This document shows, in pieces, positions 1 through 64,000 of a DNA stretch of 64,000 nucleotides. The stretch comes from an uncultured Candidatus Saccharibacteria bacterium. Lineage in GTDB: Bacteria; Patescibacteriota; Saccharimonadia; Saccharimonadales; UBA10212. A program made the position numbers and the translations under genes. The first letter of the stretch is position 1. Every line of letters begins with the position of its first letter. The notes below the pieces were generated by a model. The model had not been told where the DNA came from. It worked only from the letters and a program-made list of their open reading frames with translations, and ran no database searches. Location of the stretch: contig CAZETJ010000002.1 of assembly GCA_964514575.1 (NCBI GenBank), positions 1,391 through 65,390 of the forward strand. The letters run 5' to 3'.

Positions 1-75
1 AACGTCGCCGAATTTTATTTCGACAGGCTCTCGTGATACTTCAGGATTTGGCGGACCGGTTTCTTCATCACCCAT
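1..75 (-). CDS. First 25 codons of an ORF that runs off the left edge (MGDEETGPPNPEVSREPVEIKFGDV...)
   Basis: ATG at 75-73 on the minus strand. A TATACT box (87-82, minus sense) lies 6 nt upstream and there is no SD. Too short to name. Confidence 0.3.
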   Translation of the reverse strand, partial: MGDEETGPPNPEVSREPVEIKFGDV

Positions 76-108
76 ACCGAAAGTATACGCTTAGACACCT
101 AGACAGGG

Positions 109-130
109 AATACTTAACTAGTTAAGTATT
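109..130. repeat. Perfect 22-bp palindrome AATACTTAACTAGTTAAGTATT (motif family copy 1)
   Basis: Read directly and self-complementary. Intergenic, between the VIT gene stop and the next minus-strand start. Confidence 0.9.
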
Positions 131-140
131 TAATATGTTT

Positions 141-854
141 TTATATATTAGCGCCGACCAGGCGGCCAATACCATAGGTAATCAGCATAGCCAAAGCGCC
201 GCCTACGGCCACGCGTAGGACCGCGTGTTTAACGGGAGCTTTGCCGAACCGAGCGCTTATCGCGCCGGTTATCACCAGCGCTAGGATGACGCTGACGAAA
301 GTAATAGGAATACGACTGGCGGCAGGTGGAATCAAAATTGCCGCCATTGGTAAAACGGCGCCGCCCAGGTAGGCTGCCGCCGATGCAATGGCCGCTTGCC
401 AAGGGTTGGCCAAATCGTTCGGGTCGATGGCTAGCTCGGCATCCAGATGAGCGGCATAGGGATCTTTTTGAGACAGCTCTTTGGCAACTTCTTTCGCGGT
501 CTTGGCCGAAAGGCCTTTGGAGATATAAATCTGGGCCAGCTCGTCCAACTCCTCGTCAGGGTAATGGTCCAGCTCGAATTTTTCTTTTTTGATCATGGCC
601 CGCTCGGTATCGCGCTGACTGCTGACCGATACGTATTCGCCCGCGGCCATAGATAACATCCCGGCGACCAGACCGGCCAGCCCGGCGGTCAAAATCGGCG
701 TCCGGCTATTGGTAGCTCCGGCTACGCCAACAACCAACCCGGCAATAGAAACGATTCCGTCATCGGCGCCCAACACGGCGGCTCTCAGCCGGTTCAGTTG
801 CTTGGTCGAGTTTTTGTCGAGCGAATCGGTGTCTATGTTTTTAACATCTGTCAC
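141..854 (-). CDS. VIT1/CCC1-family Fe/Mn transporter
   Basis: 237 aa. Has LGADDGIVSIAGLVVGVAGA, a cytosolic helical insert (ELDHYPDEELDELAQIY) and C-terminal TM helices typical of the VIT family. Confidence 0.8.
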   Translation of the reverse strand: MTDVKNIDTDSLDKNSTKQLNRLRAAVLGADDGIVSIAGLVVGVAGATNSRTPILTAGLAGLVAGMLSMAAGEYVSVSSQRDTERAMIKKEKFELDHYPDEELDELAQIYISKGLSAKTAKEVAKELSQKDPYAAHLDAELAIDPNDLANPWQAAIASAAAYLGGAVLPMAAILIPPAASRIPITFVSVILALVITGAISARFGKAPVKHAVLRVAVGGALAMLITYGIGRLVGANI

Positions 855-896
855 ATCTGAATTATATCGCTTCGCGTCCAGAAAACCTTAAACGGC

Positions 897-1322
897 TTAG
901 TCTGGGTCCAGAAACTCTTCAAATTTCCGGACGGCGTTATCAAACTTCCGTTGATTGTAAACCACTGGCTTGGCAAACATATAGGCGTTAATAATTACGC
1001 CTTCGTGAGCGTCTGCCGGTCTCTTGACTATGTAGCCACCATTCTCTTTGACTATTTTTGAAAATTCCGACGGTCGAGGTTTCAAGGTATTCTCGTAAAG
1101 GGTCCAGTAGAAATGGGTGCCATCGACCTTTGCTTTAGGCGGCGCGGGTGCTTCTTCGCCGTCTAGCAAGAACAGTGGATGCGGCCAGACATCTCTTTCG
1201 TAGTGGTGGGTCGGGATGTCTGTAAAACCGGCGATTGAAACTCTGCCTAAATCAAGCGGTCGGGTATCGCCCGACTCTTCTAAGCGTAGTTCGGGGAACA
1301 GGCGAAAGGTCACCTCTTTCAT
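897..1322 (-). CDS. Hypothetical protein, 141 aa
   Basis: Clean ORF with the same compositional character as its neighbours. No motif recognised. Confidence 0.55.
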   Translation of the reverse strand: MKEVTFRLFPELRLEESGDTRPLDLGRVSIAGFTDIPTHHYERDVWPHPLFLLDGEEAPAPPKAKVDGTHFYWTLYENTLKPRPSEFSKIVKENGGYIVKRPADAHEGVIINAYMFAKPVVYNQRKFDNAVRKFEEFLDPD

Positions 1323-1406
1323 AAGCTAATCATGCGCTGGCTTATTCGGTCAGTGCAAGCATAAACGTTTCGGATTTGGGCGTACAATAAAAACAGGAGG
1401 ACACTA

Positions 1407-1586
1407 ATGAAAAAATGGAAAGAAAACAAAAGCCGCGGCGGCCCAATGCCCGGATACGGTCTAGGTATAATCGGCGCGGCCGTATATTACCTGCACACTA
1501 CGACAGGTCTATGGCCAAGCGTTACGGCTCTACTAAAAGCTTTGGTCTGGCCGGCATTCTTGGTCTATCATTTGCTCGGTTTGTAG
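1407..1586 (+). CDS. Small membrane protein, 59 aa (MKKWKENKSRGGPMPGYGLGIIGAAVYYLHTTTGLWPSVTALLKALVWPAFLVYHLLGL)
   Basis: AGGAGG at 1395-1400, 6 nt before the ATG at 1407. Two hydrophobic segments. Absent from the supplied track, where the out-of-frame arginine-rich ORF 1415..1606 is the likely artefact. Confidence 0.55.
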   Translation: MKKWKENKSRGGPMPGYGLGIIGAAVYYLHTTTGLWPSVTALLKALVWPAFLVYHLLGL

Positions 1587-1626
1587 TTTCAGCTTGCTTT
1601 CAGTAAGTAGGCTTAGAGTCTAGCTT

Positions 1627-3072
1627 ATGTCTGCCGTCAATCGCGGTATCCGCAACGCTTTCCGCAACCAAGTCCGCACGCTTTCGATTGTTTTAATTCT
1701 GGGTCTCTCCATTGGCCTGGCCTTGGTGATGTTGATAGCCCACCAAGCTGTCGGCCAAAAAATTAACCAGGTCAAAGCTAACGTTGGCAACACCATCAAT
1801 ATTTCTCCGGCCGGCTTTAACCCGCAGAGTTCGGCCAATAATGCCCTGACTACCGATCAGCTAGCCAAAGTCAAAAACGTTAACCATATTACTAGTCTGA
1901 CCGAAACTCTGACCGACAGGCTAACAACCATTGGCTCAAGCCAGCCATCGTTTTCTAATAACTCAAACGCCAGCAGCAATGCCCAAACCAGCCTGACGTC
2001 CCCAATCAAATTAAATAGTGATAGCGGCGGAGGTGGGCGATTCTTTATCTCGGGCGGTGACAGCAGTCTACCGACTAATTTTAGCCCGCCGATTACGATC
2101 CTGGGCACCAATAGCCCGACCCGGCTGAACTCTAGTATCGGTAACCCCGTAACCATAATCAGCGGTACGGTTATCGACGGATCGAAAGACACCAACGACG
2201 CTATGATTAGCAATGCTATGGCCGACAAAAACGGCCTTAAGGCGGGCTCAACTTTTACAGCCTACGGCCAAACGCTCACGGTAGCCGCTATTTATGGGAT
2301 TTCTGAAAACGGCACACAGGCCGGCAACGATACGGTTATTGTCAGTTTGCCGGCGCTACAGCGATTAAGCGGCCAGGGCAACGTGGTCAGTAGCGCTACA
2401 GCGGCAGTGGATTCAGCCGACAATTTAGCCACTGCCACCACTACCATAAAAACTGATCTGGGTTCGAGCGCCGACGTGCAAAGCGCGCAAGACGAAGCCA
2501 ACAATACTGTCCAGCCACTGAAGAACGTTCAGAGTATCTCGCTAATAAGTCTAATTGGCGCGCTGGTAGCTGCCGCTATAATCGTCTTTTTGACCATGGT
2601 CATGATTGTTCGTGAGCGCCGCCGCGAAATCGGCATCCTAAAAGCTATCGGCGCGTCAAATATGAAAGTCATGTTCCAGTTTATGAGCGAAGCGCTAACC
2701 TTGACGATTCTGGCGGCCGTCATCGGCCTGATTATCGGCGTGGTTGGCGGCAACCCAGTCACTAATACGTTGGTAACCAACAGCACCAATTCCTCATCAA
2801 CGACCGCATCAACTACCGCCGGCGGCGGCTTTGCGTCAAGATTCGCATCTGGCGGCAGTGGTTCAGTGACTTTCCGCCGGCCAACGGGCAGTCTGCTTAA
2901 CCGGACTGGCGGCGGCGTGAGTAACACTATCCGTAACATCCACGCCAATATCGGTTGGAGTCTCCTGGCTTACGGCTTAGGCGCGGCGCTTTTGGTGGCG
3001 ATCATCGGTAGTGCCGCCGCCTCGTGGCTGATTTCTAAAGTCCGCCCGGCGGAAGTAATGAGGGCTGAATAA
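1627..3072 (+). CDS. ABC transporter permease, FtsX/MacB-like
   Basis: 481 aa. N-terminal TM, large Ser/Thr/Asn-rich periplasmic domain and a C-terminal FtsX-type TM bundle (RERRREIGILKAIGAS). Coupled to the ATPase by an ATAATG overlap. Confidence 0.8.
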   Translation: MSAVNRGIRNAFRNQVRTLSIVLILGLSIGLALVMLIAHQAVGQKINQVKANVGNTINISPAGFNPQSSANNALTTDQLAKVKNVNHITSLTETLTDRLTTIGSSQPSFSNNSNASSNAQTSLTSPIKLNSDSGGGGRFFISGGDSSLPTNFSPPITILGTNSPTRLNSSIGNPVTIISGTVIDGSKDTNDAMISNAMADKNGLKAGSTFTAYGQTLTVAAIYGISENGTQAGNDTVIVSLPALQRLSGQGNVVSSATAAVDSADNLATATTTIKTDLGSSADVQSAQDEANNTVQPLKNVQSISLISLIGALVAAAIIVFLTMVMIVRERRREIGILKAIGASNMKVMFQFMSEALTLTILAAVIGLIIGVVGGNPVTNTLVTNSTNSSSTTASTTAGGGFASRFASGGSGSVTFRRPTGSLLNRTGGGVSNTIRNIHANIGWSLLAYGLGAALLVAIIGSAAASWLISKVRPAEVMRAE

Positions 3073-3740
3073 TGCTTAAAGTCAAAAACCTTTCTAAATC
3101 ATTTAAATCTGGCGACACCACCGTTCATGCCGTGGACGACGTATCATTCGAGGTTGGCGACGGAGCTTTTGCTTCAATTGTTGGCGCCAGCGGCAGTGGC
3201 AAGACGACCTTGCTGTCTCTACTCGGCGCGCTGGATAAACCGACCAGCGGTACCATTGAGGTCGCCGGCCAGAACATAACCGCTCTTTCCGACCATGACT
3301 TGATAAAATACCGAGCTCGTAGCATCGGCTTCGTTTTCCAAAGTTATAATCTAATTCCTAACTTATCAGCGATTGATAATGTCATGCTGTCCATGGAATT
3401 TGCCGGTACTCCAAAATCTGATCGTAGAACTCGGGCCGAGGAACTTCTAAATAAAGTCGGCCTAACTGATGACAAACAGCTACGCAAACCTGGCCGCCTG
3501 TCCGGTGGCGAGCAGCAGCGGGTGGCTATCGCGCGGGCTTTAGCTAATCAGCCCAAATTAATTTTGGCAGACGAGCCAACGGGGAATCTGGATTCCGAAA
3601 CCGGCAAGCTGATTTTCGACTTGCTGCACTATCTGGCCAAAAAAGAGAACACGACCATCATTGTCGTAACGCACGACTTATCAATTGCCGGCAAAACCGA
3701 CCGGCAATTCAAATTATCTGACGGAAAACTAACTAAATAG
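3072..3740 (+). CDS. ABC transporter ATP-binding protein (MacB/LolD-like)
   Basis: Walker A GASGSGKTT, signature LSGGEQQRV, Walker B LILADEPT. Confidence 0.95.
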   Translation: MLKVKNLSKSFKSGDTTVHAVDDVSFEVGDGAFASIVGASGSGKTTLLSLLGALDKPTSGTIEVAGQNITALSDHDLIKYRARSIGFVFQSYNLIPNLSAIDNVMLSMEFAGTPKSDRRTRAEELLNKVGLTDDKQLRKPGRLSGGEQQRVAIARALANQPKLILADEPTGNLDSETGKLIFDLLHYLAKKENTTIIVVTHDLSIAGKTDRQFKLSDGKLTK

Positions 3741-3742
3741 TT

Positions 3743-3862
3743 TTATTTGCTACGGCGAGCGTACCAGTTGCTGCCGGTGGCTCTTAAGAATTTGCCAAAG
3801 CCAAATAGAAAAACGCCAAGGCCGATGGGAGAGCCCCAGCCCAGTACTTGATTCCAATCCAT
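3743..3862 (-). CDS. Possible 39-aa membrane peptide (MDWNQVLGWGSPIGLGVFLFGFGKFLRATGSNWYARRSK)
   Basis: Read by hand on the minus strand. AAGGA lies 8 nt upstream. One hydrophobic helix. Below the track size cut-off. Confidence 0.3.
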   Translation of the reverse strand: MDWNQVLGWGSPIGLGVFLFGFGKFLRATGSNWYARRSK

Positions 3863-3931
3863 AGTGCTTATCCTTTCAACATAATTCTAACAGCCTGCGC
3901 GAGAGAAACTAGCGGACTTGGCGCAAAGTTA

Positions 3932-3937
3932 TATAAT
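3932..3937 (+). promoter_or_regulatory. -10 box TATAAT placed 7 nt before the ATG at 3945 (leaderless-type)
   Basis: TATAAT-tgaaagt-ATG with no SD. Confidence 0.4.
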
Positions 3938-3944
3938 TGAAAGT

Positions 3945-4475
3945 ATGAATAAAAAGTTCTGGTGGCTCACAGGTGCCGCTCTAGTCGGCATGTCCAGCAC
4001 GCTCTGGCAGATCATCGAGAAGGTCTCATTACTAAAAAATCCTAAGGTAGCACTTTCCTGCAATTTTAATAGCACCTTTAATTGCTCAGATGTACTTAAC
4101 GCCCATCAGTCTTCTATATTCGGCCCGCCCAATGCCGCGATTGGCTTGGCCGTCTTCAGCTTTTTCTTGGCGATAGGCATAGCTGGTTTGACCGGCTCTA
4201 AATTTGTTCGCAAATTTGCGCTAGCCATCCAAGGTTTGGCCTTATTTATGCTGGGATTCACATTGTGGTTTTTGTTCGAGAGTACCTACCGCATCCACGC
4301 CGTTTGTATCTTTTGCTTATTCATCGGCACATCGGTCTTGGTAATTAACGCCGTGATGCTGAGGCATAACTTTGGCGAACGAATAAAACGCTGGTCCATC
4401 CGCGGAGCTGATCTGTTTGGCTGGGCGCTGGTTTGGCTAATTGTAGCTTTTGCCATGCTCCTAAAATTTGCGTAG
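3945..4475 (+). CDS. Vitamin K epoxide reductase (VKOR)-family membrane protein
   Basis: Loop cysteine pair (SCNFNSTFNC) plus a CIFC redox motif in a TM helix, and 4-5 TM segments. I prefer the ATG at 3945 over the TTG at 3918. Confidence 0.7.
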   Translation: MNKKFWWLTGAALVGMSSTLWQIIEKVSLLKNPKVALSCNFNSTFNCSDVLNAHQSSIFGPPNAAIGLAVFSFFLAIGIAGLTGSKFVRKFALAIQGLALFMLGFTLWFLFESTYRIHAVCIFCLFIGTSVLVINAVMLRHNFGERIKRWSIRGADLFGWALVWLIVAFAMLLKFA

Positions 4476-4488
4476 ACTGAAGTCTAGT

Positions 4489-4830
4489 ATGGATTTTGAC
4501 GAGTATCAAAAAAAAGCCATTACGACTGATGTCTACGGTGGCAAGGGCGACATCCAATCAATCGCATTTTTAAATAAAGTTTTAGGCTTGGTCGGCGAGA
4601 CTGGCGAGGTGGCCGAGAAAGTCAAAAAGCTGCAGCGCAATCAGGCTGGTGAAATGAGTAAATCTGACAGGCAGGAGCTGCTCAAGGAGTTGGGCGATGT
4701 ACTTTGGTATTTGAGTGCATTAACTTTCTATCTCGGCGAATCGCTAGACAAGCTTGCTCAAAGCAACCTAAACAAACTTTTCGATCGTAAATCACGAGGC
4801 GTTATCAAATCCCAGGGCGACAACCGTTAA
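4489..4830 (+). CDS. MazG-like nucleotide pyrophosphohydrolase
   Basis: 113 aa. GLVGETGEVAEKVKK...ELGDVLWYL matches the EExxE/ExxD MazG helix motifs. Confidence 0.8.
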   Translation: MDFDEYQKKAITTDVYGGKGDIQSIAFLNKVLGLVGETGEVAEKVKKLQRNQAGEMSKSDRQELLKELGDVLWYLSALTFYLGESLDKLAQSNLNKLFDRKSRGVIKSQGDNR

Positions 4831-4850
4831 GTTTTATAAAAGTTGTGTGT

Positions 4851-4881
4851 GCCACCGGCCGGGAGTGTCCCGGCCGGTGGC
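4851..4881 (-). terminator. Perfect 14-bp GC-rich hairpin (GCCACCGGCCGGGA gtg TCCCGGCCGGTGGC)
   Basis: Lies 13 nt after the stop of the minus-strand high-GC ORF. Followed on that strand by ACACACAACTTTTATAAAAC. Confidence 0.8.
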
Positions 4882-4894
4882 TGTTGGCCGTCCG

Positions 4895-5473
4895 TCAGGT
4901 GAGCTTGATCGAGCTGAAGAACTTCGTGGCGAAGGCCGGCTTGGTCTTGCGTGGACCGGGGTAGTAGCCGGCGTGGATGTAGTAGACCTCGCCCCGGTGC
5001 CAGACCGTGTATCCGATGTAGCCGTACAGGTCGTTGAACTTCGCGGCCAGGTTGCCGTCGAACGTAGTTCGCGTCGGGTTCGTGACGCCGCCGTTGATGG
5101 CGGTTAGCGCCTGCCACGGATCCGAGTACTTGCTCTTGAACACGTCGATCGCATAGAACTCCTGCTGGCACCCGGAGGCGATTACTGCCTCGCACGGTTT
5201 GCCAGTCTTGACGTTGCGACCAACACCGGAGCTCCAGTCATCGGACTTCCTGGTCGCCGAAGTCGCGCCGTCGAAGACGCTGTGCCCGTAGCTGAACTTC
5301 ATTCCGGTGATGTACGGGAAGTCAGCGCAGAAGTGCGCCGTGCTGATGCAGTGGTGATGCCACGTCACTTGAGGTGACATGCTGTTCTTGAAGTTCGCGC
5401 TGGAGCTCGTCGCTGCGCTGATGAGCGCGATGACGGTCGCCAGGCAGGCAAACAAGCAGATGCGGCGGAGCAT
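4895..5473 (-). CDS. Secreted cysteine-containing protein, 192 aa, on high-GC island 1
   Basis: GGAGGGAG SD 5 nt before the ATG. Signal peptide MLRRICLFACLATVIALISAATSSSA. Strong G/C preference at third codon positions, unlike neighbouring genes. Family not recognised. Confidence 0.75.
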   Translation of the reverse strand: MLRRICLFACLATVIALISAATSSSANFKNSMSPQVTWHHHCISTAHFCADFPYITGMKFSYGHSVFDGATSATRKSDDWSSGVGRNVKTGKPCEAVIASGCQQEFYAIDVFKSKYSDPWQALTAINGGVTNPTRTTFDGNLAAKFNDLYGYIGYTVWHRGEVYYIHAGYYPGPRKTKPAFATKFFSSIKLT

Positions 5474-5581
5474 GTGACTCCCTCCCTCGGGGATAGTAGG
5501 TGCGAGTTTTCTGACGGAAAACCATTCCGAGCCGAAACTCGGTTGCGATATTATAACACTAAAGCTTATGTACGTCTATGC

Positions 5582-6268
5582 TCAAACGGTATGACGTGTC
5601 TCTTTGGTTGGAGAATTATCTAAAGATTGCCACAAGTACCAGCAGGCAACCGATTCGTAGGGATGCCACTTATTTTTATTAGCGATGGTGATGATCTGTT
5701 CAGGAGTCGGTAGCTTGCTTGTCCCGTTAGAAATTCCTTGACTAGTTAAGGAATTTTTTATGGGATAAAGTTTCTGGATGGCTTTGCGGATACCAAGATC
5801 GCCAACCGGCAAAACATCCAGCCGGCCGAGGCCGAACATCATAAACATGTGCGCGCTCCACTCGCCGATACCTTTGACGGCTGTCAATTGTTCTATTAAC
5901 TGGTCGTTAGGCATGGTGCTGATATGATCTAGGTCGAGTCGGCCGTCAATAATGTGCTGCGCCAAATCTTTCATGTAGCCGACTTTCGGCCAACTACAGC
6001 CGGCGTCGCGCAGTTTCTGACCGTCAATTCTGAGCAGCTGCTCAGGCGTGGGCATCTTGTCGTCAAACAGCGCCAAGACCCGGCGCCAAATGGTGCCGCC
6101 GGCTTTAGCCGACAACTGCTGGCCAACGATGGAACCGACCAGCTCGCCATAATAATCTTTGTGCGGTTTCAGGCGGCACGGTCCGCTGGATTTTATTACC
6201 GGCGCTAATTTTTTATCAACCTTAACTAAGTAAACTTCGGCGGCTCGCAGTTTTTGGGCAAATGTCAT
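5582..6268 (-). CDS. HhH-GPD DNA glycosylase (AlkA / 3-methyladenine glycosylase II-like)
   Basis: LTAVKGIGEWSAHMFMMFGLGRLDVLPVGDLGIRKA is the helix-hairpin-helix plus catalytic Asp region. Start trimmed to MTFAQKL (6268). Confidence 0.8.
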   Translation of the reverse strand: MTFAQKLRAAEVYLVKVDKKLAPVIKSSGPCRLKPHKDYYGELVGSIVGQQLSAKAGGTIWRRVLALFDDKMPTPEQLLRIDGQKLRDAGCSWPKVGYMKDLAQHIIDGRLDLDHISTMPNDQLIEQLTAVKGIGEWSAHMFMMFGLGRLDVLPVGDLGIRKAIQKLYPIKNSLTSQGISNGTSKLPTPEQIITIANKNKWHPYESVACWYLWQSLDNSPTKETRHTV

Positions 6269-6360
6269 GAATTTATTAAAACATCGCCCTTTGTTTTGTC
6301 TAAATGCTTGTGCTAAACTATGATCAAATCTAAGAGGTAAACAAAAAGGGGTAAACAAAG

Positions 6361-6870
6361 ATGAATCCAAATTCTGTCGCTGCGCCAAGGCCCGGTTTAA
6401 TGCATGACATCATGCCGCCGTATGCCAAGGCTTTTAATAAAACAATGACGGCTAAGGCTGACACACTGCCTCAGCAACCGGCTGCACCGAGCATACCGGT
6501 TACTGAACCAGAGCCAACTCCAAATCCCGTTCCGGCGCCTCCAGTCCCAGCTGAGCCGGTTGCGCCGCCCCAAGAGCCGACTACCTCGATGTCTGCTGAG
6601 TCTATTCCGGTCCAGCAGCAGTCTGCTAGCTCGCCAGCCGTTCAGCCAATGTTCCCAACCGAAACCGCTTCGGTCCCGATGCCAGCGGTTCAAAATGAAG
6701 CACCAGCGCAAGTTGCCGACAACCATGTTTCTCAACCAGCTGCTGCTAAGGCCGCGCATGCGCCGCGTGGGTCTAAAACCAACTGGCTGGTTATTAGTCT
6801 GGCCGTGATTGTCGCGCTAGGCCTGGCAGCCGCCGCTTATTTTGCTCTTAAATCTTCTAGCCAGCTCTAA
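6361..6870 (+). CDS. Pro/Ala-rich protein with a C-terminal TM anchor, 169 aa
   Basis: AAGGGG SD. Low-complexity PxP repeats followed by WLVISLAVIVALGLAAAAYFAL. Confidence 0.55.
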   Translation: MNPNSVAAPRPGLMHDIMPPYAKAFNKTMTAKADTLPQQPAAPSIPVTEPEPTPNPVPAPPVPAEPVAPPQEPTTSMSAESIPVQQQSASSPAVQPMFPTETASVPMPAVQNEAPAQVADNHVSQPAAAKAAHAPRGSKTNWLVISLAVIVALGLAAAAYFALKSSSQL

Positions 6871-7622
6871 TTGATATCAAATTCCAGGACCAAGGCTTTA
6901 TGGTCGGACACGAGCTCGTTTGAAGCGGTGAAGCTTTTGACTTCTATTTCTTTGCTAACAAAAATATAATCGCAAACCTCTATCTTCCGCGTCAGTTGGG
7001 TGCGCGTTGTCCTCAATTCGTACTTTATAGATAGATTCTCTAAGTGATTATTGATCTGCTCAAGAGATTTACTATCTGGCGTAAGGTTAAAATCACCAGT
7101 CAGAATAATTGGTCCACTGAGCCTCTTAATATATTCAGTGATTTGTTTCATCTGCCGCAGGGTACCAGCATCCCCGTTCTTATGTTCCGGGATGTGATGT
7201 CCGTGGTGGTTTAAAACATGCAGAGACTGCCCATTTAAAGACACCTGGACATGCTGAAGATTTCTGACATTATAATCATCGATATCAAAATCGAAGCCAC
7301 TTTTATGGGCTTTGTTGGTAAATATAGTTTCTTGTTTTTCGAAGGGTAGGGTTGAAATGATGGCATTCCCGAAATGAGCCTCCTTAGTCATAAATTTGAA
7401 AGAGAACATAGCCGAATGAAAAAGATAAGTTGGCTTTTGCCAGCAAGCCTGCAAGCCCTCTATTGACTTAAAAATTGCTCCGTTGCCATTGATACTAATC
7501 GCTTCTTGAAAGCAGGCAATGTCCGGTTGCTGATCGGAAAAAAAGAACATCAGTGGATTCTCTAGCCGGCCGCCATAGATATTTGCTTGAACTAGCTTCA
7601 CGCAAACCTTCCGCGTAGCCAC
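6867..7622 (-). CDS. Endonuclease/exonuclease/phosphatase (EEP) family protein
   Basis: CFQEA, LTGDFN and VSDHKALV motifs. Confidence 0.8.
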   Translation of the reverse strand: MATRKVCVKLVQANIYGGRLENPLMFFFSDQQPDIACFQEAISINGNGAIFKSIEGLQACWQKPTYLFHSAMFSFKFMTKEAHFGNAIISTLPFEKQETIFTNKAHKSGFDFDIDDYNVRNLQHVQVSLNGQSLHVLNHHGHHIPEHKNGDAGTLRQMKQITEYIKRLSGPIILTGDFNLTPDSKSLEQINNHLENLSIKYELRTTRTQLTRKIEVCDYIFVSKEIEVKSFTASNELVSDHKALVLEFDIN

Positions 7623-8890
7623 TCGTCGAGGGAACCAGAACCGCCGGCGGACAGGGCAATGACTAAATCGCCGGCCGCGGCGTGTTGTTTAATTTTTCGG
7701 GCAAGCGAATCGTCAAGTTCGGCAGCCTCGGCGTGCTGCTTTGACTCATTACTTAACATGTTAAGTAATTTGTCAGGGGTCAGGAGTTCCAAATCTTTAT
7801 TCTCACGCGCTAAGTAACTCGGCACTATATAAAACTGTTTTACGTTGTCAAACAATTTCTCTAACTCGTCTTTTATAAAATGCTGGCGGGTGTTATGCAG
7901 GCCTTCGTAGATTACGACGACATTATCACCAGCGACTTCATGTGCCGTGGCGAGAGCTCCGCGGATCTTAGGCGGCGTATGCGCATAATCGCTGTATATA
8001 TTGGGAGCGACTTGCTCGAAGCGGCGCGACAATCCAGGAAAATCGTTCAAAATTTCTAGATTCTTTTCCAAAGGAAAATTGGGCAATCGAGCGAAGGTTT
8101 GGGCGACTAACCAAGCATCCAGGCGGTTAACGCGCCCGACCAACCTCAACTTTTGGTCAATTGCCGGATCGCCATCGTCTAAGATCAAAAACTTGTCATC
8201 TTGCTCCAGGGCTAATGCCTCGGCGTCTGAGTGCCACAAAGTGGCTCGCTCGGATTGATCCAAAAATTCCCGGAAAGCGTCAAAGTAAGATTCGCGGGTC
8301 GGGTAAATATCGGGATGGTCCCAATCTAAACCCGAGATTAGAGCCATGTGGGGATAAAAACTTAGGAAATTGCGGTCGAACTCATCTGCCTCATAAATAA
8401 AATATTCGCTGTCTGCCTCCAGGTGGCCCATATCGCCAAAGCTGATTTTAGCCCCAACTGACCAGGCTGCCTTGACCCCAAGTTTTTGGGCTAACCAAAT
8501 GGCCATGGCAGTGGTTGTGGTCTTACCGTGAGTTCCGGATACCGCGATTAGCTTCAGACCCTTGTCGCTTATCAATTGGCTAAGAAATTCATCGCGACGG
8601 CTAGCTTTAATACCGTGTGTTTCACAAAATTTCAACTCCGGATGGTCAGGCTCAGTTTTTGGCAGGGCAGAACTGTAAACAAACCAGTCAATCGGCTTGG
8701 CGGCATATACTTTGGCGATAGCCTCGGCCGTTTGGCCGATGTGGATATCGCTAACACCCTGTTTTTTCAGGCTGTCGATATAGCTGCTGTCTTTGGCGTC
8801 CGAACCGCTGACCTCGTAGCCAGCCTGTTTAGCGATCAGCGCCAGCGGGCCGATACCAGTCCCGCCAATGCCAGAAAAGAAGATGTGCAT
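7598..8890 (-). CDS. Mur ligase family protein (MurC/Mpl-like)
   Basis: IFFSGIGGTGIGPLA Rossmann start and the VSGTHGKTTTTAM P-loop. Confidence 0.85.
   Translation of the reverse strand: MHIFFSGIGGTGIGPLALIAKQAGYEVSGSDAKDSSYIDSLKKQGVSDIHIGQTAEAIAKVYAAKPIDWFVYSSALPKTEPDHPELKFCETHGIKASRRDEFLSQLISDKGLKLIAVSGTHGKTTTTAMAIWLAQKLGVKAAWSVGAKISFGDMGHLEADSEYFIYEADEFDRNFLSFYPHMALISGLDWDHPDIYPTRESYFDAFREFLDQSERATLWHSDAEALALEQDDKFLILDDGDPAIDQKLRLVGRVNRLDAWLVAQTFARLPNFPLEKNLEILNDFPGLSRRFEQVAPNIYSDYAHTPPKIRGALATAHEVAGDNVVVIYEGLHNTRQHFIKDELEKLFDNVKQFYIVPSYLARENKDLELLTPDKLLNMLSNESKQHAEAAELDDSLARKIKQHAAAGDLVIALSAGGSGSLDEWLRGRFA
7748..7769. repeat. Perfect 22-bp palindrome ATTACTTAACATGTTAAGTAAT (motif family copy 2, inside the Mur ligase gene)
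   Basis: Read directly. Encodes LLNMLSN on the minus strand. Confidence 0.9.
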
Positions 8891-8962
8891 GAGCTTAGTT
8901 TATCTATTTAAGCGTTCGCTTTCCAGTTGCCAAGCGTGCCAACGCGTGCCAACATTAACGTT

Positions 8963-9571
8963 ATGAAGGCCTGGTCTAAAATTAAAAAAGCAATCGATCC
9001 GCGCTATGCCTCATATAAAGTATTCTTGGCGCTGTTTCTCGTAAGCGCCATAATTTGCGTTTTCGCGCTGCGTGGTAATAACGAAACCATGATCGGCTTA
9101 CGCAACCAGGTTTATGCTGCTGATAAATCAGGCCAAGGCGTTGAGCAGTCCTTAGATAAACTGCGAGCCTACGTTTACGCGCACATGAACACTAATCTGT
9201 CCAGCGGTGGTAATACCATCAAGCCGCCGATTCAGTTGAAATATACTTACGACCGATTAGCTACCGCTGCTGAGCAGCAAGCCAATAACACCGGCTTATA
9301 CACGGTCGCCGAGAATTATTGCCAGGCTCAGATTCCAGCTAGCGTTTCAATATCTGGCCGTGGACGGATCGGTTGCGTCCAAGATTATATCAGCAGTCAT
9401 GGCGGTCAGCAGCCGGTAGCTATCCCGGTGGCTGCCTATGAGTTTGATTTTTTGAGCCCCACCTGGAGTCCGGATTTGGCTGGTTGGAGTCTCGCGGCCA
9501 GCGCATCGTTCTTAATTGGCACCATCGGCTCGTATCTAATCCAACGGGTTAAAACAAAAATCCCGGTTTAA
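8963..9571 (+). CDS. Hypothetical membrane protein (N- and C-terminal TM)
   Basis: ORF 8927..9571. I prefer the ATG at 8963 (MKAWSKIKK). Family unknown. Confidence 0.55.
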   Translation: MKAWSKIKKAIDPRYASYKVFLALFLVSAIICVFALRGNNETMIGLRNQVYAADKSGQGVEQSLDKLRAYVYAHMNTNLSSGGNTIKPPIQLKYTYDRLATAAEQQANNTGLYTVAENYCQAQIPASVSISGRGRIGCVQDYISSHGGQQPVAIPVAAYEFDFLSPTWSPDLAGWSLAASASFLIGTIGSYLIQRVKTKIPV

Positions 9572-9586
9572 ATTAACCGGGATTTT
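9557..9586. terminator. Bidirectional hairpin AAAATCCCGGTT taaatt AACCGGGATTTT
   Basis: 12-bp stem with A/T runs on both sides, between convergent genes. Confidence 0.8.
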
Positions 9587-9607
9587 CTAAAGCCCTAAAT
9601 CCTGAAC

Positions 9608-10195
9608 CTAAGGGGTTGTAGCTGCGGCGTTAGAGCTGGTTGTGCTACTGGTCTGGCTACAGTTAGGTCCGTTTGGATTCTGCTGGATAAACTGTTTGAT
9701 AGCCGTAACAACCTTGCCATTGTCCTGCAGGTTCTCCCAGAAAGCGACCTGATTGCGGTTGATGACCATCTCGTCATATGGCGAGTGTAACTGCTGACAG
9801 CCGAGCTTGGTTAGCTGCGGATTAGCGGCAGTGCCGGTCGATGTTTGGTCGGTCGTCAGATAATAGACGTCTTTGAGGATCACATACTTGTCATTCAAGC
9901 GTGTGATGTGTCCAAAATAAGTAGTGTAAGCTACCGATCCGGAAGTACTACCGCCGTTAAGGAAAACAGCTTGATATTTATCCGTCTTGACTTGGCCGGC
10001 CTCGGAATAACCGATACTACCGTTAGACCAGATTGACCACCCAATTACTATTAAAAGCACTAGAGCCACCAGGAAAGTGAATATGAACCACTCAATCCTT
10101 ACAGCTCGGGCCTCCCAGTCGAAGTGCTTGCGGCGAGACTTTTGCTGGACAGGAGTCCCTGCGGACTGATCCTGACCACGTGACATAAACTCCAT
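9608..10195 (-). CDS. Hypothetical membrane-anchored protein, 195 aa
   Basis: AGGTGGA SD. Single TM (WFIFTFLVALVLLIVIGWSIW) followed by an extracytoplasmic domain. Confidence 0.6.
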   Translation of the reverse strand: MEFMSRGQDQSAGTPVQQKSRRKHFDWEARAVRIEWFIFTFLVALVLLIVIGWSIWSNGSIGYSEAGQVKTDKYQAVFLNGGSTSGSVAYTTYFGHITRLNDKYVILKDVYYLTTDQTSTGTAANPQLTKLGCQQLHSPYDEMVINRNQVAFWENLQDNGKVVTAIKQFIQQNPNGPNCSQTSSTTSSNAAATTP

Positions 10196-10460
10196 AAGAT
10201 TTATCCACCTAACTTTAAATTAACTACTCCCGTATATTAACGCATAAGCACTTTAGGGCGCAAGCCTGCTTCGCTAAGGTGTTGTTGTACTTAATACTCC
10301 TTAGACGGGCCTTGGCGCAAAAAGTTTATCTAACAGGGGTCATTCAGGCGATTCACCTCTGTAACTCCTTGGTTGAACGCTTGGCCGGGTTGACAAGTAA
10401 AATCTTAACAGAGTATGTTAGGGGTACATCAATTAATTAACGGAGAGAGGGAAATAAGCA

Positions 10461-10658
10461 ATGGCTTATAAGCACACTAACAGTAAAGGTGTTACCTATT
10501 ACCTAAACGCCAAGGCAGTTACGCTGCGCGGCGGCAAGACACAAACGATTTACTACTTTTCTAAGGACGAGCGAGCCGACACTGGCGTAGATTTGCCAGA
10601 CGACCGCGTTGTCAACGAAAATCCGCGCAACGGTTTCTTGACCCTCAAGCGCAAGTAA
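10461..10658 (+). CDS. Small basic hypothetical protein, 65 aa
   Basis: GGAGAGAGGG SD, followed by a terminator. Confidence 0.55.
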   Translation: MAYKHTNSKGVTYYLNAKAVTLRGGKTQTIYYFSKDERADTGVDLPDDRVVNENPRNGFLTLKRK

Positions 10659-10681
10659 TTTCGATTTAAGACAAATAAGAG

Positions 10682-10711
10682 TACCCGCTCAGCTTTTGGG
10701 CGGGTATTTTT
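10682..10711 (+). terminator. Rho-independent terminator TACCCGC ... GCGGGTA TTTTT
   Basis: 7-bp GC stem plus a T5 run directly after the 65-aa ORF. Confidence 0.7.
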
Positions 10712-10746
10712 ATGACCAAAAATGCCTAGTGTATAGTGGAAAGAGT

Positions 10747-11508
10747 ATGTCCGTAATCCTGGAGGTCGACAACCTGCAGAAGTCTTATGGAGGCCGCAAG
10801 GTCGTCAAGGGTATTAGCTTTGACGTCGCTCAAGGCGAGGTTTTCGGAATCCTCGGCCCCAACGGCGCTGGCAAAACCACTACCCTGGAAATGATTGAGA
10901 CCCTGCGCGAGATTGACGGCGGCCATGCTCGTATCAACGGTATCGACGTGGAAAAACAGCCTCAGAAAATTCGCTATATGATTGGCGTCCAGACCCAATC
11001 GACGGCGTTCATGGATAAGGTCAAGTTGACGGAACTGCTGGAGCAGCAGGCCGCCGCTTACGGCGAGCGGGTTGATACACACGAGCTTTTGAGGGACGTC
11101 AATCTGGACGATAAGGCCGATTCATATATAGAGAACTTAAGCGGCGGCCAAAAACAACGTTTCTCGATCGCCGCCGCGCTAGTCCACAACCCAACGGTAT
11201 TCTTCATGGATGAGCCCACGACCGGGCTTGACCCTAAGGCCCGGCGCAACTTGTGGGAGCTGGTTCAGAAAATTAACCAAAAAGGTAAGGGCACGACCAT
11301 CATTTTGACGACCCATTATATGGAAGAGGCCGAAGTGCTATGCGATCGCGTGGCAATCATGGACGAAGGCAAAATCGTAGCCATGGATACGCCGGCCGAC
11401 TTGGTCCAAAAGCTGCTCAAGAAGGGTTTCAAAAAGGCGCGCAAAGTTGAACAAGCCAATCTTGAGGATGTTTTCTTGAATCTGACAGGCAAGGAGCTCG
11501 GCCGATGA
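10747..11508 (+). CDS. ABC transporter ATP-binding protein (ABC-2/DrrA-like)
   Basis: GPNGAGKTT, LSGGQKQRF, FFMDEPTTGLD. Start trimmed to MSVILEV. Confidence 0.93.
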   Translation: MSVILEVDNLQKSYGGRKVVKGISFDVAQGEVFGILGPNGAGKTTTLEMIETLREIDGGHARINGIDVEKQPQKIRYMIGVQTQSTAFMDKVKLTELLEQQAAAYGERVDTHELLRDVNLDDKADSYIENLSGGQKQRFSIAAALVHNPTVFFMDEPTTGLDPKARRNLWELVQKINQKGKGTTIILTTHYMEEAEVLCDRVAIMDEGKIVAMDTPADLVQKLLKKGFKKARKVEQANLEDVFLNLTGKELGR

Positions 11509-12737
11509 AAATCTTCTGGGTTGTTGTACTGGTTTTGGTTATTGCGCGCATTGGCTGGCGTATCTCACGCCTGGTTCGCAAAAATCAGCCAAAGGCTCAA
11601 CCCGCCAGACCTAAGTCCAATAAAGATTTGAGCCAGCACCAACGCAATCTATTTACCATTTGGGTTTTTGCCAAAATTAGCGTTAAGCGCTACTTCCGCG
11701 ATCGGCTGGCCCTGTTCTTCACGGTAGCTTTTCCACTGATATTCCTCTTGGTCTTTGGCAGTCTTAGCAAAGGTAGCGGCGTAACTTTTCATGTCGGCTT
11801 AATCAATCAAGGGGGCAGCGCCTTCTCCCAGAAATTTATTAATGAAATTAACACTAACAAATCCTTCAATGTGGACAAGACCGTTACTAGCCTAGCAACC
11901 GCCAAGGATAAAATGAGCAAAAGTGAAATTGATGCGACTATTGTTTTGCCATCGGATTTCGGTGCTGTTAAAGACAATTTGCCGGCCGGCCAGGCACAGA
12001 TTTATTTCGACGAAAACAACGTCCAGGCCGCGCAGACTATTAGCTCGGTGGTTCAGGGGCAGCTTGATGGCGTCAACACTCAGCTGATAAAAGTTAAACC
12101 GCCGTTTAGCGTCAAAAATGTCTCGACCAATACCGGCGGATTATCTAAGTTAGACTACACTGTTTCGGGGTTGCTCGGCTTCTCAATAATTGGCCTCGGT
12201 ATCTTCGGCCCGGTTAATTATTTCCCGGAGATGAAAAAGCAGGGGGTCTTGCGGCGCCTGCACATCACGCCGCTGAGAGTCTGGCAGTTCTTTGTGTCCA
12301 GTGTTATATCTAACGCTATCATCGGATTGTTCTCGATCGGTATCATGATCGGCGTGGCCGCCGCGCTATTCCATTTCAAAATGGTGGGCAATTACTTTGA
12401 ATTAGCGACCTTTATCACATTGGGCATTTTATGTATTTTTGGCATAGGACTGGCGATCGGCGGCTGGGCTCGCAATGAGCGCCAAGCTGCGCCGCTGGCC
12501 AACGTAATTGTTTTTCCGATGATGTTTTTATCTGGTACTTTCTTTCCACGCTATGCGATGCCGGAATGGCTGCAGCACGTCAGTGCTTACTTACCCCTGA
12601 CTCCAGTAATCGACGGCATCAGAATGATCGCGACCGAGGGCAAGCATCTAACGCAGATTGGTCCACAGCTGGGCTGGGTGGCAATCTGGACAATTATTAT
12701 TTATGCCATCGCGTTCCGCGTTTTCCGCTGGGAATAA
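11505..12737 (+). CDS. ABC-2 type transporter permease
   Basis: ATGA overlap with the ATPase. N-terminal TM, large loop and six C-terminal TM segments. Confidence 0.8.
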   Translation: MKIFWVVVLVLVIARIGWRISRLVRKNQPKAQPARPKSNKDLSQHQRNLFTIWVFAKISVKRYFRDRLALFFTVAFPLIFLLVFGSLSKGSGVTFHVGLINQGGSAFSQKFINEINTNKSFNVDKTVTSLATAKDKMSKSEIDATIVLPSDFGAVKDNLPAGQAQIYFDENNVQAAQTISSVVQGQLDGVNTQLIKVKPPFSVKNVSTNTGGLSKLDYTVSGLLGFSIIGLGIFGPVNYFPEMKKQGVLRRLHITPLRVWQFFVSSVISNAIIGLFSIGIMIGVAAALFHFKMVGNYFELATFITLGILCIFGIGLAIGGWARNERQAAPLANVIVFPMMFLSGTFFPRYAMPEWLQHVSAYLPLTPVIDGIRMIATEGKHLTQIGPQLGWVAIWTIIIYAIAFRVFRWE

Positions 12738-12740
12738 AAC

Positions 12741-12772
12741 TTTTACCACTTTGTTCCGGCAAAGTGGTAAAA
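12741..12772. terminator. Hairpin TTTTACCACTTTG ttccgg CAAAGTGGTAAAA
   Basis: 13-bp stem directly after the permease stop. T/A runs make it usable in both directions. Confidence 0.7.
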
Positions 12773-12799
12773 ACCTCTCGAGCCGATTCAAACTCTAGA

Positions 12800-12935
12800 T
12801 GGTCGTTCGGTCTTCAGACAAAAGTGAACCTGCGGGACTTCTCGCTGACGCTCGTCGGAGAACACAAAAACCAATACTTAACTAGTCAAGTAATTTATAA
12901 GAGTATGAAAAAGCGCCTAGGCGCTGCGTAGGTTA
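12800..12935 (+). repeat. Segment X: decayed sequence paralogous to 52185-52355
   Basis: Colinear blocks: caaaa..gaacc..tgcgg..tcgct.gcgctc, then act.a.tagtcaag.a.t, then tgaaaag. The conceptual C-termini are also similar (YLTSQVIYKSMKKRLGAA versus GLISQALSSIEKKPRLC). Confidence 0.35.
12873..12895. repeat. Motif family copy 3, AATACTTAACTAGTCAAGTAATT (imperfect)
   Basis: Read directly. Intergenic, next to high-GC island 2. Confidence 0.8.
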
Positions 12936-12958
12936 AAAACCTCGCGCGCCTCAAGGCG
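12908..12958 (-). terminator. Two tandem GC hairpins with T-runs on the minus strand (AGCGCCTAGGCGCT-TTTTT and GCGCCTTGAGGCGC..GGTTTTT)
   Basis: Downstream of the minus-strand three-gene high-GC operon. Confidence 0.6.
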
Positions 12959-13013
12959 CTGTGCCTGGGTGAGAGCTAGGCTCAACCAATCCCAGGACTT
13001 CTGCTTTGTACAA

Positions 13014-13256
13014 CTAGTCGGCTTCACTCATCACGAACCCCACCTCGGCGAGCCAGATGACGAAAGCGACGAGACCGAAACAGAAAACGACGGAGTTGTT
13101 GGAGAGGAGCAAGAAAAAGCTGAGCCAGCCGATGAAGAAGTACAGAATCGGCAGCTCCTCGAGAACCTCACCCACCAGGCTTCGAAATGGGTGATCGTAC
13201 TTCCACCTCTCTTGTTCGTAGTCGGCCTTCCGTTGTTCGTACGAACGAATGATCAC
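13014..13256 (-). CDS. Small membrane protein, 80 aa (high-GC island 2, gene 3)
   Basis: GTG start preceded by GAAAGGGG. Hydrophobic core LPILYFFIGWLSFFLLL...FCFGLVAFVIWLA. Corresponds to the C-terminal part of track ORF 13014..13466. Confidence 0.6.
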   Translation of the reverse strand: MIIRSYEQRKADYEQERWKYDHPFRSLVGEVLEELPILYFFIGWLSFFLLLSNNSVVFCFGLVAFVIWLAEVGFVMSEAD

Positions 13257-13270
13257 GCTACCCCTTTCGG

Positions 13271-13471
13271 TCAGTACGGCTCGGGGAATATGAGGCGCTC
13301 GATCGCCCAGAAGAAAGCGGCGATCAACACGCCGACGATGAGTGTGCACCAGCCGACCCAGAAGGTTCCGGTCGAGTTGCTGACGTTGTAGGCCGAGCAC
13401 ACCATTGCTGCCAAAGCGCACCACACCATGGCGGCGCAGGCTCCAGCTGCGGCGGCTACGATCCACCTCAT
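13271..13471 (-). CDS. Small 2-TM membrane protein, 66 aa (island 2, gene 2)
   Basis: The ATG overlaps the upstream stop (ATGA). Sequence MRWIVAAAAGACAAMVWCALAAMVCSAY...WCTLIVGVLIAAFFWAI. Confidence 0.6.
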   Translation of the reverse strand: MRWIVAAAAGACAAMVWCALAAMVCSAYNVSNSTGTFWVGWCTLIVGVLIAAFFWAIERLIFPEPY

Positions 13472-13665
13472 GTCATGCTCCTTTTTCGGCCTTGGTTGCG
13501 GCCTGAGCGCCATACGGCGAAGATCATGCCCCAGATGGCGCCCGGTAAGCCCGCTTCGAATGCTGTCCACGCATCGTGGCCGTCGCCTAGAACGACTAGA
13601 ACTGCCGTTGGTATGAGCATCAATACCAACCACGTGTAGGCGAACCACTCCCATCTCTTGTCCAT
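13468..13665 (-). CDS. Small 2-TM membrane protein, 65 aa (island 2, gene 1)
   Basis: GGGAGA SD 5 nt before the ATG. Sequence MDKRWEWFAYTWLVLMLIPTAVLVVLG...AIWGMIFAVW. Confidence 0.6.
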   Translation of the reverse strand: MDKRWEWFAYTWLVLMLIPTAVLVVLGDGHDAWTAFEAGLPGAIWGMIFAVWRSGRNQGRKRSMT

Positions 13666-13824
13666 GTTTTCTCCCGGTCTAAAAGAACTAATGCTGACTG
13701 GAGCCGAAGCTCGACAGCCAAAATCATAAAGCAAATTCTACAATAAACAGGGGTAAATAGCAATCAAAAAATGACAAAAGCAGGGTTCTAAAAGCTGGGG
13801 CATGTCGCTTATACTATTTAGCAG

Positions 13825-15411
13825 ATGGAGAAGTGGTTAAGCAGGGCGAACCGGCGCATTTCACTGCCTAGCGCGGCGGCGCTCTTGATTGCCGCTTCGC
13901 TGATCGGTCTAATCCTTGGTTTTGTGCGGACCCAAATCATCAACGGTAGTTTTAATTACGGTACAAATGTCGCTACCGACCCGTATTTTGCCGCTTTTAA
14001 AATTCCGGATTTCTTCTTCTACACCATAGCTGCCGGTGCGCTTGGCGTGGCTTTCATGCCTTTTCTGATGGATCGTCTACAAAAAGGCGATCGTAAAACC
14101 GTCTGGCACCTAACATCCAGCCTGCTCAACCTGCTCAGCGCCCTAATGGTCATCGTTGGGTTCGCACTATTGTTATTTCCCGGCTTCTTTATCCGTATCG
14201 TAATTGGCCACAACCTAGGCCCGCACGAGACGCACCAAGCCATCGTGATTATGCGTTTGATCGCTTTTAACCCGCTGTTATTTACCATCTCCGGTATTTT
14301 AAGCGCGCTTCAGCAAACTTTCGGCCGATTCTTTTTCTATGCTCTGGCGCCAATCCTTTATAACGGCTCGATTATTGCCAGCGCCTATATATTTAGGGGA
14401 CACATAGGTCTGATTGGTTTGGGCATTGGTGCTCTTTGCGGCGCCATCTTGCAGCTACTATTCGTACTACTTGGCCTCGTGGGCATGGGCTATCGCTGGA
14501 CGCCGGTTATCGCGTGGCGTAGCACCGAATTCAAACAAATCCTACGCAACCTGCCGCCGCGATCAATCGACCAAGGCATTGACTCCATCAACTCGATTGT
14601 CGAGACTAATCGTGCTAGTACGCTGCCCAGCGGCTCGATTACCTTCTATGAGAACGCCTATACGTTGCACTTAGCGCCGATATTGCTGATCGGTACGACG
14701 ATTGCCACAGCGGCTTTTCCACGCCTTAACGAGCGGCTCAGCCAAGGCCGGCCGGATCTATTCCGGCGCGACTTTTTGAGGGTTTTTAGAGCAATTTTCT
14801 GGATTATCTTGCCGATGGCGGTCATTACATTCTTTGCCCGAGCGTATTTAGCACGTTTGATTTATAAATCGCCAGAACCAACAATTGCCTTAGTTTTGGG
14901 CTTCTTGGTCGGGGCGGTCATTTTCCGAACGCTCTATGCTATCATTAGCCGATATTTTTATGCCCAAAAAGATACCCGGACACCGCTTTACGTCTCGCTG
15001 TTCACAATCGCCCTAAACATTTATCTAGCGTTTACTTTGTCGCACATTTACGGAATTGTCGGCCTGGCGGTGGCTCAATCGATTGTAGCCACGGTCGAGG
15101 TATTTATACTGTTAGGCATCATGGTTTGGCGTGATCATAATCTATTTACTCCAGAATTCTGGAGTGACGTTACTCGCAGTATGTCTGTTACTGGCTTTAC
15201 GGTCGTAACCTGCTATACCATGGTCAAGCTAGTGCCGCTTTATGCCGCTGACAAAGGTTTTATAACCCTAGGCAGCAAACTGGTGTTTATCGTAATTCCA
15301 ACGCTGGCGGTGCATGTCGCGATATCATGGTTGTTCGCCCTGGAAGAAGTCCAGCCGGTAATAGAGAAACTTCGTAAATTGATCTTTCGCCCCGTCCGCG
15401 CTATAGAATAA
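13825..15411 (+). CDS. murJ: Lipid II flippase MurJ/MviN
   Basis: 528 aa, about 14 TM segments. N-terminal LILGFVRTQIINGSF..FKIPDFFF pattern of MviN. Confidence 0.8.
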   Translation: MEKWLSRANRRISLPSAAALLIAASLIGLILGFVRTQIINGSFNYGTNVATDPYFAAFKIPDFFFYTIAAGALGVAFMPFLMDRLQKGDRKTVWHLTSSLLNLLSALMVIVGFALLLFPGFFIRIVIGHNLGPHETHQAIVIMRLIAFNPLLFTISGILSALQQTFGRFFFYALAPILYNGSIIASAYIFRGHIGLIGLGIGALCGAILQLLFVLLGLVGMGYRWTPVIAWRSTEFKQILRNLPPRSIDQGIDSINSIVETNRASTLPSGSITFYENAYTLHLAPILLIGTTIATAAFPRLNERLSQGRPDLFRRDFLRVFRAIFWIILPMAVITFFARAYLARLIYKSPEPTIALVLGFLVGAVIFRTLYAIISRYFYAQKDTRTPLYVSLFTIALNIYLAFTLSHIYGIVGLAVAQSIVATVEVFILLGIMVWRDHNLFTPEFWSDVTRSMSVTGFTVVTCYTMVKLVPLYAADKGFITLGSKLVFIVIPTLAVHVAISWLFALEEVQPVIEKLRKLIFRPVRAIE

Positions 15412-15413
15412 AC

Positions 15414-16151
15414 ATGCCCACAATTTCAGTCATCATTCCTTGTTTAAACGAAGAAAAATATCTGGGCCTACTTTTGGAGGACTTAGCTAAGCAATCCGTT
15501 ATGCCCGATGAGGTCATAGTGGCGGACTGCGATTCTACTGATAACACGGTATCGGTTGCCAAAAGCTATCAGCGCAAATTGCCGATTAAAATTGCTCATT
15601 CACCAAAACAAAATCCAGGTTCCGCACGGAATGCGGGCGCCCAACAGGCATCGACAGACTATTTGATATTTATAGATGCTGACATGCGTATACCAAAAAA
15701 CACAATCGAGGTCATTGAAAACAGCCTAAACGAGAAGCAGGTAGACTTTTTGACTCCTAGCTATAAATCCGACGGCCTGCATCCGGCCGACCGTTTTTTA
15801 TTTTGGACAGTTAATCGTTGGATGCGCAAAAATATCAGTTCGGGAAAGCTAGCAGCAATCAGCGGATTCATGTGTGTCAAGCGGGTAGTGCATAACCGAC
15901 TTGGCGGCTTCAACACAAAAATGGCTGTCGGCGAAGACATAGATTACGTTGCAAAACTACGCAAGCATAAATTGAGCTATACCTATCTGGACAGCCTTGT
16001 AATTGTAAATTCCAGTCGTCGGTTTGAAGGCAGAAGTCTAATAACCGCTCTCCTGCAACAACTTATACAAAATTCTGATTTGGCGCGCTGGTTTTTTCAG
16101 CCACTGTTGCGCAAAGTTGGCTTACAAAAAAAGTACGGCCACTACCAATAG
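15414..16151 (+). CDS. Family 2 glycosyltransferase
   Basis: ISVIIPCLNEE ... VADCDSTD ... FIDADM (DxD). Confidence 0.85.
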   Translation: MPTISVIIPCLNEEKYLGLLLEDLAKQSVMPDEVIVADCDSTDNTVSVAKSYQRKLPIKIAHSPKQNPGSARNAGAQQASTDYLIFIDADMRIPKNTIEVIENSLNEKQVDFLTPSYKSDGLHPADRFLFWTVNRWMRKNISSGKLAAISGFMCVKRVVHNRLGGFNTKMAVGEDIDYVAKLRKHKLSYTYLDSLVIVNSSRRFEGRSLITALLQQLIQNSDLARWFFQPLLRKVGLQKKYGHYQ

Positions 16152-16176
16152 CTCCACCTCTGTTACAATAGGGGCA

Positions 16177-17958
16177 ATGACTCAGGACCATATTCGGAAT
16201 TTTTGCATAATTGCTCATATTGACCACGGCAAGAGTACGCTGGCCGATCGTTTGCTGGAATTGACTGGTACGGTCGAGAAAAGGCAAATGCACGAACAGT
16301 TGCTCGACAAAATGGAGCTTGAACGCGAGCGTGGCATAACCATCAAGCTGGCGCCAGTACGTATGAAATATAAGGACGTTGAACTTAACTTGATAGACAC
16401 GCCAGGCCATGTGGACTTTAGTTACGAAGTTAGCCGTTCGCTTGAGGCCGTCGAGGGAGCGATTTTGGTAGTCGACGCCACGCAGGGTATCCAAGCCCAG
16501 ACGCTAGCCAATGTTTACTTAGCTCTAGCTGCTGATTTAAAAATAATCCCAGTCCTCAACAAGATTGACTTGCCAGCTGCCGACGTCGATAAGGTCAGTG
16601 CCGAAGTTGTCGGGCTACTGGGCTGTAAGCCCGAAGAAATTTTGCATGTAAGCGCTAAGACCGGACAGGGGGTAGAAGAACTGCTGGAACGGCTTGTTCG
16701 AGAGGTTCCGCCACCCAGCGGCAGCGCCGAAGACCCAACTCGGGCCCTGATCTTCGATAGCTACTATGATGATTACCGCGGAGTAATTTTGTATATCCGG
16801 CTGGTTGACGGGCAGATCAACAAAGACTCGCATATCAAAATGTTTGGCACCAAGGCCGAGGGCTTAGCGCTAGAAGTCGGCTATTTGAATCCCGACATGA
16901 AATCCTCTGGCAAGTTAACAGCGGGAGAAATCGGCTACATTGTGACCAACCTTAAGACTACTCGATCGGGCCGGGTTGGCGATACCGTGACACTAACCGA
17001 CCGGCCATCTGAGACAGCTCTGCCGGGTTATCGCGATATCACGCCGTTTGTTTATGCCGGGTTTTTCCCTGATAGCAACGAAAATTACCAACTTTTAAAG
17101 GACGCTGTCGAAAAATTATCGCTTAGCGACTCGGCGCTTCAGTTTGCGCCGGAGAACTCGCCAGTTTTAGGTTTCGGAATACGCATTGGTTTCTTGGGCT
17201 TGCTCCATATGGACATAGTCCGCGAACGCCTGGAGCGCGAGTATAACCTAGAGCTGATCATTACTAACCCCTCGACCGACTACCAAGTGACTACTACAAA
17301 CGGACAAAAGCTAGACATAAAGTCAGCGGCAGAACTGCCGGATGCTAGTGAAGTCGTAGAAATTCGCGAGCCTTGGGTTAAGGGTGAGATTGTCGCGCCC
17401 AGCGAGTATGTCGGCGTGGTATTGCAGTTGATTGTCACGGCCCGTGGCGCCCATAAACACATCGGTTACGTCGAAGGCGGCTTGGCGGTGATTGATTTTG
17501 AGGCGCCATTAGCCAACCTGCTGACAGATTTTTACGACCAGCTTAAAAGCGTTACGTCCGGCTACGGATCGTTTAACTACGAGCTGGAAGACTATAGACC
17601 CGAAGATTTGGTCAGGTTAGATTTTTATATAGCCGGCGACCGAGTTGATGCTCTGTCCGTGGTGACGCACCGTTCGGAGGCCGAGCGGTTAGGCCGTCAA
17701 ACCGTCGAGAAATTGAAAGACGTCATACCGCGCCAGAACTTCAAAGTTAGCTTGCAAGCCGGCATTGGCGGTAAGTTTATTGCCCGCGAAGATATCTCGG
17801 CCTATCGCAAAGATGTAACCTCCGGTCTTTACGGCGGCGATGTGTCCCGCAAAAAGAAGGTGCTTGCCAAGCAGAAAAAGGGTAAAGAGCGGCTGAAGCG
17901 CTTCGGCCGTGTCGATATGCCTGCCGAGGCCTTTGCTGTTATGCTAAAACGAGATTGA
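16177..17958 (+). CDS. lepA: Elongation factor 4 (LepA)
   Basis: IRNFCIIAHIDHGKSTLADR, DTPGHVDF, NKIDL and the LepA C-terminal domain. Start trimmed to the ATG at 16177. Confidence 0.95.
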   Translation: MTQDHIRNFCIIAHIDHGKSTLADRLLELTGTVEKRQMHEQLLDKMELERERGITIKLAPVRMKYKDVELNLIDTPGHVDFSYEVSRSLEAVEGAILVVDATQGIQAQTLANVYLALAADLKIIPVLNKIDLPAADVDKVSAEVVGLLGCKPEEILHVSAKTGQGVEELLERLVREVPPPSGSAEDPTRALIFDSYYDDYRGVILYIRLVDGQINKDSHIKMFGTKAEGLALEVGYLNPDMKSSGKLTAGEIGYIVTNLKTTRSGRVGDTVTLTDRPSETALPGYRDITPFVYAGFFPDSNENYQLLKDAVEKLSLSDSALQFAPENSPVLGFGIRIGFLGLLHMDIVRERLEREYNLELIITNPSTDYQVTTTNGQKLDIKSAAELPDASEVVEIREPWVKGEIVAPSEYVGVVLQLIVTARGAHKHIGYVEGGLAVIDFEAPLANLLTDFYDQLKSVTSGYGSFNYELEDYRPEDLVRLDFYIAGDRVDALSVVTHRSEAERLGRQTVEKLKDVIPRQNFKVSLQAGIGGKFIAREDISAYRKDVTSGLYGGDVSRKKKVLAKQKKGKERLKRFGRVDMPAEAFAVMLKRD

Positions 17959-17959
17959 T

Positions 17960-18652
17960 ATGGACGCAGAGACAGTTGAACTAGTTGAAAAGTATAAGCC
18001 CAACCTTGATGTGCTCCGGGCAATGGGGCGGATTGAGCTTTTGGCGACGGTCGGGCCAACGGCCTCTGGCAAGACCACGCTTATGAACCGACTAGTGGCT
18101 AGCGACCCAAACTTCGCGATGGTTATAGACGAAACTACCCGCGCCGCCCGGCAAGGCGAAACTAACGGTGTTGATTTCTTGTTTCGCAGCCGCGAGGAGG
18201 TTCTGACCGAGATGGGTGACGGAGAACTTGTTCAGGTTGCGCTCGGTCCAAACGGCGACTTTTACTGCACCAGGGCAGATAGCTATCCAGAAAAAGGAGT
18301 CGGCCTATTGGCGCTAGTTCCGGCAGCCGTGCGGGGATTTCGACGCCTGCCAATTAAAAAATTCCACACAGCTTTTATTGTTCCAGCGAGCTACGAGCTA
18401 TGGCAGTCATGGCTTAAAAAACAAGCCGAAGCCAGCGGCTGGGATGAAGCCAAACTAGCTGGACGTCTGGCGGAGGCCGAGCAATCTTATAAGTTCGCTC
18501 TAGCTGACGAGCAGATGAGATTCGTTCTAAACGACGATGTCGGTAAAGCCGCCGAGCGTTTACGGCAAGTCGGGCTAGGCCAGACGCCAGACGATGAAGC
18601 AGAGGCTCGTCAAACAGCCGAAGAAAATTACCAGAAGTTGTTAGAGAGGTAG
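17960..18652 (+). CDS. Guanylate kinase-like P-loop protein (paralog 1, intact Walker A)
   Basis: GPTASGKTT, ETTRAARQGETNGVDFLFRSREEV, VLNDDVGKAAERL. Confidence 0.7.
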   Translation: MDAETVELVEKYKPNLDVLRAMGRIELLATVGPTASGKTTLMNRLVASDPNFAMVIDETTRAARQGETNGVDFLFRSREEVLTEMGDGELVQVALGPNGDFYCTRADSYPEKGVGLLALVPAAVRGFRRLPIKKFHTAFIVPASYELWQSWLKKQAEASGWDEAKLAGRLAEAEQSYKFALADEQMRFVLNDDVGKAAERLRQVGLGQTPDDEAEARQTAEENYQKLLER

Positions 18653-18658
18653 GCGGAT

Positions 18659-19387
18659 ATGCTCGATTTCGAACTGAAAAACCACGATGAGTTCACGAAA
18701 ATTCTAGCCAATTACCATATCTCGAAGCCGGCCAAAAAGTTACTGGCCGATTTAAAACTAGTTCTCATTTTGGCGCCGACTTCAACTGGCCGCAGCGTTT
18801 TAATCCGCCAGCTGGTTAAGACCGGCCACTATTTTTACATAGTCTCTGATACTACACGGCCACCACAAGTAAGAGACGGCAAACTCGAGAAAAATGGCCA
18901 CGCCTATTTCTTCAAAACCGAAGAAGAAGTGCTTAGCGGCCTAAGAGCCGGCCAATACCTAGAAGCCGAGATAGTGCACGACCAGCAAGTTTCAGGTATC
19001 AGTATAAGGGAGCTCGAAGCGGCCAAGCGGGCTCGAAAAATTGCGATAACAGAGGTGGAACATGGCGGGGTTGATCATATAAAGGCCATAAAACCCGATA
19101 CTGTCGCGATTCTACTATTGCCGCCAAGTTTCGAAGAATGGCAGTCGCGCATAGCTGGCCGTGGCGGACTTGGACCAGACGAAATTAACCGCAGACTGCT
19201 AGGCGCTGCCAAAATTCTGCAGGCAGGCCTCGAACATGATTATTTTGAATTTGTAATCGCCGGCGACGTCAGCCGCACTACTAAAATAATTGACAATCTA
19301 GCAGCTGGACAATCCAACCCAGAACAGGCACATGGGCGCCAACTCGCTCACAATCTCCTGAAAGAACTCGCAGAAGTTATCCACTAA
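18659..19387 (+). CDS. Guanylate kinase-like protein (paralog 2, degenerate Walker A)
   Basis: APTSTGRS in place of GxxGxGKS/T. Also SDTTRPPQVRDGKLEKNGHAYFFKTEEEV. Confidence 0.65.
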   Translation: MLDFELKNHDEFTKILANYHISKPAKKLLADLKLVLILAPTSTGRSVLIRQLVKTGHYFYIVSDTTRPPQVRDGKLEKNGHAYFFKTEEEVLSGLRAGQYLEAEIVHDQQVSGISIRELEAAKRARKIAITEVEHGGVDHIKAIKPDTVAILLLPPSFEEWQSRIAGRGGLGPDEINRRLLGAAKILQAGLEHDYFEFVIAGDVSRTTKIIDNLAAGQSNPEQAHGRQLAHNLLKELAEVIH

Positions 19388-19430
19388 TATGCCGCTTGTT
19401 CGGCAAGACGCTTACGACTATTGTTAATCT

Positions 19431-19898
19431 ATGGAAGCTGCTTTGCAGCCTCAGGTCGTCTTGCAAGCGTCTGAGGCATCAGACATCCAGCAGTTGGCCG
19501 ACGAGGCCGAGCATTTGCTCAACCTCTTTTATGACCAAGATTATTTGGGACGCACGCTATCTTCTGAAGATGGCGAATTCATGGCTCGCCGATTCGGGGA
19601 GAATGTAGTAGCCATCCGTCTTCGGCGGCTTGGCGGAAGTGTAACAATACTGGCTCAATTCGAGGAAGAAGAGTTTTATAAAGGCCGCCGGCTGACCAAA
19701 GCAGGCGATACTATTACGCAGCGACATGATTTTGATCTAAGTTCAGTTAGTCCAACCATCCTAGCAGAATTAAAAGATGCACGCTCCGCTCAACCACCTG
19801 TGCCACGTAGCGGACATCAATTCACTGTTCATGGTATGCGGGTTTCGCGCCCCAAAAGGGGTCCAGTGGCGCCATTCAGACACAATTGGCACTCTTGA
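19431..19898 (+). CDS. Hypothetical protein, 155 aa
   Basis: Clean ORF directly upstream of hrcA. No motif recognised. Confidence 0.5.
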   Translation: MEAALQPQVVLQASEASDIQQLADEAEHLLNLFYDQDYLGRTLSSEDGEFMARRFGENVVAIRLRRLGGSVTILAQFEEEEFYKGRRLTKAGDTITQRHDFDLSSVSPTILAELKDARSAQPPVPRSGHQFTVHGMRVSRPKRGPVAPFRHNWHS

Positions 19899-19922
19899 CT
19901 AAATGCTGCTAACTTCGATAAA

Positions 19923-19949
19923 CTAGCACTCAGAACAAGAGAGTGCTAA
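19923..19949. promoter_or_regulatory. CIRCE operator (CTAGCACTC-N9-GAGTGCTAA)
   Basis: One mismatch to the consensus TTAGCACTC-N9-GAGTGCTAA. Abuts the hrcA ATG. Confidence 0.85.
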
Positions 19950-20654
19950 ATGACTAAACGACAAGCCAAGATTCTACAAGCTATCGTCGAAGAATACGCC
20001 GAGGTGGCCAGCCCTGTCGGCTCTAATCTGTTGGCCAGGGTATTCGGTGTATCTAGCGCCACCGTTCGCGCCGAAATGGCTGAGCTGGAGCGCGAAGGAT
20101 ACATTATGCAACCTCATACTAGTGCTGGTCGCGTTCCAACAGACAGGGGCTATCGTTTTTATGTTAATGAATTAGCCCAGGAGACCGTGGCTGAACTGCC
20201 CAAAGGCCAGCGTGTAGAACGGGCTTTGTCCGCTCGAGTACACAGCGCCGGCCTGCCGGAGCAAACTATCCGTAGTGCCGTCGATACCCTGGTCGAGCTG
20301 ACCCATAACTTAGGTCTGGCCACTATCGGCCCCCAACTTTATATGAGCGGCCTATCCAATCTATTCGGCCAGCCGGAATTTATGCATCCTGGTCACGTTC
20401 AAGAAGTTGCTAGACTGTTGGATAATCTAGAGCCTTGGCTTTACGAAGCTGCGCCCAACGAGCCACTAAGCGTATTTATTGGCCGCGAGAACCCCATCGG
20501 CCGCAGCGCCGGCGCCAGTTTGATTATCAGCCGTTTCCGCAGTCCGTTCTCTGACCGTAGTTATATCGGCGTACTTGGGCCGACCCGCCAGAGTTATCGC
20601 GAAGTCATGAATTTGGTTAGCCGGGCCGGCCAAACTCTGGAGGCCAGTTTCTAA
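19950..20654 (+). CDS. hrcA: Heat-inducible repressor HrcA (short form, 234 aa)
   Basis: N-terminal winged helix ILQAIVEEY...PVGSNLLA...SSATVRAEMAELEREGYI.QPHTSAGRVPTDRGYRFYV. Confidence 0.9.
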   Translation: MTKRQAKILQAIVEEYAEVASPVGSNLLARVFGVSSATVRAEMAELEREGYIMQPHTSAGRVPTDRGYRFYVNELAQETVAELPKGQRVERALSARVHSAGLPEQTIRSAVDTLVELTHNLGLATIGPQLYMSGLSNLFGQPEFMHPGHVQEVARLLDNLEPWLYEAAPNEPLSVFIGRENPIGRSAGASLIISRFRSPFSDRSYIGVLGPTRQSYREVMNLVSRAGQTLEASF

Positions 20655-20714
20655 TGTTTTTCTATTGGCTACATGACTTATGGAAGTTAATAACCGGTAA
20701 ACTAAAAGGGACAG

Positions 20715-21188
20715 ATGATGAGTAAAAAACCAACCATAGCTGAATTAGAGCAAAAGATCAGCGAGCTGACCGAAGCCTTGCAGCGTGAACGGGCTGACGC
20801 CATCAACTTGCGCCGCCGCACTGAGGAAGAACGGTCGCAAATGGCTGATTTTTATAAAGCTATGGTCGTGCGAGAACTTCTGCCGGCATTGGATAATCTA
20901 GACCGTGCGCTTCAGCACATTCCAAAAGAACATGCCGACCACGACTATGTCAAAGGTATCCAAGGCGTGGCTAAACAATTCGAGCAGTGCCTGGCTCAGC
21001 TTGGGGCGGAACGGATTAAGACTGTTGGTGAAATCTTCGACCCTAAACTGCACGAGGCAGTTCATATGGAAGACGGCGCCGGCCATGTTGAAGTCGTTTG
21101 CGAGGAGCTTCAACCTGGCTACAAAATCGGTGATGAGGTTATAAGACACGCTATGGTTAAAGTAAGAATGGAGAAAAATAATGTTTAG
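20715..21188 (+). CDS. grpE: Nucleotide exchange factor GrpE
   Basis: RERADAINLRRRTEEE...LLPALDNLDRAL...FDPKLHEAV. Confidence 0.92.
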   Translation: MMSKKPTIAELEQKISELTEALQRERADAINLRRRTEEERSQMADFYKAMVVRELLPALDNLDRALQHIPKEHADHDYVKGIQGVAKQFEQCLAQLGAERIKTVGEIFDPKLHEAVHMEDGAGHVEVVCEELQPGYKIGDEVIRHAMVKVRMEKNNV

Positions 21189-21693
21189 GAAAAAAACTTT
21201 CTACCCTCCGAAAATAGCCGAGACAATACTAGGTCTATCTGGAAAAGATGTAATGTGGATGTTTCAGAATTTGCGACCTGGTATGGATATTGAAAATATG
21301 CCAACTGGCGAAACCGGTATTTTTGACGCCTGGTCTGAATACATGAAAGCTCTGTTTGGCATCCATCTATCTTATGTCGACCCGGGATTAAGGAAAGGTT
21401 TTGAACATCTTTTGCAAGATGCCACTGTCGTCAGACTGAAGAGCTCTGAGAACGTTGATGACCTAGAAAAATTAGTTTCCAACAAACAATGGTTTGAAGG
21501 AGCGGCAGAATACAGTCGCTTGTCCGATGGTGAAATTGTAAAAAAGCTTTTAAAAGAGCTTATAAAAGCTTTTCCGTGGGAACTATCATCCAATGAAGAA
21601 AGTGTTCTGGAGAACTACCTGACCAGACACTTGCCCCAAATACACGATGAGCTAAAGAAACATAAGTTTAGTATCCGTATAGAAGATAACTAA
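21181..21693 (+). CDS. Hypothetical protein, 170 aa, inserted between grpE and dnaK
   Basis: The start overlaps the grpE stop by 8 nt. No motif recognised. Confidence 0.55.
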
Positions 21694-21704
21694 GGAGGTA
21701 TAAA

Positions 21705-23618
21705 ATGGCAAAGATTATCGGAATCGATTTAGGAACAACTAACAGTGCGATGGCAGTGATGCAGTCTGGCAAGCCGGAGATTATCGCCAACAGCGAAGGC
21801 AATCGCACTACGCCAAGCGTAGTAGCGATTAATAAAAACGGCGAACGGCTGGTCGGCCAAGTGGCTAACCGCCAACGGGTCACTAACCCAACTAACACTA
21901 TTTTTGGTATCAAGCGTTTAATTGGCCGCAAATTCGAGGATAAAGAAATCCAGCGCGACATGGAGTTAATGCCCTATAAGATTGTTAAGGCCGGTACCGG
22001 CGTTAAGGTCGAGATGGCTGGCAAAGAATATAGCCCCGAAGAAGTTAGCGGCATGATTTTATCCAAGCTTAAGGCTGACGCCGAGACTTTTCTGGGCGAG
22101 CCGGTCACCGAAGCCGTCATTACCGTGCCGGCTTATTTTGACGACTCGCAGCGCCAAGCGACTAAAGACGCCGGTAAAATTGCCGGACTGGAAGTCAAGC
22201 GCATCATTAACGAACCAACGGCGGCCGCTTTGGCCTATGGCCTGGACAAAGGCAAAGAAGAAAAAATTGCCGTCTTCGACCTAGGTGGCGGTACGTTCGA
22301 CGTATCGATCATGCAGCTAGGCGAGGGCGTTTTCGAAGTCCTTTCTACCAACGGCGACACGCACCTCGGTGGCGAAGATTTCGACATGCGCATCGTTAAC
22401 CATTTTGTGGAGCAGTTCAAGAAAGAATCTGGCATTGATGTTAAGGACGACAAGGCCGCGATGCAGCGTCTTAAAGAAGAGGCCGAGAAGGCCAAGAAAG
22501 AACTGTCCACGACCGAAGTGGCCGACATCAACCTGCCATTCCTGACAGCCGACTCCGAGGGTCCAAAGCACTTTGAGTACAAACTGACCCGCGCCAAACT
22601 TATCGAGCTGGTGCAAGAGCTCATCGACAAAGTCGAGGATCCGTGCCAAAAAGCACTCAAAGACGCCAAACTTACCAATAGCGACATCAATGAAGTCATT
22701 TTGGTCGGCGGCATGACTCGCATGCCGGCCGTGGTCGAAAAAGTTAAGCAAATTTTTGGCAAAGATCCATTGCAAGGTGTTAATCCTGACGAAGTTGTGG
22801 CCGTCGGTGCCGCTATCCAGGCCGGCGTTCTACAAGGCGACGTTAAAGATGTTCTGCTCCTGGATGTTACACCGCTGTCTCTTGGTATCGAGACTTTGGG
22901 TGGTGTATCTACCAAATTGATTGAGCGTAACACTACTATTCCAACCAGCAAGAACGAAACGTTTTCTACAGCTGCCGATAACCAAAACAGCGTGGAGATC
23001 CACGTTTTGCAGGGCGAGCGCGGGATGGCTGGCGATAACAAGTCGCTGGGCCGTTTTGTGCTAGATGGTATCCCGCCAGCGCCGCGCGGTACGCCCCAGA
23101 TCGAAGTGACCTTTAATATCGATGCTAACGGTATTTTGAACGTCTCGGCTAAGGACAAAGGTACCGGCAAGGAACAAAGCATCACGATTCAAAACAGCGG
23201 CAATCTGGACAAAGCTGAAGTCGAAAAAGCTGCTAAAGAGGCCGAAGCCCATGCCGAAGAAGATAAGAAAAAGCGCGAGGCTATAGAGGTTAAAAACCAG
23301 TTGGACAACTCCGTCTACCAGGCCGAAAAAATGAAGACTGACTACAAAGACAAGCTATCCGAAGAAGACCTCAAGACTTTGCAGAGCGCGATTGACGAAG
23401 CAAAAACTCACCTAGAGGCCACAGACAAAGATGAGCTAGAAAAAGCCGCCAAAGATTTGACAGACGCTATCATGCCCATTGGCGCCAAAATGTACGAGTC
23501 GGCCCAAGCCGAAGAAAAACCAGCCGAAGACTCCGAAAAATCTGACGACAAGAAATCGGATAAGAAAAAATCCGACAAAGACGAACCAGTCGAGGGCGAG
23601 GTGGTAGATGAGAAATAA
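21705..23618 (+). CDS. dnaK: Chaperone DnaK (Hsp70)
   Basis: [38 protein letters not shown] and an EEVD-like acidic tail. Confidence 0.98.
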
Positions 23619-23790
23619 ATATTTCTCTGCCGAAGGATTACTGTGGTTGGTGGTGTTTGTTGGCGCCGTTACGATCACCAACTGGTTAGCGCCCCACAAC
23701 TTTTGGCTGGGTCTTGTTGTGGCCACCATTGTAGGCGCGGTTGTATGGTTACTTTGGAAAAAAGTCGTCGACGATAAGAAAGGGGAGTGA
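23608..23790 (+). CDS. 2-TM membrane protein, 60 aa
   Basis: The ATG overlaps the last dnaK codons. Sequence [16 protein letters not shown] ... [17 protein letters not shown]. Confidence 0.5.
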
Positions 23791-24467
23791 GCATGCTTGA
23801 GCTAGTACCCGATGATCCAGAGAAGCTTACCGAAGATAAAGTAATCGAAGCCCTTCATGAGATAGACGAGATCCTTGATTACGAAGAAAGCCACACACAA
23901 CCCGGCAGGATAGGATTTCATCCTAACGATCCTTGTTTTGAGGAGCCATTGCTTAAAGGCGATAGTCCATTACTGAGATTCTTGAGTACTACAAAGTACG
24001 ATGTTTTGATCCGAAAGCGTGAAGGAAAGATTGGCCGAGCCAAGGCGCAACCGTACAGAGAAAGCCACGAAGAAATACAGGCAGAATTTCCTCGTATTTC
24101 CGTAAAGGACCTGGAGTACACTCAGCTAAGAGAGCGAAGAGGCGCAAGTTTATCCGGTAACAAGTTCAGAAAATCGATAGTTACTCTTTCCTTGGGCCAG
24201 CAACTCGAAATGGAAGATCTATCCGGTGGAGAATACGGAATCGTGTTTAATATCATTGATGCTAAAAACACTGAAGGGCGGAGACTGACCATATCCGCTT
24301 TTCCATACGCCGGCGGGAGGAGAGAATTGCCTAGGGATGAAATTAATAAGTTTGACCCCGCTCACTTATTGACCAGACATAACCATGAAACCGCTGAGCT
24401 TTTGATTCAGGGCATCAAAGCTGCCAAAGAAAATGAGGATCGGAGAATAGGGCGGAGAAGTCGTTAG
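23787..24467 (+). CDS. Hypothetical protein, 226 aa
   Basis: GTGA overlap with the preceding ORF. Soluble and charged. No motif recognised. Confidence 0.55.
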   Translation: MSMLELVPDDPEKLTEDKVIEALHEIDEILDYEESHTQPGRIGFHPNDPCFEEPLLKGDSPLLRFLSTTKYDVLIRKREGKIGRAKAQPYRESHEEIQAEFPRISVKDLEYTQLRERRGASLSGNKFRKSIVTLSLGQQLEMEDLSGGEYGIVFNIIDAKNTEGRRLTISAFPYAGGRRELPRDEINKFDPAHLLTRHNHETAELLIQGIKAAKENEDRRIGRRSR

Positions 24468-24616
24468 TGAAACCAACCAACTTCCTGCGCTACGTGCTTT
24501 TACCCGCAGTGGCCGTAGCCGCAGGAGTTAAGCTTGGCATAAAGTATGCTCAAGACCATTATGTCTCTAAAGATCGCAGGTTCATTGATGCCGAAATCGC
24601 GAAAGGCAAAAAATAA
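24467..24616 (+). CDS. Small membrane protein, 49 aa (VKPTNFLRYVLLPAVAVAAGVKLGIKYAQDHYVSKDRRFIDAEIAKGKK)
   Basis: The GTG overlaps the upstream TAG (TAGTG) and its TAA overlaps the next ATG (TAATG). Not in the supplied track. Confidence 0.45.
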   Translation: MKPTNFLRYVLLPAVAVAAGVKLGIKYAQDHYVSKDRRFIDAEIAKGKK

Positions 24617-24990
24617 TGCTTAGCCCAGAAGGGTATCAGTCGCCAGACGAACTTATAGAACCTCATCCATTGGACGAGATCGGAATGGATATTAACGTCC
24701 TGCTTGAGCAAGGGGGCTATATAAATCCAACGATGACAGGGTTCTCAACCACTCGGAACATTCAGCACGGAGATGTGTCTTTTTTTCTCTGTCGGATCGA
24801 TAGCCCCGAAAGCCGGAAGTTTACGGTCGGAATAGACCTAGTCCATGACGATGAGCTGGTGGCAGTTTGTAGCTATCAATGGGATATTTATGATCCGGCC
24901 AGTAGCAGTTTGAACGAGCGAGATTTTAAAAAACTTAGGACAGTTTTGAACGTTGCCGGCATGATCGTGAGGAACGATGCCGAAGCGTGA
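24616..24990 (+). CDS. Hypothetical protein, 124 aa
   Basis: Translationally coupled to the upstream ORF. No motif recognised. Confidence 0.55.
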   Translation: MLSPEGYQSPDELIEPHPLDEIGMDINVLLEQGGYINPTMTGFSTTRNIQHGDVSFFLCRIDSPESRKFTVGIDLVHDDELVAVCSYQWDIYDPASSSLNERDFKKLRTVLNVAGMIVRNDAEA

Positions 24991-25060
24991 TTATTACGAA
25001 GTTTTAGGTGTTGGTAAAAGAGCCAGCGTCGGCGAGGCACAGGAAGTAGTATTTATATGA
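24977..25060 (+). pseudogene. Fragment of a diverged dnaJ 5' end ([27 protein letters not shown])
   Basis: Matches codons 1-25 of the resident dnaJ ([24 protein letters not shown]). Lacks the HPD motif. Ends in an ATGA overlap with the next ORF. Confidence 0.8.
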
Positions 25061-25602
25061 TTAACAGGTATGAATTTTTAACATTCAGGATCGATAACGC
25101 GTTAGCTGAGAAAAAAGCTAGACCCCACTCTGTGGCGGTAGACGGCCTTGGTAAAATTGCGGTGAGCGAGGTCAATCTAGGCGAGGTAACAATAGGGAAG
25201 TTTGCGACCTCTCGGCGGCAACTTGTAAGACATAATGTCATGGCTCGTTTTATCGAATCAGCGTTTGACCCAGGAGACGTAGCCAGACAATTATGGCTTC
25301 CATATGAACCGGATCCATCTAAACGAAAAAGAGCTATTATTGCAACATCGGCTGAATCCGCCCGGAGATTCAACATATGGCAAGACGTGGCTTCCCTTGC
25401 AGATAATCTCAACGATTACGACCCATATGATGAACAGACTAATGCGCTTTATGAAGAAGCTAAACTATTGCTACATCTGGCCGATGCCAGGGACGAGAGC
25501 TTCGGCTTTGAAGTTTCAGGAGTGGATACCTTTGATAAATTATTAACCTTGGCCGCTAACTTACAATCCGTAGATACCGGGTCGGAGGACAATCTTGGCT
25601 AA
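25057..25602 (+). CDS. Hypothetical protein, 181 aa
   Basis: Clean ORF, acidic C-terminus. No motif recognised. Confidence 0.55.
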   Translation: MINRYEFLTFRIDNALAEKKARPHSVAVDGLGKIAVSEVNLGEVTIGKFATSRRQLVRHNVMARFIESAFDPGDVARQLWLPYEPDPSKRKRAIIATSAESARRFNIWQDVASLADNLNDYDPYDEQTNALYEEAKLLLHLADARDESFGFEVSGVDTFDKLLTLAANLQSVDTGSEDNLG

Positions 25603-25714
25603 ACGTGATTATTACCCCAGCACCAAAAACTTGATGCTCCATAATCTGATTACAGACTATTCTGCTCAGGTTTTGGTACGGGGCAGGCGAAGTTTCGGAG
25701 GCTATCGTGGCTAA
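25595..25714 (+). pseudogene. Second dnaJ 5' fragment (LAKRDYY then unrelated sequence), ending over the true dnaJ start
   Basis: TTGGCTAAACGTGATTATTAC repeats the real start GTGGCTAAAAGGGATTACTAC. Confidence 0.65.
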
Positions 25715-26816
25715 AAGGGATTACTACGAAGTACTTGGTGTTTCTAAGAACGCCAGCCCGGACGAGATTAAAAAGGCTTATCGGCAGCTAGCTGTCCAAC
25801 ACCACCCAGACCGCGGTGGCGATGAAGCTAAGTTCAAAGAAGTCAGCGAAGCCTACGAAGTCTTAAACGACCCCAGCAAGCGCCAACGCTACGACCAGTT
25901 CGGCCATGCCGGCGTTGGCACCAGTGCCGCCAGCGGCGGCAACCCATTTAGCGGCTTCGGTGGTTTCTCTGGCGCCGAGAACATCAACTTTGACTTCGGC
26001 GACCTGGGCCTGGGCGATATTTTTGGCAGTTTCTTTGGCGGTGATATGGGCGGGGCGCGTAACCGGCGCGGCAACCGCGGCCGAGACGTCGAAACCGATA
26101 TAGAAATTTCATTTGAACAAGCAGTTTTTGGCACTGAAGTCGAGCTTAAGCTCAACATGGAAGACGTTTGTGAGCACTGCAAAGGAACGACCGCCGAGCC
26201 TGGCTACGAGCTCAAAACCTGTCCGAACTGTAATGGCTCCGGCCAAGTAACCAACGAAATGCGGACCGTTTTTGGCAATATTCGCCAGAGCGCTACTTGT
26301 CCGCAGTGCAAAGGCCGGGGCAAGATTGCCGAAAAACCATGCAGCGTCTGCCATGGAAAGGGCACTCATCGTAAGGATCGCATGGTAACGCTTAAAATCC
26401 CGGCCGGCATTGACGATGGCGCGACTATCCGCTTGCGTGAGCATGGCGAAGCCACAGCCGGCGGCCATCAGGGTGATCTCTATGTAAACATCCGAGTCCG
26501 GCCGCACAAAAAATTCACTCGTGAGGGAGAGCTGATTTTATCAACCGAGCATATCAGTATGGTCGAAGCTGCCCTTGGCACCGAAATTGACGTCGAAACC
26601 GTCGACGGTAAGGTTCGCATGAAAATACCTGCCGGTACCCAGAGCGGAACCGACTTTAAATTATCCGGCCACGGCGTGACACACCTTAATAAATCTAGCC
26701 GCGGCGCGCATATTGTTACAGTAGTTGTCGACACGCCAATCAAACTGTCGACTAGTCAAAAGGGACTACTCGAAGAACTGCGCCATAGCGAAGGCCGTCG
26801 CGGAATTTTCAACTAA
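25707..26816 (+). CDS. dnaJ: Co-chaperone DnaJ
   Basis: GTG start with a GGAGG SD. J domain with HPD, a G/F-rich region and four CxxCxGxG zinc motifs. Confidence 0.97.
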
Positions 26817-26829
26817 ACTCCAAAGAGCT

Positions 26830-28722
26830 CTATTCTAGCCCTTGTCTGGCCAAGCCGCCCCACTCCACGACCGTAAAACCTGTGCGCTTGGGAGCTTTGA
26901 ATTGTTGAGCGGGTAAGTTGTACGGTTGGCCCAGGCCTTCGAAATCCAAGAAGACACGGATGACCGTTTTAGGGGCAGGGTTAATGTTTAGCGGAGCCAA
27001 TTCGTTCATCTGTTGTGTGTTTAGCCAACTCAAACGTACATAAGGCTTTTTAATAGCCAGGAGTTTTTGCCCCCAAAAGTTTATAAAATCGTTTACTTCA
27101 CCAGGCTTTAGGCCTTGCTGGGCAAGTTGAGACCGTACAGTTTGGACAGAATCTGCAGTCGGGACAATTACGCCATCCGTTATGTCAGGATAGACTCCCC
27201 AGCCATAGCCTTCCCAGAATAAGCTGGAGTAAGAATGGCCGTCATATGATAATTGGCCGTCGGGATGCGCCAGAACTTTTTGCCAGCCGCTGTTGGTGTA
27301 GAACGGATCCGATTTAGTTATCGTAGCGCCGACCTTGACTGATACATTTGTGTCTGTCTGAGGGTAAAGATAAATAACTGGCTTGGCACAGCCGCCGCGT
27401 ATAAACATATCCTCTCTTTGGTATAGAACGTATTCTCCAAACCCGTTTTTCGCCAGGAAGTAAGCATGTTTGTCGGTTATCTGTTGGACGGTTAGATTTT
27501 TTAGCGAATTATTGTCCAGGTTGCTGCCACCATCGTAGTCTTTGGTAAAAATTTCTTGAACCAGCGGTGAGCTAGTAGATAGCTGGTAGACAGCCTGGCC
27601 GGCACCAGTAGTGCCGACACTGCTTAAATCGGAAACTGAAATACTCTTGCCAATTACATAGCCGAGCGAACCGCAGCCCTGGCCGCCGCTAAAGTAGCTG
27701 CTTGAATTAGAGTCGCCGCTTGTCCAGTTAATCGATAAATTATCAGCAGAGACTAAAGTACCCGAAGGCTTATAGGAGATTGCGAATAGCGTCTTGAAGG
27801 TAGCATAAACTTCAATAACCTGAAAAGTATCTTGGTCGTTAGTCACCACTCCGTAGTAGCTAAGGCCGTCCTTGTCAGCTATTTTGTGTATTGATGCAGG
27901 ATCAGTTACAGCTCCGAATACACTGGCTCTCATCGATGCAAGCCCATTTACCAAAAGTGTCGCTGAGCTCATCGGTTCATTGCGCGTTAAATCTTGCCCG
28001 ACTACATTAACTGTGTCCGGGAAAGTTATACCACTGAGCTTATTGGTCAAATCGAAATTCACACTAGCCGCAGTAGAGCCTTGATAGGTCGCCTTGAAGG
28101 TATCTGGCGAATAGTCCATTTGAGCCAGCAAACTATAAGTACCGTCAGAGTGGTTGATCGCGTAAATGGTACCTACGGACCGTTCACCTGTTAGCCCTGG
28201 GGTGTTGATGGTGATAATTTTAGAACCGTCACTGGTGCTGCCTATCTGATAGTATTGTAGGTCGGTAAGATTTATAGAGTTGGTACAGCCAGTAGCTTGA
28301 TTAGTCTGAGTATCGTAACCGGTGCAGTCTTGACCGAAAGCATCGGTGTTTTTGAAAAGCTGAAGGCCAGATAAGCTTTTTGGAGTATCCAAGTAATTTA
28401 TATCGCTGAGATCAGTAGGTGCCGGCAAAACAGAGTTTGATGTCACCTTCTTTTTAACGAATGTTGTAACTTGCTTAACGGGGGCCTTATCGCCGTGCCT
28501 AATGACAAGGTAGGTTGTCCCGGCAGCAAGTAAAATTGTAGCCATAGCCAGGGGTATGAATATTTTTTTGTGGGAAGAGATTGTCCTCCAGATTCTAGGA
28601 TGCAGTTTAGGCGTTTTTGGTACGGCTGACGACGGGTCAGTAGATGGTGCTGGACTTTCTATAGGAGGGGATAGTGGCGGTTCCGGCGGAATAGCTGGAA
28701 CAGGATTCTCGTTATCTTGCAT
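26830..28722 (-). CDS. Large membrane-anchored surface protein, 630 aa, unknown function
   Basis: Pro-rich N-terminus, one TM (IFIPLAMATILLAAGTTYLVI) and a long extracytoplasmic region. Confidence 0.65.
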   Translation of the reverse strand: MQDNENPVPAIPPEPPLSPPIESPAPSTDPSSAVPKTPKLHPRIWRTISSHKKIFIPLAMATILLAAGTTYLVIRHGDKAPVKQVTTFVKKKVTSNSVLPAPTDLSDINYLDTPKSLSGLQLFKNTDAFGQDCTGYDTQTNQATGCTNSINLTDLQYYQIGSTSDGSKIITINTPGLTGERSVGTIYAINHSDGTYSLLAQMDYSPDTFKATYQGSTAASVNFDLTNKLSGITFPDTVNVVGQDLTRNEPMSSATLLVNGLASMRASVFGAVTDPASIHKIADKDGLSYYGVVTNDQDTFQVIEVYATFKTLFAISYKPSGTLVSADNLSINWTSGDSNSSSYFSGGQGCGSLGYVIGKSISVSDLSSVGTTGAGQAVYQLSTSSPLVQEIFTKDYDGGSNLDNNSLKNLTVQQITDKHAYFLAKNGFGEYVLYQREDMFIRGGCAKPVIYLYPQTDTNVSVKVGATITKSDPFYTNSGWQKVLAHPDGQLSYDGHSYSSLFWEGYGWGVYPDITDGVIVPTADSVQTVRSQLAQQGLKPGEVNDFINFWGQKLLAIKKPYVRLSWLNTQQMNELAPLNINPAPKTVIRVFLDFEGLGQPYNLPAQQFKAPKRTGFTVVEWGGLARQGLE

Positions 28723-28830
28723 ATGTTTAGTCTTTGGCCTAACTCTATCTCGCGCTACCTATTCTGTAAAGTATCAATTTTGCATAGACAACCTCTTCAA
28801 AAACTCGTCTGCCCAGTACATAATAAGCAT

Positions 28831-28992
28831 ATGCTTAAAAATAAAGACCAGGCTGGTTTTGTGCCGATGCTTGTCATGATAATTATTGTCCTTGGCGTAG
28901 TGGTTTGGCTTGGTTATAAGCACGTATCCGACGCTCACCAGAAAAAGATTCTGCAAAAGGCCAACCAGGTGGAGAGCTCTCTTAGTCAGTAA
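28831..28992 (+). CDS. Small single-TM protein, 53 aa
   Basis: MLKNKDQAGFVPMLVMIIIVLGVVVWLGY... This is the internal ATG of track ORF 28717..28992. Confidence 0.4.
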   Translation: MLKNKDQAGFVPMLVMIIIVLGVVVWLGYKHVSDAHQKKILQKANQVESSLSQ

Positions 28993-29062
28993 CGGGCTTT
29001 ATTAGACGGCTGACGCATGCTTAGTATTGATAAAAATGTAAAAAGGTGTTAGAATAACCGCC

Positions 29063-29572
29063 GTGTTACCAGATAAAACAATCATAGGGCGAGGGGAGAG
29101 CGTAAACTTCCCATCCATTGGTCTAAAGAATATCCCCGCCAAAATAGATACCGGCGCGGACTCTTCTTCTATTTGGTGCAGTAAAGTTAAGATGAGAGAC
29201 GGCAGTTTAAGTTGCGTACTATTCGCTCCCGGCAGTAAGTACTATACCGGCGACGAGATAGTTTTTGGGGCCAGCGAACTTGAAGTCACAAGAGTGGCCA
29301 GTTCATTTGGACATAAGCAATTGCGCTACAAAGTTAAACTACCCGTAGAGATAAAAGGCAGGACGATTAGAGCCAGCTTTACTCTTACCGACCGGTCCAC
29401 AAAGCTCTACCCAATTCTGATTGGACGTAGTACTCTACAAGGGAAATTTGTAGTCGATGTTACGAAAGATAGCCCGCTGGGAAAACAAGAGACTGCCCGC
29501 AAAAAACGATTACAAAGTGAAATGAAACGAATCAAGGAAGAACTCGATAGTGAAAATAGCAATCTTATCTAA
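29063..29572 (+). CDS. Retropepsin-like / ATP-dependent zinc protease-family protein (RimK-associated)
   Basis: AKIDTGADSSSIW (D-T-G). Overlaps the rimK start. Confidence 0.7.
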   Translation: MLPDKTIIGRGESVNFPSIGLKNIPAKIDTGADSSSIWCSKVKMRDGSLSCVLFAPGSKYYTGDEIVFGASELEVTRVASSFGHKQLRYKVKLPVEIKGRTIRASFTLTDRSTKLYPILIGRSTLQGKFVVDVTKDSPLGKQETARKKRLQSEMKRIKEELDSENSNLI

Positions 29573-30476
29573 AGGACCAGGTAACTACTCGACCAAGCGG
29601 CTGAAAGAAGAGGCCCTCAAGCACGGCCATGAAGTCGAGGTTATAAACTATGCCCGCTGCGAAGCAAAAATCCAAGAAAATAACCAAGTTATTACTTACG
29701 ACGGTGAAGAACTCAAAGGCTACGACGTCATTATTCCGCGAATTGCTTCGTCTTTTACACGCTATGGTTCGGCCATCGTCCGCCAGTTCGAGATGCAAGG
29801 CGTCTTTACGACAGCCAGCTCGATCGCTATTGTCCGCTCGCGCGACAAGCTAAGAGCCACCCAATTATTGGCGCGCGCTGGCATCGGTATTCCCAAAACG
29901 ATTTTTTCTAGAGGCATGTTAAACCCCGAAGAGATTGATAAGCTTGTCGAAGAGCTAGGCGGCCCGCCAATAATTATCAAGCTGGCTCGTGGTACGCATG
30001 GCCGTGGTGTTGTCTTGGCCGAAACCCGCAAAGCTGCCCGCTCAGTTTTGCAGGGCTTTTACCTTATGGAAGAAGAAGGCACCAACATTTTATTGCAAGA
30101 GTATATCGAAGAGGCCTCCGGAACTGATATTCGTGCTTTCGTGGTTGGCGGTAAAGTTGTTGCCTCCATGAGACGCCAAAGTGTCAATTCCGAGGATGAA
30201 TTCCGCTCTAACCTCCATCAGGGCGGCACCGGTTCGGTTGTTAAGCTAACTGACGAGGAAAAACGAATCGCCACTAAGGCCGCCCGGGCAATGGGGTTGT
30301 CGATTTGCGGTGTGGACATGGTCCGCTCCAAGCGTGGACCGCTAGTTCTGGAAGTTAATTCCAGCCCTGGTTTCGCGATCGAAAAAGTTACCGGCCGCAA
30401 TGTCGGCGAAAAAATTATCGAATATATCGAACAAAACGCCAAAGCTCGCCGCCGCAAAGACCGCGTCGGCGCCTAA
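29550..30476 (+). CDS. rimK: ATP-grasp ribosomal protein S6 glutamate ligase RimK
   Basis: MKIAILSK... PPIIIKLARGTHGRGVVL ... CGVDMVRSKRGPLVLEVNSSPG. Confidence 0.9.
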   Translation: MKIAILSKGPGNYSTKRLKEEALKHGHEVEVINYARCEAKIQENNQVITYDGEELKGYDVIIPRIASSFTRYGSAIVRQFEMQGVFTTASSIAIVRSRDKLRATQLLARAGIGIPKTIFSRGMLNPEEIDKLVEELGGPPIIIKLARGTHGRGVVLAETRKAARSVLQGFYLMEEEGTNILLQEYIEEASGTDIRAFVVGGKVVASMRRQSVNSEDEFRSNLHQGGTGSVVKLTDEEKRIATKAARAMGLSICGVDMVRSKRGPLVLEVNSSPGFAIEKVTGRNVGEKIIEYIEQNAKARRRKDRVGA

Positions 30477-30511
30477 CCCCGGTTAACTAGATATAAAATT
30501 GCTGTTAGAAT

Positions 30512-30988
30512 GTGCTTATGCCTGACATCCTGTTGGCCGTAATGGTTTTTGGCCCTTTAGTTATTACTTATTTTTTAAAAAGCAACGCGGCGCTTAGCTT
30601 CTTAGCACTCTGTGTAGGTTTTGTCCTGAGCACCTCAGTAATAGGCGACTTGAAGCACCTACTGAGCGAGACCCATCTTTCGATTGCCAACGACACGCTC
30701 GGAGCAGTTCTTGTGCTGGTGCCGTTTTTGCTGACGCTACTACTTAGCCGGCACGGGCATAGCCGCGGGCCAATGTTCTTCTTCCAACTTCTGGCGGCGT
30801 TAGCCGGCGGCGGCTTGCTTGCATTGTCGCTCGGGCCGCTGCTGACTTCCAGCTCAAGCTTTGATATTACCAACTCTAGTGCTTGGAACGAGCTGACCAA
30901 AGTCCAGGCCGGTGTCATTGGCTTTGGTAGCCTGCTCAGTTTACTGTTAGTCTGGACGCACAGTTACAAGCACACCAAGAAGCACTGA
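30512..30988 (+). CDS. Hypothetical polytopic membrane protein, 158 aa
   Basis: Four or five hydrophobic helices. Confidence 0.55.
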   Translation: MLMPDILLAVMVFGPLVITYFLKSNAALSFLALCVGFVLSTSVIGDLKHLLSETHLSIANDTLGAVLVLVPFLLTLLLSRHGHSRGPMFFFQLLAALAGGGLLALSLGPLLTSSSSFDITNSSAWNELTKVQAGVIGFGSLLSLLLVWTHSYKHTKKH

Positions 30989-31044
30989 TTGATTTTTCGG
31001 GTTAAAAAACAGATAATGTAAGGTGTTAAATTTCCCTATAGTTT

Positions 31045-31163
31045 AACCCAATTTTGCAAATCGGGGGTCTAGTAACCGTTTACAAAATTGAGAGGAGCGA
31101 CATAGCGCTAAGCCGAAGCTTTTACGAAACAGTAAAACGAGGAAAGCGCGTAAGTCGCGACGA
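31045..31163 (+). ncRNA. Structured tRNA 5' leader, copy A
   Basis: P0 31052-60/31079-87; box GAGAGGAG 31090-97; P1 GCGAC 31097-101 / GTCGC 31154-58; TAAGCCGAAGC; P2 31120-25/31132-37; GACGA 31159-63. Confidence 0.6.
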
Positions 31164-31241
31164 GGGCCCATAGCTCAGCCTGGTTAGAGCAGCGGCCTTT
31201 TAAGCCGCGTGTCGTGGGTTCAAATCCCACTGGGCCCTCCA
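31164..31241 (+). tRNA. tRNA-Lys (UUU)
   Basis: Cloverleaf folded by hand. Anticodon loop CUUUUAA. CCA encoded. Confidence 0.9.
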
Positions 31242-31290
31242 CAATAAAATCCAGTCGAGAGGCCGTTTTTAATCGTAAGCGATTAATTTA

Positions 31291-32739
31291 TTGCTCGCTT
31301 TCTGGCATGATGGATTTATGCGCAGGCTTCGGCGGACAACCTTAATTACCGCTGGCTGTTTATCGATCTTGGCTGGTTTGGGCTTAGCCCGCATAGTATC
31401 TTTTTCACCAAGCGACTGGCTGATATTTCTCTGGCCGATAGTATTATTACTTAAACGAAAAAATCTGACAGCCTTATTTCTGGTTGTATTACTCGGCATT
31501 GGCGTGGGTCTATGGCGGGGCACGCTATATATGCAAAAGCTGGGGCAACTCAGGCAGCTGACGGGACAACAGGTGATTGTCCAAGCTATGGCTACTAGCG
31601 ACTCGGTTTATTCGTCGGGCAACCAAATGGAATTCACTGCTAATAAGTCAGTGCTAATACCGCAACAACAACCGTTGGCAGGCTCTTTCAAAATCAGCGG
31701 CTTCGGCGTCCACATGGTTTATCGTGGCGATACAGTAAGAGTCGCCGGTAAACTTTATGCGATGCGCGGCTCAAACCAGGCCCGGATCTCTTACGCGCAG
31801 CTAGCCGTCGTTCAGGCTGGGCACAGTTGGTCTAGTGATTTATCGCGCCGATTCTCAGCGGGCATGCAGAATGCTCTGCCGGAGCCGCAGTCCAGTTTTG
31901 GTATGGGGCTATTGATCGGCCAGCGCATTAATTTGCCAGAACTAATTACGGCCGAACTAACTGCCGTTGGCCTAGTGCATATTGTGGCGGTCAGCGGTTA
32001 CAACCTGACGATCTTGATCCGCGGTGTTCAACGGCTACGACTAAGATCCAAGTACCAACAGTTAGCTGTTTCACTGGTTCTGATCGCTACCTTCATTACG
32101 ATCACTGGTTTTAGTGCTTCAATTGTCCGGGCGGCTTTGGTCAGTTCTCTCAGCCTATGGGCATGGTATTATGGCCGGCGTATCAAGCCGGCTGTACTCA
32201 TTGGTTTCGCGGCAGCTTTGACGGGAATGATTAACCCGTTTTATGTCTGGGGCGATATGAGCTGGTACCTATCTTTTCTGGCGTTTTTTGGCGTTATGAT
32301 TATCGCACCGATCATACAAGCCCGCCTGTTTAAAAAATCTCCCAAAATTCTGACCAGCGTTTTAATTGAAACGCTAAGCGCCGAGCTGATGACTCTGCCG
32401 ATAATTATGTTGAGCTTCAATCAACTATCAATGGTGGCCTTACTGGCCAATGTGATGATAGTACCGCTAGTGCCGGTCGCTATGTTGCTGGCCGCAATAG
32501 CCGGCACGGCCGGTATGCTTATCCCTCAGGTTGCCGGCTGGTTCGCTTTGCCGGCTCGGTTACTTTTGACGTATATGTTAGATATCATTCACCTGCTGGC
32601 TTCGATTCCGTCGGTTCTGATGCATCTATCAATCAGCGTGACCTATATGCTCGCCTTTTATATAGCTGTATTGATGGTTCTTTTAGTTGCTCACAAACAC
32701 ATCAAAAATAAAAAACCGGCTGACTTCGCACGAATTTAA
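31291..32739 (+). CDS. comEC: DNA internalisation competence protein ComEC/Rec2 (membrane channel part)
   Basis: Polytopic, with the GLVHIVAVSGYNLTIL competence-domain motif. Start uncertain (TTG 31291 or ATG 31318). Confidence 0.8.
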   Translation: MLAFWHDGFMRRLRRTTLITAGCLSILAGLGLARIVSFSPSDWLIFLWPIVLLLKRKNLTALFLVVLLGIGVGLWRGTLYMQKLGQLRQLTGQQVIVQAMATSDSVYSSGNQMEFTANKSVLIPQQQPLAGSFKISGFGVHMVYRGDTVRVAGKLYAMRGSNQARISYAQLAVVQAGHSWSSDLSRRFSAGMQNALPEPQSSFGMGLLIGQRINLPELITAELTAVGLVHIVAVSGYNLTILIRGVQRLRLRSKYQQLAVSLVLIATFITITGFSASIVRAALVSSLSLWAWYYGRRIKPAVLIGFAAALTGMINPFYVWGDMSWYLSFLAFFGVMIIAPIIQARLFKKSPKILTSVLIETLSAELMTLPIIMLSFNQLSMVALLANVMIVPLVPVAMLLAAIAGTAGMLIPQVAGWFALPARLLLTYMLDIIHLLASIPSVLMHLSISVTYMLAFYIAVLMVLLVAHKHIKNKKPADFARI

Positions 32740-32747
32740 TAAAAGAA

Positions 32748-32773
32748 AATGGGCGGTCCGGAGACCGCCCATT
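32748..32773 (-). terminator. Perfect hairpin AATGGGCGGTC cgga GACCGCCCATT
   Basis: Lies 2 nt after the minus-strand high-GC ORF stop. Followed on the minus strand by TTTCTTTTATT. Confidence 0.8.
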
Positions 32774-32775
32774 CC

Positions 32776-33264
32776 TCACTTGCCCCGGTCGAGATAGCTG
32801 TAGGTGCTGATCGTGTTGGAGGGGTATCCCTCCACGAAGGCCTCGGCCTGGACCTCGAAGATCCACGAGTCATCGACCCCGGAAGAAGGACCCGGGGGCG
32901 TCAGGACGTCGTAACGAATCTTCGGGATCGTCTGCCATGCCTGGAGCGTGTAGTGCAACGTGCGCACATTCCACGGTCCGTTCGACGAGCTCGAATCCCA
33001 GGACGTGAACTCCACGGTGACGTGCTGGACCTGCGCAGAGCGTGAGCTCAGTGAGAACAGATAGGTCATGTGGCCGTTCCAGACGTAGTACGACGCCGGC
33101 GAGAAGTTCGCATTCCAGCCAAGGACGGCTGGCTGCGGGTAGTGCGCGTCCGCTGGTGCGGCCTTGGCAATCGCTGCGAGAGCGAGTGCTCCGAGGCAGA
33201 AGACGAAGATCACGCAGCCCAGCGCAAAGATACGCTTGGGCCCTTGCGGGATAATCCTAGACAC
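32776..33264 (-). CDS. Secreted protein, about 162 aa, on high-GC island 3
   Basis: GTG start with AAAGGA 7 nt upstream. Signal peptide ...FALGCVIFVFCLGALALAAIAKAAPADA. Strong G/C third positions. Family not recognised. Confidence 0.7.
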   Translation of the reverse strand: MSRIIPQGPKRIFALGCVIFVFCLGALALAAIAKAAPADAHYPQPAVLGWNANFSPASYYVWNGHMTYLFSLSSRSAQVQHVTVEFTSWDSSSSNGPWNVRTLHYTLQAWQTIPKIRYDVLTPPGPSSGVDDSWIFEVQAEAFVEGYPSNTISTYSYLDRGK

Positions 33265-33403
33265 GGAAGTGTCCTTTCGACGGGGGAATGATAGCAAATG
33301 AGGTGCTCCGGCGAGGGAGCGGGCCACAAAAGTGGCGCATCACCCCACAGGATTCGAATATTTTAGCATAAACGTTATAAAAAAGCAACTCCCAGGCTGT
33401 GTT

Positions 33404-33425
33404 AACACCTTAAAAGTGTTAAAAT
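33404..33425 (+). promoter_or_regulatory. AACACCTTAAAA box plus an extended -10 (TGtTAAAAT), 6 nt before the yebC ATG
   Basis: The same 12-mer recurs at 38414-38425 in front of another -10 box. Confidence 0.45.
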
Positions 33426-33431
33426 AGGGGT

Positions 33432-34163
33432 ATGAGTGGTCATAGCAAGTGGTCAACAATCAAGCGCCAAAAAGGTGTTAACGATGCCAAGCGCGGCGCT
33501 TTGTTTACTAAATTGGGCAACCAGATCGCCATAGCGGCTAGGTCAGGCACTGACCCCGCCACTAATTCTTCCTTAGCTATGGTGATCGAGAAAGCCAAAA
33601 AAGCCAGCATGCCAAATGTAAATATCGAGCGTTCTATTGCCCGGGCAGCTGATAAATCTGCAGTCGCCTTAGAAGAGAACATGTATGAGGGCTATGGCTC
33701 GGGCGGCGTCGCGGTCTTGGTCGAAGTAGCCACTGATAATAAAAACCGTACTTACCCCGAAGTCCGTGCGGCCTTTTCCAAACATGGCGGCAGTCTGGCC
33801 GGCGCTGGCAGCGTGGCTTTCCAGTTTAGCCGCAAGGGCGTGATTCGTCTAAAAGGTCTTGGGGAAGATTTGGAGTTGGCAGCTATTGAAGCCGGCGCCG
33901 AAGATGTTTATGAAGAACCAGAAACCAGTGAAACCGTTGTTCACACGGCTCCAACCGAATTGGCCAAAGTCCGAGACGCCCTGATTGCCGCGGGGCTAGA
34001 AGTTGAGGACGCCGAGCTGACCTACGTGCCCAACGATGTTATTAAAGTTTCCGATAGCGAGACTGCCCGTAAAGTTATGAACCTTATGAATGCCCTGGAA
34101 GACATCGATGAAGTCGTGGCTACGCACACCAATTTTGATATAGACGAAGGCGTGCAGGTTTAG
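33432..34163 (+). CDS. yebC: YebC/PmpR family DNA-binding regulator
   Basis: MSGHSKWSTIKRQKG..DAKRG..F.KL is a hallmark N-terminus. Confidence 0.95.
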   Translation: MSGHSKWSTIKRQKGVNDAKRGALFTKLGNQIAIAARSGTDPATNSSLAMVIEKAKKASMPNVNIERSIARAADKSAVALEENMYEGYGSGGVAVLVEVATDNKNRTYPEVRAAFSKHGGSLAGAGSVAFQFSRKGVIRLKGLGEDLELAAIEAGAEDVYEEPETSETVVHTAPTELAKVRDALIAAGLEVEDAELTYVPNDVIKVSDSETARKVMNLMNALEDIDEVVATHTNFDIDEGVQV

Positions 34164-34165
34164 CC

Positions 34166-34804
34166 ATGAGATTATTTTTATCAAGCGAGAACCTGGGCGA
34201 ATACCCAGAAGCATTTATTGAGCTGGTCGGCGACAACAACAAGCTGGCCTTTATCGAAAATGCTAAAGACGACTGGACGCTTGATGATCGTACCGCTAAA
34301 CTCCAAGAGCACAAGCATCAGTTCAGACAGCTTGGCTTTGACGTTCATGAGCTAGACCTTAGAGATTTCTTTGGTAAAGCCGATAAGCTAGACAATTGGC
34401 TAAAAGATTTTGGTGGCGTGTTCGCTGCCGGTGGAAATTCATTTATACTACGTCGCGCCATGGCCCAAAGCGGTCTAGACAAGATCCTGATAAAACGGAC
34501 GAAAGATGACTCCGTAGCTTACGGCGGTTCAAGCGCTGGGAGCATAGTCGTTACGCCAAGCTTAAGGGGTAGCGAACATGGTGATTATCCTGATGTTGTG
34601 CCCAAAGGCTACGATAAAAAAATAATTTGGAAAGGGCTAAGCCTGGTCCCGTTTTATGTCGTGCCGCACTACAAGTCGAGTTGGTGGGGCGAGGAGGCTG
34701 ACATTATGGTCCGGAAACTCAAGGCCAAGGACTCACGCCATTACAAATTGCGAGACGGACAAGTCATAGTCGTTGAGGCTGGTAAAATCGAGTATCTAAA
34801 ATGA
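34166..34804 (+). CDS. Peptidase S51 (dipeptidase E-like)
   Basis: GGNSFILRRAM and GGSSAGSIV (Ser nucleophile context). Confidence 0.7.
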   Translation: MRLFLSSENLGEYPEAFIELVGDNNKLAFIENAKDDWTLDDRTAKLQEHKHQFRQLGFDVHELDLRDFFGKADKLDNWLKDFGGVFAAGGNSFILRRAMAQSGLDKILIKRTKDDSVAYGGSSAGSIVVTPSLRGSEHGDYPDVVPKGYDKKIIWKGLSLVPFYVVPHYKSSWWGEEADIMVRKLKAKDSRHYKLRDGQVIVVEAGKIEYLK

Positions 34805-34805
34805 G

Positions 34806-34874
34806 TCCCGTTAAAGCTAAGTATTTTTATAAAATCTGCCGGTTCGCTTGGCAGCGAGCCGGAGCTCTAACGGG
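34806..34874. mobile_element. MITE-like element, copy 1 (13-bp terminal inverted repeats, flanked by ATGAG/ATGAG)
   Basis: TCCCGTTAAAGCT ... AGCTCTAACGGG(A). Inner hairpin CTGCC/GGCAG. About 80% identical to 50887-50964. Confidence 0.6.
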
Positions 34875-35351
34875 ATGAGAATTATCGGCATCGATCCAGG
34901 CACGGGTATTCTGGGGTTTGGGATTATCGAGGCCGAAGGCGACAAATTCCACTTGGTGGATGGTGGAGTTATCCGAACGCCGGTTAAAGAAGACGATGCT
35001 GTGCGTCTGCAGACTATCTTCGAAGAACTGACCGATATCATTGCCGAGACTAAGCCCGAAGAAATGGCCGTCGAGAAATTGTTTTTTGCCCAAAATGTTA
35101 CTACCGCCATGACGGTCGCCCAGGCCCGCGGCGTAGTTTTGCTAGCAGCCAAGCAAGCCGGCCTAAAAATTTCGGAGTACACACCTCTCCAAATTAAGCA
35201 GGCGCTGACCGGCTACGGCCGGGCCGAAAAAAAGCAGGTCCAGGAGATGGTGCGGGTGATGTTGGGACTAAAAGAGATTCCAAAGCCAGACGATTGCGCC
35301 GATGCTCTGGCCGCTGCCATCTGTCATTCGCAGTCGGTTAAGGTAAAATAA
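34875..35351 (+). CDS. ruvC: Holliday junction resolvase RuvC
   Basis: MRIIGIDPGTGILGFGIIE ... EKLFFAQN ... DCADALAAAICH. Confidence 0.93.
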   Translation: MRIIGIDPGTGILGFGIIEAEGDKFHLVDGGVIRTPVKEDDAVRLQTIFEELTDIIAETKPEEMAVEKLFFAQNVTTAMTVAQARGVVLLAAKQAGLKISEYTPLQIKQALTGYGRAEKKQVQEMVRVMLGLKEIPKPDDCADALAAAICHSQSVKVK

Positions 35352-35355
35352 AGCC

Positions 35356-35928
35356 ATGATAGCCTCATTAAATGGCAAGGTTGCCGAAAAACAAGGCGAC
35401 TTGATAATCTTAGAGATCGGCGGACTCGGCTACGGAGTTTACGTTACGTTTGAAGATTTTGGCGCGTCAACGGTCGGCTCCAATGCCAAGCTTTATATCT
35501 ACGAGCACATTCGGGAAAACAGCCATGATTTATTTGGCTTTAGGCGCCCGGAAACAAAATTTTTGTTCGAGCAGCTACTGAGCGTCAATGGCGTTGGCCC
35601 TAAGATGGCTATGGCGATTATGAGTCTGGCAAATTCGGAGCAAGTTCGTTCGGCCATCGCCGGCGGTGATACCAAATTTATCACTGGCGCCAACGGTGTT
35701 GGCAAGCGCGTTGCCGAGCGGGTGATTGTTGACCTTAAAGACAAAGTCGGCCTGGCCGCCTCTGATACAGCCACGGATTTTTTGACGGCTAGCGCCAATC
35801 CTAACGACGAAGCTCTACAAGGACTGGTGGCTCTGGGATATTCCGTGCAAGACGCTGCTGAAGCTCTGAAAGGCGTTGACGATAAACTGCCATCTCCAGA
35901 ACGCATAAAGCAGGCCCTTAAGGCCTAG
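35356..35928 (+). CDS. ruvA: Holliday junction helicase subunit RuvA
   Basis: MIASLNGKV...GLGYGVYV... LLSVNGVGPKMAMAI (HhH). Confidence 0.93.
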   Translation: MIASLNGKVAEKQGDLIILEIGGLGYGVYVTFEDFGASTVGSNAKLYIYEHIRENSHDLFGFRRPETKFLFEQLLSVNGVGPKMAMAIMSLANSEQVRSAIAGGDTKFITGANGVGKRVAERVIVDLKDKVGLAASDTATDFLTASANPNDEALQGLVALGYSVQDAAEALKGVDDKLPSPERIKQALKA

Positions 35929-35944
35929 CTGGTAAAATATAAGT

Positions 35945-36412
35945 ATGTCTTCAAGTCCGGAAGCACAACCACCACAAGCTCAAGGTGATGAGATAGATTC
36001 AGCTCTGCGATCCGCAGAGCGCCTGCTGCAACTCGCTAGGGACCGCAGACCACAGGGTGTGGATGAACCTGTTGTGTTTGAGGCTCCAGAGACCATGCCG
36101 GACGCTGGTGATGAATATAGTAAGGCGTGGGACATAGAAGCAGCCAAATCTATACCACAGACCGACGCAGACATTAGAGCAAAATTAGCCAAACGCGGTT
36201 TGTATCCTCCGCGTACTGAGGAAGAGGTTGAAGCAGCTGAGCAGCAAAGATTGGCCGATTTACGGGCTGCAGCACCTCCGACTATCAGGAAACATCAAAA
36301 ACCGCCGGCTGAGCGGGTATCATCCAGAACTCATGCAGAATTAAGTCCTAGGGTTCGCGCTAGGCCCGGCAACCAAAGGCCAGGTCCTTCTTATCCCAAG
36401 CTATTCGAGTAG
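35945..36412 (+). CDS. Hypothetical low-complexity protein, 155 aa
   Basis: Rich in charged residues, Pro and Ala. No motif recognised. Confidence 0.45.
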   Translation: MSSSPEAQPPQAQGDEIDSALRSAERLLQLARDRRPQGVDEPVVFEAPETMPDAGDEYSKAWDIEAAKSIPQTDADIRAKLAKRGLYPPRTEEEVEAAEQQRLADLRAAAPPTIRKHQKPPAERVSSRTHAELSPRVRARPGNQRPGPSYPKLFE

Positions 36413-36421
36413 AATAAGATT

Positions 36422-37390
36422 ATGAGTTTTTTGCAAGGGCTGCCTAGGCTGTTTTTTGTTTTGGCGCCGATGGACGATGTCACAGATACCGTTTTTAGAC
36501 AGATCGTGGCGGACTGCGCCAGGCCGGATTTATTCTTTACTGAATTTGTGAACGTCGATGGCTTAGCTAGCCCTGGTCGGAAAAAACTCTTGCCAAAATT
36601 GTGGTTCGATAAAAAGGAACAGCCCATCGTCGCCCAACTATGGGGGCTTAAACCGGACAATTTTTATAAAGCCACCAAAGACCTAAAAAAAATGGGTTTC
36701 GCCGGAGTGGATCTAAATATGGGCTGTCCGGTCAAAACCGTCATCAAAAACGGCGCCTGCGCCGCGCTCATTGATAATCGGGAGCTCGCGGGTGAGATTA
36801 TCCAGGCGACACAAAAAGCGGCCGGCAAGGATTTTCCGGTCAGCGTCAAAACCAGAGTTGGCTTTAAAGAGATCGACATGAGCTGGATAGAATTCCTGTT
36901 ATCAAAAAAACTTAACATGTTAAGTATTCATGGACGGACGGCTAAACAACTATCCAAAGTTCCGGCTGATTGGGGGCTCATAGGTCAATCCCGCGAGCTG
37001 CGCGACAAGCTGTCGCCCAGCACTCTGCTGGTTGGCAACGGCGATGTCAGCAGTCGTTCTGAGGGGCTAGCTCTGGCAAAGAAACATAAACTTGACGGTA
37101 TAATGCTCGGCCGGGGCATTTTTCATGACCCGTTTATTTTTGCCAATTCGCCGGATGGCGAAAGTCCGTGGCAAGCATGGACCAAGCAGCAAAAACTGGA
37201 GCTATTTTCACGCCACATTAAACTTTATCTGCAGACCTACAAGAACAATGAGCGTAAATTTGAGGCTCTGCGAAAATTTTGCAAAGTTTATATCAACGGC
37301 TTTGATGGAGCCAGCGAGCTGCGTGCCAAATTTATGGAAACACATACCCCAGACCAAGCACTAGCATTGTTGGCAAAGGACTTAATTTAA
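36422..37390 (+). CDS. dus: tRNA-dihydrouridine synthase
   Basis: LAPMDDVTDTVFR ... GVDLNMGCP ... TIM-barrel Dus motifs. Confidence 0.9.
   Translation: MSFLQGLPRLFFVLAPMDDVTDTVFRQIVADCARPDLFFTEFVNVDGLASPGRKKLLPKLWFDKKEQPIVAQLWGLKPDNFYKATKDLKKMGFAGVDLNMGCPVKTVIKNGACAALIDNRELAGEIIQATQKAAGKDFPVSVKTRVGFKEIDMSWIEFLLSKKLNMLSIHGRTAKQLSKVPADWGLIGQSRELRDKLSPSTLLVGNGDVSSRSEGLALAKKHKLDGIMLGRGIFHDPFIFANSPDGESPWQAWTKQQKLELFSRHIKLYLQTYKNNERKFEALRKFCKVYINGFDGASELRAKFMETHTPDQALALLAKDLI
36910..36925. repeat. Motif family copy 4, ACTTAACATGTTAAGT (16-bp palindrome inside dus)
   Basis: Read directly. Encodes LNMLS. Confidence 0.8.
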
Positions 37391-37404
37391 GCTAGAGTAC
37401 GGTT

Positions 37405-37617
37405 GTGGGTGAATCAAAACAAAAACCCGAGGGAACACCAGTCGATCCTGAGGCCGGCCCTGAATATGAGTCAGTCATTGATGTAGTCGCTAGGTCCATC
37501 AGATCTGCCAGAGAAATTATGAGTCCAAAGCCACCGGGCATTGATCGATTGCCGCCTGAGAAACAGGCTGAAATCATGAGGCGCAATCTCAGCCGGCGAG
37601 AAGAACGGGGCTGGTGA
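37405..37617 (+). CDS. Hypothetical 70-aa charged protein
   Basis: ORF only. Confidence 0.35.
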   Translation: MGESKQKPEGTPVDPEAGPEYESVIDVVARSIRSAREIMSPKPPGIDRLPPEKQAEIMRRNLSRREERGW

Positions 37618-37663
37618 ATACTAGCCAGCTAGTGGTCTTTCCATCTGTTATACTGACATCTAA

Positions 37664-37740
<77 letters not shown>

Positions 37741-37765
37741 GCTTAGGCCGTGACTCCAGCTTCCG

Positions 37766-37788
37766 TAAAACAGCGGGAGCTGTTTTAG
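37766..37788 (+). terminator. Hairpin TAAAACAGC ggga GCTGTTTTA
   Basis: 9-bp stem with a T-run, 25 nt after the tRNA. Confidence 0.6.
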
Positions 37789-37963
37789 TTTCAGCTTCCA
37801 CACGTCCTTACGCTTAACAAAACTGGAAGAATCTGCAAGCAGGATCTTCCAGTTTTGTGCAGAACCAGTAGGATGTATCGTTGCTGCTTTTCCATCCGGC
37901 TTATCCTCAAGCCGGATAGGCAGGGAGTTAGGACCACCTGCGGTATCCAGGTGAGGCGCAAGG

Positions 37964-37969
37964 TATAAT
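37964..37969 (+). promoter_or_regulatory. -10 TATAAT, 7 nt before the ATG at 37977 (leaderless-type)
   Basis: TATAAT-tattctt-ATG with no SD. Confidence 0.45.
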
Positions 37970-37976
37970 TATTCTT

Positions 37977-38411
37977 ATGAGGCTGCAGCCGATAAAAATC
38001 AAAAAACACTTTACGACCAGCAATGTGGCGCTTTATATCTTCGCGCTAATCGTGCTGGCTATAACCTGGAGTGGTGTAAAAACCATCCAAAGCAACTATG
38101 AGCTGCAAAAACAGGTATCTGTTCTAAAGCAACAAAATGACGTGACGAGCCTACAGAACCAAACTATCCAGCTCAAAAATCAATATTACGCCACCGACCA
38201 ATACTTGGATTTAGCGGCTCGCCAAGATCTTGGACTGGCAGCACCCGGCGAACAAGTTCTGTTGATCTCTAAAGCTACCGCACTCAAGTATGTTAATACT
38301 TCGATTGCTTCCCAAGTTCAAATTTCAAAAAGTGACACTCGACCGCAATTTATAAAAAATATGGAAGCTTGGCGAGACTTTTTGCTTGGACGAAACGTCA
38401 GTGGCAATTGA
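37977..38411 (+). CDS. Septum formation initiator (FtsB/DivIC-like)
   Basis: N-terminal TM followed by a coiled coil (YELQKQVSVLKQQNDVTSLQNQTIQLKNQ) and YLDLAARQDLGL. Confidence 0.7.
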   Translation: MRLQPIKIKKHFTTSNVALYIFALIVLAITWSGVKTIQSNYELQKQVSVLKQQNDVTSLQNQTIQLKNQYYATDQYLDLAARQDLGLAAPGEQVLLISKATALKYVNTSIASQVQISKSDTRPQFIKNMEAWRDFLLGRNVSGN

Positions 38412-38459
38412 CCAACACCTTAAAACGGGTTAGAATACGAAGCTAGTGCCCTTTGGGGC

Positions 38460-38571
38460 CCCCGCAAAATTTATTTTGTGGGGAGAGGAGAAGCAGCGAT
38501 AAGCTGAAGGAGCGAACAACTGAGACAAGGGTTGGTCGCCTCCGCAAGCTGACAGCTTGCTTCGACGACGA
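38460..38571 (+). ncRNA. Structured tRNA 5' leader, copy E
   Basis: P0 CCCCGCAAAA 38460-69 / TTTTGTGGGG 38474-83; GAGAGGAG 38483-90; P1 GAAGCA 38490-95 / TGCTTC 38558-63; GACGA 38567-71. A TAGAAT -10 lies at 38431-36. Confidence 0.6.
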
Positions 38572-38646
38572 CGCGGGGTGGAGCAGTAGTAGCTCGCATG
38601 GCTCATAACCATGAGGTCGCAGGTGCAAATCCTGCCCCCGCTACCA
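38572..38646 (+). tRNA. Initiator tRNA-fMet (CAU)
   Basis: CGCGGGGTGGAGCAG start with an unpaired 1:72 position (C:U). CCA encoded. Confidence 0.88.
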
Positions 38647-38653
38647 CGAAAAG

Positions 38654-38679
38654 CGCCCGACGCAAGGTCGGGTGTTTTT
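38654..38679 (+). terminator. Rho-independent terminator CGCCCGAC gcaag GTCGGGTG TTTTT
   Basis: 8-bp stem with one G:U pair, plus a T5 run. Confidence 0.75.
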
Positions 38680-38797
38680 CGTGGAGGGGCAGTCTGCACC
38701 TAACCGACAGAGAATTTTAAAATCTTAGTGATTAAGTCAGCGATAAATTCACAGACGCTTTTCTAGCGTGAACTCAGAGTGCCCCCGGCACTCTTCG

Positions 38798-38822
38798 GGT
38801 GCAAATCCTGCCCCCGCTACCA
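38798..38822 (+). repeat. 25-nt exact direct repeat of the tRNA-fMet 3' end (GGTGCAAATCCTGCCCCCGCTACCA)
   Basis: Identical to 38622-38646. Confidence 0.9.
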
Positions 38823-38924
38823 AGCATAAGCATTTTGACCTCTGAGAATAGAGGTCTTTTTGTTTGGCTTATGCTTGCGTAGAAATAATAACTTAATATA
38901 GGATTTAATTAATCGGAGCAAATT

Positions 38925-39356
38925 ATGTTGAGAGAAGATGATAAAAGAGGTTTTGTTTGGGAGTACGAAAGCTGGGCGTTTGGCGGTAATAGGCAGTGGG
39001 CAGAACCAGAGGAAGCAATTTCTGTTGGTGAACGAGTTGGTGAAGAGCTTTTTGATAGATTTGTAGGCGAAGATAGGGACTATGGTGATAGCCCCGAAGT
39101 CCGTGATAGTGCTCATAGGGTATTAGACACAGCACTTGAAGTTGTTGATTATGCAGCCCTTCCAACTGAACGAAGAGCCAATATTTTGCGTGGAGTAATA
39201 AACACACTCGAAAGCACTGGTGCATTAGGGGGCAGACCTGAGTGGGCAAAGGTCCAACCACGAGAGCGAATGTTCGGCAACAATCTTCGTCATGCTATAT
39301 CAACAATACGAAACCTAAGAAATCGACGCCTGAGAAGTGCAAACCCTACCGCCTAG
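38925..39356 (+). CDS. Hypothetical protein, 143 aa
   Basis: ORF in a visibly AT-richer stretch just after the tRNA-end repeat. No motif recognised. Confidence 0.5.
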   Translation: MLREDDKRGFVWEYESWAFGGNRQWAEPEEAISVGERVGEELFDRFVGEDRDYGDSPEVRDSAHRVLDTALEVVDYAALPTERRANILRGVINTLESTGALGGRPEWAKVQPRERMFGNNLRHAISTIRNLRNRRLRSANPTA

Positions 39357-39597
39357 ACACTGACAGGGCTATCTCTCCTAATCTCGTTCACTATCTTCCA
39401 CATAGTTATCAGTTCTCGTTTAACCTGGTTCCATTTCGGCTCTATCACGCCTACCAAGTTTGATTGCAGATAGAGATTGGTTCCAAAACCAGTCTCTATT
39501 TGATTTACCCTCTGTTATGGAAGTTTGAGTTCCGGTCGATTTGATCACATACTCATGCGGACAATGAGCGTATACTAAAGTCACCAAGGAGATTCGC

Positions 39598-39984
39598 ATG
39601 AATAAAGCATTGATGGTAATTATCGCAGTAGTGGTTCTGGCAGTGGGAGGTTGGGTTATTTATGATCGCCATAAGACAAATAGCAATACGAATAATTCAT
39701 CGTCCAATTCGAGCCAATCTGTGACATCGACGGGCGCAATAACTATTAAGAATATGATGTTCACACCCTCTCAAATATCAATTCAAAAAGGCGGGACAGT
39801 TACTTGGACAAACAACGATAGCACTACGCACACGGTAGTCGACGACTTAAGCAATGTCGGCGGACCATCCAGCGGAGATATCCAGCCTGGTTCAACCTAT
39901 AGTTTTACCTTTAATAAAACGGGTTCATTCCAGTACCACTGTAGTATTCACCCGTCTATGCGCGGAACAATAGTCGTTAAATAG
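39598..39984 (+). CDS. Cupredoxin (plastocyanin/azurin-like) with an N-terminal anchor
   Basis: AAGGAG SD. HTV...YHCSIHPSMRG type-1 copper ligand pattern (H, C, H, M). Confidence 0.8.
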   Translation: MNKALMVIIAVVVLAVGGWVIYDRHKTNSNTNNSSSNSSQSVTSTGAITIKNMMFTPSQISIQKGGTVTWTNNDSTTHTVVDDLSNVGGPSSGDIQPGSTYSFTFNKTGSFQYHCSIHPSMRGTIVVK

Positions 39985-40071
39985 GCTCTAGTCTTTCAGC
40001 TCAAATATGCTATCAGATTGAATCAAAAACTCCCTCGAACGAGGGAGTTTTCTGTTAGAAAACGACTAAAC

Positions 40072-40326
40072 TTAGCGATTTTCTTTAGGACGAGCCACGT
40101 CGACCGAGATGGTCCGGCCGCCAAGATCGGCGCCGTTCATGGCTGCTTGGGCAGCTTTGCCTTCTTCTTCGTTTTCGAACTCAACGAAGCCGAAGCCTTT
40201 GCTGCGGCCACTTTCGCGGTCACGGACAACAGTAGCGCTGGCTACAGTACCATGAGCGGCAAAAGCGTCACGAAGCTCTTCATCGGTGGTTGCGAAAGGC
40301 AATCCGCCTACAAATAGTTTGTACAT
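40072..40326 (-). CDS. RRM-type RNA-binding protein, 84 aa
   Basis: RNP2 KLFVGGL and RNP1 KGFGFVEF. Confidence 0.9.
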   Translation of the reverse strand: MYKLFVGGLPFATTDEELRDAFAAHGTVASATVVRDRESGRSKGFGFVEFENEEEGKAAQAAMNGADLGGRTISVDVARPKENR

Positions 40327-40569
40327 TCAATTTTTCCTTAATCTTATTTACTTAGGAACGACCACTTATAGTCTGATTCAGATTCGGCCGGTCCTAACAG
40401 ATCTTCAGGCGCCAATGCTTTATCGAACAGAACAGATAAGATCCTAACTAGCAAGAGTTAACCATAAATCGTTTAATAAAACAACGACCCTATAAAAGAT
40501 TATTGTTGACAAGCATTAGAACTATATATAATCTGAGCTTAGTTCACAAAAAACAAAAAGGAAAAAGTA

Positions 40570-40647
40570 ATGTCAGCGCCACAATTCATAATGCCGCAGA
40601 CCAGTCCTGAGTTTAGCGAGATTGATAAAATCTTGATGAACAGCTAA
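40570..40647 (+). CDS. Possible 25-aa peptide (MSAPQFIMPQTSPEFSEIDKILMNS)
   Basis: A TTGACA...TATAAT promoter about 50 nt upstream and AAGGA 8 nt before the ATG. Confidence 0.3.
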   Translation: MSAPQFIMPQTSPEFSEIDKILMNS

Positions 40648-40663
40648 CGGCTGGCGGTCACGA

Positions 40664-40695
40664 AATAACAGATGCTATACTACATCTGTTATTTT
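40664..40695 (+). terminator. Hairpin AATAACAGATG ctatacta CATCTGTTATT + TT
   Basis: 11-bp stem, 9 nt upstream of tRNA-Met. Confidence 0.5.
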
Positions 40696-40704
40696 AGTTT
40701 GCGA

Positions 40705-40781
40705 GGCAGGGTAGCTCAGTTGGTTAGAGCACAGGACTCATAAGCCTGCGGTCGCGAGTTCGAATCTCGCCCCTGCTACCA
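40705..40781 (+). tRNA. Elongator tRNA-Met (CAU)
   Basis: Cloverleaf folded by hand. Has a G1:U72 wobble and an A31:G39 mismatch. Confidence 0.8.
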
Positions 40782-40913
40782 CGCAAAATTCCGGCTTATT
40801 GAGACAGAATTTTTACGCCAGAAGATTCTTACGTAAAAATTCATGTCTTGACGGCCGGTTTTTGCTTTTCTGCTCGCTTTATCCCCAAAGCTCGCAGGAG
40901 ACCAGGACAGAAA

Positions 40914-42119
40914 TTACTTTGTCAGGTTCTTGATGGCGTTGATGAAGGCAGCTTCTTTTAAGCTGACAGCTTTTGACTCGGAAGTTTTTAAGAGCAAGTC
41001 GGTAGCTTTGACCATGTAATTTTCCAACTCGCGGTTTACCTTATCCTCTGGCCAGTGCTCGCCGGCCTTGTTTTGGACCCATTCCAGGTAACTGACGATC
41101 ACACCCCCGGCATTAGCGATAATATCCGGCAGAACGGTCACTCCTTGTGAGTTTAAGACATCCAGCGCGGCTTCATTGATTGGGCCATTAGCGAGCTCGA
41201 CAATGATTTCAGACTTAAGACTTTCTACGTTCGCTTCCGTTACGGCATCGCCCAGAGCTGCCAGCACCAAAATATCAACATCAAGGTCTAACATCTCCTC
41301 GTTACTCATCTTTTGGATGCCTTCGCTCTCGAAGTCGGCAAAGCGCTTGCCGGCCTGCTTGAATTTGTCCAGGGCTTTGGCATCCAGGCCATTTGGATTA
41401 AAAAGTGCTGTCCGTGAATCACTAGCGGCTACTAATTTCCAATTAGGGTGATCGTTTGCCGCGACGACCGAGAAGAACGAGCCGACATTGCCAAAACCCT
41501 GGACGGCATAGGTTAGCTGCTTATCCGCTTGGCCCATGTGCTTGAGCAATTCCCTTAGAGCAATAACGCCGCCGCGTCCAGTGGCTGCGTCGCGGCCAAG
41601 GCTGCCGCCGCGCTCGATGCTCTTGCCGGTAAAGCTCGCCCGGCTGGAATCACCGGTCAGTTTCTGATACTCATCGACCATCCAGTCGATGATTTCAGCG
41701 TTGGTATTAACGTCTGGAGCCGGCACATCTTTGTCTGGTCCGATGTGCGGCACTAAATGCTGAACGTATTTACGGCTAAGCTCTTCGAGTTCGTTTTTGT
41801 CGAGGCTCCTAGGATCGACCACTACGCCGCCTTTACCACCACCAAGCGGTAAACCGACGGCAGCTGTTTTGTAACTCATCAACGTTGCCAAAGCTCTGAC
41901 TTCGTCCAAGTCAACTTCGGGGTGGAACCGTATACCACCTTTGTATGGCCCGAGCTTGCTACTATGTTGAACGCGGTAAGCCGGGAAGGTCTTGCCGTTT
42001 TTGAGCTTTATATCAAACGTGTGTTCAGCGTCGATCTTTATAAGTTTTTTAATTTCCTCGTCGCTTAAGCCGAGTGTCTTTCCGGCGCGGGTTATAAAGG
42101 CATGGGCGGTACTTAGCAT
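40914..42119 (-). CDS. Glu/Leu/Phe/Val dehydrogenase (glutamate dehydrogenase-like)
   Basis: KGGIRFHP ... GLPLGGGKGGV ... GFGNVG Rossmann motif. Confidence 0.9.
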   Translation of the reverse strand: MLSTAHAFITRAGKTLGLSDEEIKKLIKIDAEHTFDIKLKNGKTFPAYRVQHSSKLGPYKGGIRFHPEVDLDEVRALATLMSYKTAAVGLPLGGGKGGVVVDPRSLDKNELEELSRKYVQHLVPHIGPDKDVPAPDVNTNAEIIDWMVDEYQKLTGDSSRASFTGKSIERGGSLGRDAATGRGGVIALRELLKHMGQADKQLTYAVQGFGNVGSFFSVVAANDHPNWKLVAASDSRTALFNPNGLDAKALDKFKQAGKRFADFESEGIQKMSNEEMLDLDVDILVLAALGDAVTEANVESLKSEIIVELANGPINEAALDVLNSQGVTVLPDIIANAGGVIVSYLEWVQNKAGEHWPEDKVNRELENYMVKATDLLLKTSESKAVSLKEAAFINAIKNLTK

Positions 42120-42210
42120 CTGTTTCTGACTCCTATAATCTTAAATGGCTCCTGGGTTACTATAGCCTACTGCTTTGCAATTTTCACCCGCCGAACCTAA
42201 TATTAACCTA

Positions 42211-42747
42211 ATGGCTGACCAGAAGAAAAAACAGGAGCTCGATAAAAAGCTTGAACGGATGAATCCGGTCGAGCATCCAAAAGACCTCACTGACCGAGCA
42301 TTTCGAATCGGCTTGCTGCTAAAAGCTTTGGATGGGTTGATCGAGACTCTTGGCGGGATCCTACTTTTAATTATTAGCCCGGCTCAGATTAACCACTGGG
42401 CGGAAAGGCTGACCAACGGCGAGCTCAGCCAAGACCCCCACGACTTTATAGCCAATCACGTCTTAAGAACGGCCCACAATCTGACGGGCTCAGCTTTGAT
42501 ATTCGGAGCTATTTATTTGCTGAGCCACGGGATCGTTAAATTAGTTCTGGTCTTTGAGGTCTGGCGTGATCATCTTTGGGCTTATTTGGCGCTAATTGGT
42601 GTTACGGCGCTGTTTGTGATTTATCAGCTCTATAGGATTGTCGATAAGTTCTCGCTCGGGCTGACCCTATTAACGATCCTCGACCTAATAATCATTTACT
42701 TGACGACTGTTGAATACCGGCGCCAAAAAGTCCGTCTGGCCAGCTAA
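42211..42747 (+). CDS. DUF2127-like membrane protein
   Basis: RAFRIGLLLKALDGLIETLGGILLL pattern. Start trimmed to MADQKKK. Confidence 0.6.
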   Translation: MADQKKKQELDKKLERMNPVEHPKDLTDRAFRIGLLLKALDGLIETLGGILLLIISPAQINHWAERLTNGELSQDPHDFIANHVLRTAHNLTGSALIFGAIYLLSHGIVKLVLVFEVWRDHLWAYLALIGVTALFVIYQLYRIVDKFSLGLTLLTILDLIIIYLTTVEYRRQKVRLAS

Positions 42748-43271
42748 AGCCAACGTATAATTTGGGCATTAGGAAGCTCCTCTTCGATAGGAACTTCAAC
42801 CTGGCTGGTTTGCTTTAAAATTTGATCCCGCAGAACTCGGCCAAAAGTCCCGTGGCCTACAATCAATAAATTATTAGCTTCTAAATTTTTGAGGAACTCG
42901 GCAGCCTTAACGCCTCGAGCTAATAGTGCCTCAGTTGTTTCTATGCCGGGAACTTGCTCAAATTCTATTCCGTCGGCCGCCTCGTAAGGTTTTTGCTGTA
43001 GCTCGCCGTAATTTCTTTCAATTAATAATTCAGATTTAATAATTCTGTCTTTCGAATAGTCTATAACCGCAGCGATAATTTCAGCCGTTTCCGATGCCCT
43101 CGATAGCGTTGAGCAAACTATCCTATCTACCCCGAGGCTTTTAGCTTGTTCGCCCTCCAGCTTGGCCTGCTTGCGACCGTGGCTGGTTAAAGGGGTATCC
43201 CACGTTCCTGCAAATATCCTGTCTTTATTAGCCTGGCTCTCACCGTGACGGGCAAAGTATAGTTTTTTCAT
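42744..43271 (-). CDS. Histidine phosphatase (phosphoglycerate mutase-like) family protein
   Basis: LYFARHGESQAN (RHG motif). Confidence 0.85.
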   Translation of the reverse strand: MKKLYFARHGESQANKDRIFAGTWDTPLTSHGRKQAKLEGEQAKSLGVDRIVCSTLSRASETAEIIAAVIDYSKDRIIKSELLIERNYGELQQKPYEAADGIEFEQVPGIETTEALLARGVKAAEFLKNLEANNLLIVGHGTFGRVLRDQILKQTSQVEVPIEEELPNAQIIRWL

Positions 43272-43831
43272 TCTTGGTCCGAATACCACTTGGCAAAATC
43301 GTGCCAGACTTTTGAGGCGTTGTGGTCAGCCCCGAGATCCTGCTTTTCGTAAACTTCGGCAATACTTTTGCCCTCGTCTCCATCTAGCGAGACTACGGTG
43401 TGGTTGGCGTATTTGGATTCACCGCGTGCCTCTTTCAGAATTTTGCCAGAGAGGTTGGCTTGAAAAATCTTCTGTTCAACGTCGTTGTTATAAACCAGTC
43501 TCATGGTCAGCGTCACGCGTCTGTCTTTTAGCGACAGAGTAAGGTTCAGGAAATCCTGCGGAGTAAGCCATTTGTTAATGGAGTGCATATAAACTCCGGG
43601 AAACCCGCGCAGGCCAGAAAATGCCCACGAGTCGTCGGTTATCACGAGCGGTTCTTTTAGTGCCACATACATTTTGTCGGCTTTATCAATTGCGACCTTT
43701 TCCGCGTCCTCGCCCTGGACTTCTTCTATATCAGCGTTTTTTCTGACCAATTGGATGCCATGGCTCCGGCAAACCACATCCGCCATCATAAACTTCATCT
43801 CATTGCTGGTGGCAAAAACCAAACTCTTCAT
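43268..43831 (-). CDS. Ham1/RdgB-like non-canonical NTP pyrophosphatase
   Basis: VFATSNEMKF ... ITDDSWAFSGLRGFPGVY. ATGA overlap with the downstream gene. Confidence 0.7.
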   Translation of the reverse strand: MKSLVFATSNEMKFMMADVVCRSHGIQLVRKNADIEEVQGEDAEKVAIDKADKMYVALKEPLVITDDSWAFSGLRGFPGVYMHSINKWLTPQDFLNLTLSLKDRRVTLTMRLVYNNDVEQKIFQANLSGKILKEARGESKYANHTVVSLDGDEGKSIAEVYEKQDLGADHNASKVWHDFAKWYSDQE

Positions 43832-43848
43832 TACTGATAAGATTATAA

Positions 43849-44733
43849 GTGATGGAAGTAGAATTGGCACCGGGCAAATACGTCTTGGCTGTTTCTGGCG
43901 GCGTAGACTCCATGGTGTTGCTGGACCTTCTGGCGAGGAAGCCAAGAGTTGAAATTGTTGTAGCTCATTTTGACCATGGCATTCGGCCGGACTCTGGCAA
44001 GGATACGCTTTTTGTCGAGAAGGCGGCTAAAGATTATAATTTTCCATTCGAGACGGGAGAGGGAAGACTGGGCAGCGAGGCTAGCGAAGCCCAAGCCAGA
44101 GCAGCCCGCTATAAATTCCTGGAATCCGTGAGACGCAAGCATAAGGCTCAAGCAATCATTACCGCTCATCATCAAGACGACCTTTTAGAAACCGCTCTAA
44201 TTAATATTCTTCGGGGCACTGGGCCGAGAGGTCTGGTTGCCATTCAAAACAATAGCCAGATCATAAGGCCGCTGCTGGGATTCACAAAGGCAGAGATTTC
44301 TATGTATGCCAAAAAACAGCATCTAAAATGGCGCGAAGATAGCACCAACGCGGAAGATAATTATCTACGCAACTATCTACGGCACAAAATTATCCCCAAA
44401 ATTGACGAAAAGCAACGCGAGCAAATTCTGGGCAACATCGACAAAGTGGCAAAAGTCGGCATAGACCAAGATAGAATATTTGCGATCTTGTCTCGGCAAC
44501 TCCTAAAAAACCAACAGATCAATCGGCTAGGCTACATTTCTCTGCCCGGCGTTGTCGGCAAGGAGACGCTTGTCCAGTTGTTAAGGCAGCTGGACATCGG
44601 CGACTTTGATAGAAAAACTATTGAACGTTTAGACATGGCATTAAGGACCGCAAAAGCTGGCACGGTAGTCAACGTCGTGGGATCCACCAATTTAAACATC
44701 GGTAAAGATGTTGCCTCTTTTAGCCTCGCCTGA
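43849..44733 (+). CDS. tilS: tRNA(Ile)-lysidine synthase TilS
   Basis: VLAVSGGVDSMVLLDLL PP-loop. Confidence 0.9.
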   Translation: MMEVELAPGKYVLAVSGGVDSMVLLDLLARKPRVEIVVAHFDHGIRPDSGKDTLFVEKAAKDYNFPFETGEGRLGSEASEAQARAARYKFLESVRRKHKAQAIITAHHQDDLLETALINILRGTGPRGLVAIQNNSQIIRPLLGFTKAEISMYAKKQHLKWREDSTNAEDNYLRNYLRHKIIPKIDEKQREQILGNIDKVAKVGIDQDRIFAILSRQLLKNQQINRLGYISLPGVVGKETLVQLLRQLDIGDFDRKTIERLDMALRTAKAGTVVNVVGSTNLNIGKDVASFSLA

Positions 44734-44742
44734 CTAGCGGAC

Positions 44743-44751
44743 TGATATAAT
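44743..44751 (+). promoter_or_regulatory. Extended -10 TGATATAAT, 8 nt before the ftsH ATG (leaderless-type)
   Basis: TGATATAAT-atcctcgt-ATG with no SD. Confidence 0.5.
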
Positions 44752-44759
44752 ATCCTCGT

Positions 44760-46628
44760 ATGGATAGAAAACAGTTTAAGCTGGGAGGTCCTAGCGGTGG
44801 TAGGCGAGGCGTTTTCAAAAACGCTGGCTTTATAGCGCTTTTGATACTTATTGGACTGGTTATCTATTCTGCGATGGGGCAGCCAACCAAACTACAATCG
44901 ATACCTTTTTCACAAGCCATCCAACAAGCTAATAGCGGCCAGATAAAACAAATCGTCATCAATGGCGATGAACTTGATATTACTCCAGCGGGCCAGAACC
45001 AAGCTACCGAGAAATCATTTAAAGAGCCCGGTTCTAGTATTTACGAGCAAGGCTTGCAGCAGGGCAAGGTTCAGCTAGTAAATAAGCCTCAATCTAATAG
45101 CGGCAACAGTGTTTGGGGCCAGCTACTCATCGGCATTTTGCCGGTGATACTGATCGCCTTTATTTTGATCATAATGTTTCGTAGTGCGCAGGGGCAGGGC
45201 AACCAAGCGCTCAGCTTCGGCAAAAGCAAGGCCCGCCTCTATGGCAACGAAAAGGATCGTATTACATTCTCCGATGTAGCTGGTAACGACGAATCCAAGC
45301 AAGATCTGCAGGAAGTCGTAGAGTTTTTGAAGTATCCCAAAAAGTTCGAAGGAGTCGGCGCTAAAATTCCTAAGGGCGTACTCTTGGTTGGTCCTCCGGG
45401 TACTGGTAAAACCATGCTCGCTCGAGCGGTAGCCGGCGAAGCTAATGCGCCGTTCTTCTCTATCTCTGGTTCGGAATTCGTCGAGATGTTCGTTGGTGTA
45501 GGAGCTAGCCGGGTAAGAGATCTTTTTAACAAGGCCAAGAAAAACGCGCCATGCATCATTTTTATAGACGAAATTGATGCTGTCGGTCGCCGCCGCGGCT
45601 CTGGTATGGGCGGCGGGCACGATGAGCGCGAGCAGACCCTCAACCAAATCCTGGTAGAAATGGACGGCTTTGAACAGGGCCAGAACGTGATTGTACTAGC
45701 CGCTACCAACCGTTCCGATGTGTTGGACCCGGCGCTGCTTCGCCCCGGACGTTTTGACCGCCGCGTCAATATTGACCTACCGGATCGGCGCGATCGCAAA
45801 CTTATACTAGAGACCCACTTTAAAGACAAGCCAGTTGGCAAGGATGTTGACCTGGACAGCTTAGCCGCAAAAACGGCCGGTTCGTCTGGCGCCGACTTGG
45901 CTAACATCGCCAACGAGGCGGCAATTCTAGCGGCTCGCCACAATCGCAAAGTTATCGAGAACGAAGATGTCGTAGCGGCTTTTGAAAAAGTAGCTATCGG
46001 ACCGGAGCGCAAGAGTAAGGTCATGAGCGAGAAGGAAAAAGAGCTGACGGCCTACCACGAAGCTGGGCACGCCGTTGTCGGGCATGTATTGCCGGATAGC
46101 GATATGGTTCATAAAGTTACTATCATCCCGCGCGGCCCGACCGGCGGCGTTACTTGGTTTATTCCGCCCGAAGATAAAAGTTACCACAGCATCGTTGAAT
46201 TCAAGGATGTACTGGCTCGCATGCTTGGCGGCCGGGTGGCCGAAGAGCTGATCTATGGTGCCGACCACGTTACTACCGGTGCCGGCAGCGATCTGCAAAA
46301 AGCCGCCGAGCTGGCTCGCGATATGGTCATGAACCAAGGCATGGGCAAAAAACTGCGAGACCAAGTCTTCCAGGTGGACGAAGGTATGATGATAGAAAGG
46401 CTAGTCCACGAACGTACCTATTCCGACGAAACCGCCAAGGTGATTGACGATGAAGTCGAGGCTTTGATCACCGAGGCTGGCTCTCGTGCTCGCATCGTGC
46501 TCAAAGCCAATATGGACAAACTCGAAGATCTCAAAAAAGCTTTACTCGAGAAAGAAACTGTTGAAGCGGACAATGTTCTAAAAATCCTGAAGGGCTCGCA
46601 CATGCCCAAAGCCGCAGCCCTTTATTAG
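44760..46628 (+). CDS. ftsH: ATP-dependent zinc metalloprotease FtsH
   Basis: GPPGTGKT, the AAA second region of homology and the HEAGH zinc site. Confidence 0.97.
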
Positions 46629-47041
46629 TTGAAGTAGACCTTACCAGTTTTATAGCTTTCCAGCGAAAGCTTGCAGGCTTCAAACATTTTAGGAGGCAGC
46701 TTATCTAAGCTGTACCAATCCCACGAACCGGCTTTTTCCGGTTCAAGGACCTTGGGCTCGCCGCTAGCCCAGTCGGCTATCATTCCTATGTGAGCGTAGT
46801 GCTTACCCGGGTAGTGTGTCAGATTAGTTACATATAAAAAACGAATATTCTTAATTCTTATGCCGCATTCTTCACTGGTTTCTCTACGGCAACATTCTTC
46901 AAACGACTCCCCAAACTCAAGATGCCCTCCAGGGAAAGCGTACTCGCCGGCGCCATGAGCTCCTTTGCGTTCAGAAAGAAGAACTCGACCGTTCTTCATA
47001 ATCATCACCCCGACTCCAACCTTTGGCATATTTACCATCAA
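46625..47041 (-). CDS. NUDIX hydrolase
   Basis: GGHLEFGESFEECCRRETSEECGI Nudix box. Confidence 0.85.
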   Translation of the reverse strand: MMVNMPKVGVGVMIMKNGRVLLSERKGAHGAGEYAFPGGHLEFGESFEECCRRETSEECGIRIKNIRFLYVTNLTHYPGKHYAHIGMIADWASGEPKVLEPEKAGSWDWYSLDKLPPKMFEACKLSLESYKTGKVYFN

Positions 47042-47075
47042 TATAATAATAACGCTAAAATGTTAAACTGTTGGT

Positions 47076-48122
47076 ATGGCAGTTGAGAGGATTATAAACA
47101 CTACGGCTAGTCCGCTGGACAGCGGAGATCCGGTCGAGGAAGAGCTGCAAGAAACCCTGCGGCCCAGGGACTTTATAAATTATGTGGGCCAGGAGCGATT
47201 AAAGAAAAATTTAAAACTATCAATCAGTGCCGCCAAAAAACGCGGCGAACCGATTGACCACGTCTTACTTTATGGCCCGCCAGGTTTGGGAAAAACCACT
47301 CTGGCTGGCGTCATCGCCAATGAAATGGGCGCTCAAATTCGGGTAACTTCCGGTCCCGCGATTGAGCGGGCAGGGGACTTGGCTAGCCTGCTGACCAACC
47401 TCTCCGACGGCGATATCTTATTCATCGACGAGATCCATCGCCTGCACCGAATTATCGAAGAGGTCCTTTATTCGGCTATGGAAGACTTTAAGTTAGATAT
47501 CATGCTAGGCAAAGGCCCGAGCGCCAAAAGTCTGCGCCTGGATTTACCGCGTTTCACTATTATCGGTGCCACTACCCGAACTGGCGAATTGGCTGCCCCG
47601 CTGCGCGATCGTTTTGGTATGATCCATCGCTTGGAGTTTTACACGCCCGAGGAAATTGCCCGGATTATAAAACGCTCCGCCAGAATCTTGGATGTAAAAA
47701 TTGACGACAAGGCAGCTAAGCTGCTGGCCGGTCGAGCTCGGCTGACGCCCCGCATTGCTAACCGGCTACTGCGCCGGGTACGTGACTACGCTGACATTAA
47801 TGCTGACGGCATCATCGACGAACCGCTGGCTACTAAAGCTTTGGAGCTGCTCGAAATTGACGATCTCGGCCTCGACCCGGCCGATCGCCAACTGCTAGGC
47901 GCAATCATGGATTTTCACGCCGGCGGCCCGGTCGGCCTGCAAACCCTGGCTGCTTTAACCTCCGAAGAGCAGACCACTATCGAAGATTTCCACGAGCCAT
48001 ATTTAATGCAAATCGGCCTATTGGAGCGTACTCCCCGCGGCCGTAAAGTTACGCCCAAAGCCTGGCAACACCTTGGCAAGAAACCTAAAGCTGGCACTAA
48101 GAACCAGCCTACGCTACTGTAG
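47076..48122 (+). CDS. ruvB: Holliday junction helicase RuvB
   Basis: [19 protein letters not shown] and TTR sensor motifs. Confidence 0.97.
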
Positions 48123-48130
48123 GAGTTAAC

Positions 48131-48775
48131 ATGCCAGAAGACCAAAAAGAAAAATTCGAAATTGGAGCTATAGCTGTGACTAATGCCGGAGACACGGGCA
48201 AAAAAACGATCCTAAACAAAATTGGCGGCTTCGCTATTACCAAGGTCGACCAAAAAGTTTTGGAACCTGGCGAGACTTTGGTGACGGTGGTTCGTCGCCA
48301 CCCGATCGGCATTATTGGCATCTACGTCGAGATGCTGACTGGTATTTTGCTAGTCATCGGACTCGTCATTCTGGCGATGGTCGGATTTTTCTTTAGCATT
48401 TCTTCTCAGACAAAGGGACTAGTAGCAGCTATGGGGCTATTCGTGGTCGGGTTCTTGATCGCGATCTTACTTATTTCTACATATGTATACAGGCAATGCC
48501 GACTGGTAGTGACAGATAAAAGCGTCGTCCAAATTTTGCAAAGAGCGCTATTCAATCGCAAAATCTCCCGCCTTAGTATGAGTAACGTCGAAGACGTCAA
48601 TGTCGAGCAACAAGGTGTTTTGCCAAGTATGTTTAATTACGGTACGTTGGTAATTCAAACTGCCGGTGAAGTCGACAATTTTGTTTTTAAGTTTTGCCCA
48701 ACACCCGACCAGTACGCGAACCGGATTTTGGAGGCTCGCCAAAGCTACGTCCGAAATTATTCCGAAGACCACTAA
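48131..48775 (+). CDS. Bacterial PH-domain (YdbS/YdbT-like) membrane protein
   Basis: Two TM segments followed by a PH-like domain (LVVTDKSVVQILQRALFNRKISRLSM). Confidence 0.65.
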   Translation: MPEDQKEKFEIGAIAVTNAGDTGKKTILNKIGGFAITKVDQKVLEPGETLVTVVRRHPIGIIGIYVEMLTGILLVIGLVILAMVGFFFSISSQTKGLVAAMGLFVVGFLIAILLISTYVYRQCRLVVTDKSVVQILQRALFNRKISRLSMSNVEDVNVEQQGVLPSMFNYGTLVIQTAGEVDNFVFKFCPTPDQYANRILEARQSYVRNYSEDH

Positions 48776-48777
48776 AA

Positions 48778-49275
48778 CTAGTCCAAAGATTGCTTGGTGT
48801 AGATTCCGCCCGATTCCAAATTGGCGCTAAGAGTGTAGCTGGTGCAAGCAACATCCAGGTCGTCGCATTCGGCCGGGCTGACGGCGTAGCCGTAACAGCC
48901 TTTGTCTGGAGCGGTTGTCGCTTCTAGCTGCGGTTGGCCGTTAACATTACAGAATTTATTCCTGCTGGCCCATGAAGGGTCTTTCAGGATCTGAGAATCA
49001 AAATTTTTGAAGTTAACGCTTATAAATTTTGGATCATTTAGCTGTCCGGCGGTTGGGTATTTATCATTCTCGGCTTGATAGGTATTAATTTGTTCTTGCA
49101 GGCTCAAAAGGTCATTTTTCCTCTGGCTGTCTCGAGATTTCTGAGCCACGGCACTATAGTTAACCGCGACTAGCACACTCAAGACACAAATGATCACTAG
49201 CAGGATCAAAAGCTCAAGGTTAGAAAAGCCGCCGCTACTACGGCGCCCAGGCCGTTTCAAGTTAAGTTTGAACAT
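48778..49275 (-). CDS. Type IV pilin / pseudopilin
   Basis: Prepilin motif GG|FSNLELLILLVIICVLSVL with Glu at +5. Confidence 0.8.
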   Translation of the reverse strand: MFKLNLKRPGRRSSGGFSNLELLILLVIICVLSVLVAVNYSAVAQKSRDSQRKNDLLSLQEQINTYQAENDKYPTAGQLNDPKFISVNFKNFDSQILKDPSWASRNKFCNVNGQPQLEATTAPDKGCYGYAVSPAECDDLDVACTSYTLSANLESGGIYTKQSLD

Positions 49276-49409
49276 AGTGCACTATTTAATATAGGGTCAA
49301 AGCCGCGGGTCCGCAAGGAAACAGTTTAAAAACACCAAGGTTACAACATTATTTTTGGAGCGCAAGCTAAGTTGATATACTGAGGTTAATATCGTTAAGG
49401 AGGCAAAAA

Positions 49410-50426
49410 GTGGCAGACAAAACTAAAGACGCAGCCGCTCGGTCGAGCGGTAAAGTCCAAGCTCTTAAGCTGGCAGTTGATCAGATTGAAAAGCAGTTTG
49501 GCAAAGGTTCGATCATGCGGCTTGGTGAAGCTCATGCCGCTGACGTCGAAACAATTTCAACCGGCAGCCTTAGTCTCGACTTGGCTCTAGGCGGAGGAAT
49601 TCCTCGCGGCCGGGTTGTTGAAATCTACGGCCCAGAGAGCTCTGGCAAAACAACGGTTTGTTTGCACGCCGTGGCGGAGGTTCAGAAAAATGGCGGCACT
49701 GCGGCCTTTATTGACGCCGAGCATGCCCTAGATCCGGCTTACGCCAAGCGCCTGGGCGTTAATACTGATAGTCTGCTAATCTCTCAGCCAGATAGCGGCG
49801 AACAAGCTTTGGAAATTTTGGAAACCCTTGTACGCTCCAACGCCGTTGACATTGTCGTGATTGACTCGGTTGCTGCTCTAGTTCCCCAGGCCGAAATCGA
49901 GGGCGACATGGGCGATGCCCACATGGGCCTGCAAGCTCGGCTGATGAGCCAAGCTTTACGTAAACTAACCGGCATAATTTCCCGCACCAAGTGCACGGTA
50001 ATTTTTGTTAACCAGCTGCGTATGAAGATCGGTATCATGTTCGGTAACCCAGAGACCACGACTGGCGGCAACGCTCTAAAGTTCTATGCTTCAGTGCGTA
50101 TGGATATTCGCCGTCTCAGCCAGATCAAACAGGGCGATCAGGCCATTGGCAACCACTGCCGGGTCAAAGTCGTTAAGAACAAAATCGCGCCGCCTTTCCG
50201 CGAGGCCGAATTCGACATCATGTACAACGAGGGTATTAGCAAATCTGGCGATGTAATTGACTTGGCTGTGGCTAAGGGCGTGGTCGACAAGACCGGCGCT
50301 TGGTACGAATATAGCGGCGAAAAAATCGGCCAGGGCCGTGAAGCTACCAAGAAATTCCTAAAAGAAAATCCCAAAATTTTGGATAAAATCTCCAAAGAAA
50401 CTATAGTCGCCGCCAACAAGGAGTAG
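49410..50426 (+). CDS. recA: Recombinase RecA
   Basis: GTG start with an [18 protein letters not shown] and the loop L1/L2 regions. Confidence 0.98.
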
Positions 50427-50429
50427 ATA

Positions 50430-50885
50430 GTGACCGCAACAAACCATGCCATAACCGGCGCAGTGATCGCTGTTACTTTTAGTTCGCCGTGGTTGGCGCT
50501 GCCGGCGGCTTTGCTGTCACATTTTGTACTAGACGCTGTTCCGCATTGGGACTATCAACTGAAGCTTGCCGCGAAGCGAGCCGTAATGGCGGGTGATCTT
50601 TTACTAGCGGCCATAATTATTTTGGCGGTCGCTTTCTTTGCCGGTACGTTCAACGCGCCGGTTTGGGTGATTGTAGCCTGCGGCGCGCTGGCTGTGGTGC
50701 CCGATGCTATGTGGCTGCCGCATATCTTACGCGGCCGGCCAATTCCCATGGGTGACGACAGGCCGCTTTACTACGCTAGGCGATTTCACCGCTGGATTCA
50801 GTGGAGCGAGACAAAGCGATTGGGTATTTTAACTGAGTCTGTTTGGCTGGCGGCCATGGTTATAATTCTGTTTCAGTCGAAATGA
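50430..50885 (+). CDS. Membrane protein resembling YdjM/DUF457 metal-dependent hydrolases
   Basis: MTATNHAITGAVIA...LSHFVLDAVPHWDY and four TM segments. Confidence 0.5.
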   Translation: MTATNHAITGAVIAVTFSSPWLALPAALLSHFVLDAVPHWDYQLKLAAKRAVMAGDLLLAAIIILAVAFFAGTFNAPVWVIVACGALAVVPDAMWLPHILRGRPIPMGDDRPLYYARRFHRWIQWSETKRLGILTESVWLAAMVIILFQSK

Positions 50886-50886
50886 A

Positions 50887-50964
50887 TCCCGTTAGAGCTA
50901 AGTATTTTATCAAAGATAAAATCTGCCGCATATCTAGCCGGCAGTTATGCGGAGCTCTAACGGG
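50887..50964. mobile_element. MITE-like element, copy 2 (perfect 13-bp terminal inverted repeats, flanked by ATGAA/ATGAA)
   Basis: TCCCGTTAGAGCT ... AGCTCTAACGGG(A). Inner hairpin CTGCCG/CGGCAG. Confidence 0.6.
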
Positions 50965-51561
50965 ATGAAAATTACGGCCCTCAAGCAGCAGGTTAAAAAT
51001 CCGGGACGGGTTAGTATTTTTGTCAATGAGAAATACAGTTTTTCACTGACCATTAACCAGGTGGCTGACTACGGGGTCAAAAAAGATCTAGAAATATCCG
51101 AGGCCGAGCTTAAGAACTTCAAAAAAATGTCCGAAGACGGCAAGCTGGCAGCGCGGGCTCTCGAGTGGGTGCTCAACCGGCCGCATTCAGTCCGTGAGTT
51201 CAAGGATTACATGTACCGCAAAAAGGCCGAGCCGGAACTGGCCGGAAAGTTGATCGAGGAGTTCGGGGCAAAGGGTTACCTAAACGACGAAGCCTACGGC
51301 CGATGGTTGATCGAGCTAAGGGCTAGGACCGGCAAAAGTAACCGGGCGATGAGCGCCGAGCTTTTTGCCAAAGGATTGGATAGGGAAGTCATTGGTCAGA
51401 TTCTAGAAGAGCAGGAGGCCAGCGAGGCGGAACGACTACGGGTACTAGTAGCCAAGAAACGACCACTCTCCCGATATAAAAATGATGACCCAAAGCTTAT
51501 AAAATACTTAACTAGTCAAGGATTCTCTTACGACCTAGTTAAGCAAGAGTTAAATACTTAA
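50965..51561 (+). CDS. recX: RecA regulator RecX
   Basis: Three-repeat helical protein following recA. Start trimmed to MKITALKQQ. Confidence 0.8.
   Translation: MKITALKQQVKNPGRVSIFVNEKYSFSLTINQVADYGVKKDLEISEAELKNFKKMSEDGKLAARALEWVLNRPHSVREFKDYMYRKKAEPELAGKLIEEFGAKGYLNDEAYGRWLIELRARTGKSNRAMSAELFAKGLDREVIGQILEEQEASEAERLRVLVAKKRPLSRYKNDDPKLIKYLTSQGFSYDLVKQELNT
51502..51524. repeat. Motif family copy 5, AAATACTTAACTAGTCAAGGATT (inside recX)
   Basis: Read directly. Confidence 0.8.
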
Positions 51562-51576
51562 CTAGTTAAGTATTTA
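51551..51576. repeat. Perfect 26-bp palindrome TAAATACTTAACTAGTTAAGTATTTA (motif family copy 6)
   Basis: Read directly. Contains the recX stop codon. Lies between convergent genes. Confidence 0.9.
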
Positions 51577-51601
51577 CTAAAGGGAAAAGAGCAGCGATTT
51601 T

Positions 51602-52123
51602 TTACGTTGCCGGAGCCGCAGCGAATTCTGGCGCGTCGGCCGTCACTTCCGTGTCTCGTACCAGTATGTAGCTGTCCGTTACTTCCAGTATCTGCGTTCT
51701 GTCTATAATCAGAGTGCTTTGGGTGGCTAGAATTTTGGTTACCGGCCGGGCGACATAAAGTTTTTGAACAAACATGCCTTCGTTATAACTGTAGTCATTG
51801 ATCTTGCCGAGTTTACTGCGCTTGGTCCTGACGGTTTTGCCAAGTAAGTCAAATTTAATATCTAAAATTTCGCGATGGCGGACAAGGTCCGAGGGCGAAC
51901 TTAGTACGTCTTCATCGTTGACGGCTAGGCCTTCGCTGGAAGCTTGGCGGATATCTTCAATCAGCAGGATTTTTGGTTCCGGGTGGCCGGACTCTTTGCA
52001 CCACCAGCCTAAAATCTTAAGATTGTGCGGGTTAATCACCGGAGTTTTGGCAATGGCTATCGCCCCGCCCAAACGCAGGCTGACAACCGGCTGGTTCATC
52101 AATGTGGCGCTTAATCTAAGCAT
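51602..52123 (-). CDS. PRC-barrel domain protein (two repeats)
   Basis: The LMNQPVVSLRLGGAIAIAKTPVINPHNLKILGWW pattern is repeated. Confidence 0.5.
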   Translation of the reverse strand: MLRLSATLMNQPVVSLRLGGAIAIAKTPVINPHNLKILGWWCKESGHPEPKILLIEDIRQASSEGLAVNDEDVLSSPSDLVRHREILDIKFDLLGKTVRTKRSKLGKINDYSYNEGMFVQKLYVARPVTKILATQSTLIIDRTQILEVTDSYILVRDTEVTADAPEFAAAPAT

Positions 52124-52184
52124 AAGTACAGTTTATTACTTTTGATGGCAAAAGTAATGCAAAACCACCGGGCGGCTAGCTCGC

Positions 52185-52355
52185 TTGACGCAAGCTCAAA
52201 GTCAAAAATACGAACCGCCTGCGGAACTCGCTAGCGCTCAAACAGTCCTCGGCTTTATGGTTGATATTTTTGACGATCTTGCTCGGGCTCGTCAGATGCC
52301 CGGACTCATTAGTCAAGCATTGAGCTCGATTGAAAAGAAACCACGATTATGTTAA
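52185..52355 (+). repeat. Segment Y: paralog of 12800-12935, possibly a decayed gene end
   Basis: See the feature at 12800. Conceptual peptide ...MVDIFDDLARARQMPGLISQALSSIEKKPRLC. Confidence 0.35.
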
Positions 52356-52435
52356 AGTATTAATCTATTCACAAGGCTTTAAACAGTTTTGGAATCGTAC
52401 ATGGAGCTCAAAGCTCCCCGAACTAGGAAAGGTGG

Positions 52436-52930
52436 ATGTTTGCAATGGTCGACTATGACGCGTTGCAGAGAATCGTGCGCTTAACGCACGCCGACCCGCT
52501 GACACAGGCGATCGCCATGTTCATCCTCGGCGGAAAGACCGGCGATCGTCGAGATGCCGTGCTCGATGCAGCTATGACGGGGCTCACCTCAGACGACGTA
52601 CGCACCATGTTCGGCGACAGGGTCAGGATGGAGCTCCTGCTCAACAAGGATCTTGATCGCCTAGAGGACGACGACCCATGCCAATGGGCTCGCCTGATCA
52701 AGGCCGATGGGCGCGGAAACCCGCATGACAGCGCGTTCTACCAGCTGTCGCCGTTCAGGGGGAAGCGCATTGCCTTCTTCACCTACGGAGACCAGGTCGA
52801 CGTGCTTCTTCGTGGCTCGGTGTACAACGGGGACCTCCCTGGCACGGATTTCCTCCTGGTCATCGACGCGAACGCGCCCTTCAAGGACGCGGAGGTGCAC
52901 TCCCTGAGCCAGCTTTCCGCCGTCGAGTAG
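52436..52930 (+). CDS. Cytoplasmic protein, 164 aa, on high-GC island 4
   Basis: GGAAAGGTGG SD. No signal peptide. Strong G/C third positions. Family not recognised. Confidence 0.7.
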   Translation: MFAMVDYDALQRIVRLTHADPLTQAIAMFILGGKTGDRRDAVLDAAMTGLTSDDVRTMFGDRVRMELLLNKDLDRLEDDDPCQWARLIKADGRGNPHDSAFYQLSPFRGKRIAFFTYGDQVDVLLRGSVYNGDLPGTDFLLVIDANAPFKDAEVHSLSQLSAVE

Positions 52931-52956
52931 TACACGGATCCACTAGTTCGCACATT

Positions 52957-52987
52957 GCGGGAGCGACGACAACTTCGTCGCTCCCGC
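52957..52987 (+). terminator. Perfect hairpin GCGGGAGCGACGA caact TCGTCGCTCCCGC
   Basis: 13-bp stem followed by CTCAACACTTTATAAAC. Confidence 0.75.
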
Positions 52988-53049
52988 CTCAACACTTTAT
53001 AAACGTAAGCACTTGCTTTAGCGATTTATCAGGATAATAATTCAGAAAA

Positions 53050-54411
53050 ATGAGGCAAACCCTGGCGAAGCTGTCGGTGGTGTTATTAATCCTGGGTTTT
53101 GCTCTTATTCCGACCGTCGTAAAGGCCACTTTCGCGGCTGCCGACCTAACTATCATAAGCTTCAAAATGACCGGCTCGGAGTCGATTGTGCTAGAGAATA
53201 CCAGCGGCGCCAGTCTTAATCTGCAGAACTATATACTTGAGTATTTCAACAAATCTTCCGGTATCAATTTCAACGTACCCACAGACAGCCAACAGTTGCC
53301 AAATTTTATACTGCAGCCACAACAATCCTTCTTGCTTAGCGGCGATACGGTAGCAACATGCGGGGCTACCGGAGAGTCTAATCTTTCAATAAGCCTAAGC
53401 GACACGAATGGCTACTTTGAGGTAATAAAGGTCGGCGGCAGTGGCCCGACCGTGACCTATACGCCGCAGGATCATGTGAGTTGGACTTCGTCCTCAGCTC
53501 CGACACCGCCGACTACAGACGGCATAGACCTCCATTCTGTCGGCTCGACATCAGGTAGCATAAATAGCGCGAACTCAATCTATTACAGACAGCTTTCCGA
53601 CGGCAGCTGGCAGAGAGCGGCTATAGACGCTACGCCCTGCAACCTTTTTGTGAGTATGATCGCCGGCGGCGGGACAACCTATGTGGATTGGGCGGAGGGT
53701 TCTGCTGCTCCAGCTATGATACTGGCTGCTAGCGCCGATACTGGCATACCAACCAGCGACTTAGGACTGGCCGCACCGCAGATTACAGAACTTTTGCCAA
53801 ACCCGGCCAGCCCACAGAGCGATGATGAGGATGAGTTTATCGAACTTTATAACTCAAACGCCGTAGCATTTGATCTCTCTGGTTTTAAATTGCAGGTTGG
53901 GTCGACCACTAAACATACCTATACGATCTCGGACGGTACAATAATTGAGCCTAAAGCATTTAAAGCCTTCTTCTCGGTAGATACCAATTTGGCGATGAGC
54001 AATACCAGTGGCCAAGCCGCACTGTTGGATCCTCTTGGCAATGTTATGAGTCAATCGGATCCTTACGGCAGCGCTAAAGACGGGCAGTCGTGGGCTTTGG
54101 CTAATGGCAAATGGTATTGGACTACCACCCCAACACCAAACGCCGCCAATCAAGTGAGCGGCGCGACAACTGCTAGTAGCTCGTCTAGCAAAACCAGCGG
54201 TACAACCAAAAGTGTTTCGACCCAAAGCTCTACTGGCGCCACTAATGCCGCCAATAATTCTTTACCTGCAACACCTCTGCACGCATGGACGCTTGCCGGG
54301 GTCGGTGGAGCCGCGCTACTATATGCTGGCTATGAGTACAGAACTGACTTGGCAAACAATATCTACCGGCTCCGGCGATACTACGAGGCTAGGCGAGCTC
54401 CTCGGAAGTAA
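53050..54411 (+). CDS. Secreted lamin-tail-domain (LTD) protein with a C-terminal TM anchor
   Basis: Signal peptide. ITELLPNPASPQSDDEDEFIELYN LTD motif. Ser/Thr-rich linker and WTLAGVGGAALLYAGY. Confidence 0.7.
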   Translation: MRQTLAKLSVVLLILGFALIPTVVKATFAAADLTIISFKMTGSESIVLENTSGASLNLQNYILEYFNKSSGINFNVPTDSQQLPNFILQPQQSFLLSGDTVATCGATGESNLSISLSDTNGYFEVIKVGGSGPTVTYTPQDHVSWTSSSAPTPPTTDGIDLHSVGSTSGSINSANSIYYRQLSDGSWQRAAIDATPCNLFVSMIAGGGTTYVDWAEGSAAPAMILAASADTGIPTSDLGLAAPQITELLPNPASPQSDDEDEFIELYNSNAVAFDLSGFKLQVGSTTKHTYTISDGTIIEPKAFKAFFSVDTNLAMSNTSGQAALLDPLGNVMSQSDPYGSAKDGQSWALANGKWYWTTTPTPNAANQVSGATTASSSSSKTSGTTKSVSTQSSTGATNAANNSLPATPLHAWTLAGVGGAALLYAGYEYRTDLANNIYRLRRYYEARRAPRK

Positions 54412-54829
54412 ATTAGCCGGCGGCGAAGTTATAGAACTGCGCTCCGATTTGGGAGGCGGCAAAACAACTTTCGTAAAAGGCCTGGCTAAAGGCGCCGGCA
54501 GTTACGACCAAGTCGCTAGCCCAACCTTCACGCTCAAGCGGATTTATAAAACTCCAAAACTTCAAATTTTTCACTACGATTTTTATCGGCTGAGCGAGCC
54601 GGGCATTTTACACGAAGAATTGGCTGAATCTATCAGCGACCCAAAGGCCGTGACCGTGATTGAGTGGTCCGATATCGTCAAAGATGTTCTGCCCACGGAT
54701 CACTTAGCAGTTGAATTTATACCGACGGCTAGTAATTCCGAAGAGCGCCAGATAACTATTAGCTACCCGGAAAATTGGCAAGGAATTATGCGCGAGATAG
54801 AAACACAGTGGCAGGAGAGTCAGCCATGA
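54332..54829 (+). CDS. tsaE: tRNA t6A biosynthesis ATPase TsaE
   Basis: LRSDLGGGKTTFVKGL ... VASPTFTL. The only in-frame ATG gives an 80-nt overlap with the LTD gene. Confidence 0.8.
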   Translation: MSTELTWQTISTGSGDTTRLGELLGSKLAGGEVIELRSDLGGGKTTFVKGLAKGAGSYDQVASPTFTLKRIYKTPKLQIFHYDFYRLSEPGILHEELAESISDPKAVTVIEWSDIVKDVLPTDHLAVEFIPTASNSEERQITISYPENWQGIMREIETQWQESQP

Positions 54830-55215
54830 AAATACTAACGATCAGAACAGACAAACCAAAGGCAGAGCTAGGGGTATATGACGGCCAAAAGAAATTAGCT
54901 TATATAAAGTGGCTGGCCGACCGGCAGCTGGCCGAAACCATTCATACTAAAATCTCAGAAATACTTAACAAGTCAAGTATTTTGCAAGATGACCTGCGGG
55001 GAATAGCTGTATTCAAAGGTCCGGGCAGTTTTACGGGTTTGCGGATCGGTTTATCCGTCGCCAATGCCCTGGCCTACTCGCTGAGCATCCCTATCGTTGC
55101 CGCTGACGGCAAGAATTGGGCTTCCCAGGCCATAAAAAAATTAGAAACAGGTAAGAACGATAAAATTGCTTTGCCTGAGTACGGCGCGCCGGCCAGAACC
55201 ACGCTCCAACGCTAA
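54826..55215 (+). CDS. tsaB: tRNA t6A biosynthesis protein TsaB (short form)
   Basis: ATGA overlap with tsaE. GPGSFTGLRIGLSVANALAYSL. Confidence 0.85.
   Translation: MKILTIRTDKPKAELGVYDGQKKLAYIKWLADRQLAETIHTKISEILNKSSILQDDLRGIAVFKGPGSFTGLRIGLSVANALAYSLSIPIVAADGKNWASQAIKKLETGKNDKIALPEYGAPARTTLQR
54959..54982. repeat. Motif family copy 7, AAATACTTAACAAGTCAAGTATTT (inside tsaB)
   Basis: Read directly. Encodes ILNKSSI. Confidence 0.8.
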
Positions 55216-55396
55216 ATAATTTGACCAACCAGCCAAACCGGACGTATAGTAGGTTTAGGATTTTTCTGGATTTTGGGGAAACATCCATCCGAACGATTAA
55301 CTTAAATACTGATACCTGCTGTTAAGAGTTGGCGCTAAAGAAGTGATAGTGATCGCAAAAACTAGATAACAGCTACGGTCCTAGTAGGAGGACGAT

Positions 55397-56851
55397 ATGG
55401 CAATACTGGATTTTTTCACCGGTAGGGCTGCCGCTGAGGCTAAAAAAGAACTGGCTCAGGCTAAAAAAGAAGCAGCTGAAACAGTTCGAAAAGCTGAAGA
55501 AGATGCAGCACGGCGCATTGAAGAAATGCGCAAGGACGAACAAAAGCGCCGAGGCGAGCTGAAGGATATTGAAGCCCGTTTGCTTGGTCGCGAGGAATCG
55601 CTCGACAAGAAACTAGACGAGCTGGATAAGCGCAGCGAGAACCTTCGCAAGTCCGAGGGCGAAGTCGAGGATCTAAAAAACGAAATTCGCGACATTCGCG
55701 GAAAACAGCAGGAGAAGCTGGAAAAGATCGCTAAGCTGTCTAAGACCGACGCGACTGACAAGCTCATGCAAATGACTGAGCGTGACATTAAGAACGACTT
55801 ACTCGGTCTGGTCAATAAACTACAGAACGAAGCTCGCGAAAATGCCGAGGAACTTTCGGCCACGATTTTGGCTACGACTATGGAACGCATGGCTTCCGAA
55901 GTTACATCGGAGCGTACCGTCACGGCCGTTAAGCTGGAAGACGAAGAAATGAAAGGCCGGATCATTGGCAAGGAAGGCCGCAACATCCAGGCCTTGCAAA
56001 GAGCTACTGGCGTCGACATCTTGGTGGATGAAACCCCAGGAATGATTGTGCTGTCTAGCTTTGATCCTGTCCGCCGCGAGATTGCTCGCCAGGCCATGGA
56101 GATGCTACTAAAAGACGGTCGGGTTCACCCAGGCCGGATTGAGGAAGTTGTCGAGAAGGCGCAGAAACAAGTTCAAAAAGACGTCATCCGAGCCGGCGAA
56201 GATGCCGCACGTGAAGTCGGACTGGTGGGAATACCACCAGAAATTCTGCAATTGATGGGCGAGTTAAAGTACCGTACCAGCTATGGGCAGAACGTTCTTA
56301 AGCACTCAGTCGAGATGGCTCAATTGGCTGGAGTACTAGCCGAAGAACTTGGCGCCAATGTCAAAACTGCCAAATATGCTGCCTTTACTCACGACATGGG
56401 CAAGGCTCTATCGCACAAAGTCGAGGGTAAGCACCACCACATCACTGGCGAGATGCTGCGCAAATACGGCGCCCCGGAAGAAGTTGCTGAGGCAGCCGAA
56501 CAGCACCACGACGATATGGAATCAACAAGTATCGAGGGCCTAGTAGTTCGTGTTGTAGACGCCATCAGCGGCGCCCGGCCAGGCGCCCGCAACGTCAGCG
56601 CCGAGAACTTTGCCGAGAGAATGAAAGACTTGGAAAATACCGCGCTTGGATTCGACGGCATCGAAAAGGCCTATGCAATTAGTGCTGGCCGTGAAGTTCG
56701 AGTTTTTGTGCAGCCGAAATCCATCGACGATTTACAGGCTATCAAACTGGCTCGAGACATTGCCAATAAGATTGAATCGACAATGCAGTACCCAGGGACC
56801 ATTAAGGTCAACGTTATCCGCGAGACTCGTGCTATCGAATTCGCTAAATAG
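55397..56851 (+). CDS. rny: Ribonuclease Y
   Basis: AGGAGG SD. Coiled coil, KH domain (GRIIGKEGRNIQ) and HD domain (HDMGKA). Confidence 0.95.
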   Translation: MAILDFFTGRAAAEAKKELAQAKKEAAETVRKAEEDAARRIEEMRKDEQKRRGELKDIEARLLGREESLDKKLDELDKRSENLRKSEGEVEDLKNEIRDIRGKQQEKLEKIAKLSKTDATDKLMQMTERDIKNDLLGLVNKLQNEARENAEELSATILATTMERMASEVTSERTVTAVKLEDEEMKGRIIGKEGRNIQALQRATGVDILVDETPGMIVLSSFDPVRREIARQAMEMLLKDGRVHPGRIEEVVEKAQKQVQKDVIRAGEDAAREVGLVGIPPEILQLMGELKYRTSYGQNVLKHSVEMAQLAGVLAEELGANVKTAKYAAFTHDMGKALSHKVEGKHHHITGEMLRKYGAPEEVAEAAEQHHDDMESTSIEGLVVRVVDAISGARPGARNVSAENFAERMKDLENTALGFDGIEKAYAISAGREVRVFVQPKSIDDLQAIKLARDIANKIESTMQYPGTIKVNVIRETRAIEFAK

Positions 56852-56881
56852 TTCGCTCGCGTTCGTAGTACACTGGACTAA

Positions 56882-57298
56882 ATGATCAAGGTTGTCCTAT
56901 TTGATTATGGTGGAGTGTTGTCGCGGCTGTTGGTGCCGCAATACAAAGTCCGGCGGCTGGCCAAAGCCCTGCACAACCAGGGCATCAGCGTGGCGGTTCT
57001 GTCCAACATGAACTCACTTGGCGGCTGGGGTATCCGAATGCTGGGTCTGTACCACGGATTCGCGCCAGTGATTCTGTCCTATCAGGAGGGCGTCCGCAAG
57101 CCCGACCCGCGCATCTACCAAATAGCGATTAAAAAACTTGGGGTTAAGCCCAACGAAATTCTGTTCGTAGATAATTTGGTCGAAAATGTAAGGGCGGCGC
57201 GGGCAGGAGGGATACAAACGCTGCACGCTGATGGCACCAAAAGACTAATCTCTCGGCTCAAGACAATCTTAGCTAAAGAAAACAACCTAGTGCTATAA
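56882..57298 (+). CDS. HAD-superfamily hydrolase (short)
   Basis: VVLFDYGGVL ... KPDPRIYQ ... LFVDN. Confidence 0.7.
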   Translation: MIKVVLFDYGGVLSRLLVPQYKVRRLAKALHNQGISVAVLSNMNSLGGWGIRMLGLYHGFAPVILSYQEGVRKPDPRIYQIAIKKLGVKPNEILFVDNLVENVRAARAGGIQTLHADGTKRLISRLKTILAKENNLVL

Positions 57299-57316
57299 TT
57301 ACCCCTGTTCTGGCAA

Positions 57317-57392
57317 CGGGGTGTGGCGCAGTTGGTAGCGCGCAGCGTTCGGGACGCTGAGGCCGCCGGTTCAAGTCCGGCCACCCCGACCA
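57317..57392 (+). tRNA. tRNA-Pro (CGG)
   Basis: CGGGGTG acceptor stem, loop UUCGGGA, CCA encoded. No structured leader; a TATAAT box lies at 57293-98. Confidence 0.9.
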
Positions 57393-58189
57393 CTTTTGGC
57401 TTGGTGATAGAGCACAGTCGTGAAGATGCTATTTATAAGTTTGAAGATTACCAAGCCCGAGGTGGCTAACTCTAAGCTGACTAACCAGCCGACGTTTTCG
57501 GCAGTACGTCCATGAAAAATACCGTGCTGAATTAGTTTCGGCAAAGCGACTACCAAAAAGACCGCCACGTACATCCAGATTTTCAAAACTAAGCCCTCGC
57601 GCCAGGTCTTGCTGAATGTATTAATCGTGCCGCGAATTGTTGCGCCGACGCCTTTATGCTCGGTTAAAACTTCTGGAGCCACTTGGGCCATGTGCAAGGT
57701 TAGCGAATTTCCCATAACGCCAACGAAACCTTTTGGCAGTTTACGGCGTTGGGCGTAAACTGCCATCGGAAAAAAGAAGACTGCCGCCACTGCGAATTTG
57801 GTAATTCTAAAAAAATGACTCAAGACTTGGCGTAGAGCGTAGAACGGCGGGACTGGCTGTCTCTCTAGCCTGGCTAGAACTCCGGCAGAAATCGCGCAAC
57901 TGAAATAGGCGGTGACTAAAGCGGCATAAAAAAATGAAAATCCGACCAGCCCTAGGATTATCCGGGTGTGGTGTGGTGCTAGATCACCAGCCCCTGTGAA
58001 AATGCGATTATACCAATGAGCGAAGATCGAAGCGCCGACTATCGGGTAGGTTAACGATATAAAAAGACCGGCACTGTAAATATAGGCAATGATCTGTGGG
58101 TAGCGGGCAGTGACTTTAAGACCATCTTTGACGACGGCTGCCGCACCGCGAGTAGCGGTCTTGGTACCATGAAAGAATTCTGCCGGCAT
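57371..58189 (-). CDS. Hypothetical polytopic membrane protein, 272 aa
   Basis: Six or more TM segments. The last 22 nt overlap tRNA-Pro on the opposite strand. Confidence 0.6.
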   Translation of the reverse strand: MPAEFFHGTKTATRGAAAVVKDGLKVTARYPQIIAYIYSAGLFISLTYPIVGASIFAHWYNRIFTGAGDLAPHHTRIILGLVGFSFFYAALVTAYFSCAISAGVLARLERQPVPPFYALRQVLSHFFRITKFAVAAVFFFPMAVYAQRRKLPKGFVGVMGNSLTLHMAQVAPEVLTEHKGVGATIRGTINTFSKTWREGLVLKIWMYVAVFLVVALPKLIQHGIFHGRTAENVGWLVSLELATSGLVIFKLINSIFTTVLYHQAKSGRGGRT

Positions 58190-58340
58190 GACTAGAGTTT
58201 ATACTACCTCAGCGGTTAAAAGGTAAACTTTTGATATATAGCTTTGCGCCGAGAAAACTATTTTTCTACAATGACTGTACTTTCTCGGGCTCTGCATATA
58301 ATTCTCACTTATCGCTCGAATTATAATTACCTCCTAAATA

Positions 58341-58456
58341 AAACCAATTTTGCAAGCTAGGCACCGATGCTTGTAAAATTGAGAGGAGTAACTTAGCACT
58401 AAGCCGAAGCTTTTGATTCACTAACCAAAACGAGGCAAATGCGCAAGTTATGACGA
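58341..58456 (+). ncRNA. Structured tRNA 5' leader, copy B
   Basis: P0 58348-57/58369-78; GAGAGGAG 58381-88; P1 TAACTT 58389-94 / AAGTTA 58445-50; TAAGCCGAAGC 58400-10; P2 58411-30; GACGA 58452-56. Confidence 0.65.
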
Positions 58457-58533
58457 CGGGGTGTGGCGCAGTTGGCTAGCGCGCCGCGTTTGGGACGCGG
58501 AGGCCGGAGGTTCGAGTCCTCTCACCCCGACCA
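58457..58533 (+). tRNA. tRNA-Pro (UGG)
   Basis: Cloverleaf folded by hand. Loop UUUGGGA. CCA encoded. Confidence 0.9.
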
Positions 58534-58546
58534 GAACTAAGCTACA

Positions 58547-59194
58547 ATGTTTATAATGCTTGCGTTATTTGCTTGTTTGGTGGGGGTGCTGTCAATCCTA
58601 TTGGTGGCCGAAGCGCTCTGGCGCGGCGGCCACTTGAGGTATGAAGACCATCGAAAATTTGTGCACATTGGTGTCGGCATTTTTGTAGCATTTTGGCCAT
58701 GGATCATCGGCTGGCATTGGATTGAGCTGCTAGGCCTGGCGATGGCCTTTGTAGTTTTGGTCGATCGACAGATTCGAGTTTTTCACTTTTCAGTCAGACT
58801 CAATCGCCAGACATATGGTGATATTTTGTTCGCACTAGCTATTACAGCTTGCGCCCTGCTAGCTAACAACAAGATAATTTTCGCGCTCGCTATATTAAAT
58901 CTATCCGTAGCCGACGGTGTGGCCGCCATTATTGGCAATCATTTTGGCCGGCACTTTCGGTACAAAGTTTTTGGCCAAACCAAATCGGTGATCGGCAGTA
59001 TGGCTTTTTGGCTTGGCTCTATGTTGATACTGGGCATCGGACTACTTTTCTTCCAAGTTAATCCGCACCACTACCTGTGGATGCTGTTATTCTTACCGCC
59101 AACTCTAACCTGGCTAGAGAACTTCGCGGTTTACGGAACGGACAACCTGGCTGTCTCGCTGGCTGTAGTTGCCACCCTCCGACTCATAAATTAG
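58547..59194 (+). CDS. Polyprenol/dolichol/phytol kinase-like membrane protein (CTP-transferase 1 superfamily)
   Basis: SVADGVAAIIGNHFGRH...GQTKSVIGSMAFW. The ATG lies 13 nt after the tRNA CCA. Confidence 0.55.
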   Translation: MFIMLALFACLVGVLSILLVAEALWRGGHLRYEDHRKFVHIGVGIFVAFWPWIIGWHWIELLGLAMAFVVLVDRQIRVFHFSVRLNRQTYGDILFALAITACALLANNKIIFALAILNLSVADGVAAIIGNHFGRHFRYKVFGQTKSVIGSMAFWLGSMLILGIGLLFFQVNPHHYLWMLLFLPPTLTWLENFAVYGTDNLAVSLAVVATLRLIN

Positions 59195-59723
59195 ATGAAC
59201 CAATAAGGACGCCGGCGAGAAAAACTAGCCCTCCGCCGACAATGACCTGCAACGCGGAGATCCAGGCTTTCATTTCAAAGAAGCGGTAGCGAATGTAGGC
59301 AATGACTAGGAGTTCTATGCCCACGACCAAGTAGGCTAGGGTTAGGGCGGTGTGAATGTTGCCGCTCAAGAAGGGCAGGGTATGAAATATGCCACCCAGA
59401 AAAGTCATGGCGCCGATTATCATGCCGCGGCGTACAGGCCGTCCGCGACCGGTAAGTTCGCCAGTGTCGCTTAAGCCTTCGGCAAAAGCCATTGAGATTC
59501 CAGCACCGACGGCAGCCGACAGGCCGATGACAAAAGCAAAGTGCGGTTTATGGGATGCGAAAGCAGCGGCAAAGATTGGCGCCAAAGTTGAGATCGAGCC
59601 GTCAATCAAACCAGCCAGACCCGGTTGAACAGTTTGCAGAACGAAGCGATTGTATTCTGCTTCAGTCCGCGGTGTTTTACCGCCAAGCTTAATCGGCCAA
59701 GAAAATGGGTTAATATCTGTCAT
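59184..59723 (-). CDS. VIT-family membrane protein (no N-terminal cytosolic domain)
   Basis: GLIDGSISTLAPIF ... GISMAFAEGLSD ... Start trimmed to MTDINPF, 9 nt after the tRNA-His CCA. Confidence 0.7.
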   Translation of the reverse strand: MTDINPFSWPIKLGGKTPRTEAEYNRFVLQTVQPGLAGLIDGSISTLAPIFAAAFASHKPHFAFVIGLSAAVGAGISMAFAEGLSDTGELTGRGRPVRRGMIIGAMTFLGGIFHTLPFLSGNIHTALTLAYLVVGIELLVIAYIRYRFFEMKAWISALQVIVGGGLVFLAGVLIGSSNL

Positions 59724-59732
59724 AAAAATTGC

Positions 59733-59810
59733 TGGGGCGAACGATGGGTCTTGAACCCACGACCTCCGGGACCACAACCCGGCGCTCTAACCAACTGAGC
59801 TACGTTCGCC
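59733..59810 (-). tRNA. tRNA-His (GUG) with an encoded G-1
   Basis: Cloverleaf folded by hand. Loop UUGUGGU. An extra 5' G opposite C73. CCA encoded. Confidence 0.9.
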
Positions 59811-59925
59811 TCGTCGGAACTTGCGGTTTTGTCTCGTTTTGCCAAATTGGCAAAAGCTTCGACCTGAACCTATGTTCCTCCTCTCAATTTTACAAGCAGC
59901 AATGCTTGGCTTGCAAAATTGGTTT
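59811..59925 (-). ncRNA. Structured tRNA 5' leader, copy C
   Basis: GAGAGGAG within 59878-88; P1 GGAAC (59878-74) / GTTCC (59820-16); P2 palindrome 59837-55; GACGA 59815-11. Confidence 0.65.
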
Positions 59926-59964
59926 AGACCAAAGACGCCGTAATTGTATCACCAACAGAGGTGA

Positions 59965-60207
59965 TTACCTAGCTATTCTTAATTTCTTTATTACTCTAGC
60001 GAGACCCGAGAGCCCAATCTCAGGCGGTACGTCGGTTTCCTCAACACGTTCACCAAATCTGTCATATCTTTTTATAGCCGGAACAACTTCTTCAGCAACT
60101 CGGCCATTACTGTAAACTAGCATCCCATCGATGTGGGCGGGCGCAAAACTCTCGGCACGCGGTAGAAGTGTGCCCTCGAGTCTAAGTTGTTCTCCAACTC
60201 CAGCCAT
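59965..60207 (-). CDS. Hypothetical protein, 80 aa
   Basis: ORF only, no SD. Lies 52 nt downstream of tRNA-Arg. Confidence 0.35.
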   Translation of the reverse strand: MAGVGEQLRLEGTLLPRAESFAPAHIDGMLVYSNGRVAEEVVPAIKRYDRFGERVEETDVPPEIGLSGLARVIKKLRIAR

Positions 60208-60259
60208 TTAAGTTAATGATAACTATAATCTGTTTATATAAAAAGTGCGGAATTAACAA

Positions 60260-60336
60260 TGGTACCCCGGGCAGGACTTGAACCTGCGACCTTGAGCTTA
60301 GAAGTCTCCTGCTCTATCCAACTGAGCTACCGGGGC
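60260..60336 (-). tRNA. tRNA-Arg (UCU)
   Basis: Loop CUUCUAA. Has a G1:U72 wobble and a weak anticodon stem (G27:A43, A31:G39). Confidence 0.8.
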
Positions 60337-60337
60337 T

Positions 60338-60412
60338 TGGTGCGGGTGGAGGGAATCGAACCCTCATCCTGAGTTTGGAAAACTCATATACTAGCCGCTG
60401 TACGACACCCGC
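60338..60412 (-). tRNA. tRNA-Gly (UCC)
   Basis: Loop UUUCCAA. CCA encoded. Lies 1 nt from tRNA-Arg. Confidence 0.88.
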
Positions 60413-60460
60413 TCGTCAAAGCACGGCTTAAGCCTATACCGCTCCTCTTAATTCTACAAG
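60413..60460 (-). ncRNA. Minimal tRNA 5' leader, copy D
   Basis: TTGTAGAATTAAGAGGAGCGGTATAGGCTTAAGCCGTGCTTTGACGA followed directly by the tRNA. Confidence 0.5.
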
Positions 60461-60495
60461 GTAGAGAGTACACTGAGAATAGAAAGGGGAGAATT

Positions 60496-60834
60496 ATGGA
60501 TAAAGATTTTTTGGTGGTTACAACCACCACAAACGACATACCAGGCTACAAAATAACCAAAGTCTACGGCGAGGTTTTTGGCCTGATAGTCAGGAGCCGC
60601 AACCTATTTAGTAATATCGGAGCGGGCTTCCGCACGGTTTTTGGAGGAGAAGTTCGTGGCTACACCAAGCTTTTGAGTGACAGCCGCGAGCAGGCCATTG
60701 AGCGAATGTGCGAAGAGGCTAAGTCGAGAGGCGCCAACGCTGTTGTCGCTATGAACTTCGATTCTGGCGGCATGGGCAATATCATGAACGAGGTCGCCGC
60801 TTACGGCACGGCCGTCAAAGTCGAAAAAATCTAA
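60496..60834 (+). CDS. YbjQ/UPF0145 family protein
   Basis: GGGGAG SD. GYKITKVYGEVFG...GGEVRGYTKLL...ANAVVAM. Confidence 0.88.
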   Translation: MDKDFLVVTTTTNDIPGYKITKVYGEVFGLIVRSRNLFSNIGAGFRTVFGGEVRGYTKLLSDSREQAIERMCEEAKSRGANAVVAMNFDSGGMGNIMNEVAAYGTAVKVEKI

Positions 60835-62357
60835 GCTTCGTGAGCAATAGTGATGTGGGCACCGAGCGAATTAAGCCGCTCGGCCAAATCTTCATACCCG
60901 CGGTTGATCGTATAAATATTACGCAACATCGATGTGCCTTCGGCAGCCATCATGCCTATTAAAAGAATCACTGCTGGTCGTAAGCCACTCGGTGCCACCA
61001 CCTCGCCGGCCCGCCATTTAGTTGGACCATTAATAAAAACGCGGTGCGGATCAGCCAGCTCAAGATCGACGCCGATCTTCTTCATCTCGGTATACATCAG
61101 TGCCCGGTCTTCGTAAACCCAGTCATGAATCAAGGTGCGGCCCTTGGCTACCGCGGCAATTGGCACAAAGTAGGGCAGGTTATCGATATTGATTCCTGAA
61201 CCTCCCGCCAGAGGGTGTAGTTTTTCCTCTGGCGCCTTAAGCTCGCCGTTATGTTTATAGATTGTAATATCCGCTAGGTCAGCATAGCCATTGTCAGATT
61301 TGTATGGCTCGCTGAGTTTTATGCGCAGCCCCATCATCTTAAGTTTGAGCAGTTCCAAATCAAGAAAATCAATCGGCGCTCGCTTGATGGTGATCTGCGA
61401 GTTGGTTGTAACGGCTGCTGAAATAAATGTCATGGCTTCCACTGGATCTTCGGTTGGCGTATAGCTTACATTTCGTTTAATGGTTTTGGTGCCGCGGATT
61501 TTCAGCGTTGGTGTGCCAATGCCCTCGATTTTAACGCCCAGTTTCTGCAGGAAGAAACAGACATCCTGGACCTGGTAGTTGGCGCTGGCCTGTTTAATAA
61601 TGGTCTGGCCTTCGATTCGCGCGGCAGCCAGTATGGCATTCTCGGTCGCCACGTCGCTCATTTCATACATGACTACTGGCGAAGTCGGTAACTTGCGGCG
61701 GACAGAGATTTGGTAATGGCCATTATGGGCTTCGATCTGGGCGCCAAATTCAGCTAGGGCATAAATATGCGGGATGATTGTCCGCCGGCCCAGTTCGCAG
61801 CCGCCGGCATAGGGAATTTTAAATTCGGAATGTTCATGCATTAGCGCTCCGGTCAGCAAAATAACGATGCGAGTTTTACGGGCAGATTCTTTATTCATTT
61901 GATCGAGCCTGAGCGTAGTTGGTGGTTTGATTTCCAGCTCATTGCCAGGCAGCCACCGGATATGGACTCCGATGCTAGTTAAGACTTCGATGATCCGGTT
62001 CACTTCTTCAATTCTTGGCACGCGTTTAAGCCGGGTGGTGCCGTGGTTCAAAAGGCTGGCGCAGAGCAGGGCGACTGCGGCGTTTTTGGAAGTTTTAACT
62101 TCGATCTCGCCGGATAGCGAATGGCCGCCTTCAATCTGAAGGTTAATGCCGCTGCTACCCAAAGAGATAATCTGCTTATTAAGTACTCTGCTAATACGAC
62201 CGATTGTCTCCAGGCTGAGGTTTTGTTTGCCGTGCTCCATACGGTTGACGGCCGACTGGCTAGTGCCGAGCTGCCTGGAGAATTCTGCCTGAGTTAGGCC
62301 CTTCTCTTGTCTAATCTGTGCAATCAATTGGCCTATTTGCTGGTTTGTTTCCTGCAT
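60831..62357 (-). CDS. murA: Fusion of an XRE-type HTH domain and UDP-GlcNAc 1-carboxyvinyltransferase (MurA)
   Basis: N-terminus IRQEKGLTQAEFSRQLGTSQSAVNRMEHG. Then the MurA fold: KTSKNAAVALLCASLL and the AGGCELGRR active-site Cys loop. Confidence 0.8.
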   Translation of the reverse strand: MQETNQQIGQLIAQIRQEKGLTQAEFSRQLGTSQSAVNRMEHGKQNLSLETIGRISRVLNKQIISLGSSGINLQIEGGHSLSGEIEVKTSKNAAVALLCASLLNHGTTRLKRVPRIEEVNRIIEVLTSIGVHIRWLPGNELEIKPPTTLRLDQMNKESARKTRIVILLTGALMHEHSEFKIPYAGGCELGRRTIIPHIYALAEFGAQIEAHNGHYQISVRRKLPTSPVVMYEMSDVATENAILAAARIEGQTIIKQASANYQVQDVCFFLQKLGVKIEGIGTPTLKIRGTKTIKRNVSYTPTEDPVEAMTFISAAVTTNSQITIKRAPIDFLDLELLKLKMMGLRIKLSEPYKSDNGYADLADITIYKHNGELKAPEEKLHPLAGGSGINIDNLPYFVPIAAVAKGRTLIHDWVYEDRALMYTEMKKIGVDLELADPHRVFINGPTKWRAGEVVAPSGLRPAVILLIGMMAAEGTSMLRNIYTINRGYEDLAERLNSLGAHITIAHEA

Positions 62358-62507
62358 TTGCCTCAATAGCTTACCACATATGGTAAGCCCCCTCAATCTC
62401 TCTTAATCCTTACCGAGTGGCTTTAGGTGAGTAGTGATACAATAATTTAATGATCTAGCTACCTCAACTTCACGAAATATATAAAGTGAAATAGAGGAGT
62501 TATTAAA

Positions 62508-63785
62508 ATGGACGATAAACAAGTAGCGGCGCTAATCGCCGGCGAGGAAAAAAGGCAACGTGAGGGCTTAGAGCTAATCCCCTCTGAGAACTATGTCAGC
62601 CGGGACGTGCTCAATGCTTTGGGCAGTGTTTTTACTAATAAATACTCCGAGGGTTATCCAGGCAGGCGTTATTACGGCGGCCAAGACTTTACGGATAAGG
62701 TCGAGACGCTGGCTATCGAGCGGGCAAAAAAACTGTTCGGTGCCGACCACGCCAATGTCCAGCCACATTCCGGGGCGCCAGCTAACATCGCGGTGTATTT
62801 TGCTTGGCTGGAGCCAGGCGACACAGTTTTAGGGATGAGGCTCGACCATGGCGGACACCTGACCCATGGGCATCCGGTTACTACTATGGCCAAACTTTAC
62901 AACTTCGTACGCTACGGTATCAAGGACGTAGAAACTGGCGAGATTGATTACGACGAGATGCGTCGCGTTGCCCTCAAAGAAAAACCTAAAATAATCCTGG
63001 CCGGCTTCTCTGGCTATCCACGCAACTTGGACTACGCTAAGTTCGCTGAAATCGGCAACGAGGTTGGTGCTCTGCTGATGGCTGACATGGCTCACATAGC
63101 TGGCTTGATTGCCGGCAAAGCCCTGCCGAACCCGTTCGATTTTGGGTTCCAAGTGATCACGACTACTACGCACAAAACTCTGCGCGGTCCGCGCGGGGGT
63201 ATGATCTTGACGAAGGGCACGGTTGGCAACCCGCTTAAACCGGTCGAGAAAACGCTAGAAAATCTGCCCACGTTGATTGACCGTGAAGTTTTCCCAGGCT
63301 TCCAGGGCGGCCCGCACATGAACAACACAGCTGCCAAAGCCATAACTTTTGGAGAAGCTCTTAAGCCAGAGTTCAAAACTTACGCTAAGCAAATACTCGT
63401 TAACGCTAAAACACTTGCCGACGAAATGATGAGCCGCGGCTTTAAACTGGTGACTAACGGTACCGACAATCACTTGATCATGGCCGATGTCCACACTAGC
63501 TTTGGGGTAGATGGCAGGGAAGTGCAGGATATTCTTGATAAGATCGGCTTATCCGCAAACTGCAACTCTATACCCAACGATGTTCTGCCGCCGTTTCGAC
63601 CTAGCGGACTGAGGCTCGGCACTCCAGCCATGACTACTCGTGGTTTAAAAGAAAAAGACATGGCCCAAATTGCGCAGTGGATGGCCCAAGCTATCAAGAA
63701 TCGTAAAGACGATAAAATACTTAACAAGTTAAGTAATGAAGTCCGGGAGTTCAGCCTAAAATTCCCATTACCCAGCGACCAGTAA
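62508..63785 (+). CDS. glyA: Serine hydroxymethyltransferase
   Basis: AGAGGAG SD. LIPSENYVS ... TTTTHKTLRGPRGG (PLP lysine). Confidence 0.97.
   Translation: MDDKQVAALIAGEEKRQREGLELIPSENYVSRDVLNALGSVFTNKYSEGYPGRRYYGGQDFTDKVETLAIERAKKLFGADHANVQPHSGAPANIAVYFAWLEPGDTVLGMRLDHGGHLTHGHPVTTMAKLYNFVRYGIKDVETGEIDYDEMRRVALKEKPKIILAGFSGYPRNLDYAKFAEIGNEVGALLMADMAHIAGLIAGKALPNPFDFGFQVITTTTHKTLRGPRGGMILTKGTVGNPLKPVEKTLENLPTLIDREVFPGFQGGPHMNNTAAKAITFGEALKPEFKTYAKQILVNAKTLADEMMSRGFKLVTNGTDNHLIMADVHTSFGVDGREVQDILDKIGLSANCNSIPNDVLPPFRPSGLRLGTPAMTTRGLKEKDMAQIAQWMAQAIKNRKDDKILNKLSNEVREFSLKFPLPSDQ
63715..63737. repeat. Motif family copy 8, AAATACTTAACAAGTTAAGTAAT (inside glyA)
   Basis: Read directly. Encodes ILNKLSN. 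Confidence 0.8.
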
Positions 63786-63887
63786 GCAGACTCATTCTCC
63801 GATAGGGCGTGTTTTGTTTGAAGAACTTCTTTACAATGTCAAGCTTATGCTTGCAAAATCTTTTAACAAGAGAATAATTGTCGATAT

Positions 63888-64000
63888 ATGACAAGAGTCG
63901 AGACCAGTCCCGAAATTCTTGAAGCGAAAAAGAAGCTCGAAGCTATCTTTGCCATAGGACAAATAGCCTTGAATTTGGAGAACGAAGCCTCGCAGTTACG
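63888..64000 (+). CDS. Start of an ORF leaving the window (MTRVETSPEILEAKKKLEAIFAIGQ...)
   Basis: TTGCAA-N17-ATAATT promoter (63851-63879) with the ATG 8 nt after the -10. No SD. Confidence 0.3.
   Translation, partial: MTRVETSPEILEAKKKLEAIFAIGQIALNLENEASQL

What the first reader, a model, noticed from the sequence alone, without database searches (positions are those of the whole stretch)
34801..34879. MITE-like insertion that splits an ATGA stop/start overlap upstream of ruvC
The 69-nt element at 34806-34874 has terminal inverted repeats TCCCGTTAAAGCT / AGCTCTAACGGGA (12 of 13 positions pair), an inner hairpin CTGCC...GGCAG and an AT-rich stretch GCTAAGTATTTTTAT.

It is flanked by ATGAG on both sides (34801-05 and 34875-79). 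The left copy supplies the TGA stop of the S51 peptidase gene. The right copy supplies the ATG of ruvC.

Deleting the element and one flank copy gives ...CTAAAATGAGAATT..., a canonical 4-nt ATGA overlap of the two genes. ATGA overlaps are common elsewhere in this window (for example 11505, 43268, 54826). The element also carries a GGAG 10 nt before the restored ATG.

A mobile element that targets translational-coupling junctions and brings its own SD would be unusual.
Basis: partly seen in the sequence, partly recalled or inferred. Interest (0 to 1): 0.7.

Follow-up and report, generated by a model that had tools for sequence, protein, structure and literature searches.

The report
Start-codon MITE family in Saccharibacteria
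The flagged 70-nt hairpin is a real small mobile element from a previously undescribed Saccharibacteria family. Copies sit almost only on gene start codons and rebuild a working start: a ribosome-binding site, a new ATG and a short relay reading frame.

Summary
Window 34806-34875 is a 70-nt element with 13-nt terminal inverted repeats. It is flanked by a duplicated TGAG (ATGAG if the A is counted) and sits between the S51 peptidase gene and ruvC.

**Empty sites exist.** Three close relatives (RuvC 87-91% identical) carry the predicted direct ATGA overlap. A second copy (50887-50965, before recX) also has empty sites in relatives.

**The family is wider than the window.**
- Pattern scans and a covariance model found about 50 copies. 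All 16 genome-collection hits are Saccharibacteria/Patescibacteria or unnamed uncultured MAGs; metagenome contigs carry no taxonomy.
- 37 unique copies lie exactly on a start codon, always in the same orientation. About 32 of the first 34 carry GGAG 10 nt before the ATG.
- Only about 8 of these are at ATGA gene overlaps. Many others sit at apparently leaderless genes.
- The duplication is best read as 4 bp (TGRR). The element's last A completes the new ATG.

**The old start codon still opens a reading frame.** That frame runs through the whole element and stops 7 nt before, or overlapping, the new ATG (P about 1e-4).

**Best reading:** a non-autonomous transposon that survives at start codons because it preserves translation by coupling. 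The nearest analogue is the mycobacterial MIRU. No parent transposase was found.

The parts
34166..34804 (+). Upstream host gene, S51-family peptidase. Its TGA stop (34802-34804) lies in the left copy of the target duplication.
   Evidence: ORF. Pfam PF03575 on the identical gene in L043-L052.
34802..34805 (+). Left copy of the target-site duplication, TGAG. With A34801 it forms the old ruvC start codon, ATG 34801-03.
   Evidence: the empty site in relatives reads aATGAGAATT. 4-bp model.
34806..34818 (+). Left terminal inverted repeat, TCCCGTTAAAGCT.
   Evidence: Conserved in about 50 copies.
34820..34837 (+). AT-rich hairpin 1 (AAGUAUUUU-UAU-AAAAUCU) of the type A inner sequence.
   Evidence: Fold. 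Helix 2: 96% paired, almost invariant.
34839..34862 (+). GC-rich hairpin 2 (CCGGTTCGCT / AGCGAGCCGG, loop TGGC). Its stem sequence is variable but it covaries.
   Evidence: 6 of 10 pairs show changes on both sides; 0 of 500 shuffles reach the score.
34861..34864 (+). GGAG, Shine-Dalgarno-like, 10 nt upstream of the ruvC ATG. In the fold it lies partly in the base of hairpin 2 and partly in the outer stem.
   Evidence: Conserved in the 3' arm of most start-codon copies whatever the inner sequence.
34863..34875 (+). Right terminal inverted repeat, AGCTCTAACGGGA. Its last A is the first base of the present ruvC start codon.
   Evidence: Right-hand base is A in 37 of 37 copies, while the left-hand first base is A, G or T.
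34876..34879 (+). Right copy of the target-site duplication, TGAG.
34801..34878 (+). Relay uORF of 25 codons (MSPVKAKYFYKICRFAWQRAGALTG). It runs from the old ATG through the element to a TGA that overlaps the new ATG (AUGA).
34875..35351 (+). Downstream host gene, ruvC (158 aa).
   Evidence: PF02075.
50430..50885 (+). Upstream host gene of copy 2, a 151-aa membrane protein. Its stop TGA is at 50883-85.
50883..50886 (+). Copy 2: left target duplication, TGAA. The old recX ATG is at 50882-84.
50887..50965 (+). Copy 2 of the element, 79 nt. TIRs at 50887-99 and 50953-65, hairpin 1 at 50901-24, hairpin 2 at 50926-52, GGAG at 50951-54.
   Evidence: z = -6.2; 101.7 bits.
50966..50969 (+). Copy 2: right target duplication, TGAA.
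50882..50968 (+). Copy 2 relay uORF of 28 codons (MNPVRAKYFIKDKICRISSRQLCGALTG). It ends at a TGA overlapping the recX ATG.
50965..51561 (+). Downstream host gene of copy 2, recX (198 aa).
   Evidence: PF02631, PF27462.

Best explanation
The feature is one copy of a family of miniature, non-autonomous DNA transposons (MITEs) found in Saccharibacteria.

**Anatomy.** The elements are about 62-115 nt long. They have 13-nt terminal inverted repeats, YCCCGTTAGAGCT...AGCTCTAACGGGR, and duplicate 4 bp of target. The preferred target is TG-R-R, most often TGAA.

**Why copies are seen on start codons.** The copies that persist are those that landed on the TG of a start codon with the GGAG-bearing arm facing the gene. 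In that position the element rebuilds a translation start in three ways.
1. Its last base, A, plus the duplicated TG makes a new ATG.
2. Its 3' arm supplies GGAG 10 nt upstream of that ATG.
3. The old start codon is left intact on the other side. It is either leaderless or coupled to the upstream gene's TGA. It opens a 23-39-codon ORF that is kept free of stops.

**How the relay would work.** Ribosomes translating that ORF would melt the 14-bp outer stem that otherwise hides the SD and the AUG. They terminate at the UAA 7 nt before the new AUG, or at a UGA overlapping it, and would then hand over to the gene by termination-reinitiation.

**At ruvC and recX in this window.** The element split an ancestral ATGA overlap, turning a one-step coupling into a two-step relay.

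**Shown:**
- insertion, with matching empty sites;
- inverted repeats and target duplication;
- the start-codon position and the fixed orientation;
- conservation of GGAG;
- the open relay ORF and its stop positions;
- covariation in the structure.

**Inferred:**
- that the relay ORF is translated and couples to the gene;
- that survival after insertion, rather than targeting, explains the start-codon bias;
- that a DDE-type transposase acting in trans moves the elements.
For: **It is an insertion.**
- Filled and empty sites for copy 1.
- Filled and empty sites for copy 2.
- The element is identical in 10 independent assemblies.

**It is a family.**
- 16 genome loci and 26 metagenome loci were found.
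- The covariance model added more copies, all again at starts.
- Inner sequences fall into at least 10 unrelated types that share the same arms.

**The duplication is real.** Left and right TSD are identical in 34 of 37 unique start-type copies and vary together between sites: TGAA 20, TGAG 7, TGGA 7, TGGG 2, TGCA 1.

**4 bp plus the element's own A.**
- The left first base is T or G in L020, L034 and L002b, while the right base is always A.
- Copies not at starts have C...G termini with 4-of-4 duplications.

**Target preference.** RR follows the ATG in 33 of 34 copies, against 46% of 188 crude gene starts (P about 1e-10).

**Orientation and SD.** Every start-type copy has the GGAG arm (GGA in two variants) next to the gene. 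Most non-start copies lack GGAG.

**Relay ORF.**
- The old-ATG frame is open in 32 of 34 copies, against 8 of 34 and 0 of 34 for the other two frames, and 9 of 34 if the element were flipped.
- Element length mod 3 is 1 in 20 copies, 2 in 13 and 0 in 1.
- 8 of 10 unrelated inner families are open, against 0.06-0.31 expected for each (P about 1e-4).
- Five of six further or odd copies have the same relay ORF; the sixth, L037, is an in-frame fusion and lacks GGAG.

**Structure.** Folding z-scores are -4.8 and -6.2. 97% of cells are paired and hairpin 2 covaries.

**Precedent.** MIRUs are described as inserting at start codons with a coupled ORF (PMC12548453).
Against: - No autonomous element or transposase with these ends was found in 334 kb of held sequence, in viral contigs, or in the plasmid and phage collections.
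- Copies within one genome differ substantially. The two window copies are 84% identical and have different hairpin 2 stems. That is not what a recent burst from one master copy would give.
- My rough estimate is that TGRR sites in intergenic DNA outnumber those at start codons by about 10 to 1. Yet non-start copies are rare (L004, L007, L021, L012b, L002 4739). Selection after insertion therefore has to be strong, or the search was biased: the pattern required intact arms.
- GGAG lies partly in the base of hairpin 2 and partly in the outer stem, and sits 10 nt from the AUG, at the long end of working SD spacings.
- Only about a quarter of crude gene starts in this window use an SD at all.
- There is no expression or ribosome-profiling data.
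- Compensatory changes in a palindrome can arise by templated (quasi-palindrome) mutation without selection on RNA.
Confidence: 0.6

Rival explanations
1. Active targeting. The transposition machinery itself recognises translation or transcription initiation regions. One possibility is melted or bent DNA at the +1 of leaderless promoters. Another is a longer sequence cue. Copies would then be at start codons because they insert there, not because only those copies survive.
For: - 37 start-codon copies against a handful elsewhere.
- Both insertions in the window that are absent from relatives are at start codons.
- Three successive genes each carry a copy in L002, and again in L029.
- Orthologous genes are occupied in different genomes by different variants: msrA in L003 and L009, rpmJ in L019 and L020, yraN in L011 and L033.
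Against: - No conserved flank beyond TGRR. The G at -3 is also the background for gene starts.
- Copies at ATGA overlaps inside operons and copies at leaderless promoters share no obvious DNA feature.
- The fixed orientation and the open relay ORF are properties of the element and need no targeting.
- A few copies are not at starts: TTGA in L004 and L021, TAGG in L007.
- The number of orthologous coincidences (about 4) is close to my rough random expectation (about 2).
Confidence: 0.2
2. Domesticated regulatory leader. The elements are kept because the structured leader plus uORF gives useful control of the downstream gene. Candidates are temperature- or ribosome-load-dependent translation, RNase III processing that uncouples cistrons, or an internal -10-like GATAAAAT promoter. 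Their mobility would then be mostly historical.
For: - The arms and hairpin 1 are nearly invariant across divergent genomes, while hairpin 2 covaries.
- The CTGCC/GGCA alternative pairing is conserved.
- Copies in one genome are diverged rather than recent.
- The stability is very high, -34 to -39 kcal/mol.
Against: - Host genes have no functional theme: ruvC, recX, msrA, rpmJ, yraN, cysS, ligA, murB, rfbA, HIT and others.
- Unrelated inner sequences share only the arms.
- Close relatives do well without the element at the same genes.
- No full promoter consensus lies in the element.
- No Rfam family matches.
Confidence: 0.15
3. A conserved, non-mobile cis-regulatory leader of ruvC. Alternatively a chance palindrome or an assembly artefact.
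For: No evidence in its favour, apart from a strong fold.
Against: - Orthologous loci in three relatives lack it and show the exact ATGA overlap.
- About 50 copies lie in front of unrelated genes, each with its own matching duplication.
- The same sequence appears in 10 independent assemblies.
Confidence: 0.02

Closest known systems
MIRU (mycobacterial interspersed repetitive units; Supply et al. 1997, as summarised in PMC12548453)
   Same: Short repeats that appear to be mobile. They sit at start codons and intercistronic junctions, and carry a small ORF whose end overlaps the host gene's start (-4 spacing). Translational coupling therefore keeps the host gene expressed. This is the same functional logic as the relay ORF found here.
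   Different: From my own knowledge, MIRUs are 46-101-bp direct, often tandem, units without terminal inverted repeats or a long hairpin, and are confined to mycobacteria. The present elements are single hairpin units with 13-nt TIRs, a 4-bp TSD, a built-in GGAG and a terminal A that completes the ATG. They occur in Saccharibacteria. There is no sequence similarity.
Bacterial MITEs in general (Correia/NEMIS of Neisseria, RUP of pneumococcus, ERIC, Nezha and others)
   Same: Small size, terminal inverted repeats, target-site duplication, no transposase gene, dispersed copies, co-transcription with neighbouring genes, and stable RNA hairpins.
   Different: From my own knowledge:
- Correia and RUP duplicate TA.
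- Correia has 26-bp TIRs and carries promoters, an IHF site and an RNase III site.
- None of these is reported to lie almost exclusively on start codons in one orientation, or to rebuild SD plus ATG plus a coupled uORF.

The TIR sequence found here matches no paper text searched.
RPE (Rickettsia palindromic elements)
   Same: Palindromic mobile elements that are tolerated inside expressed genes because the reading frame is kept open.
   Different: From my own knowledge, RPEs are inserted in frame and translated as part of the host protein. Here, length classes that would fuse the frames are avoided (1 of 34 copies). Only one copy, L037, appears to be an in-frame fusion.
IS1380-family insertion sequences, as a possible source of the transposase (a lead from memory only)
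   Same: From my own knowledge, the ends begin with CC and the target duplication is 4-5 bp. Both are as seen here.
   Different: No transposase gene with these ends was found, and no IS1380-type protein was examined. The resemblance is generic.

Membership tests
MITE (non-autonomous bacterial DNA transposon) | Small size with no transposase coding capacity | tested here: met
   62-115 nt. The only ORF is the 23-39-codon relay frame.
MITE (non-autonomous bacterial DNA transposon) | Terminal inverted repeats shared by all copies | tested here: met
   13-nt arms. The 12-nt core is identical in 44 copies. Diverged copies change both arms together.
MITE (non-autonomous bacterial DNA transposon) | Target-site duplication, shown by comparing filled and empty sites | tested here: met
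   ruvC site. recX site. Left and right copies are identical in 34 of 37.
MITE (non-autonomous bacterial DNA transposon) | Several dispersed copies per genome | tested here: met
   2 copies in this 64-kb window. 4 copies within 1.7 kb of L002 and 3 within 1.3 kb of L029. No whole-genome count was possible.
MITE (non-autonomous bacterial DNA transposon) | A full-length IS with the same ends that supplies the transposase | tested here: inconclusive
   None among arm pairs 150-4000 bp apart in 334 kb. None in viral contigs, plasmids or phages. The genome collection could not be scanned again.
MIRU | Sits at a start codon or intercistronic junction, with an internal ORF coupled to the host gene | tested here: met
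   Definition taken from PMC12548453.
MIRU | Direct (tandem) repeat units without TIRs, in Mycobacterium | tested here: not met
   Single units with 13-nt TIRs that fold as a three-way hairpin. The hosts are Saccharibacteria MAGs.
Correia/NEMIS | TA duplication and a 26-bp Correia TIR consensus | tested here: not met
   The TSD is TGRR and the TIR is 13 nt of unrelated sequence. The Correia features are from my own knowledge.
REP/BIME (RAYT-associated) | 20-40-nt palindrome with a 5' GTAG, no TSD | tested here: not met
   No GTAG head, and a clear TSD. The REP features are from my own knowledge.
Integron attC site | R'' RYYYAAC ... R' GTTRRRY in that order | tested here: not met
   The order here is the reverse, GTTAGAG ... 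CTCTAAC, and the host genes are housekeeping genes.
Any Rfam RNA family | Score at or above the family's gathering threshold | tested here: not met
   Only tRNAs reach threshold in the window. The best local hits are 13-14 bits at E of 2-4.

The most novel reading that the evidence does not exclude
This is a transposon lineage specialised for start codons. It either homes to initiation sites, including the +1 of leaderless genes, or is so well adapted to them (own SD, own A for the ATG, a stop-free relay ORF with fixed stop positions) that start codons are its ecological niche. In a phylum where many genes seem leaderless, it would convert leaderless or ATGA-coupled genes into uORF-coupled, SD-led genes. 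It would thereby rewire translation initiation genome by genome.
Probability: 0.25. Interest if true: 0.8.

Novelty: new variant of a known kind. Interest (0 to 1): 0.65.

Why it matters
- **A second, independent case.** It shows a mobile element whose design makes insertion at a start codon harmless through translational coupling. The only comparable case I found described is the MIRUs. Here the case is clearer at sequence level, with real empty sites, TIRs and a TSD.
- **First of its kind for this group, as far as I can tell.** I found no earlier description of a MITE family in Saccharibacteria/CPR. These organisms have tiny, gene-dense genomes that leave almost no room for selfish DNA.
- **Natural experiments.** Filled and empty alleles of the same gene offer a way to study termination-reinitiation, leaderless initiation and SD use in uncultivated bacteria.
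- **A practical warning for annotation.** An 80-nt gap before a gene in these genomes may be this element. The first base of the start codon may come from the element itself.

Tried and rejected
- **Known RNA family.** Rfam at gathering threshold and at E up to 10 gave nothing.
- **Ribozyme or riboswitch.** Rejected because unrelated inner sequences share only the arms, and the host genes have no common function.
- **attC-like site.** Rejected because the motif order is reversed.
- **Parent IS.** No arm pairs 150-4000 bp apart in any held DNA. The extra arm in L035 lies inside coaD, in a proteobacterial contig.
- **Other collections.** Viral contigs gave 0 hits. Blastn against plasmids and phages gave only a 32-nt chance hit.
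- **Guide-like function of the variable hairpin 2 stem.** No excess of matches to the flanks; one 10-mer in copy 2 is probably chance.
- **Longer target motif.** None found. The G at -3 is the genomic background for gene starts.
- **Purine after ATGA as a target signal at overlaps.** Not significant: the background is 11 of 14 purine.
- **A complete sigma-70 promoter inside the element.** Not found.
- **Literature.** MITE with Saccharibacteria or CPR, the TIR sequence itself, and MITE with start codon or uORF gave no description of this family.
Full report
**1. The observation**

The sequence is as described.
- A 13-nt inverted repeat, TCCCGTTAAAGCT (34806-18) with AGCTCTAACGGGA (34863-75), pairs at 12 of 13 positions. 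It encloses an AT-rich hairpin and a GC-rich hairpin.
- ATGAG lies on both sides. The left TGA ends the 212-aa S51-peptidase ORF (34166..34804). The right ATG starts ruvC (34875..35351).
- GGAG (34861-64) lies 10 nt before that ATG.
- The RNA folds as a three-way junction at -34.3 kcal/mol, z = -4.8.
- One correction is needed. A34875 cannot be counted both in the repeat and in the flank. The choice is 70 nt plus a 4-nt duplication, or 69 nt plus a 5-nt duplication.

**2. It is not unique**

- The arm motif is over-represented in the window (7 matches against 2.2 expected).
- A second full copy lies at 50887-50965. It is flanked by (A)TGAA on both sides. It sits between a 151-aa membrane-protein gene (stop TGA 50883-85) and recX (ATG 50965).
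- The two copies are 84% identical over the aligned region that includes flanks. The arms and hairpin 1 are conserved, and hairpin 2 differs by compensating changes.
- Copy 2 folds at -38.6 kcal/mol, z = -6.2.

**3. It is an insertion**

- Contigs encoding RuvC proteins 91%, 91% and 87% identical to this one carry the same yebC-S51-ruvC-ruvA order. In them the S51 gene and ruvC overlap by 4 nt.
- The junction there reads ...gagtatctta[a/g]ATGAGAATTATCGGCATCGATCC. The window reads ...gagtatctaaaATGAG[TCCCG...CGGGATGAG]AATTATCGGCATCGATCC.
- All ten contigs that encode the identical RuvC, from independent assemblies, carry the identical element. It is therefore not an assembly artefact.
- For copy 2, contigs with RecX 92% and 73% identical have the membrane-protein gene overlapping recX by ATGA (...ctgagATGAAAATAACC).

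**4. The family**

- I scanned for CCCGTTANAGCT-N35-65-AGCTNTAACGGG. This gave 16 loci in the species-representative genome collection. All are Saccharibacteria, Saccharimonadales or Patescibacteria MAGs, or unnamed uncultured MAGs.
- The same pattern gave 26 metagenome loci and none in viral contigs.
- A covariance model built from 25 copies of the commonest type found further, more diverged or longer copies in the same loci.
- The arms are constant, but the inner sequence falls into at least ten unrelated types.
- In diverged copies the inner three positions of the two arms change together: AGCT to ACTT/AAGT, or to ATTT/AAAT.
- A 62-nt group with CCCGTTACAGCT arms and CTAA/TTAG duplications lies in a proteobacterial ftsE-ftsY context in the one locus I examined (L035). 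It is not at gene starts. I treat it as a separate relative.

**5. Ends and duplication**

- In 34 of 37 unique start-codon copies, the four bases next to the two ends are identical and vary together between sites: TGAA 20, TGAG 7, TGGA 7, TGGG 2, TGCA 1.
- Three observations favour a 4-bp duplication with 13-nt arms over a 5-bp duplication.
  1. The base to the right is A in 37 of 37. The corresponding left base is T or G in three copies (L020 TTGAA, L034 GTGAG, L002b GTGAA). That is close to the usual share of non-ATG start codons.
  2. The outermost bases are complementary: T...A in 35 of 37.
  3. Copies away from gene starts have C...G termini, and their duplications then match 4 of 4 (TTGA, TAGG, CTAA, TTAG) rather than 4 of 5.
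- It follows that the A of the present ruvC and recX start codons belongs to the element.

**6. Where the copies sit**

- Every one of the 37 copies abuts the ATG of a substantial ORF. Examples are ruvC, recX, msrA, rpmJ, yraN, cysS, ligA, murB, rfbA and an XRE-type regulator. The arm bearing GGAG (GGA in two variants) is always next to the gene.
- Only about 8 copies have a co-oriented upstream gene of 100 aa or more ending in the left TGA: w1, w2, L009, L011, L012, L022, L032, L033. ATGA overlaps are therefore a subset, not the target.
- In the remaining copies the old start codon usually has no SD. It is preceded by a good -10 hexamer (TATAAT, TACAAT, TAGAAT, TATACT or GATAAT) ending 4-11 nt upstream, mostly 6-8 nt. 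That is the signature of leaderless genes.
- Such starts are common in this window in general. 13 of 57 crude gene starts look like this, and only 15 of 57 have an SD.
- Purine-purine after the ATG occurs in 33 of 34 element sites, against 46% of 188 crude gene starts (P about 1e-10). This indicates a real TG-R-R preference.
- No further flank motif stands out above the background of gene starts.

**7. The relay reading frame**

- From the old start codon the frame is open across the whole element in 32 of 34 unique copies.
- It ends at one of two places. One is the TAA inside the right arm, 7 nt before the new ATG (20 copies, peptide ending ...EL). The other is a TGA overlapping the new ATG (12 copies, ending ...GALTG).
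- The other two frames are open in 8 and 0 of 34 copies. The frame would be open in 9 of 34 if the element were flipped.
- Element length mod 3 is 1 in 20 copies, 2 in 13 and 0 in only 1.
- Across ten unrelated inner-sequence types, 8 are open. Shuffled inner sequences give 0.06-0.31 for each type (P about 1e-4).
- Of six further copies not used to form the idea, five have the same relay ORF ending at -7, -8 or +1. These include two long copies (34 and 37 codons) and two whose upstream ATG is displaced.
- The sixth, L037, lacks GGAG and is instead an in-frame N-terminal fusion.

**8. Structure**

On the 25-sequence alignment the three-way junction is 97% paired.
- The outer stem and the AT hairpin are almost invariant.
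- Hairpin 2 has changes on both sides at 6 of 10 pairs (46 cells; 0 of 500 shuffles reach this; slid controls give 31-45% paired).
GGCA is the loop of hairpin 2.
- Covariation could reflect selection on the RNA or on single-stranded DNA. It could also reflect templated correction within a palindrome.

**9. Mechanism**

*Shown:* a small TIR element inserts with a 4-bp TGRR duplication. The surviving copies sit on start codons in one orientation.

*Inferred:*
- The element restores initiation by supplying GGAG-N10-A next to the duplicated TG.
- The old start, whether leaderless or coupled to an upstream TGA, drives a short ORF. Translation of that ORF opens the 14-bp stem that hides the SD and the AUG.
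- Termination at -7 or +1 then hands the ribosome to the gene.
- At ruvC and recX, a one-step ATGA coupling became a two-step relay.

This is the logic proposed for mycobacterial MIRUs (PMC12548453, citing Supply et al. 1997).

**10. What remains open**

- No transposase or full-length parent was found.
- By my rough estimate, intergenic TGRR sites should outnumber start-codon sites about ten to one. The near-exclusive start-codon location therefore needs one of three things:
  - strong loss of other copies, which is plausible in streamlined genomes and is exaggerated by a search that required intact arms;
  - real targeting of initiation sites;
  - positive selection.
- I rank survival first (0.6), targeting second (0.2) and domestication third (0.15).

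**11. Novelty**

MITEs are well known, and start-codon insertion with a coupled ORF has a precedent in MIRUs. I found no description of this family, of any MITE in Saccharibacteria, or of a TIR element that combines an SD, the A of the ATG and a fixed-stop relay ORF. I rate it a new variant of a known kind, with interest 0.65.

Noticed in passing
window 33432, 35356, 35945, 36422, 3945, 16177, 30518, 44760 (gene starts): Many genes in the window have a -10-like hexamer (TAAAAT, TAGAAT, TATAAT or TACAAT) ending 6-8 nt before the ATG and no Shine-Dalgarno. 13 of 57 crude starts look like this, and only 15 of 57 have an SD. Leaderless initiation therefore looks common in this Saccharibacterium. 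ruvA (35356) seems to have its own -10 inside the 3' end of ruvC.
   Followed up: partly
L002 4637-6312 and L029 8125-9441: Three successive co-oriented genes each carry a copy of the element at their start codon, within 1.3-1.7 kb. L002 also has a truncated 45-nt copy at 4739-4794 in the opposite orientation. This suggests local hopping or a permissive neighbourhood.
   Followed up: partly
L030 77-138, L035 2599-2660, L039 1756-1817, L042 2000-2061: A 62-nt relative has arms CCCGTTACAGCT/AGCTGTAACGGG and C...G termini (G...G in L042), with CTAA or TTAG (YTAR-like) duplications. It is not at gene starts. In L035 it lies between ftsE and ftsY of a proteobacterium-like contig. Nearly the same ends therefore occur outside Saccharibacteria.
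   Followed up: partly
L037 9888-9971: One copy lacks both GGAG and a matching duplication. An ATG 2 nt upstream of the hit start is in frame through the element with the downstream 311-aa ORF, giving a 338-aa product. The element may be translated there as an N-terminal extension, in the manner of Rickettsia RPEs.
   Followed up: partly
window 50718-50727 and 50926-50935: The 10-mer CCGCATATCT forms the 5' strand of hairpin 2 in copy 2. It also occurs 208 nt upstream, inside the membrane-protein gene (0.14 expected in the window). No other copy shows such a flank match, so it is probably chance.
   Followed up: yes
window 34836-34840 with 34850-34854; columns 42-46 and 59-64 of alignment A2: CTGCC just before hairpin 2 and GGCA(G) in its loop are both almost invariant. 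They could pair as an alternative to hairpin 2 (96% pairable, no covariation). The meaning is unknown. Possibilities are an alternative fold, a protein site or a transposase contact.
   Followed up: partly
window 34828-34835 and 50916-50922 (3' strand of hairpin 1): The commonest inner type contains GATAAAAT (TATAAAAT in copy 1). TAAAAT is the same -10 variant seen before apparently leaderless genes in this window. It could act as an outward promoter towards the host gene. No -35 partner was found by the consensus scan.
   Followed up: partly
L059-L062 (relatives with RuvC 88% identical): In this lineage an inositol-monophosphatase-family gene lies between the S51 peptidase gene and ruvC, and overlaps ruvC by 20 nt. 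In L059 the S51 gene is shortened to 164 aa. The ruvC upstream junction has therefore been remodelled more than once.
   Followed up: no
L003/L009 (msrA), L019/L020 (rpmJ), L011/L033 (yraN-like), L005/L002 4637 (XRE-type regulator): Orthologous genes in different genomes carry the element at their start codon, but with different hairpin 2 stems or different inner types. This is either old shared insertions with rapid hairpin turnover, or repeated independent hits. My rough estimate is about 2 such pairs by chance.
   Followed up: partly

What the first reader, a model, noticed from the sequence alone, without database searches (positions are those of the whole stretch)
38414..38646. Leader copy E (initiator tRNA): fully compensated P0 and mutually exclusive pairings
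In this copy the four outer P0 base pairs are CCCC/GGGG instead of TTTT/AAAA. The GCAA...TTGT core and its G:U pair are kept. This rules out reading P0 merely as a TTGCAA-N17-TAAAAT promoter, because copy E has no -10 box there. Its -10 box is TAGAAT at 38431-36.

The central part carries two copies of AAGCTG (38501-06 and 38545-50). Both can pair with CAGCTT (38553-58). One pairing spans the GGAGCGA...TCGCCTCC hairpin, and the other forms a local hairpin.

That arrangement is what a conformational switch would look like. The switch idea is inference.
Basis: partly seen in the sequence, partly recalled or inferred. Interest (0 to 1): 0.65.

Follow-up and report, generated by a model that had tools for sequence, protein, structure and literature searches.

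The report
Structured tRNA leader, not a switch
The 130 bases in front of this initiator tRNA gene are one copy of an apparently undescribed, strongly folded leader RNA that many Saccharibacteria carry on some tRNA genes, but the repeated AAGCTG words are the two strands of one ordinary helix, not an RNA switch.

Summary
The sequence features are real: the CCCCGCAAAA/TTTTGTGGGG hairpin, the TTGACC-17-TAGAAT promoter, two AAGCTG copies (the second is at 38546-51, not 38545-50) and CAGCTT.

The window is a Saccharimonadales (CPR) chromosome. Copy E belongs to a tRNA-linked 5' leader family with the layout: P0 hairpin, AGAGGA, closing helix P1 around a rod-like core, GACGA, tRNA +1. P0 and P1 covary across 30 leaders (95.8% paired, 14 of 15 pairs with double changes, 24 G·U against 1 A·C). 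So P0 is an RNA hairpin, not just a promoter.

The switch is not supported. In E and four homologues of the same core type, the two AAGCTG copies pair with each other (p≥0.97). This helix corresponds to P3 of the commoner core type. The true orthologue L163, and L017, lack the duplicated hexamer but keep the fold.

The leader is dispensable and patchy. Close relatives keep the same promoter and tRNA without it.

It has no Rfam match and no paper in the held library describes it. Its function is inferred: a spacer removed by RNase P, with a 5' hairpin and a very strong Shine-Dalgarno-like junction at the cleavage site.

The parts
38408..38436 (+). Sigma-70-type promoter TTGACC-N17-TAGAAT of the fMet transcription unit. 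The predicted start is near 38443.
   Evidence: 10 of 12 matches. The same promoter sits in front of leaderless orthologues L143/L144 and the leader-bearing orthologue L163.
38448..38459 (+). Small 5' hairpin GCCC-UUUG-GGGC. GGGGC is part of the 29-mer GC-clamped palindromic module at 38455-83.
   Evidence: MFE; recurrence of the module.
38460..38483 (+). P0 hairpin, GC-clamped variant: CCCCGCAAAA / UUUA / UUUUGUGGGG.
   Evidence: Pair probabilities are 0.57-1.0. The P0 position covaries across 30 leaders. L156 and L163 carry the same variant.
38484..38489 (+). Purine junction AGAGGA. With its flanking G's it reads GAGAGGAG (38483-90), a Shine-Dalgarno-like sequence.
   Evidence: It is conserved in all window copies and in loci fetched independently of the search pattern. 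Its duplex with a generic 16S 3' tail is -12 to -16.6 kcal/mol. No start codon follows.
38490..38497 (+). P1 5' strand: GAAGCA plus GC.
   Evidence: P1 covaries across the family.
38501..38506 (+). First AAGCTG. Its AGCU (38502-05) is the 5' strand of helix P3.
   Evidence: Pair probabilities are 0.97-1.0 with 38547-50.
38509..38543 (+). P4 hairpin GGAGCGA...UCG(C)CUCC. This is the type III apical domain.
   Evidence: L163 has compensating changes: GGGGAGA / UCUCUCC.
38546..38551 (+). Second AAGCTG. Its AGCU (38547-50) is the 3' strand of P3.
   Evidence: L017 has an A:U to G:C double change in this helix.
38553..38563 (+). CAGCTT plus GCTTC. GC at 38555-56 and UGCUUC at 38558-63 form the 3' strand of P1 and its extension.
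38564..38571 (+). GAC-GACGA. The family's 3' motif GACGA abuts tRNA +1, the inferred RNase P site. It is predicted to zip to GAGGA through tandem G·A pairs and one G-C pair.
   Evidence: In the tRNA-His copy it ends before G-1.
38572..38646 (+). Initiator tRNA-Met (CAU) with encoded CCA.
38647..38682 (+). 16-bp terminator-type hairpin with a U run. It ends the monocistronic unit.
31049..31163 (+). Family copy A, on tRNA-Lys-UUU. It has a type I core.
   Evidence: (87.7 bits).
58345..58456 (+). Family copy on tRNA-Pro-UGG. It has a type I core.
   Evidence: (81.2 bits).
59811..59921 (-). Family copy on tRNA-His. It has a type I core and ends before G-1.
   Evidence: (89.7 bits).
60413..60455 (-). 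Truncated family copy on the tRNA-Gly-UCC/Arg-UCU pair.
   Evidence: (15.9 bits).

Best explanation
Copy E is a member, with a 'type III' core, of a modular family of structured 5' leaders (5' external transcribed spacers) on tRNA genes of Saccharibacteria.

What I propose happens:
- It is transcribed from the promoter at 38408-36.
- It folds into one static, nested structure: a small hairpin, then the P0 hairpin, then the single-stranded purine junction AGAGGA, then a rod closed by P1.
- In that rod, the two AAGCTG words are the two strands of helix P3, CAGCTT-GCTTC is the 3' strand of P1, and GGAGCGA/UCGCCUCC is the apical P4.
- The invariant GACGA lies directly against tRNA +1. There RNase P removes the whole leader (inferred).

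The function is inferred:
- The 5' hairpin and the very strong Shine-Dalgarno-like junction would act as a 5' stabiliser and recognition platform of the kind used by bacteria with RNase Y and RNase J.
- The GAGGA/GACGA purine zipper would fix the geometry of the cleavage site and hide the 3' end of the released leader.
- The module is accessory. It is inherited vertically, often lost, and its parts (P0 type, core type) are exchanged between tRNA genes.
For: Organism:
- The window encodes LepA, DnaK, FtsH, MurJ, RNase Y and ComEC.
- Homologues are named Candidatus Saccharimonadales or Saccharibacteria.

Family:
- There are five copies in the window, each ending at a tRNA.
- 33 distinct leaders were found in the held loci, on fMet, Met, Lys, His, Pro, Gly, Val and Leu genes.
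- Every model hit with E<0.5 in 381 kb abuts a tRNA or a tRNA fragment.

Structure:
- P0 plus P1 are 95.8% paired and 14 of 15 pairs show double changes. Slid controls give 32-42%.
- For the type I core, RNAalifold gives the same structure as my manual one: 13 of 20 pairs are compensatory and 95.4% are paired.
- G·U against A·C is 24 to 1.

Single fold of E.

Cleavage-site logic: GACGA precedes G-1 in tRNA-His. CPR genomes do have RNase P RNA (PMC8172020).

Shine-Dalgarno likeness:
- The junction duplex is -12 to -16.6 kcal/mol. Fewer than 0.4% of window 10-mers reach -10, and dnaK's real SD gives -12.5.
- No conserved start codon follows.
- The G-C pair flanked by tandem GA loops is in every MFE.

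Accessory nature:
- The same promoters are present but the leader is absent in L143-145, L146-150 and L155 (fMet), in L163 (Lys) and in L157-160 (Pro, His, Gly).
- Orthologues are more similar than paralogues in the window (78-81% against 68-72%).
Against: - No transcript data exist. The start site, the RNase P cleavage and the accumulation of the leader are all inferred.
- The invariance of AGAGGAG and GACGA in L001-L022 is circular, because the search pattern required both. Only the window copies and the loci fetched through proteins are independent, and there the motifs vary slightly: AAGAGGC in L163, TAGAGGAG in L156, GACGT in L080 and L161.
- P0 arms in alignment A2 were picked by a script that maximises pairing.
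- The 16S 3' tail used for the SD calculation is a generic bacterial one, not this organism's.
- A helix at position -1 is normally unfavourable for bacterial RNase P.
- A stabiliser makes little obvious sense for an RNA that is cut off.
- Easy loss in close relatives argues against an important function.
Confidence: 0.55

Rival explanations
1. CAGCTT alternates between the first AAGCTG (a long-range pairing) and the second (a local hairpin), changing what the leader does.
For: All three words exist, and both pairings are possible on paper. In four type III leaders both pairings stay 95-96% pairable.
Against: - Pairing A has probability about 0 and pairing B ≤0.011. They cost +8.6-12 and +3.9-7.2 kcal/mol in five homologues.
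- During transcription, copy 2 meets copy 1 before CAGCTT exists.
- L017 and the orthologue L163 lack the duplicated hexamer.
- Other core types have no such repeat.
Confidence: 0.04
2. This is a gate at the cleavage site. The junction GAGAGGAG is either zipped to GACGA, which hides positions -1 to -5 from RNase P, or captured by the 16S rRNA 3' end, a 30S subunit or a purine-binding protein. tRNA maturation would then be coupled to ribosome availability.
For: - The junction is as complementary to the anti-SD as the best real SD, yet no ORF follows it.
- The same strand is predicted to pair with GACGA.
- Extra SD-like words occur in P0 loops (GAGAGGAUU in L001, L002, L008, L020) and in type III P4 (AAGGAGCGA).
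Against: - This is pure inference. The junction and GACGA do not vary, so there is no covariation to test.
- L163 has a weakened motif (AAGAGGC).
- Relatives do without the leader.
Confidence: 0.12
3. This is a selfish or neutral modular repeat (MITE-like or gene-conversion driven). It persists in the harmless slot between promoter and tRNA because RNase P trims it off, and it has no host function.
For: - Presence and absence differ between close relatives with intact promoters.
- There are tandem and truncated copies: L002, and L161 Gly.
- Modules are shuffled. The same P0 goes with different cores: L017 against L080 Val, and E against L156.
- The GC-clamped 29-mer occurs in both orientations in one genome, L157/L163.
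- Paralogues are more alike than orthologues in L156.
Against: - Covariation is strand-specific with G·U tolerance. Orientation is fixed and the copy abuts the processing site exactly. Internal loops are conserved. All of these imply selection on the RNA.
- Lys and His leaders are inherited as orthologues.
- No transposase, target duplication or free-standing copy was seen.
Confidence: 0.17
4. This is a cis-acting self-cleaving ribozyme that makes the tRNA 5' end without RNase P.
For: Conserved purines flank the junction. G-A...G-A next to a helix recalls the hammerhead core (seen in the sequence).
Against: - No ribozyme family matched, even at E≤10.
- The topology does not fit a hammerhead: there is no stem III and no A14.
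- The core between the conserved strands comes in at least four unrelated forms.
- About half of the tRNA genes lack the leader, so another 5' nuclease must exist.
Confidence: 0.03
5. P0 acts at the DNA level, as the promoter (TTGCAA-N17/18-TAAAAT) or as a palindromic operator.
For: Promoter-like hits lie inside P0 of the Pro and His copies (9 of 12 matches). Copy D keeps TAGAAT at that place.
Against: - E, L156, L022, L007 and L014 have no such hexamers there, and they have upstream promoters.
- In the Lys copy the spacing is about 24 nt.
- G·U against A·C is 24 to 1.
Confidence: 0.06

Closest known systems
5' stabilisers of Firmicutes transcripts (5'-terminal stem-loops and STAB-SD elements such as cryIIIA, which block RNase J1). 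Cited from my own knowledge.
   Same: A hairpin lies near the 5' end, followed by a strong Shine-Dalgarno-like sequence with no ORF. The organism encodes RNase Y.
   Different: Here the element precedes a tRNA and is cut off. It carries a long conserved rod and an invariant 3' motif. Stabilisation has not been tested.
Functional external transcribed spacers of pre-tRNAs, such as the E. coli 3'ETS-leuZ sRNA sponge. The concept appears in papers listed; the details are from my own knowledge.
   Same: It is a by-product of tRNA processing with conserved sequence and possibly a role of its own.
   Different: It is on the 5' side, not the 3' side. It is highly structured rather than a single-stranded pairing site. 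It is repeated on many tRNA genes, and no partner is known.
T-box leaders
   Same: They are long, structured, tRNA-related leaders with purine-rich internal loops.
   Different: T-boxes precede aminoacyl-tRNA synthetase and amino-acid genes, bind tRNA in trans, and have a specifier loop and an antiterminator. None of these is present here, and there is no Rfam match.
rRNA-operon leaders (boxA/B/C antitermination, RNase III processing stems). Cited from my own knowledge.
   Same: They are conserved structured spacers of stable-RNA transcripts, removed during maturation.
   Different: Here there is no boxA-like sequence and no pairing between leader and trailer. The unit is a single short tRNA.
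REP-like or MITE-like palindromic repeats
   Same: The GC-clamped hairpin that serves as E's P0 recurs in both orientations and as an insertion inside another hairpin.
   Different: The leader as a whole has a fixed orientation, covaries as RNA, and is never free-standing.
Tandem sheared G·A motifs and K-turn-like internal loops. Cited from my own knowledge.
   Same: The pairings 5'-GAGGA/5'-GACGA and 5'-GAA/5'-GA next to helices resemble these protein-binding motifs.
   Different: The loop next to P4 has G-C where a K-turn has A·G at position 2b·2n. No structure or binding protein has been shown.

Membership tests
Saccharibacterial tRNA 5'-leader family (defined here) | The 3' end, GACG(A), abuts the tRNA 5' processing site, on the same strand. 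| tested here: met
   E has GACGACGA at 38564-71, followed by the tRNA at 38572. The same holds in all 33 leaders.
Saccharibacterial tRNA 5'-leader family (defined here) | The purine junction AGAGGA lies between a 5' hairpin (P0) and the closing helix P1. | tested here: met
   Junction at 38484-89, P0 at 38460-83, P1 at 38490-95 with 38558-63.
Saccharibacterial tRNA 5'-leader family (defined here) | The core is a nested rod (P1 to P4) that the family covariance model can detect. | tested here: met
   The type I model hits 38484-38568 at 23 bits, E=0.016. This is weak because the core is type III. The MFE architecture is the same.
Riboswitch-like conformational switch | Two mutually exclusive helices of comparable stability. 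| tested here: not met
   The alternatives cost +4.0 and +8.6 kcal/mol and have probability ≤0.011.
Riboswitch-like conformational switch | Both alternative pairings are conserved in homologues. | tested here: not met
   L017 and L163 lose the duplicated hexamer. The alternatives cost 6.5-12 kcal/mol there. Counts on four sequences alone are inconclusive.
Sigma-70 promoter reading of P0 | -35 and -10 hexamers 16-18 nt apart inside P0. | tested here: not met
   E has none inside P0; its promoter is at 38408-36. The Pro and His copies do have a 9-of-12 match.
Known self-cleaving ribozymes and other Rfam families | A match to a curated covariance model. | tested here: not met
   Only tRNA matched at gathering score. 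Nothing relevant appeared at E≤10 or E≤5 over the leaders.
STAB-SD type 5' stabiliser | An SD-like sequence complementary to the 16S 3' end, with no start codon at SD spacing. | tested here: met
   Duplex energy is -12 to -16.6 kcal/mol with a generic anti-SD tail. 0 of 5 window copies and 10 of 33 leaders overall have any start codon 4-14 nt downstream. The organism's own 16S tail was not available.
STAB-SD type 5' stabiliser | It raises RNA half-life by blocking a 5' exonuclease. | not testable with these tools
   This needs half-life measurements in vivo or RNase J assays.
RNase P substrate leader | Cleavage by RNase P exactly 3' of GACGA. | not testable with these tools
   It is inferred from the position, including G-1 of tRNA-His, and from reports of RNase P RNA in CPR genomes. 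No rnpB was found in the window or the held loci.

The most novel reading that the evidence does not exclude
The leader is a regulatory gate on tRNA 5' maturation. Its invariant Shine-Dalgarno-mimic junction toggles between a purine zipper with GACGA, which masks the RNase P site, and capture by the 16S 3' end, a 30S subunit or a purine-binding protein such as the neighbouring RRM protein. The supply of selected tRNAs would then be tuned to ribosome availability in a reduced-genome epibiont.
Probability: 0.1. Interest if true: 0.85.

Novelty: new variant of a known kind. Interest (0 to 1): 0.55.

Why it matters
Bacterial pre-tRNA 5' leaders are normally short, unstructured and unconserved. Here a 110-130-nt leader with several covarying helices and two invariant purine motifs at the processing site sits on about half of the sampled tRNA genes. 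It is spread across Saccharibacteria, a lineage with few tools and odd RNA biology. It has no Rfam match and I found no description of it in the papers I could search.

It is a clean candidate for a new RNA family. It also offers a natural experiment: close relatives with and without it, behind the same promoter. That makes it possible to ask what a structured leader does for tRNA processing, stability or ribosome coupling.

For the finding as written, the lesson is cautionary. Repeated short palindromic words (AGCT) suggest switches on paper that energetics and homologues do not bear out.

Tried and rejected
- A viral-contig scan for type I leaders found nothing.
- Rfam found nothing for the leaders at gathering or lenient thresholds. 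It found only tRNAs, and no RNase P RNA, in 146 kb of related loci.
- Eight literature searches found no description (papers read). A ninth attempt failed on a syntax error.
- A small ORF after the SD-like motif is rejected. There is no conserved start codon or reading frame.
- A T-box-like specifier is rejected. Codons matching the downstream tRNA appear in the P4 loops of the Lys and Pro copies but not in the His or fMet copies (read from the sequence).
- A hammerhead reading of AGAGGA...GACGA is rejected on topology.
- Leader-trailer pairing is rejected. The full unit folds into separate modules.
- An IS200/IS605-like target preference on the 5' flank is rejected. The flanks share no constant tetranucleotide.
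- The CTCTGTT element is not enriched across the window.

Full report
**What is there**

The region 38408-38682 is one small transcription unit. It contains, in order:
- a sigma-70-type promoter, TTGACC-17-TAGAAT (38408-36);
- a 128-nt leader;
- the initiator tRNA-Met (38572-38646, with CCA encoded);
- a 16-bp terminator-type hairpin.

- The second AAGCTG is at 38546-51, not 38545-50.
- The 'local hairpin' can be at most AAGCU/AGCUU with a 3-nt loop.
- E's P0 stem is 3 bp shorter at its base than in the other copies. It is not a position-for-position swap of four pairs.

**Organism and family**

The window encodes LepA, DnaK, FtsH, MurJ, MurA, RNase Y and ComEC. Its proteins are closest to Candidatus Saccharimonadales MAGs.

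Five of the nine tRNA genes in the window carry a related leader:

| tRNA gene | Leader coordinates | Note |
|---|---|---|
| Lys-UUU | 31049-31163 | |
| fMet (copy E) | see parts list | |
| Pro-UGG | 58345-58456 | |
| His | 59921-59811, minus strand | |
| Gly-UCC/Arg-UCU pair | 60455-60413, minus strand | truncated version |

The two other Met(CAU) genes and Pro-CGG have only a promoter and about 10 nt.

A scan of one genome per species, using AGAGGAG, a 60-90-nt gap, GACGA and the fMet 5' end, returned 22 loci. Nearly all are labelled Saccharibacteria. Loci fetched through neighbouring proteins (DivIC and RNase Y homologues) added copies that do not depend on that pattern.

In all I hold 33 distinct leaders, on fMet, Met, Lys, His, Pro, Gly, Val and Leu genes. 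There are 54 leaderless tRNA genes in the same loci (the sampling is biased towards fMet).

**Architecture and its support**

The common plan is: P0 hairpin, AGAGGA, P1 closing a rod-like core, GACGA, tRNA +1.

- On 30 leaders, the outer 10 pairs of P0 plus P1 are 95.8% paired. 14 of 15 pairs show changes on both sides. No shuffle out of 500 reaches the observed values, and slid controls give 32-42%.
- G·U/U·G cells outnumber A·C/C·A cells 24 to 1. The helices therefore form in RNA of the tRNA strand, not as a DNA palindrome.
- The core comes in at least four forms.
- For the commonest form (type I, 12 sequences), RNAalifold returns exactly the structure I drew by hand: P1, P2, P3, a conserved GAA/GA loop, and P4. 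13 of 20 pairs are compensatory and 95.4% are paired.
- A covariance model of type I finds all type I copies at 65-91 bits and the other types weakly. Every hit with E<0.5 in 381 kb ends at a tRNA or a tRNA fragment. None is free-standing.

Two caveats apply. The invariance of AGAGGAG and GACGA in L001-L022 was imposed by the search pattern. P0 arms were chosen by a script that maximises pairing. The independent copies show the same motifs with small variations: AAGAGGC, TAGAGGAG, GACGT.

**P0 and the promoter question**

- E has its own promoter upstream. L143/L144 (DivIC 80% identical) and L163 have the same promoter.
- In the Lys copy the two hexamers are about 24 nt apart, and a separate promoter-like site lies 33 nt upstream.
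- Several species have P0 stems with no promoter-like words at all. An example is CACTGAAAAGT/ACTTTTCAGTG in L022.
- The Pro and His copies do contain a 9-of-12 promoter-like match inside P0. A dual use there cannot be excluded without mapping the transcription start.

One nuance concerns E's P0. It is a GC-clamped hairpin (GGGGCCCCC-GCAAAA-loop-TTTTGTGGGG) that behaves as a module of its own.
- L156 and L163 use it as P0.
- L157, which is the same genome as L163, carries the exact reverse complement of the 29-mer before a leaderless tRNA-Gly.
- L080 has it inserted inside a different hairpin, and L008 has it about 1 kb from a tRNA.

**The proposed switch**

AGCT is a palindrome, so the two AAGCTG copies can pair with each other.
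- That pairing (38502-05 with 38547-50) is the minimum-free-energy fold, with probability 0.97-1.0. This holds with or without the tRNA and terminator attached.
- CAGCTT-GCTTC then forms the 3' strand of P1 and its extension.
Forcing the local hairpin costs 4.0 kcal/mol. Their probabilities are about 0 and ≤0.011.
- The copy1-copy2 helix occupies the place of P3 in the type I core: TAA-GCC-GAAGC...CGA-GGC in type I against TAA-GCU-GAAG...GCA-AGC in E.
- Four more type III leaders give the same result: L017 fMet, L080 Gly-GCC, L102, and the true orthologue L163.
- L017 (AGGCCG/AAGCCG/TAGCTT) and L163 (AAGCAC/AAGCTT/TAGCTT) have lost the duplicated hexamer but keep the helix. L017 does so through an A:U to G:C double change, and L163 through a one-step register shift.
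- Comparative counts on four sequences cannot by themselves exclude the alternatives.

**Evolutionary behaviour**

The leader is accessory.
- Orthologous genes in close relatives keep the promoter and the tRNA but lack the leader. This is so for fMet in L143-145, L146-150 and L155; for Lys in L163; and for Pro-UGG, His and Gly-UCC in L157-160, whose RNase Y is 90-92% identical.
- Where it is present, Lys and His leaders look orthologous: 78-81% identity against 68-72% between paralogues in the window. In L156, however, paralogues are more alike.
- Modules are exchanged. The same P0 goes with type III in L017 and type IV in L080 Val. The same GC-clamped P0 goes with type III in E and type I in L156.
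- Decay products exist. L002 has a truncated type III leader followed by a complete one. L161 Gly keeps only the 3' half. Window copy D is truncated.

**How it probably works (inferred)**

GACGA always ends at the 5' processing site. In tRNA-His it stops before the encoded G-1. This fits removal by RNase P, which diverged CPR genomes still encode (PMC8172020).

The junction GAGAGGAG is complementary to a generic 16S 3' tail at -12 to -16.6 kcal/mol. That is as strong as or stronger than the best real Shine-Dalgarno sequence in the window (dnaK, -12.5). No start codon follows it.

Every MFE also pairs the G of GAGGA with the C of GACGA, between two tandem G·A loops. That would bury positions -1 to -5 and the 3' end of the released leader.

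The resemblance to 5' stabilisers of bacteria that use RNase Y and RNase J (a terminal hairpin plus an SD-like element) is the best-fitting known mechanism. A gate on RNase P access, or a selfish repeat tolerated because RNase P trims it off, are live rivals.

None of this can be decided without transcript mapping and biochemistry.

**Comparison with what is known**

No Rfam family matches at any threshold. The papers I could search contain no description of it. It is not a T-box, a known ribozyme, or an rRNA-type leader.

I file it as a new variant of a known kind: a structured external transcribed spacer of a stable-RNA gene. Copy E is an ordinary member of the family, not a special switching copy.

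Noticed in passing
window 38798-38822: This is an exact 25-nt copy of the 3' end of the fMet tRNA (38622-38646), 150 nt downstream of the gene. It looks like the scar of an element that integrated into the tRNA gene.
   Followed up: no
window 38455-38483; L157 15217-15245; L163 about 10575-10603; L008 126-149; L080 2165-2189; L156 10551-10583: A GC-clamped palindromic hairpin (GGGGNCCCC-RCAAAA-loop-TTTTGYGGGG) recurs near tRNA genes in either orientation. It occurs twice in one genome (L157/L163) and once as an insertion inside another hairpin. It behaves like a small REP-like repeat.
   Followed up: partly
window 40672-40700, 57294-57309, 59954-59960, 37645-37655; many loci: CTCTGTT / AACAGATG words flank the -10 box of many Saccharibacteria tRNA promoters. 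An example is ACAGATG-CTATACTA-CATCTGT before tRNA 40705. This may be an operator or a promoter element. It is not enriched across the window.
   Followed up: partly
L007 about 6150-6250; L014 3234-3335; L156 13187-13231: In these loci a leader is followed by a truncated 5' fragment of a tRNA, and a complete tRNA lies 20-100 nt further on. In L007 and L014 the fragment runs into a long perfect hairpin (CGCTCATAACC...GGTTATGAGCG).
   Followed up: no
L002 4310-4526: Two leaders lie in tandem before one fMet gene. The upstream one (type III) has lost its 3' part. The downstream one (a different P0 with a type I core) is complete.
   Followed up: partly
L002 about 2190-2243; L017 about 1465-1500; L080 2133-2260; L161 about 17920-18060: A different conserved leader or spacer hairpin, UUGAAGGA(A/C)AACC...UCCUUCAA, precedes tRNA(CAU) genes that begin GGCAGGG. 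It also occurs in other tRNA spacers. It may be a second family of structured tRNA leaders.
   Followed up: no
window 40072-40326 (-): An 84-aa RRM_1 RNA-binding protein gene lies between the fMet and the next tRNA(CAU) gene. The same small gene keeps this neighbourhood in relatives (L146, L156, L163). It is a candidate binder of the purine-rich junction, but nothing links them yet.
   Followed up: partly
window 37960-37979 and other gene starts: Several genes have a TATAAT-like box 7-10 nt before the ATG and no Shine-Dalgarno sequence. An example is ggTATAATtattcttATG at 37977. This suggests leaderless mRNAs, while a few genes such as dnaK and RNase Y have strong SDs.
   Followed up: no
L157 999-2368: A bAvd-like gene and a reverse transcriptase (RVT_1) sit side by side in the close relative. 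This is the layout of a diversity-generating retroelement.
   Followed up: no

What the first reader, a model, noticed from the sequence alone, without database searches (positions are those of the whole stretch)
50882..50969. Second copy of the MITE-like element, between a YdjM-like gene and recX
The 78-nt element at 50887-50964 has perfect 13-bp inverted repeats TCCCGTTAGAGCT / AGCTCTAACGGGA and an inner hairpin CTGCCG...CGGCAG with a different loop from copy 1.

Here the flanking direct repeat is ATGAA (50882-86 and 50965-69). The fifth flank nucleotide thus changes together on both sides (G/G in copy 1, A/A here), as expected for a target-site duplication. Excision restores ...TCGAAATGAAAATT..., again an ATGA overlap.

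The competing explanation is that both copies precede recombination genes (ruvC, recX). The element could instead be a shared cis-regulatory hairpin that sequesters the SD and start codon. The outer stem ends on the A of the ATG.
Basis: partly seen in the sequence, partly recalled or inferred. Interest (0 to 1): 0.7.

Follow-up and report, generated by a model that had tools for sequence, protein, structure and literature searches.

The report
Start-codon-inserting MITE in Saccharibacteria
The 79-base hairpin in front of recX is a real, recently inserted copy of a small mobile DNA element that in nearly every known copy sits exactly on a gene's start codon and rebuilds that start codon, so it is not a switch specific to recombination genes.

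Summary
Window 50887-50965 has perfect 13-bp terminal inverted repeats and matching flanks. Relatives whose RecX is 93%, 92% and 73% identical lack exactly 83 bp here and show the predicted ...ATGAAAAT... stop/start overlap.

Scans found 38 distinct copies in Saccharibacteria genomes and metagenomes, plus short variants in phage contigs. 33 of 38 have identical 4-nt flanks (TGRR). The duplication is probably 4 bp, with the element's last A rebuilding ATG.

36 of 38 copies abut the start codon of a same-strand ORF, always with the GGAG-bearing end next to the gene. The downstream genes are unrelated (RuvC, RecX, MsrA, LigA, MerR, HIT and others), which refutes the recombination-regulon reading.

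New result: the ORF from the old (left) start codon stays open through the element in 34 of 36 copies. It stops at a TAA 7 nt before the new ATG, or at a TGA overlapping it. For copies with unrelated interiors, P = 2.5e-4. The insert is therefore a translated-through mini-cistron that probably keeps translational coupling.

No transposase, Rfam family or publication was found. I class it as a new MITE family with an unusual start-codon niche.

The parts
50430..50885 (+). Upstream 151-aa membrane-like ORF (recA-X-recX operon). Its stop TGA (50883-50885) lies inside the left target-site copy.
   Evidence: called gene in identical contigs. No Pfam or NCBIfam family.
50882..50886 (+). Ancestral recX start codon ATG (50882-84) plus AA. 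The left copy of the target-site duplication is TGAA, 50883-50886.
   Evidence: Empty sites read ...GAGATGAAAAT....
50887..50899 (+). Left terminal inverted repeat TCCCGTTAGAGCT. It contains a TAG that stops upstream genes in one frame.
50904..50922 (+). A/T hairpin ATTTTATC-AAA-GATAAAAT, nearly invariant in the main subfamily. Its loop varies.
   Evidence: 95% of cells paired, no covariation.
50923..50952 (+). Variable G+C hairpin region with two mutually exclusive helices. The second is CCGCATA/TATGCGG (50926-32 with 50946-52).
   Evidence: compensatory changes; no strand asymmetry of wobble pairs.
50951..50954 (+). Shine-Dalgarno-like GGAG, 10 nt upstream of the regenerated ATG. It is present at this end of almost all copies (phage variants have AAGGAGG).
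   Evidence: Its function is inferred.
50953..50965 (+). Right terminal inverted repeat AGCTCTAACGGGA. It contains a TAA, and its last A is the A of the present recX start codon.
50966..50969 (+). Right copy of the target-site duplication, TGAA. The TG completes the new ATG, and TGA (50966-68) stops the mini-ORF.
50882..50968 (+). Mini-ORF of 28 codons (MNPVRAKYFIKDKICRISSRQLCGALTG*). It runs from the ancestral ATG through the whole element to the TGA that overlaps the recX ATG.
   Evidence: It is open in 34 of 36 copies.
50965..51561 (+). recX (198 aa), starting at the regenerated ATG. The mechanical ORF from ATG 50947 (204 aa) starts inside the element and is an artefact.
34802..34879 (+). 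Copy 1 of the same family. The element is 34806-34875 (70 nt), the duplication is TGAG (34802-05 and 34876-79), and it lies between a Peptidase_S51 gene and ruvC (ATG 34875). Its mini-ORF is 34801-34878.

Best explanation
This is a non-autonomous transposable element (a MITE) of a previously undescribed family. The family is found in Candidatus Saccharibacteria and in some phage contigs.

Shown:
- It inserted into the former ATGA stop/start overlap between the 151-aa gene and recX, duplicating TGAA.
- The left copy keeps the upstream gene's TGA stop and the old recX ATG.
- The element's last base plus the right TG makes a new recX ATG, preceded at 10 nt by an element-borne GGAG.
- The family shows the same geometry almost everywhere, and its spread is independent of gene function.
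- The old ATG opens a 28-codon mini-ORF that runs through the element and ends at the TGA overlapping the new ATG. This frame is kept open across the family.

Inferred:
- In the mRNA, the 14-bp outer stem and the inner hairpin sequester the GGAG and the AU of the new AUG.
- Ribosomes finishing the upstream gene, or starting at the old ATG, translate the mini-ORF and melt the stem. They terminate next to the new AUG and re-initiate there.
- recX therefore stays translationally coupled, and the insertion is nearly invisible to the host.
- Copies at start codons also persist because only a precise deletion can remove them without destroying the gene's start.

The enzyme that moves the element is unknown. 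A DDE-type transposase acting in trans is the default inference from inverted repeats plus a short duplication.
For: - Perfect inverted repeats and matching flanks.
- Empty orthologous sites differ by exactly 83 bp.
- 38 distinct copies at non-homologous sites, from at least a dozen genomes assembled from metagenomes plus metagenome contigs. 33 of 38 have identical 4-nt flanks.
- Identical elements sit at unrelated sites, for example L007 and L026.
- Copies with unrelated interiors keep the same termini.
- 36 of 38 abut a start codon, always in the GGAG-proximal orientation. A passive filter estimated from the window would give about 25%.
- The left flank often carries its own Shine-Dalgarno-like sequence.
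- The mini-ORF is open in 34 of 36 copies. Among copies with unrelated interiors, 9 of 11 are open against 3.2 expected, P = 2.5e-4.
- All 19 hairpin-2 types in the main subfamily keep it open. The product of the chance probabilities is about 9e-4.
- The fold sequesters GGAG and AU.
- No Rfam family matches.
Against: - No autonomous element or transposase was found in about 340 kb of held Saccharibacteria DNA or in the phage loci.
- The target TGRR is not palindromic, and orientation relative to it is fixed at start codons. That needs either selection or an asymmetric enzyme.
- The 92-95% association with start codons exceeds what passive purging of coding insertions predicts.
- Two copies (L038a, L044) lack flanking repeats.
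- Element length is oddly constrained: 62-81 nt for most chromosomal copies.
- Translation of the mini-ORF, coupling, and use of the GGAG have no expression data behind them.
- Hairpin-2 mismatches show no strand bias (G.T 11 against A.C 9), so that hairpin may matter at the DNA level rather than in mRNA.
Confidence: 0.75

Rival explanations
1. The element is a domesticated RNA operator. In this view it is mobile in origin, but its extreme conservation and start-codon position exist because the stem UCCCGUUAGA/UCUAACGGGA is bound or cut by a host or phage protein. Candidates are a translational repressor like the MS2 coat or T4 RegA, or RNase III. That protein would set translation of many genes.
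For: - The terminal 10-13 nt are invariant in copies whose interiors are unrelated, and also in phage structural operons.
- The A and U of the AUG lie in the stem.
- The start-codon association is stronger than passive filtering predicts.
- Phage variants carry a second inner arm that could compete for the left arm.
Against: - Conserved termini with free interiors is exactly what a transposase-recognised MITE shows.
- The downstream genes have no common theme.
- Close relatives do without the element at recX.
- No candidate binding protein was identified.
- Wobble pairs in hairpin 2 show no strand bias.
Confidence: 0.15
2. The element is moved as single-stranded DNA by an HUH/Y1 enzyme, in the style of IS200/IS605 palindrome-associated transposable elements or REP/RAYT elements. 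Alternatively it moves as a mini-circle via a site-specific recombinase. Either would explain the fixed orientation relative to an asymmetric target.
For: - The target (A)TGRR is asymmetric and orientation is fixed.
- Hairpins are maintained by compensatory change with no strand bias, as expected for DNA hairpins.
- Joining the ends would create 13-bp inverted arms around a 4-bp spacer, resembling a recombinase core site (from the sequence).
Against: - IS200/IS605-type elements have neither terminal inverted repeats nor target duplications. Here both are present, and the flank pairs co-vary (TGAA, TGAG, TGGA, TGGG).
- Empty sites carry no arm-like sequence for a recombinase.
- The one copy not at a start codon (L008b) appears to lie in the opposite orientation relative to its TGGA flank. 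That suggests orientation is set by selection.
Confidence: 0.08
3. The element is a cis-regulatory hairpin shared by recombination or SOS genes (ruvC, recX), sequestering the Shine-Dalgarno sequence and start codon in response to DNA damage.
For: Both window copies precede recombination genes. The stem covers the AU of the AUG.
Against: - The other 36 copies precede unrelated genes.
- recX in close relatives lacks the element.
Confidence: 0.02

Closest known systems
Bacterial MITEs in general (for example Correia elements of Neisseria, RUP of pneumococcus, Nezha of cyanobacteria)
   Same: Short, non-coding, with terminal inverted repeats and a flanking target duplication. Many copies, filled and empty orthologous sites, stable stem-loop when transcribed, often co-transcribed with neighbouring genes (review PMC3184786).
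   Different: The termini (TCCCGTTAGAGCT) and target (TGRR, 4 bp) are different. The element is much shorter (45-106 nt). It is almost exclusively on start codons in one orientation, and its last base rebuilds the ATG. No parent insertion sequence is known.
Mycobacterial interspersed repetitive units (MIRUs; Supply et al. 1997, as summarised in PMC3184786)
   Same: 40-100 bp units inside polycistronic operons. They have tetranucleotide direct repeats, filled and empty sites, G+C-rich internal inverted repeats, and small ORFs whose ends overlap the adjacent genes. This is the closest functional analogue of the mini-cistron found here.
   Different: MIRUs are often tandemly repeated and have only imperfect terminal repeats. 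They occur in Actinobacteria, and no sequence relation is apparent. Regeneration of the start codon by the element's terminal base, and the strict start-codon position, are not described for them in the review read here.
Neisseria REP2 and similar Borrelia plasmid repeats
   Same: [quoted passage not shown]
   Different: REP2 has no terminal inverted repeats and carries a promoter. Here inverted repeats and a duplication are present, no promoter-like site was detected, and only the A of the ATG is element-borne.
Rickettsia palindromic elements and other repeats translated as part of ORFs
   Same: Palindromic mobile repeats that are tolerated because they remain translatable (PMC3184786).
   Different: Those are in-frame additions to proteins. 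Here in-frame fusion to the downstream gene is avoided among copies with a left start codon (only L004 is in frame, and it has an internal stop). The element is a separate mini-cistron.

Membership tests
MITE (non-autonomous DNA transposon) | Terminal inverted repeats | tested here: met
   13-14 bp perfect repeats. The termini are conserved in 38 copies.
MITE (non-autonomous DNA transposon) | Flanking target-site duplication that differs between copies but matches within a copy | tested here: met
   33 of 38 copies have identical 4-nt flanks: TGAA, TGAG, TGGA, TGGG, TTGA.
MITE (non-autonomous DNA transposon) | Filled and empty orthologous sites differing by the element plus one duplication copy | tested here: met
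   83-bp difference at recX against L019-24 and L051.
MITE (non-autonomous DNA transposon) | Multiple copies at non-homologous loci, with no transposase coding capacity | tested here: met
   38 copies of 45-106 nt in front of unrelated genes.
MITE (non-autonomous DNA transposon) | Cognate autonomous insertion sequence with matching termini | tested here: inconclusive
   No distant arm pairs or transposase in about 340 kb of held loci or in the phage loci. The whole-collection scans could only use gaps of up to 60-70 nt.
IS200/IS605-derived palindrome-associated transposable element, or REP element | No terminal inverted repeats and no target duplication; insertion 3' of a fixed tetra- or pentanucleotide | tested here: not met
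   Inverted repeats are present, and both flanks co-vary between copies.
Integron attC site | RYYYAAC at the 5' end and GTTRRRY at the 3' end of the top strand, 3' of a cassette ORF | tested here: not met
   The order is reversed here (GTTAGAG ... CTCTAAC). The element is 5' of housekeeping genes and not in cassette arrays. The attC definition comes from established knowledge.
Known structured RNA families (Rfam 15) | Match to a covariance model at the gathering score | tested here: not met
   Only tRNAs in the window. The best local hit is Ysr100, 14 bits, E = 3.1.
MIRU-like operon mini-cistron | Small ORF in the repeat whose start and stop overlap or abut those of the neighbouring genes | tested here: met
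   The mini-ORF 50882-50968 shares ATGA with both neighbours. 34 of 36 copies behave the same way. This is a functional resemblance only. No sequence relation was tested, and the tandem repetition typical of MIRUs is absent.
SOS / recombination regulon leader | Restricted to DNA-repair genes | tested here: not met
   The downstream genes are functionally diverse.

The most novel reading that the evidence does not exclude
The element may be more than a tolerated parasite. In this reading it is a start-codon-homing, portable translation-initiation cassette shared between CPR bacteria and their phages. It would be moved by an unknown enzyme that recognises (A)TGRR at translation starts, or would be retained by selection. 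Its conserved stem and obligatory translated mini-cistron would impose strict translational coupling, or protein-mediated control, on whatever gene it lands in front of.
Probability: 0.2. Interest if true: 0.8.

Novelty: new variant of a known kind. Interest (0 to 1): 0.58.

Why it matters
- It shows recent DNA transposition in the very small, gene-dense genomes of Saccharibacteria, and a link to phage genomes.
- It illustrates an insertion strategy that costs the host almost nothing. The duplication preserves the upstream stop. The element's last base and its GGAG rebuild the downstream start. A translated-through mini-ORF probably preserves coupling.
- Start-codon specificity at this level (36 of 38) is unusual for a MITE. 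It raises a testable question about how a transposon, or selection, finds translation starts.
- It causes gene-start mis-calls. For example, the mechanical ORFs for recX (204 aa) and ruvC (167 aa) start inside the element.
- The presence/absence of copies could serve as strain markers.

Tried and rejected
1. Rfam, at gathering thresholds on the window and at E <= 10 on the locus: nothing relevant.
2. Promoter and terminator consensus scan: no site in the element. A minus-strand terminator-like arrangement (G+C hairpin followed by ATTTTAT) is visible by eye but was not called.
3. Variable hairpin 2 as a target guide (bridge-RNA-like): the longest matches to a copy's own flanks (4.8 and 5.0 nt) are no better than to other copies' flanks (4.6 and 4.8 nt). 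Rejected.
4. Strand-specific RNA selection on hairpin 2: G.T 11 against A.C 9, so no asymmetry.
5. Search for an autonomous element: arm searches with up to 3 mismatches and gaps up to 200 nt over 338 kb found only two extra hits. One is a 47-nt short variant and the other a probable chance hit. Pfam on the phage ORFs gave portal, capsid and adaptor proteins, and no transposase.
6. Integron attC, recombinase core site and T4-gene-60-type bypass were considered from memory and set aside, for the reasons given in the membership table and the full report.
7. Empty site for copy 1 (ruvC): all 9 shown places, representing 21 contigs that encode the identical RuvC, are filled. More distant RuvC orthologues were not searched.
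8. Literature: no paper combines Saccharibacteria with MITEs in a relevant way. The arm sequence occurs only in unrelated primer lists and similar contexts.
9. 'YdjM-like' label for the upstream gene: no profile support.

Full report

Yes. The sequence at 50882-50969 reads ATGAA|TCCCGTTAGAGCT...AGCTCTAACGGGA|TGAA.
- The repeat finder reports 14-nt perfect arms, 50886-50899 and 50953-50966.
- The exact 13-mer occurs three times in the window, and once more with one mismatch at copy 1, 34806-34875.
- The RNA fold is -38.6 kcal/mol (z = -7.05). It consists of the outer stem, an A/U hairpin and a G+C hairpin. Copy 1 folds the same way (-34.3 kcal/mol, z = -4.98), and the minus strands fold almost as well.
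- The upstream 151-aa ORF stops at TGA 50883-85. recX (198 aa; Pfam RecX_N and NCBIfam RecX) starts at ATG 50965, whose A is the last base of the right arm.
- 'YdjM-like' for the upstream ORF has no profile support.
- Rfam gives nothing.

**2. Is it an insertion?**

Contigs encoding RecX 100% or 99% identical to the window's carry the element (L013-18, L052). Relatives with RecX 93% (L051), 92% (L019-21) and 73% (L022-24) identical keep the same recA / 151-aa gene / recX order. In those relatives the 151-aa gene and recX overlap by ATGA.

Aligned, the window has exactly 83 extra bases. The empty sites read ...GCTGAGATGAAAATAACC..., and the window reads ...GTCGAAATGAA[79 nt]TGAAAATTACG....

**3. 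The family.**

- A two-arm pattern scan of one genome per species found 12 loci. Eleven record titles name Saccharibacteria or Saccharimonadales; the twelfth is titled only 'uncultured bacterium'.
- A metagenome scan found 22 more loci.
- With by-catch copies whose arms have diverged, there are 38 distinct copies.
- The terminal TCCCGTTAGA / TCTAACGGGA is constant.
- The interior is either the 'main subfamily' (AAGTATTTTATCAAAGATAAAATCTGCC, a variable hairpin, then GGAGCT) or entirely unrelated sequence. Most copies are 62-81 nt and two are 103-106 nt.
- Short variants of 43-61 nt, with a second inner arm and an AAGGAGG, occur in IMG/VR phage contigs. They sit in front of portal, adaptor and other genes.
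- Identical elements occur at unrelated sites, for example L007 and L026. Several hairpin types coexist in one genome. Several sublineages have therefore transposed.

**4. Target and duplication.**

In 33 of 38 copies the four bases left of the element equal the four bases right of it: TGAA, TGAG, TGGA, TGGG, and once TTGA. The reconstructed target shows conservation only at (A)TGRR.

The base before the left repeat is A in 31 of 36 start-codon copies. It is G or T in three copies where the other four bases still match. In L030 the terminal pair of the element itself changes from T..A to C..G. I therefore favour a 4-bp duplication, with the T and A belonging to the element.

**5. Position.**

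In 36 of 38 copies the right end abuts the start codon of a long same-strand ORF. The end that carries GG(AG) before the arm always faces the gene. Pfam places the downstream genes in unrelated families: RuvC, HIT, MerR, HAD, NTP_transferase, NAD-ligase, FAD_binding_4 and MsrA. Others include CysS-like, rpmJ-like and ABC-transporter-like genes.

The two exceptions are informative.
- L008b sits on an internal ATGGA three codons before the stop of a 211-aa gene and replaces its C-terminus.
- L030 is intergenic.

In the window there are 393 ATGRR sites. About 16 are at crude gene starts and 47 are intergenic. If coding insertions were simply purged, only about a quarter of surviving copies should be on start codons. 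Something more is at work: finer targeting, selection for the GGAG-proximal orientation, or preferential retention. Retention is plausible because a copy on a start codon can be lost only by precise deletion.

**6. The mini-cistron (new).**

The ORF that begins at the left, ancestral NTG stays open through the whole element in 34 of 36 copies.
- It ends at the TAA inside the right arm, 7 nt before the new ATG, in 22 copies.
- It ends at the TGA of the ATGA that overlaps the new ATG in 12 copies, including both window copies.

Among the 36 copies with a left start codon, the in-frame case occurs once (L004), and there an internal TAG intervenes.

For the 11 copies with unrelated interiors, 9 are open against 3.2 expected from interior shuffles (P = 2.5e-4). 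All 19 distinct hairpin-2 types of the main subfamily keep the frame open, and the product of the chance probabilities is about 9e-4. The peptides are unrelated outside the arm-encoded ends (M-x-PVRA ... EL* or GALTG*). It is therefore the act of translation that appears to be selected, not the peptide. Many left flanks still carry their own Shine-Dalgarno-like purine run.

**7. Structure.**

In the 25-copy alignment A1:
- The outer stem is 99.7% paired, with two compensated pairs.
- The helix at columns 46-55/63-73 (CCGCATA/TATGCGG in copy 2) has 6 of 10 pairs with changes on both sides and 94% of cells paired. Controls with the partner slid by 1-3 columns fall to 33-46%.

The two helices are mutually exclusive. 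G.T and A.C mismatches are equally frequent (11 against 9). The constraint is therefore not demonstrably on the plus-strand RNA. It could be a DNA-level hairpin important for mobility, or palindrome homogenisation.

**8. Mechanism proposed.**

*Shown:* the insertion event, the duplication, regeneration of the ATG by the terminal A, retention of the upstream stop, and the open mini-ORF ending next to the new start.

*Inferred:*
- The stem sequesters the GGAG and the AU of the AUG.
- De novo initiation at recX is therefore poor.
- Translation arriving from the upstream gene or the old ATG melts the stem, terminates beside the new AUG and re-initiates.
- The element's GGAG helps this.
- A trans-acting transposase of unknown family moves the element.

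No autonomous partner was found.

**9. Comparison with known systems.**

It meets every testable MITE criterion except a known parent insertion sequence.
- In function it is closest to mycobacterial MIRUs. These are operon-internal, have tetranucleotide direct repeats, and carry small ORFs overlapping the neighbouring genes.
[quoted passage not shown] Both are as summarised in PMC3184786.
- It is not an attC site, a REP or IS200/IS605-derived element, or a known RNA family.
- No publication on it was found.

**10. Verdict.**

The recombination-regulator alternative is refuted. The family is a new MITE variant with an unusual, near-exclusive start-codon niche and a translated-through design.

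Interest is moderate to high for mobile-DNA and CPR specialists. The open questions are the mobilising enzyme and the reason for the start-codon specificity.

Noticed in passing
window 112, 7751, 12876, 36910, 51506, 51556, 54963, 63719 (16 nt each): A separate 16-bp palindrome, ACTTAACNNGTTAAGT, occurs 8 times against 0.19 expected. One copy, extended to TAAATACTTAACTAGTTAAGTATTTA at 51551-51576, straddles the recX stop codon. Its half-site AGTTAAGTATTTA resembles the MITE's AGCTAAGTATTTTA. It could be an operator, a bidirectional terminator or another repeat family.
   Followed up: partly
window 5722-5768: A 47-nt hairpin, TCCCGTTAGAAATTCCTTGACT/AGTTAAGGAATTTTTTATGGGA, begins with the MITE's terminal 10-mer and folds well (z = -5.7). 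It may be a short or decayed relative. A similar 47-nt form is in L002 at 4744-4790.
   Followed up: partly
L048 (4733-4777, 9058-9117), L049 3739-3799, L063 10174-10216, L064 2708-2759, L065 376-418: Phage contigs with portal, capsid and adaptor genes carry 43-61-nt variants that have the same termini, an inner extra arm and an AAGGAGG. They sit on start codons, mostly with ATGAA on both sides. L048 also has further CCCGTTAGA-type motifs near 7000-7050.
   Followed up: partly
L008 7057-7134: One copy lies inside the 3' end of a 211-aa gene, at an internal ATGGA three codons before the original stop. It gives the protein a new C-terminus (...KPMDPVRDPVK*). It appears to lie in the opposite orientation relative to its flank.
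   Followed up: partly
L032 4017-4093, 6640-6715, 10659-10762: Three copies with three different interiors lie within 7 kb of one metagenome contig, each on a start codon. One is a 104-106-nt long form.
   Followed up: no
window 49410-51561 (recA, 151-aa ORF, recX): A 151-aa membrane-like ORF with no Pfam or NCBIfam family is conserved between recA and recX, with overlapping stop and start codons, in all relatives examined. It is an uncharacterised member of the recA-recX operon in these bacteria.
   Followed up: partly
window 50947-51561 and 34848-35351: Mechanical ORF calling extends recX (204 aa from ATG 50947) and ruvC (167 aa from TTG 34848) back into the element. Such elements will cause start-site mis-annotation.
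   Followed up: yes
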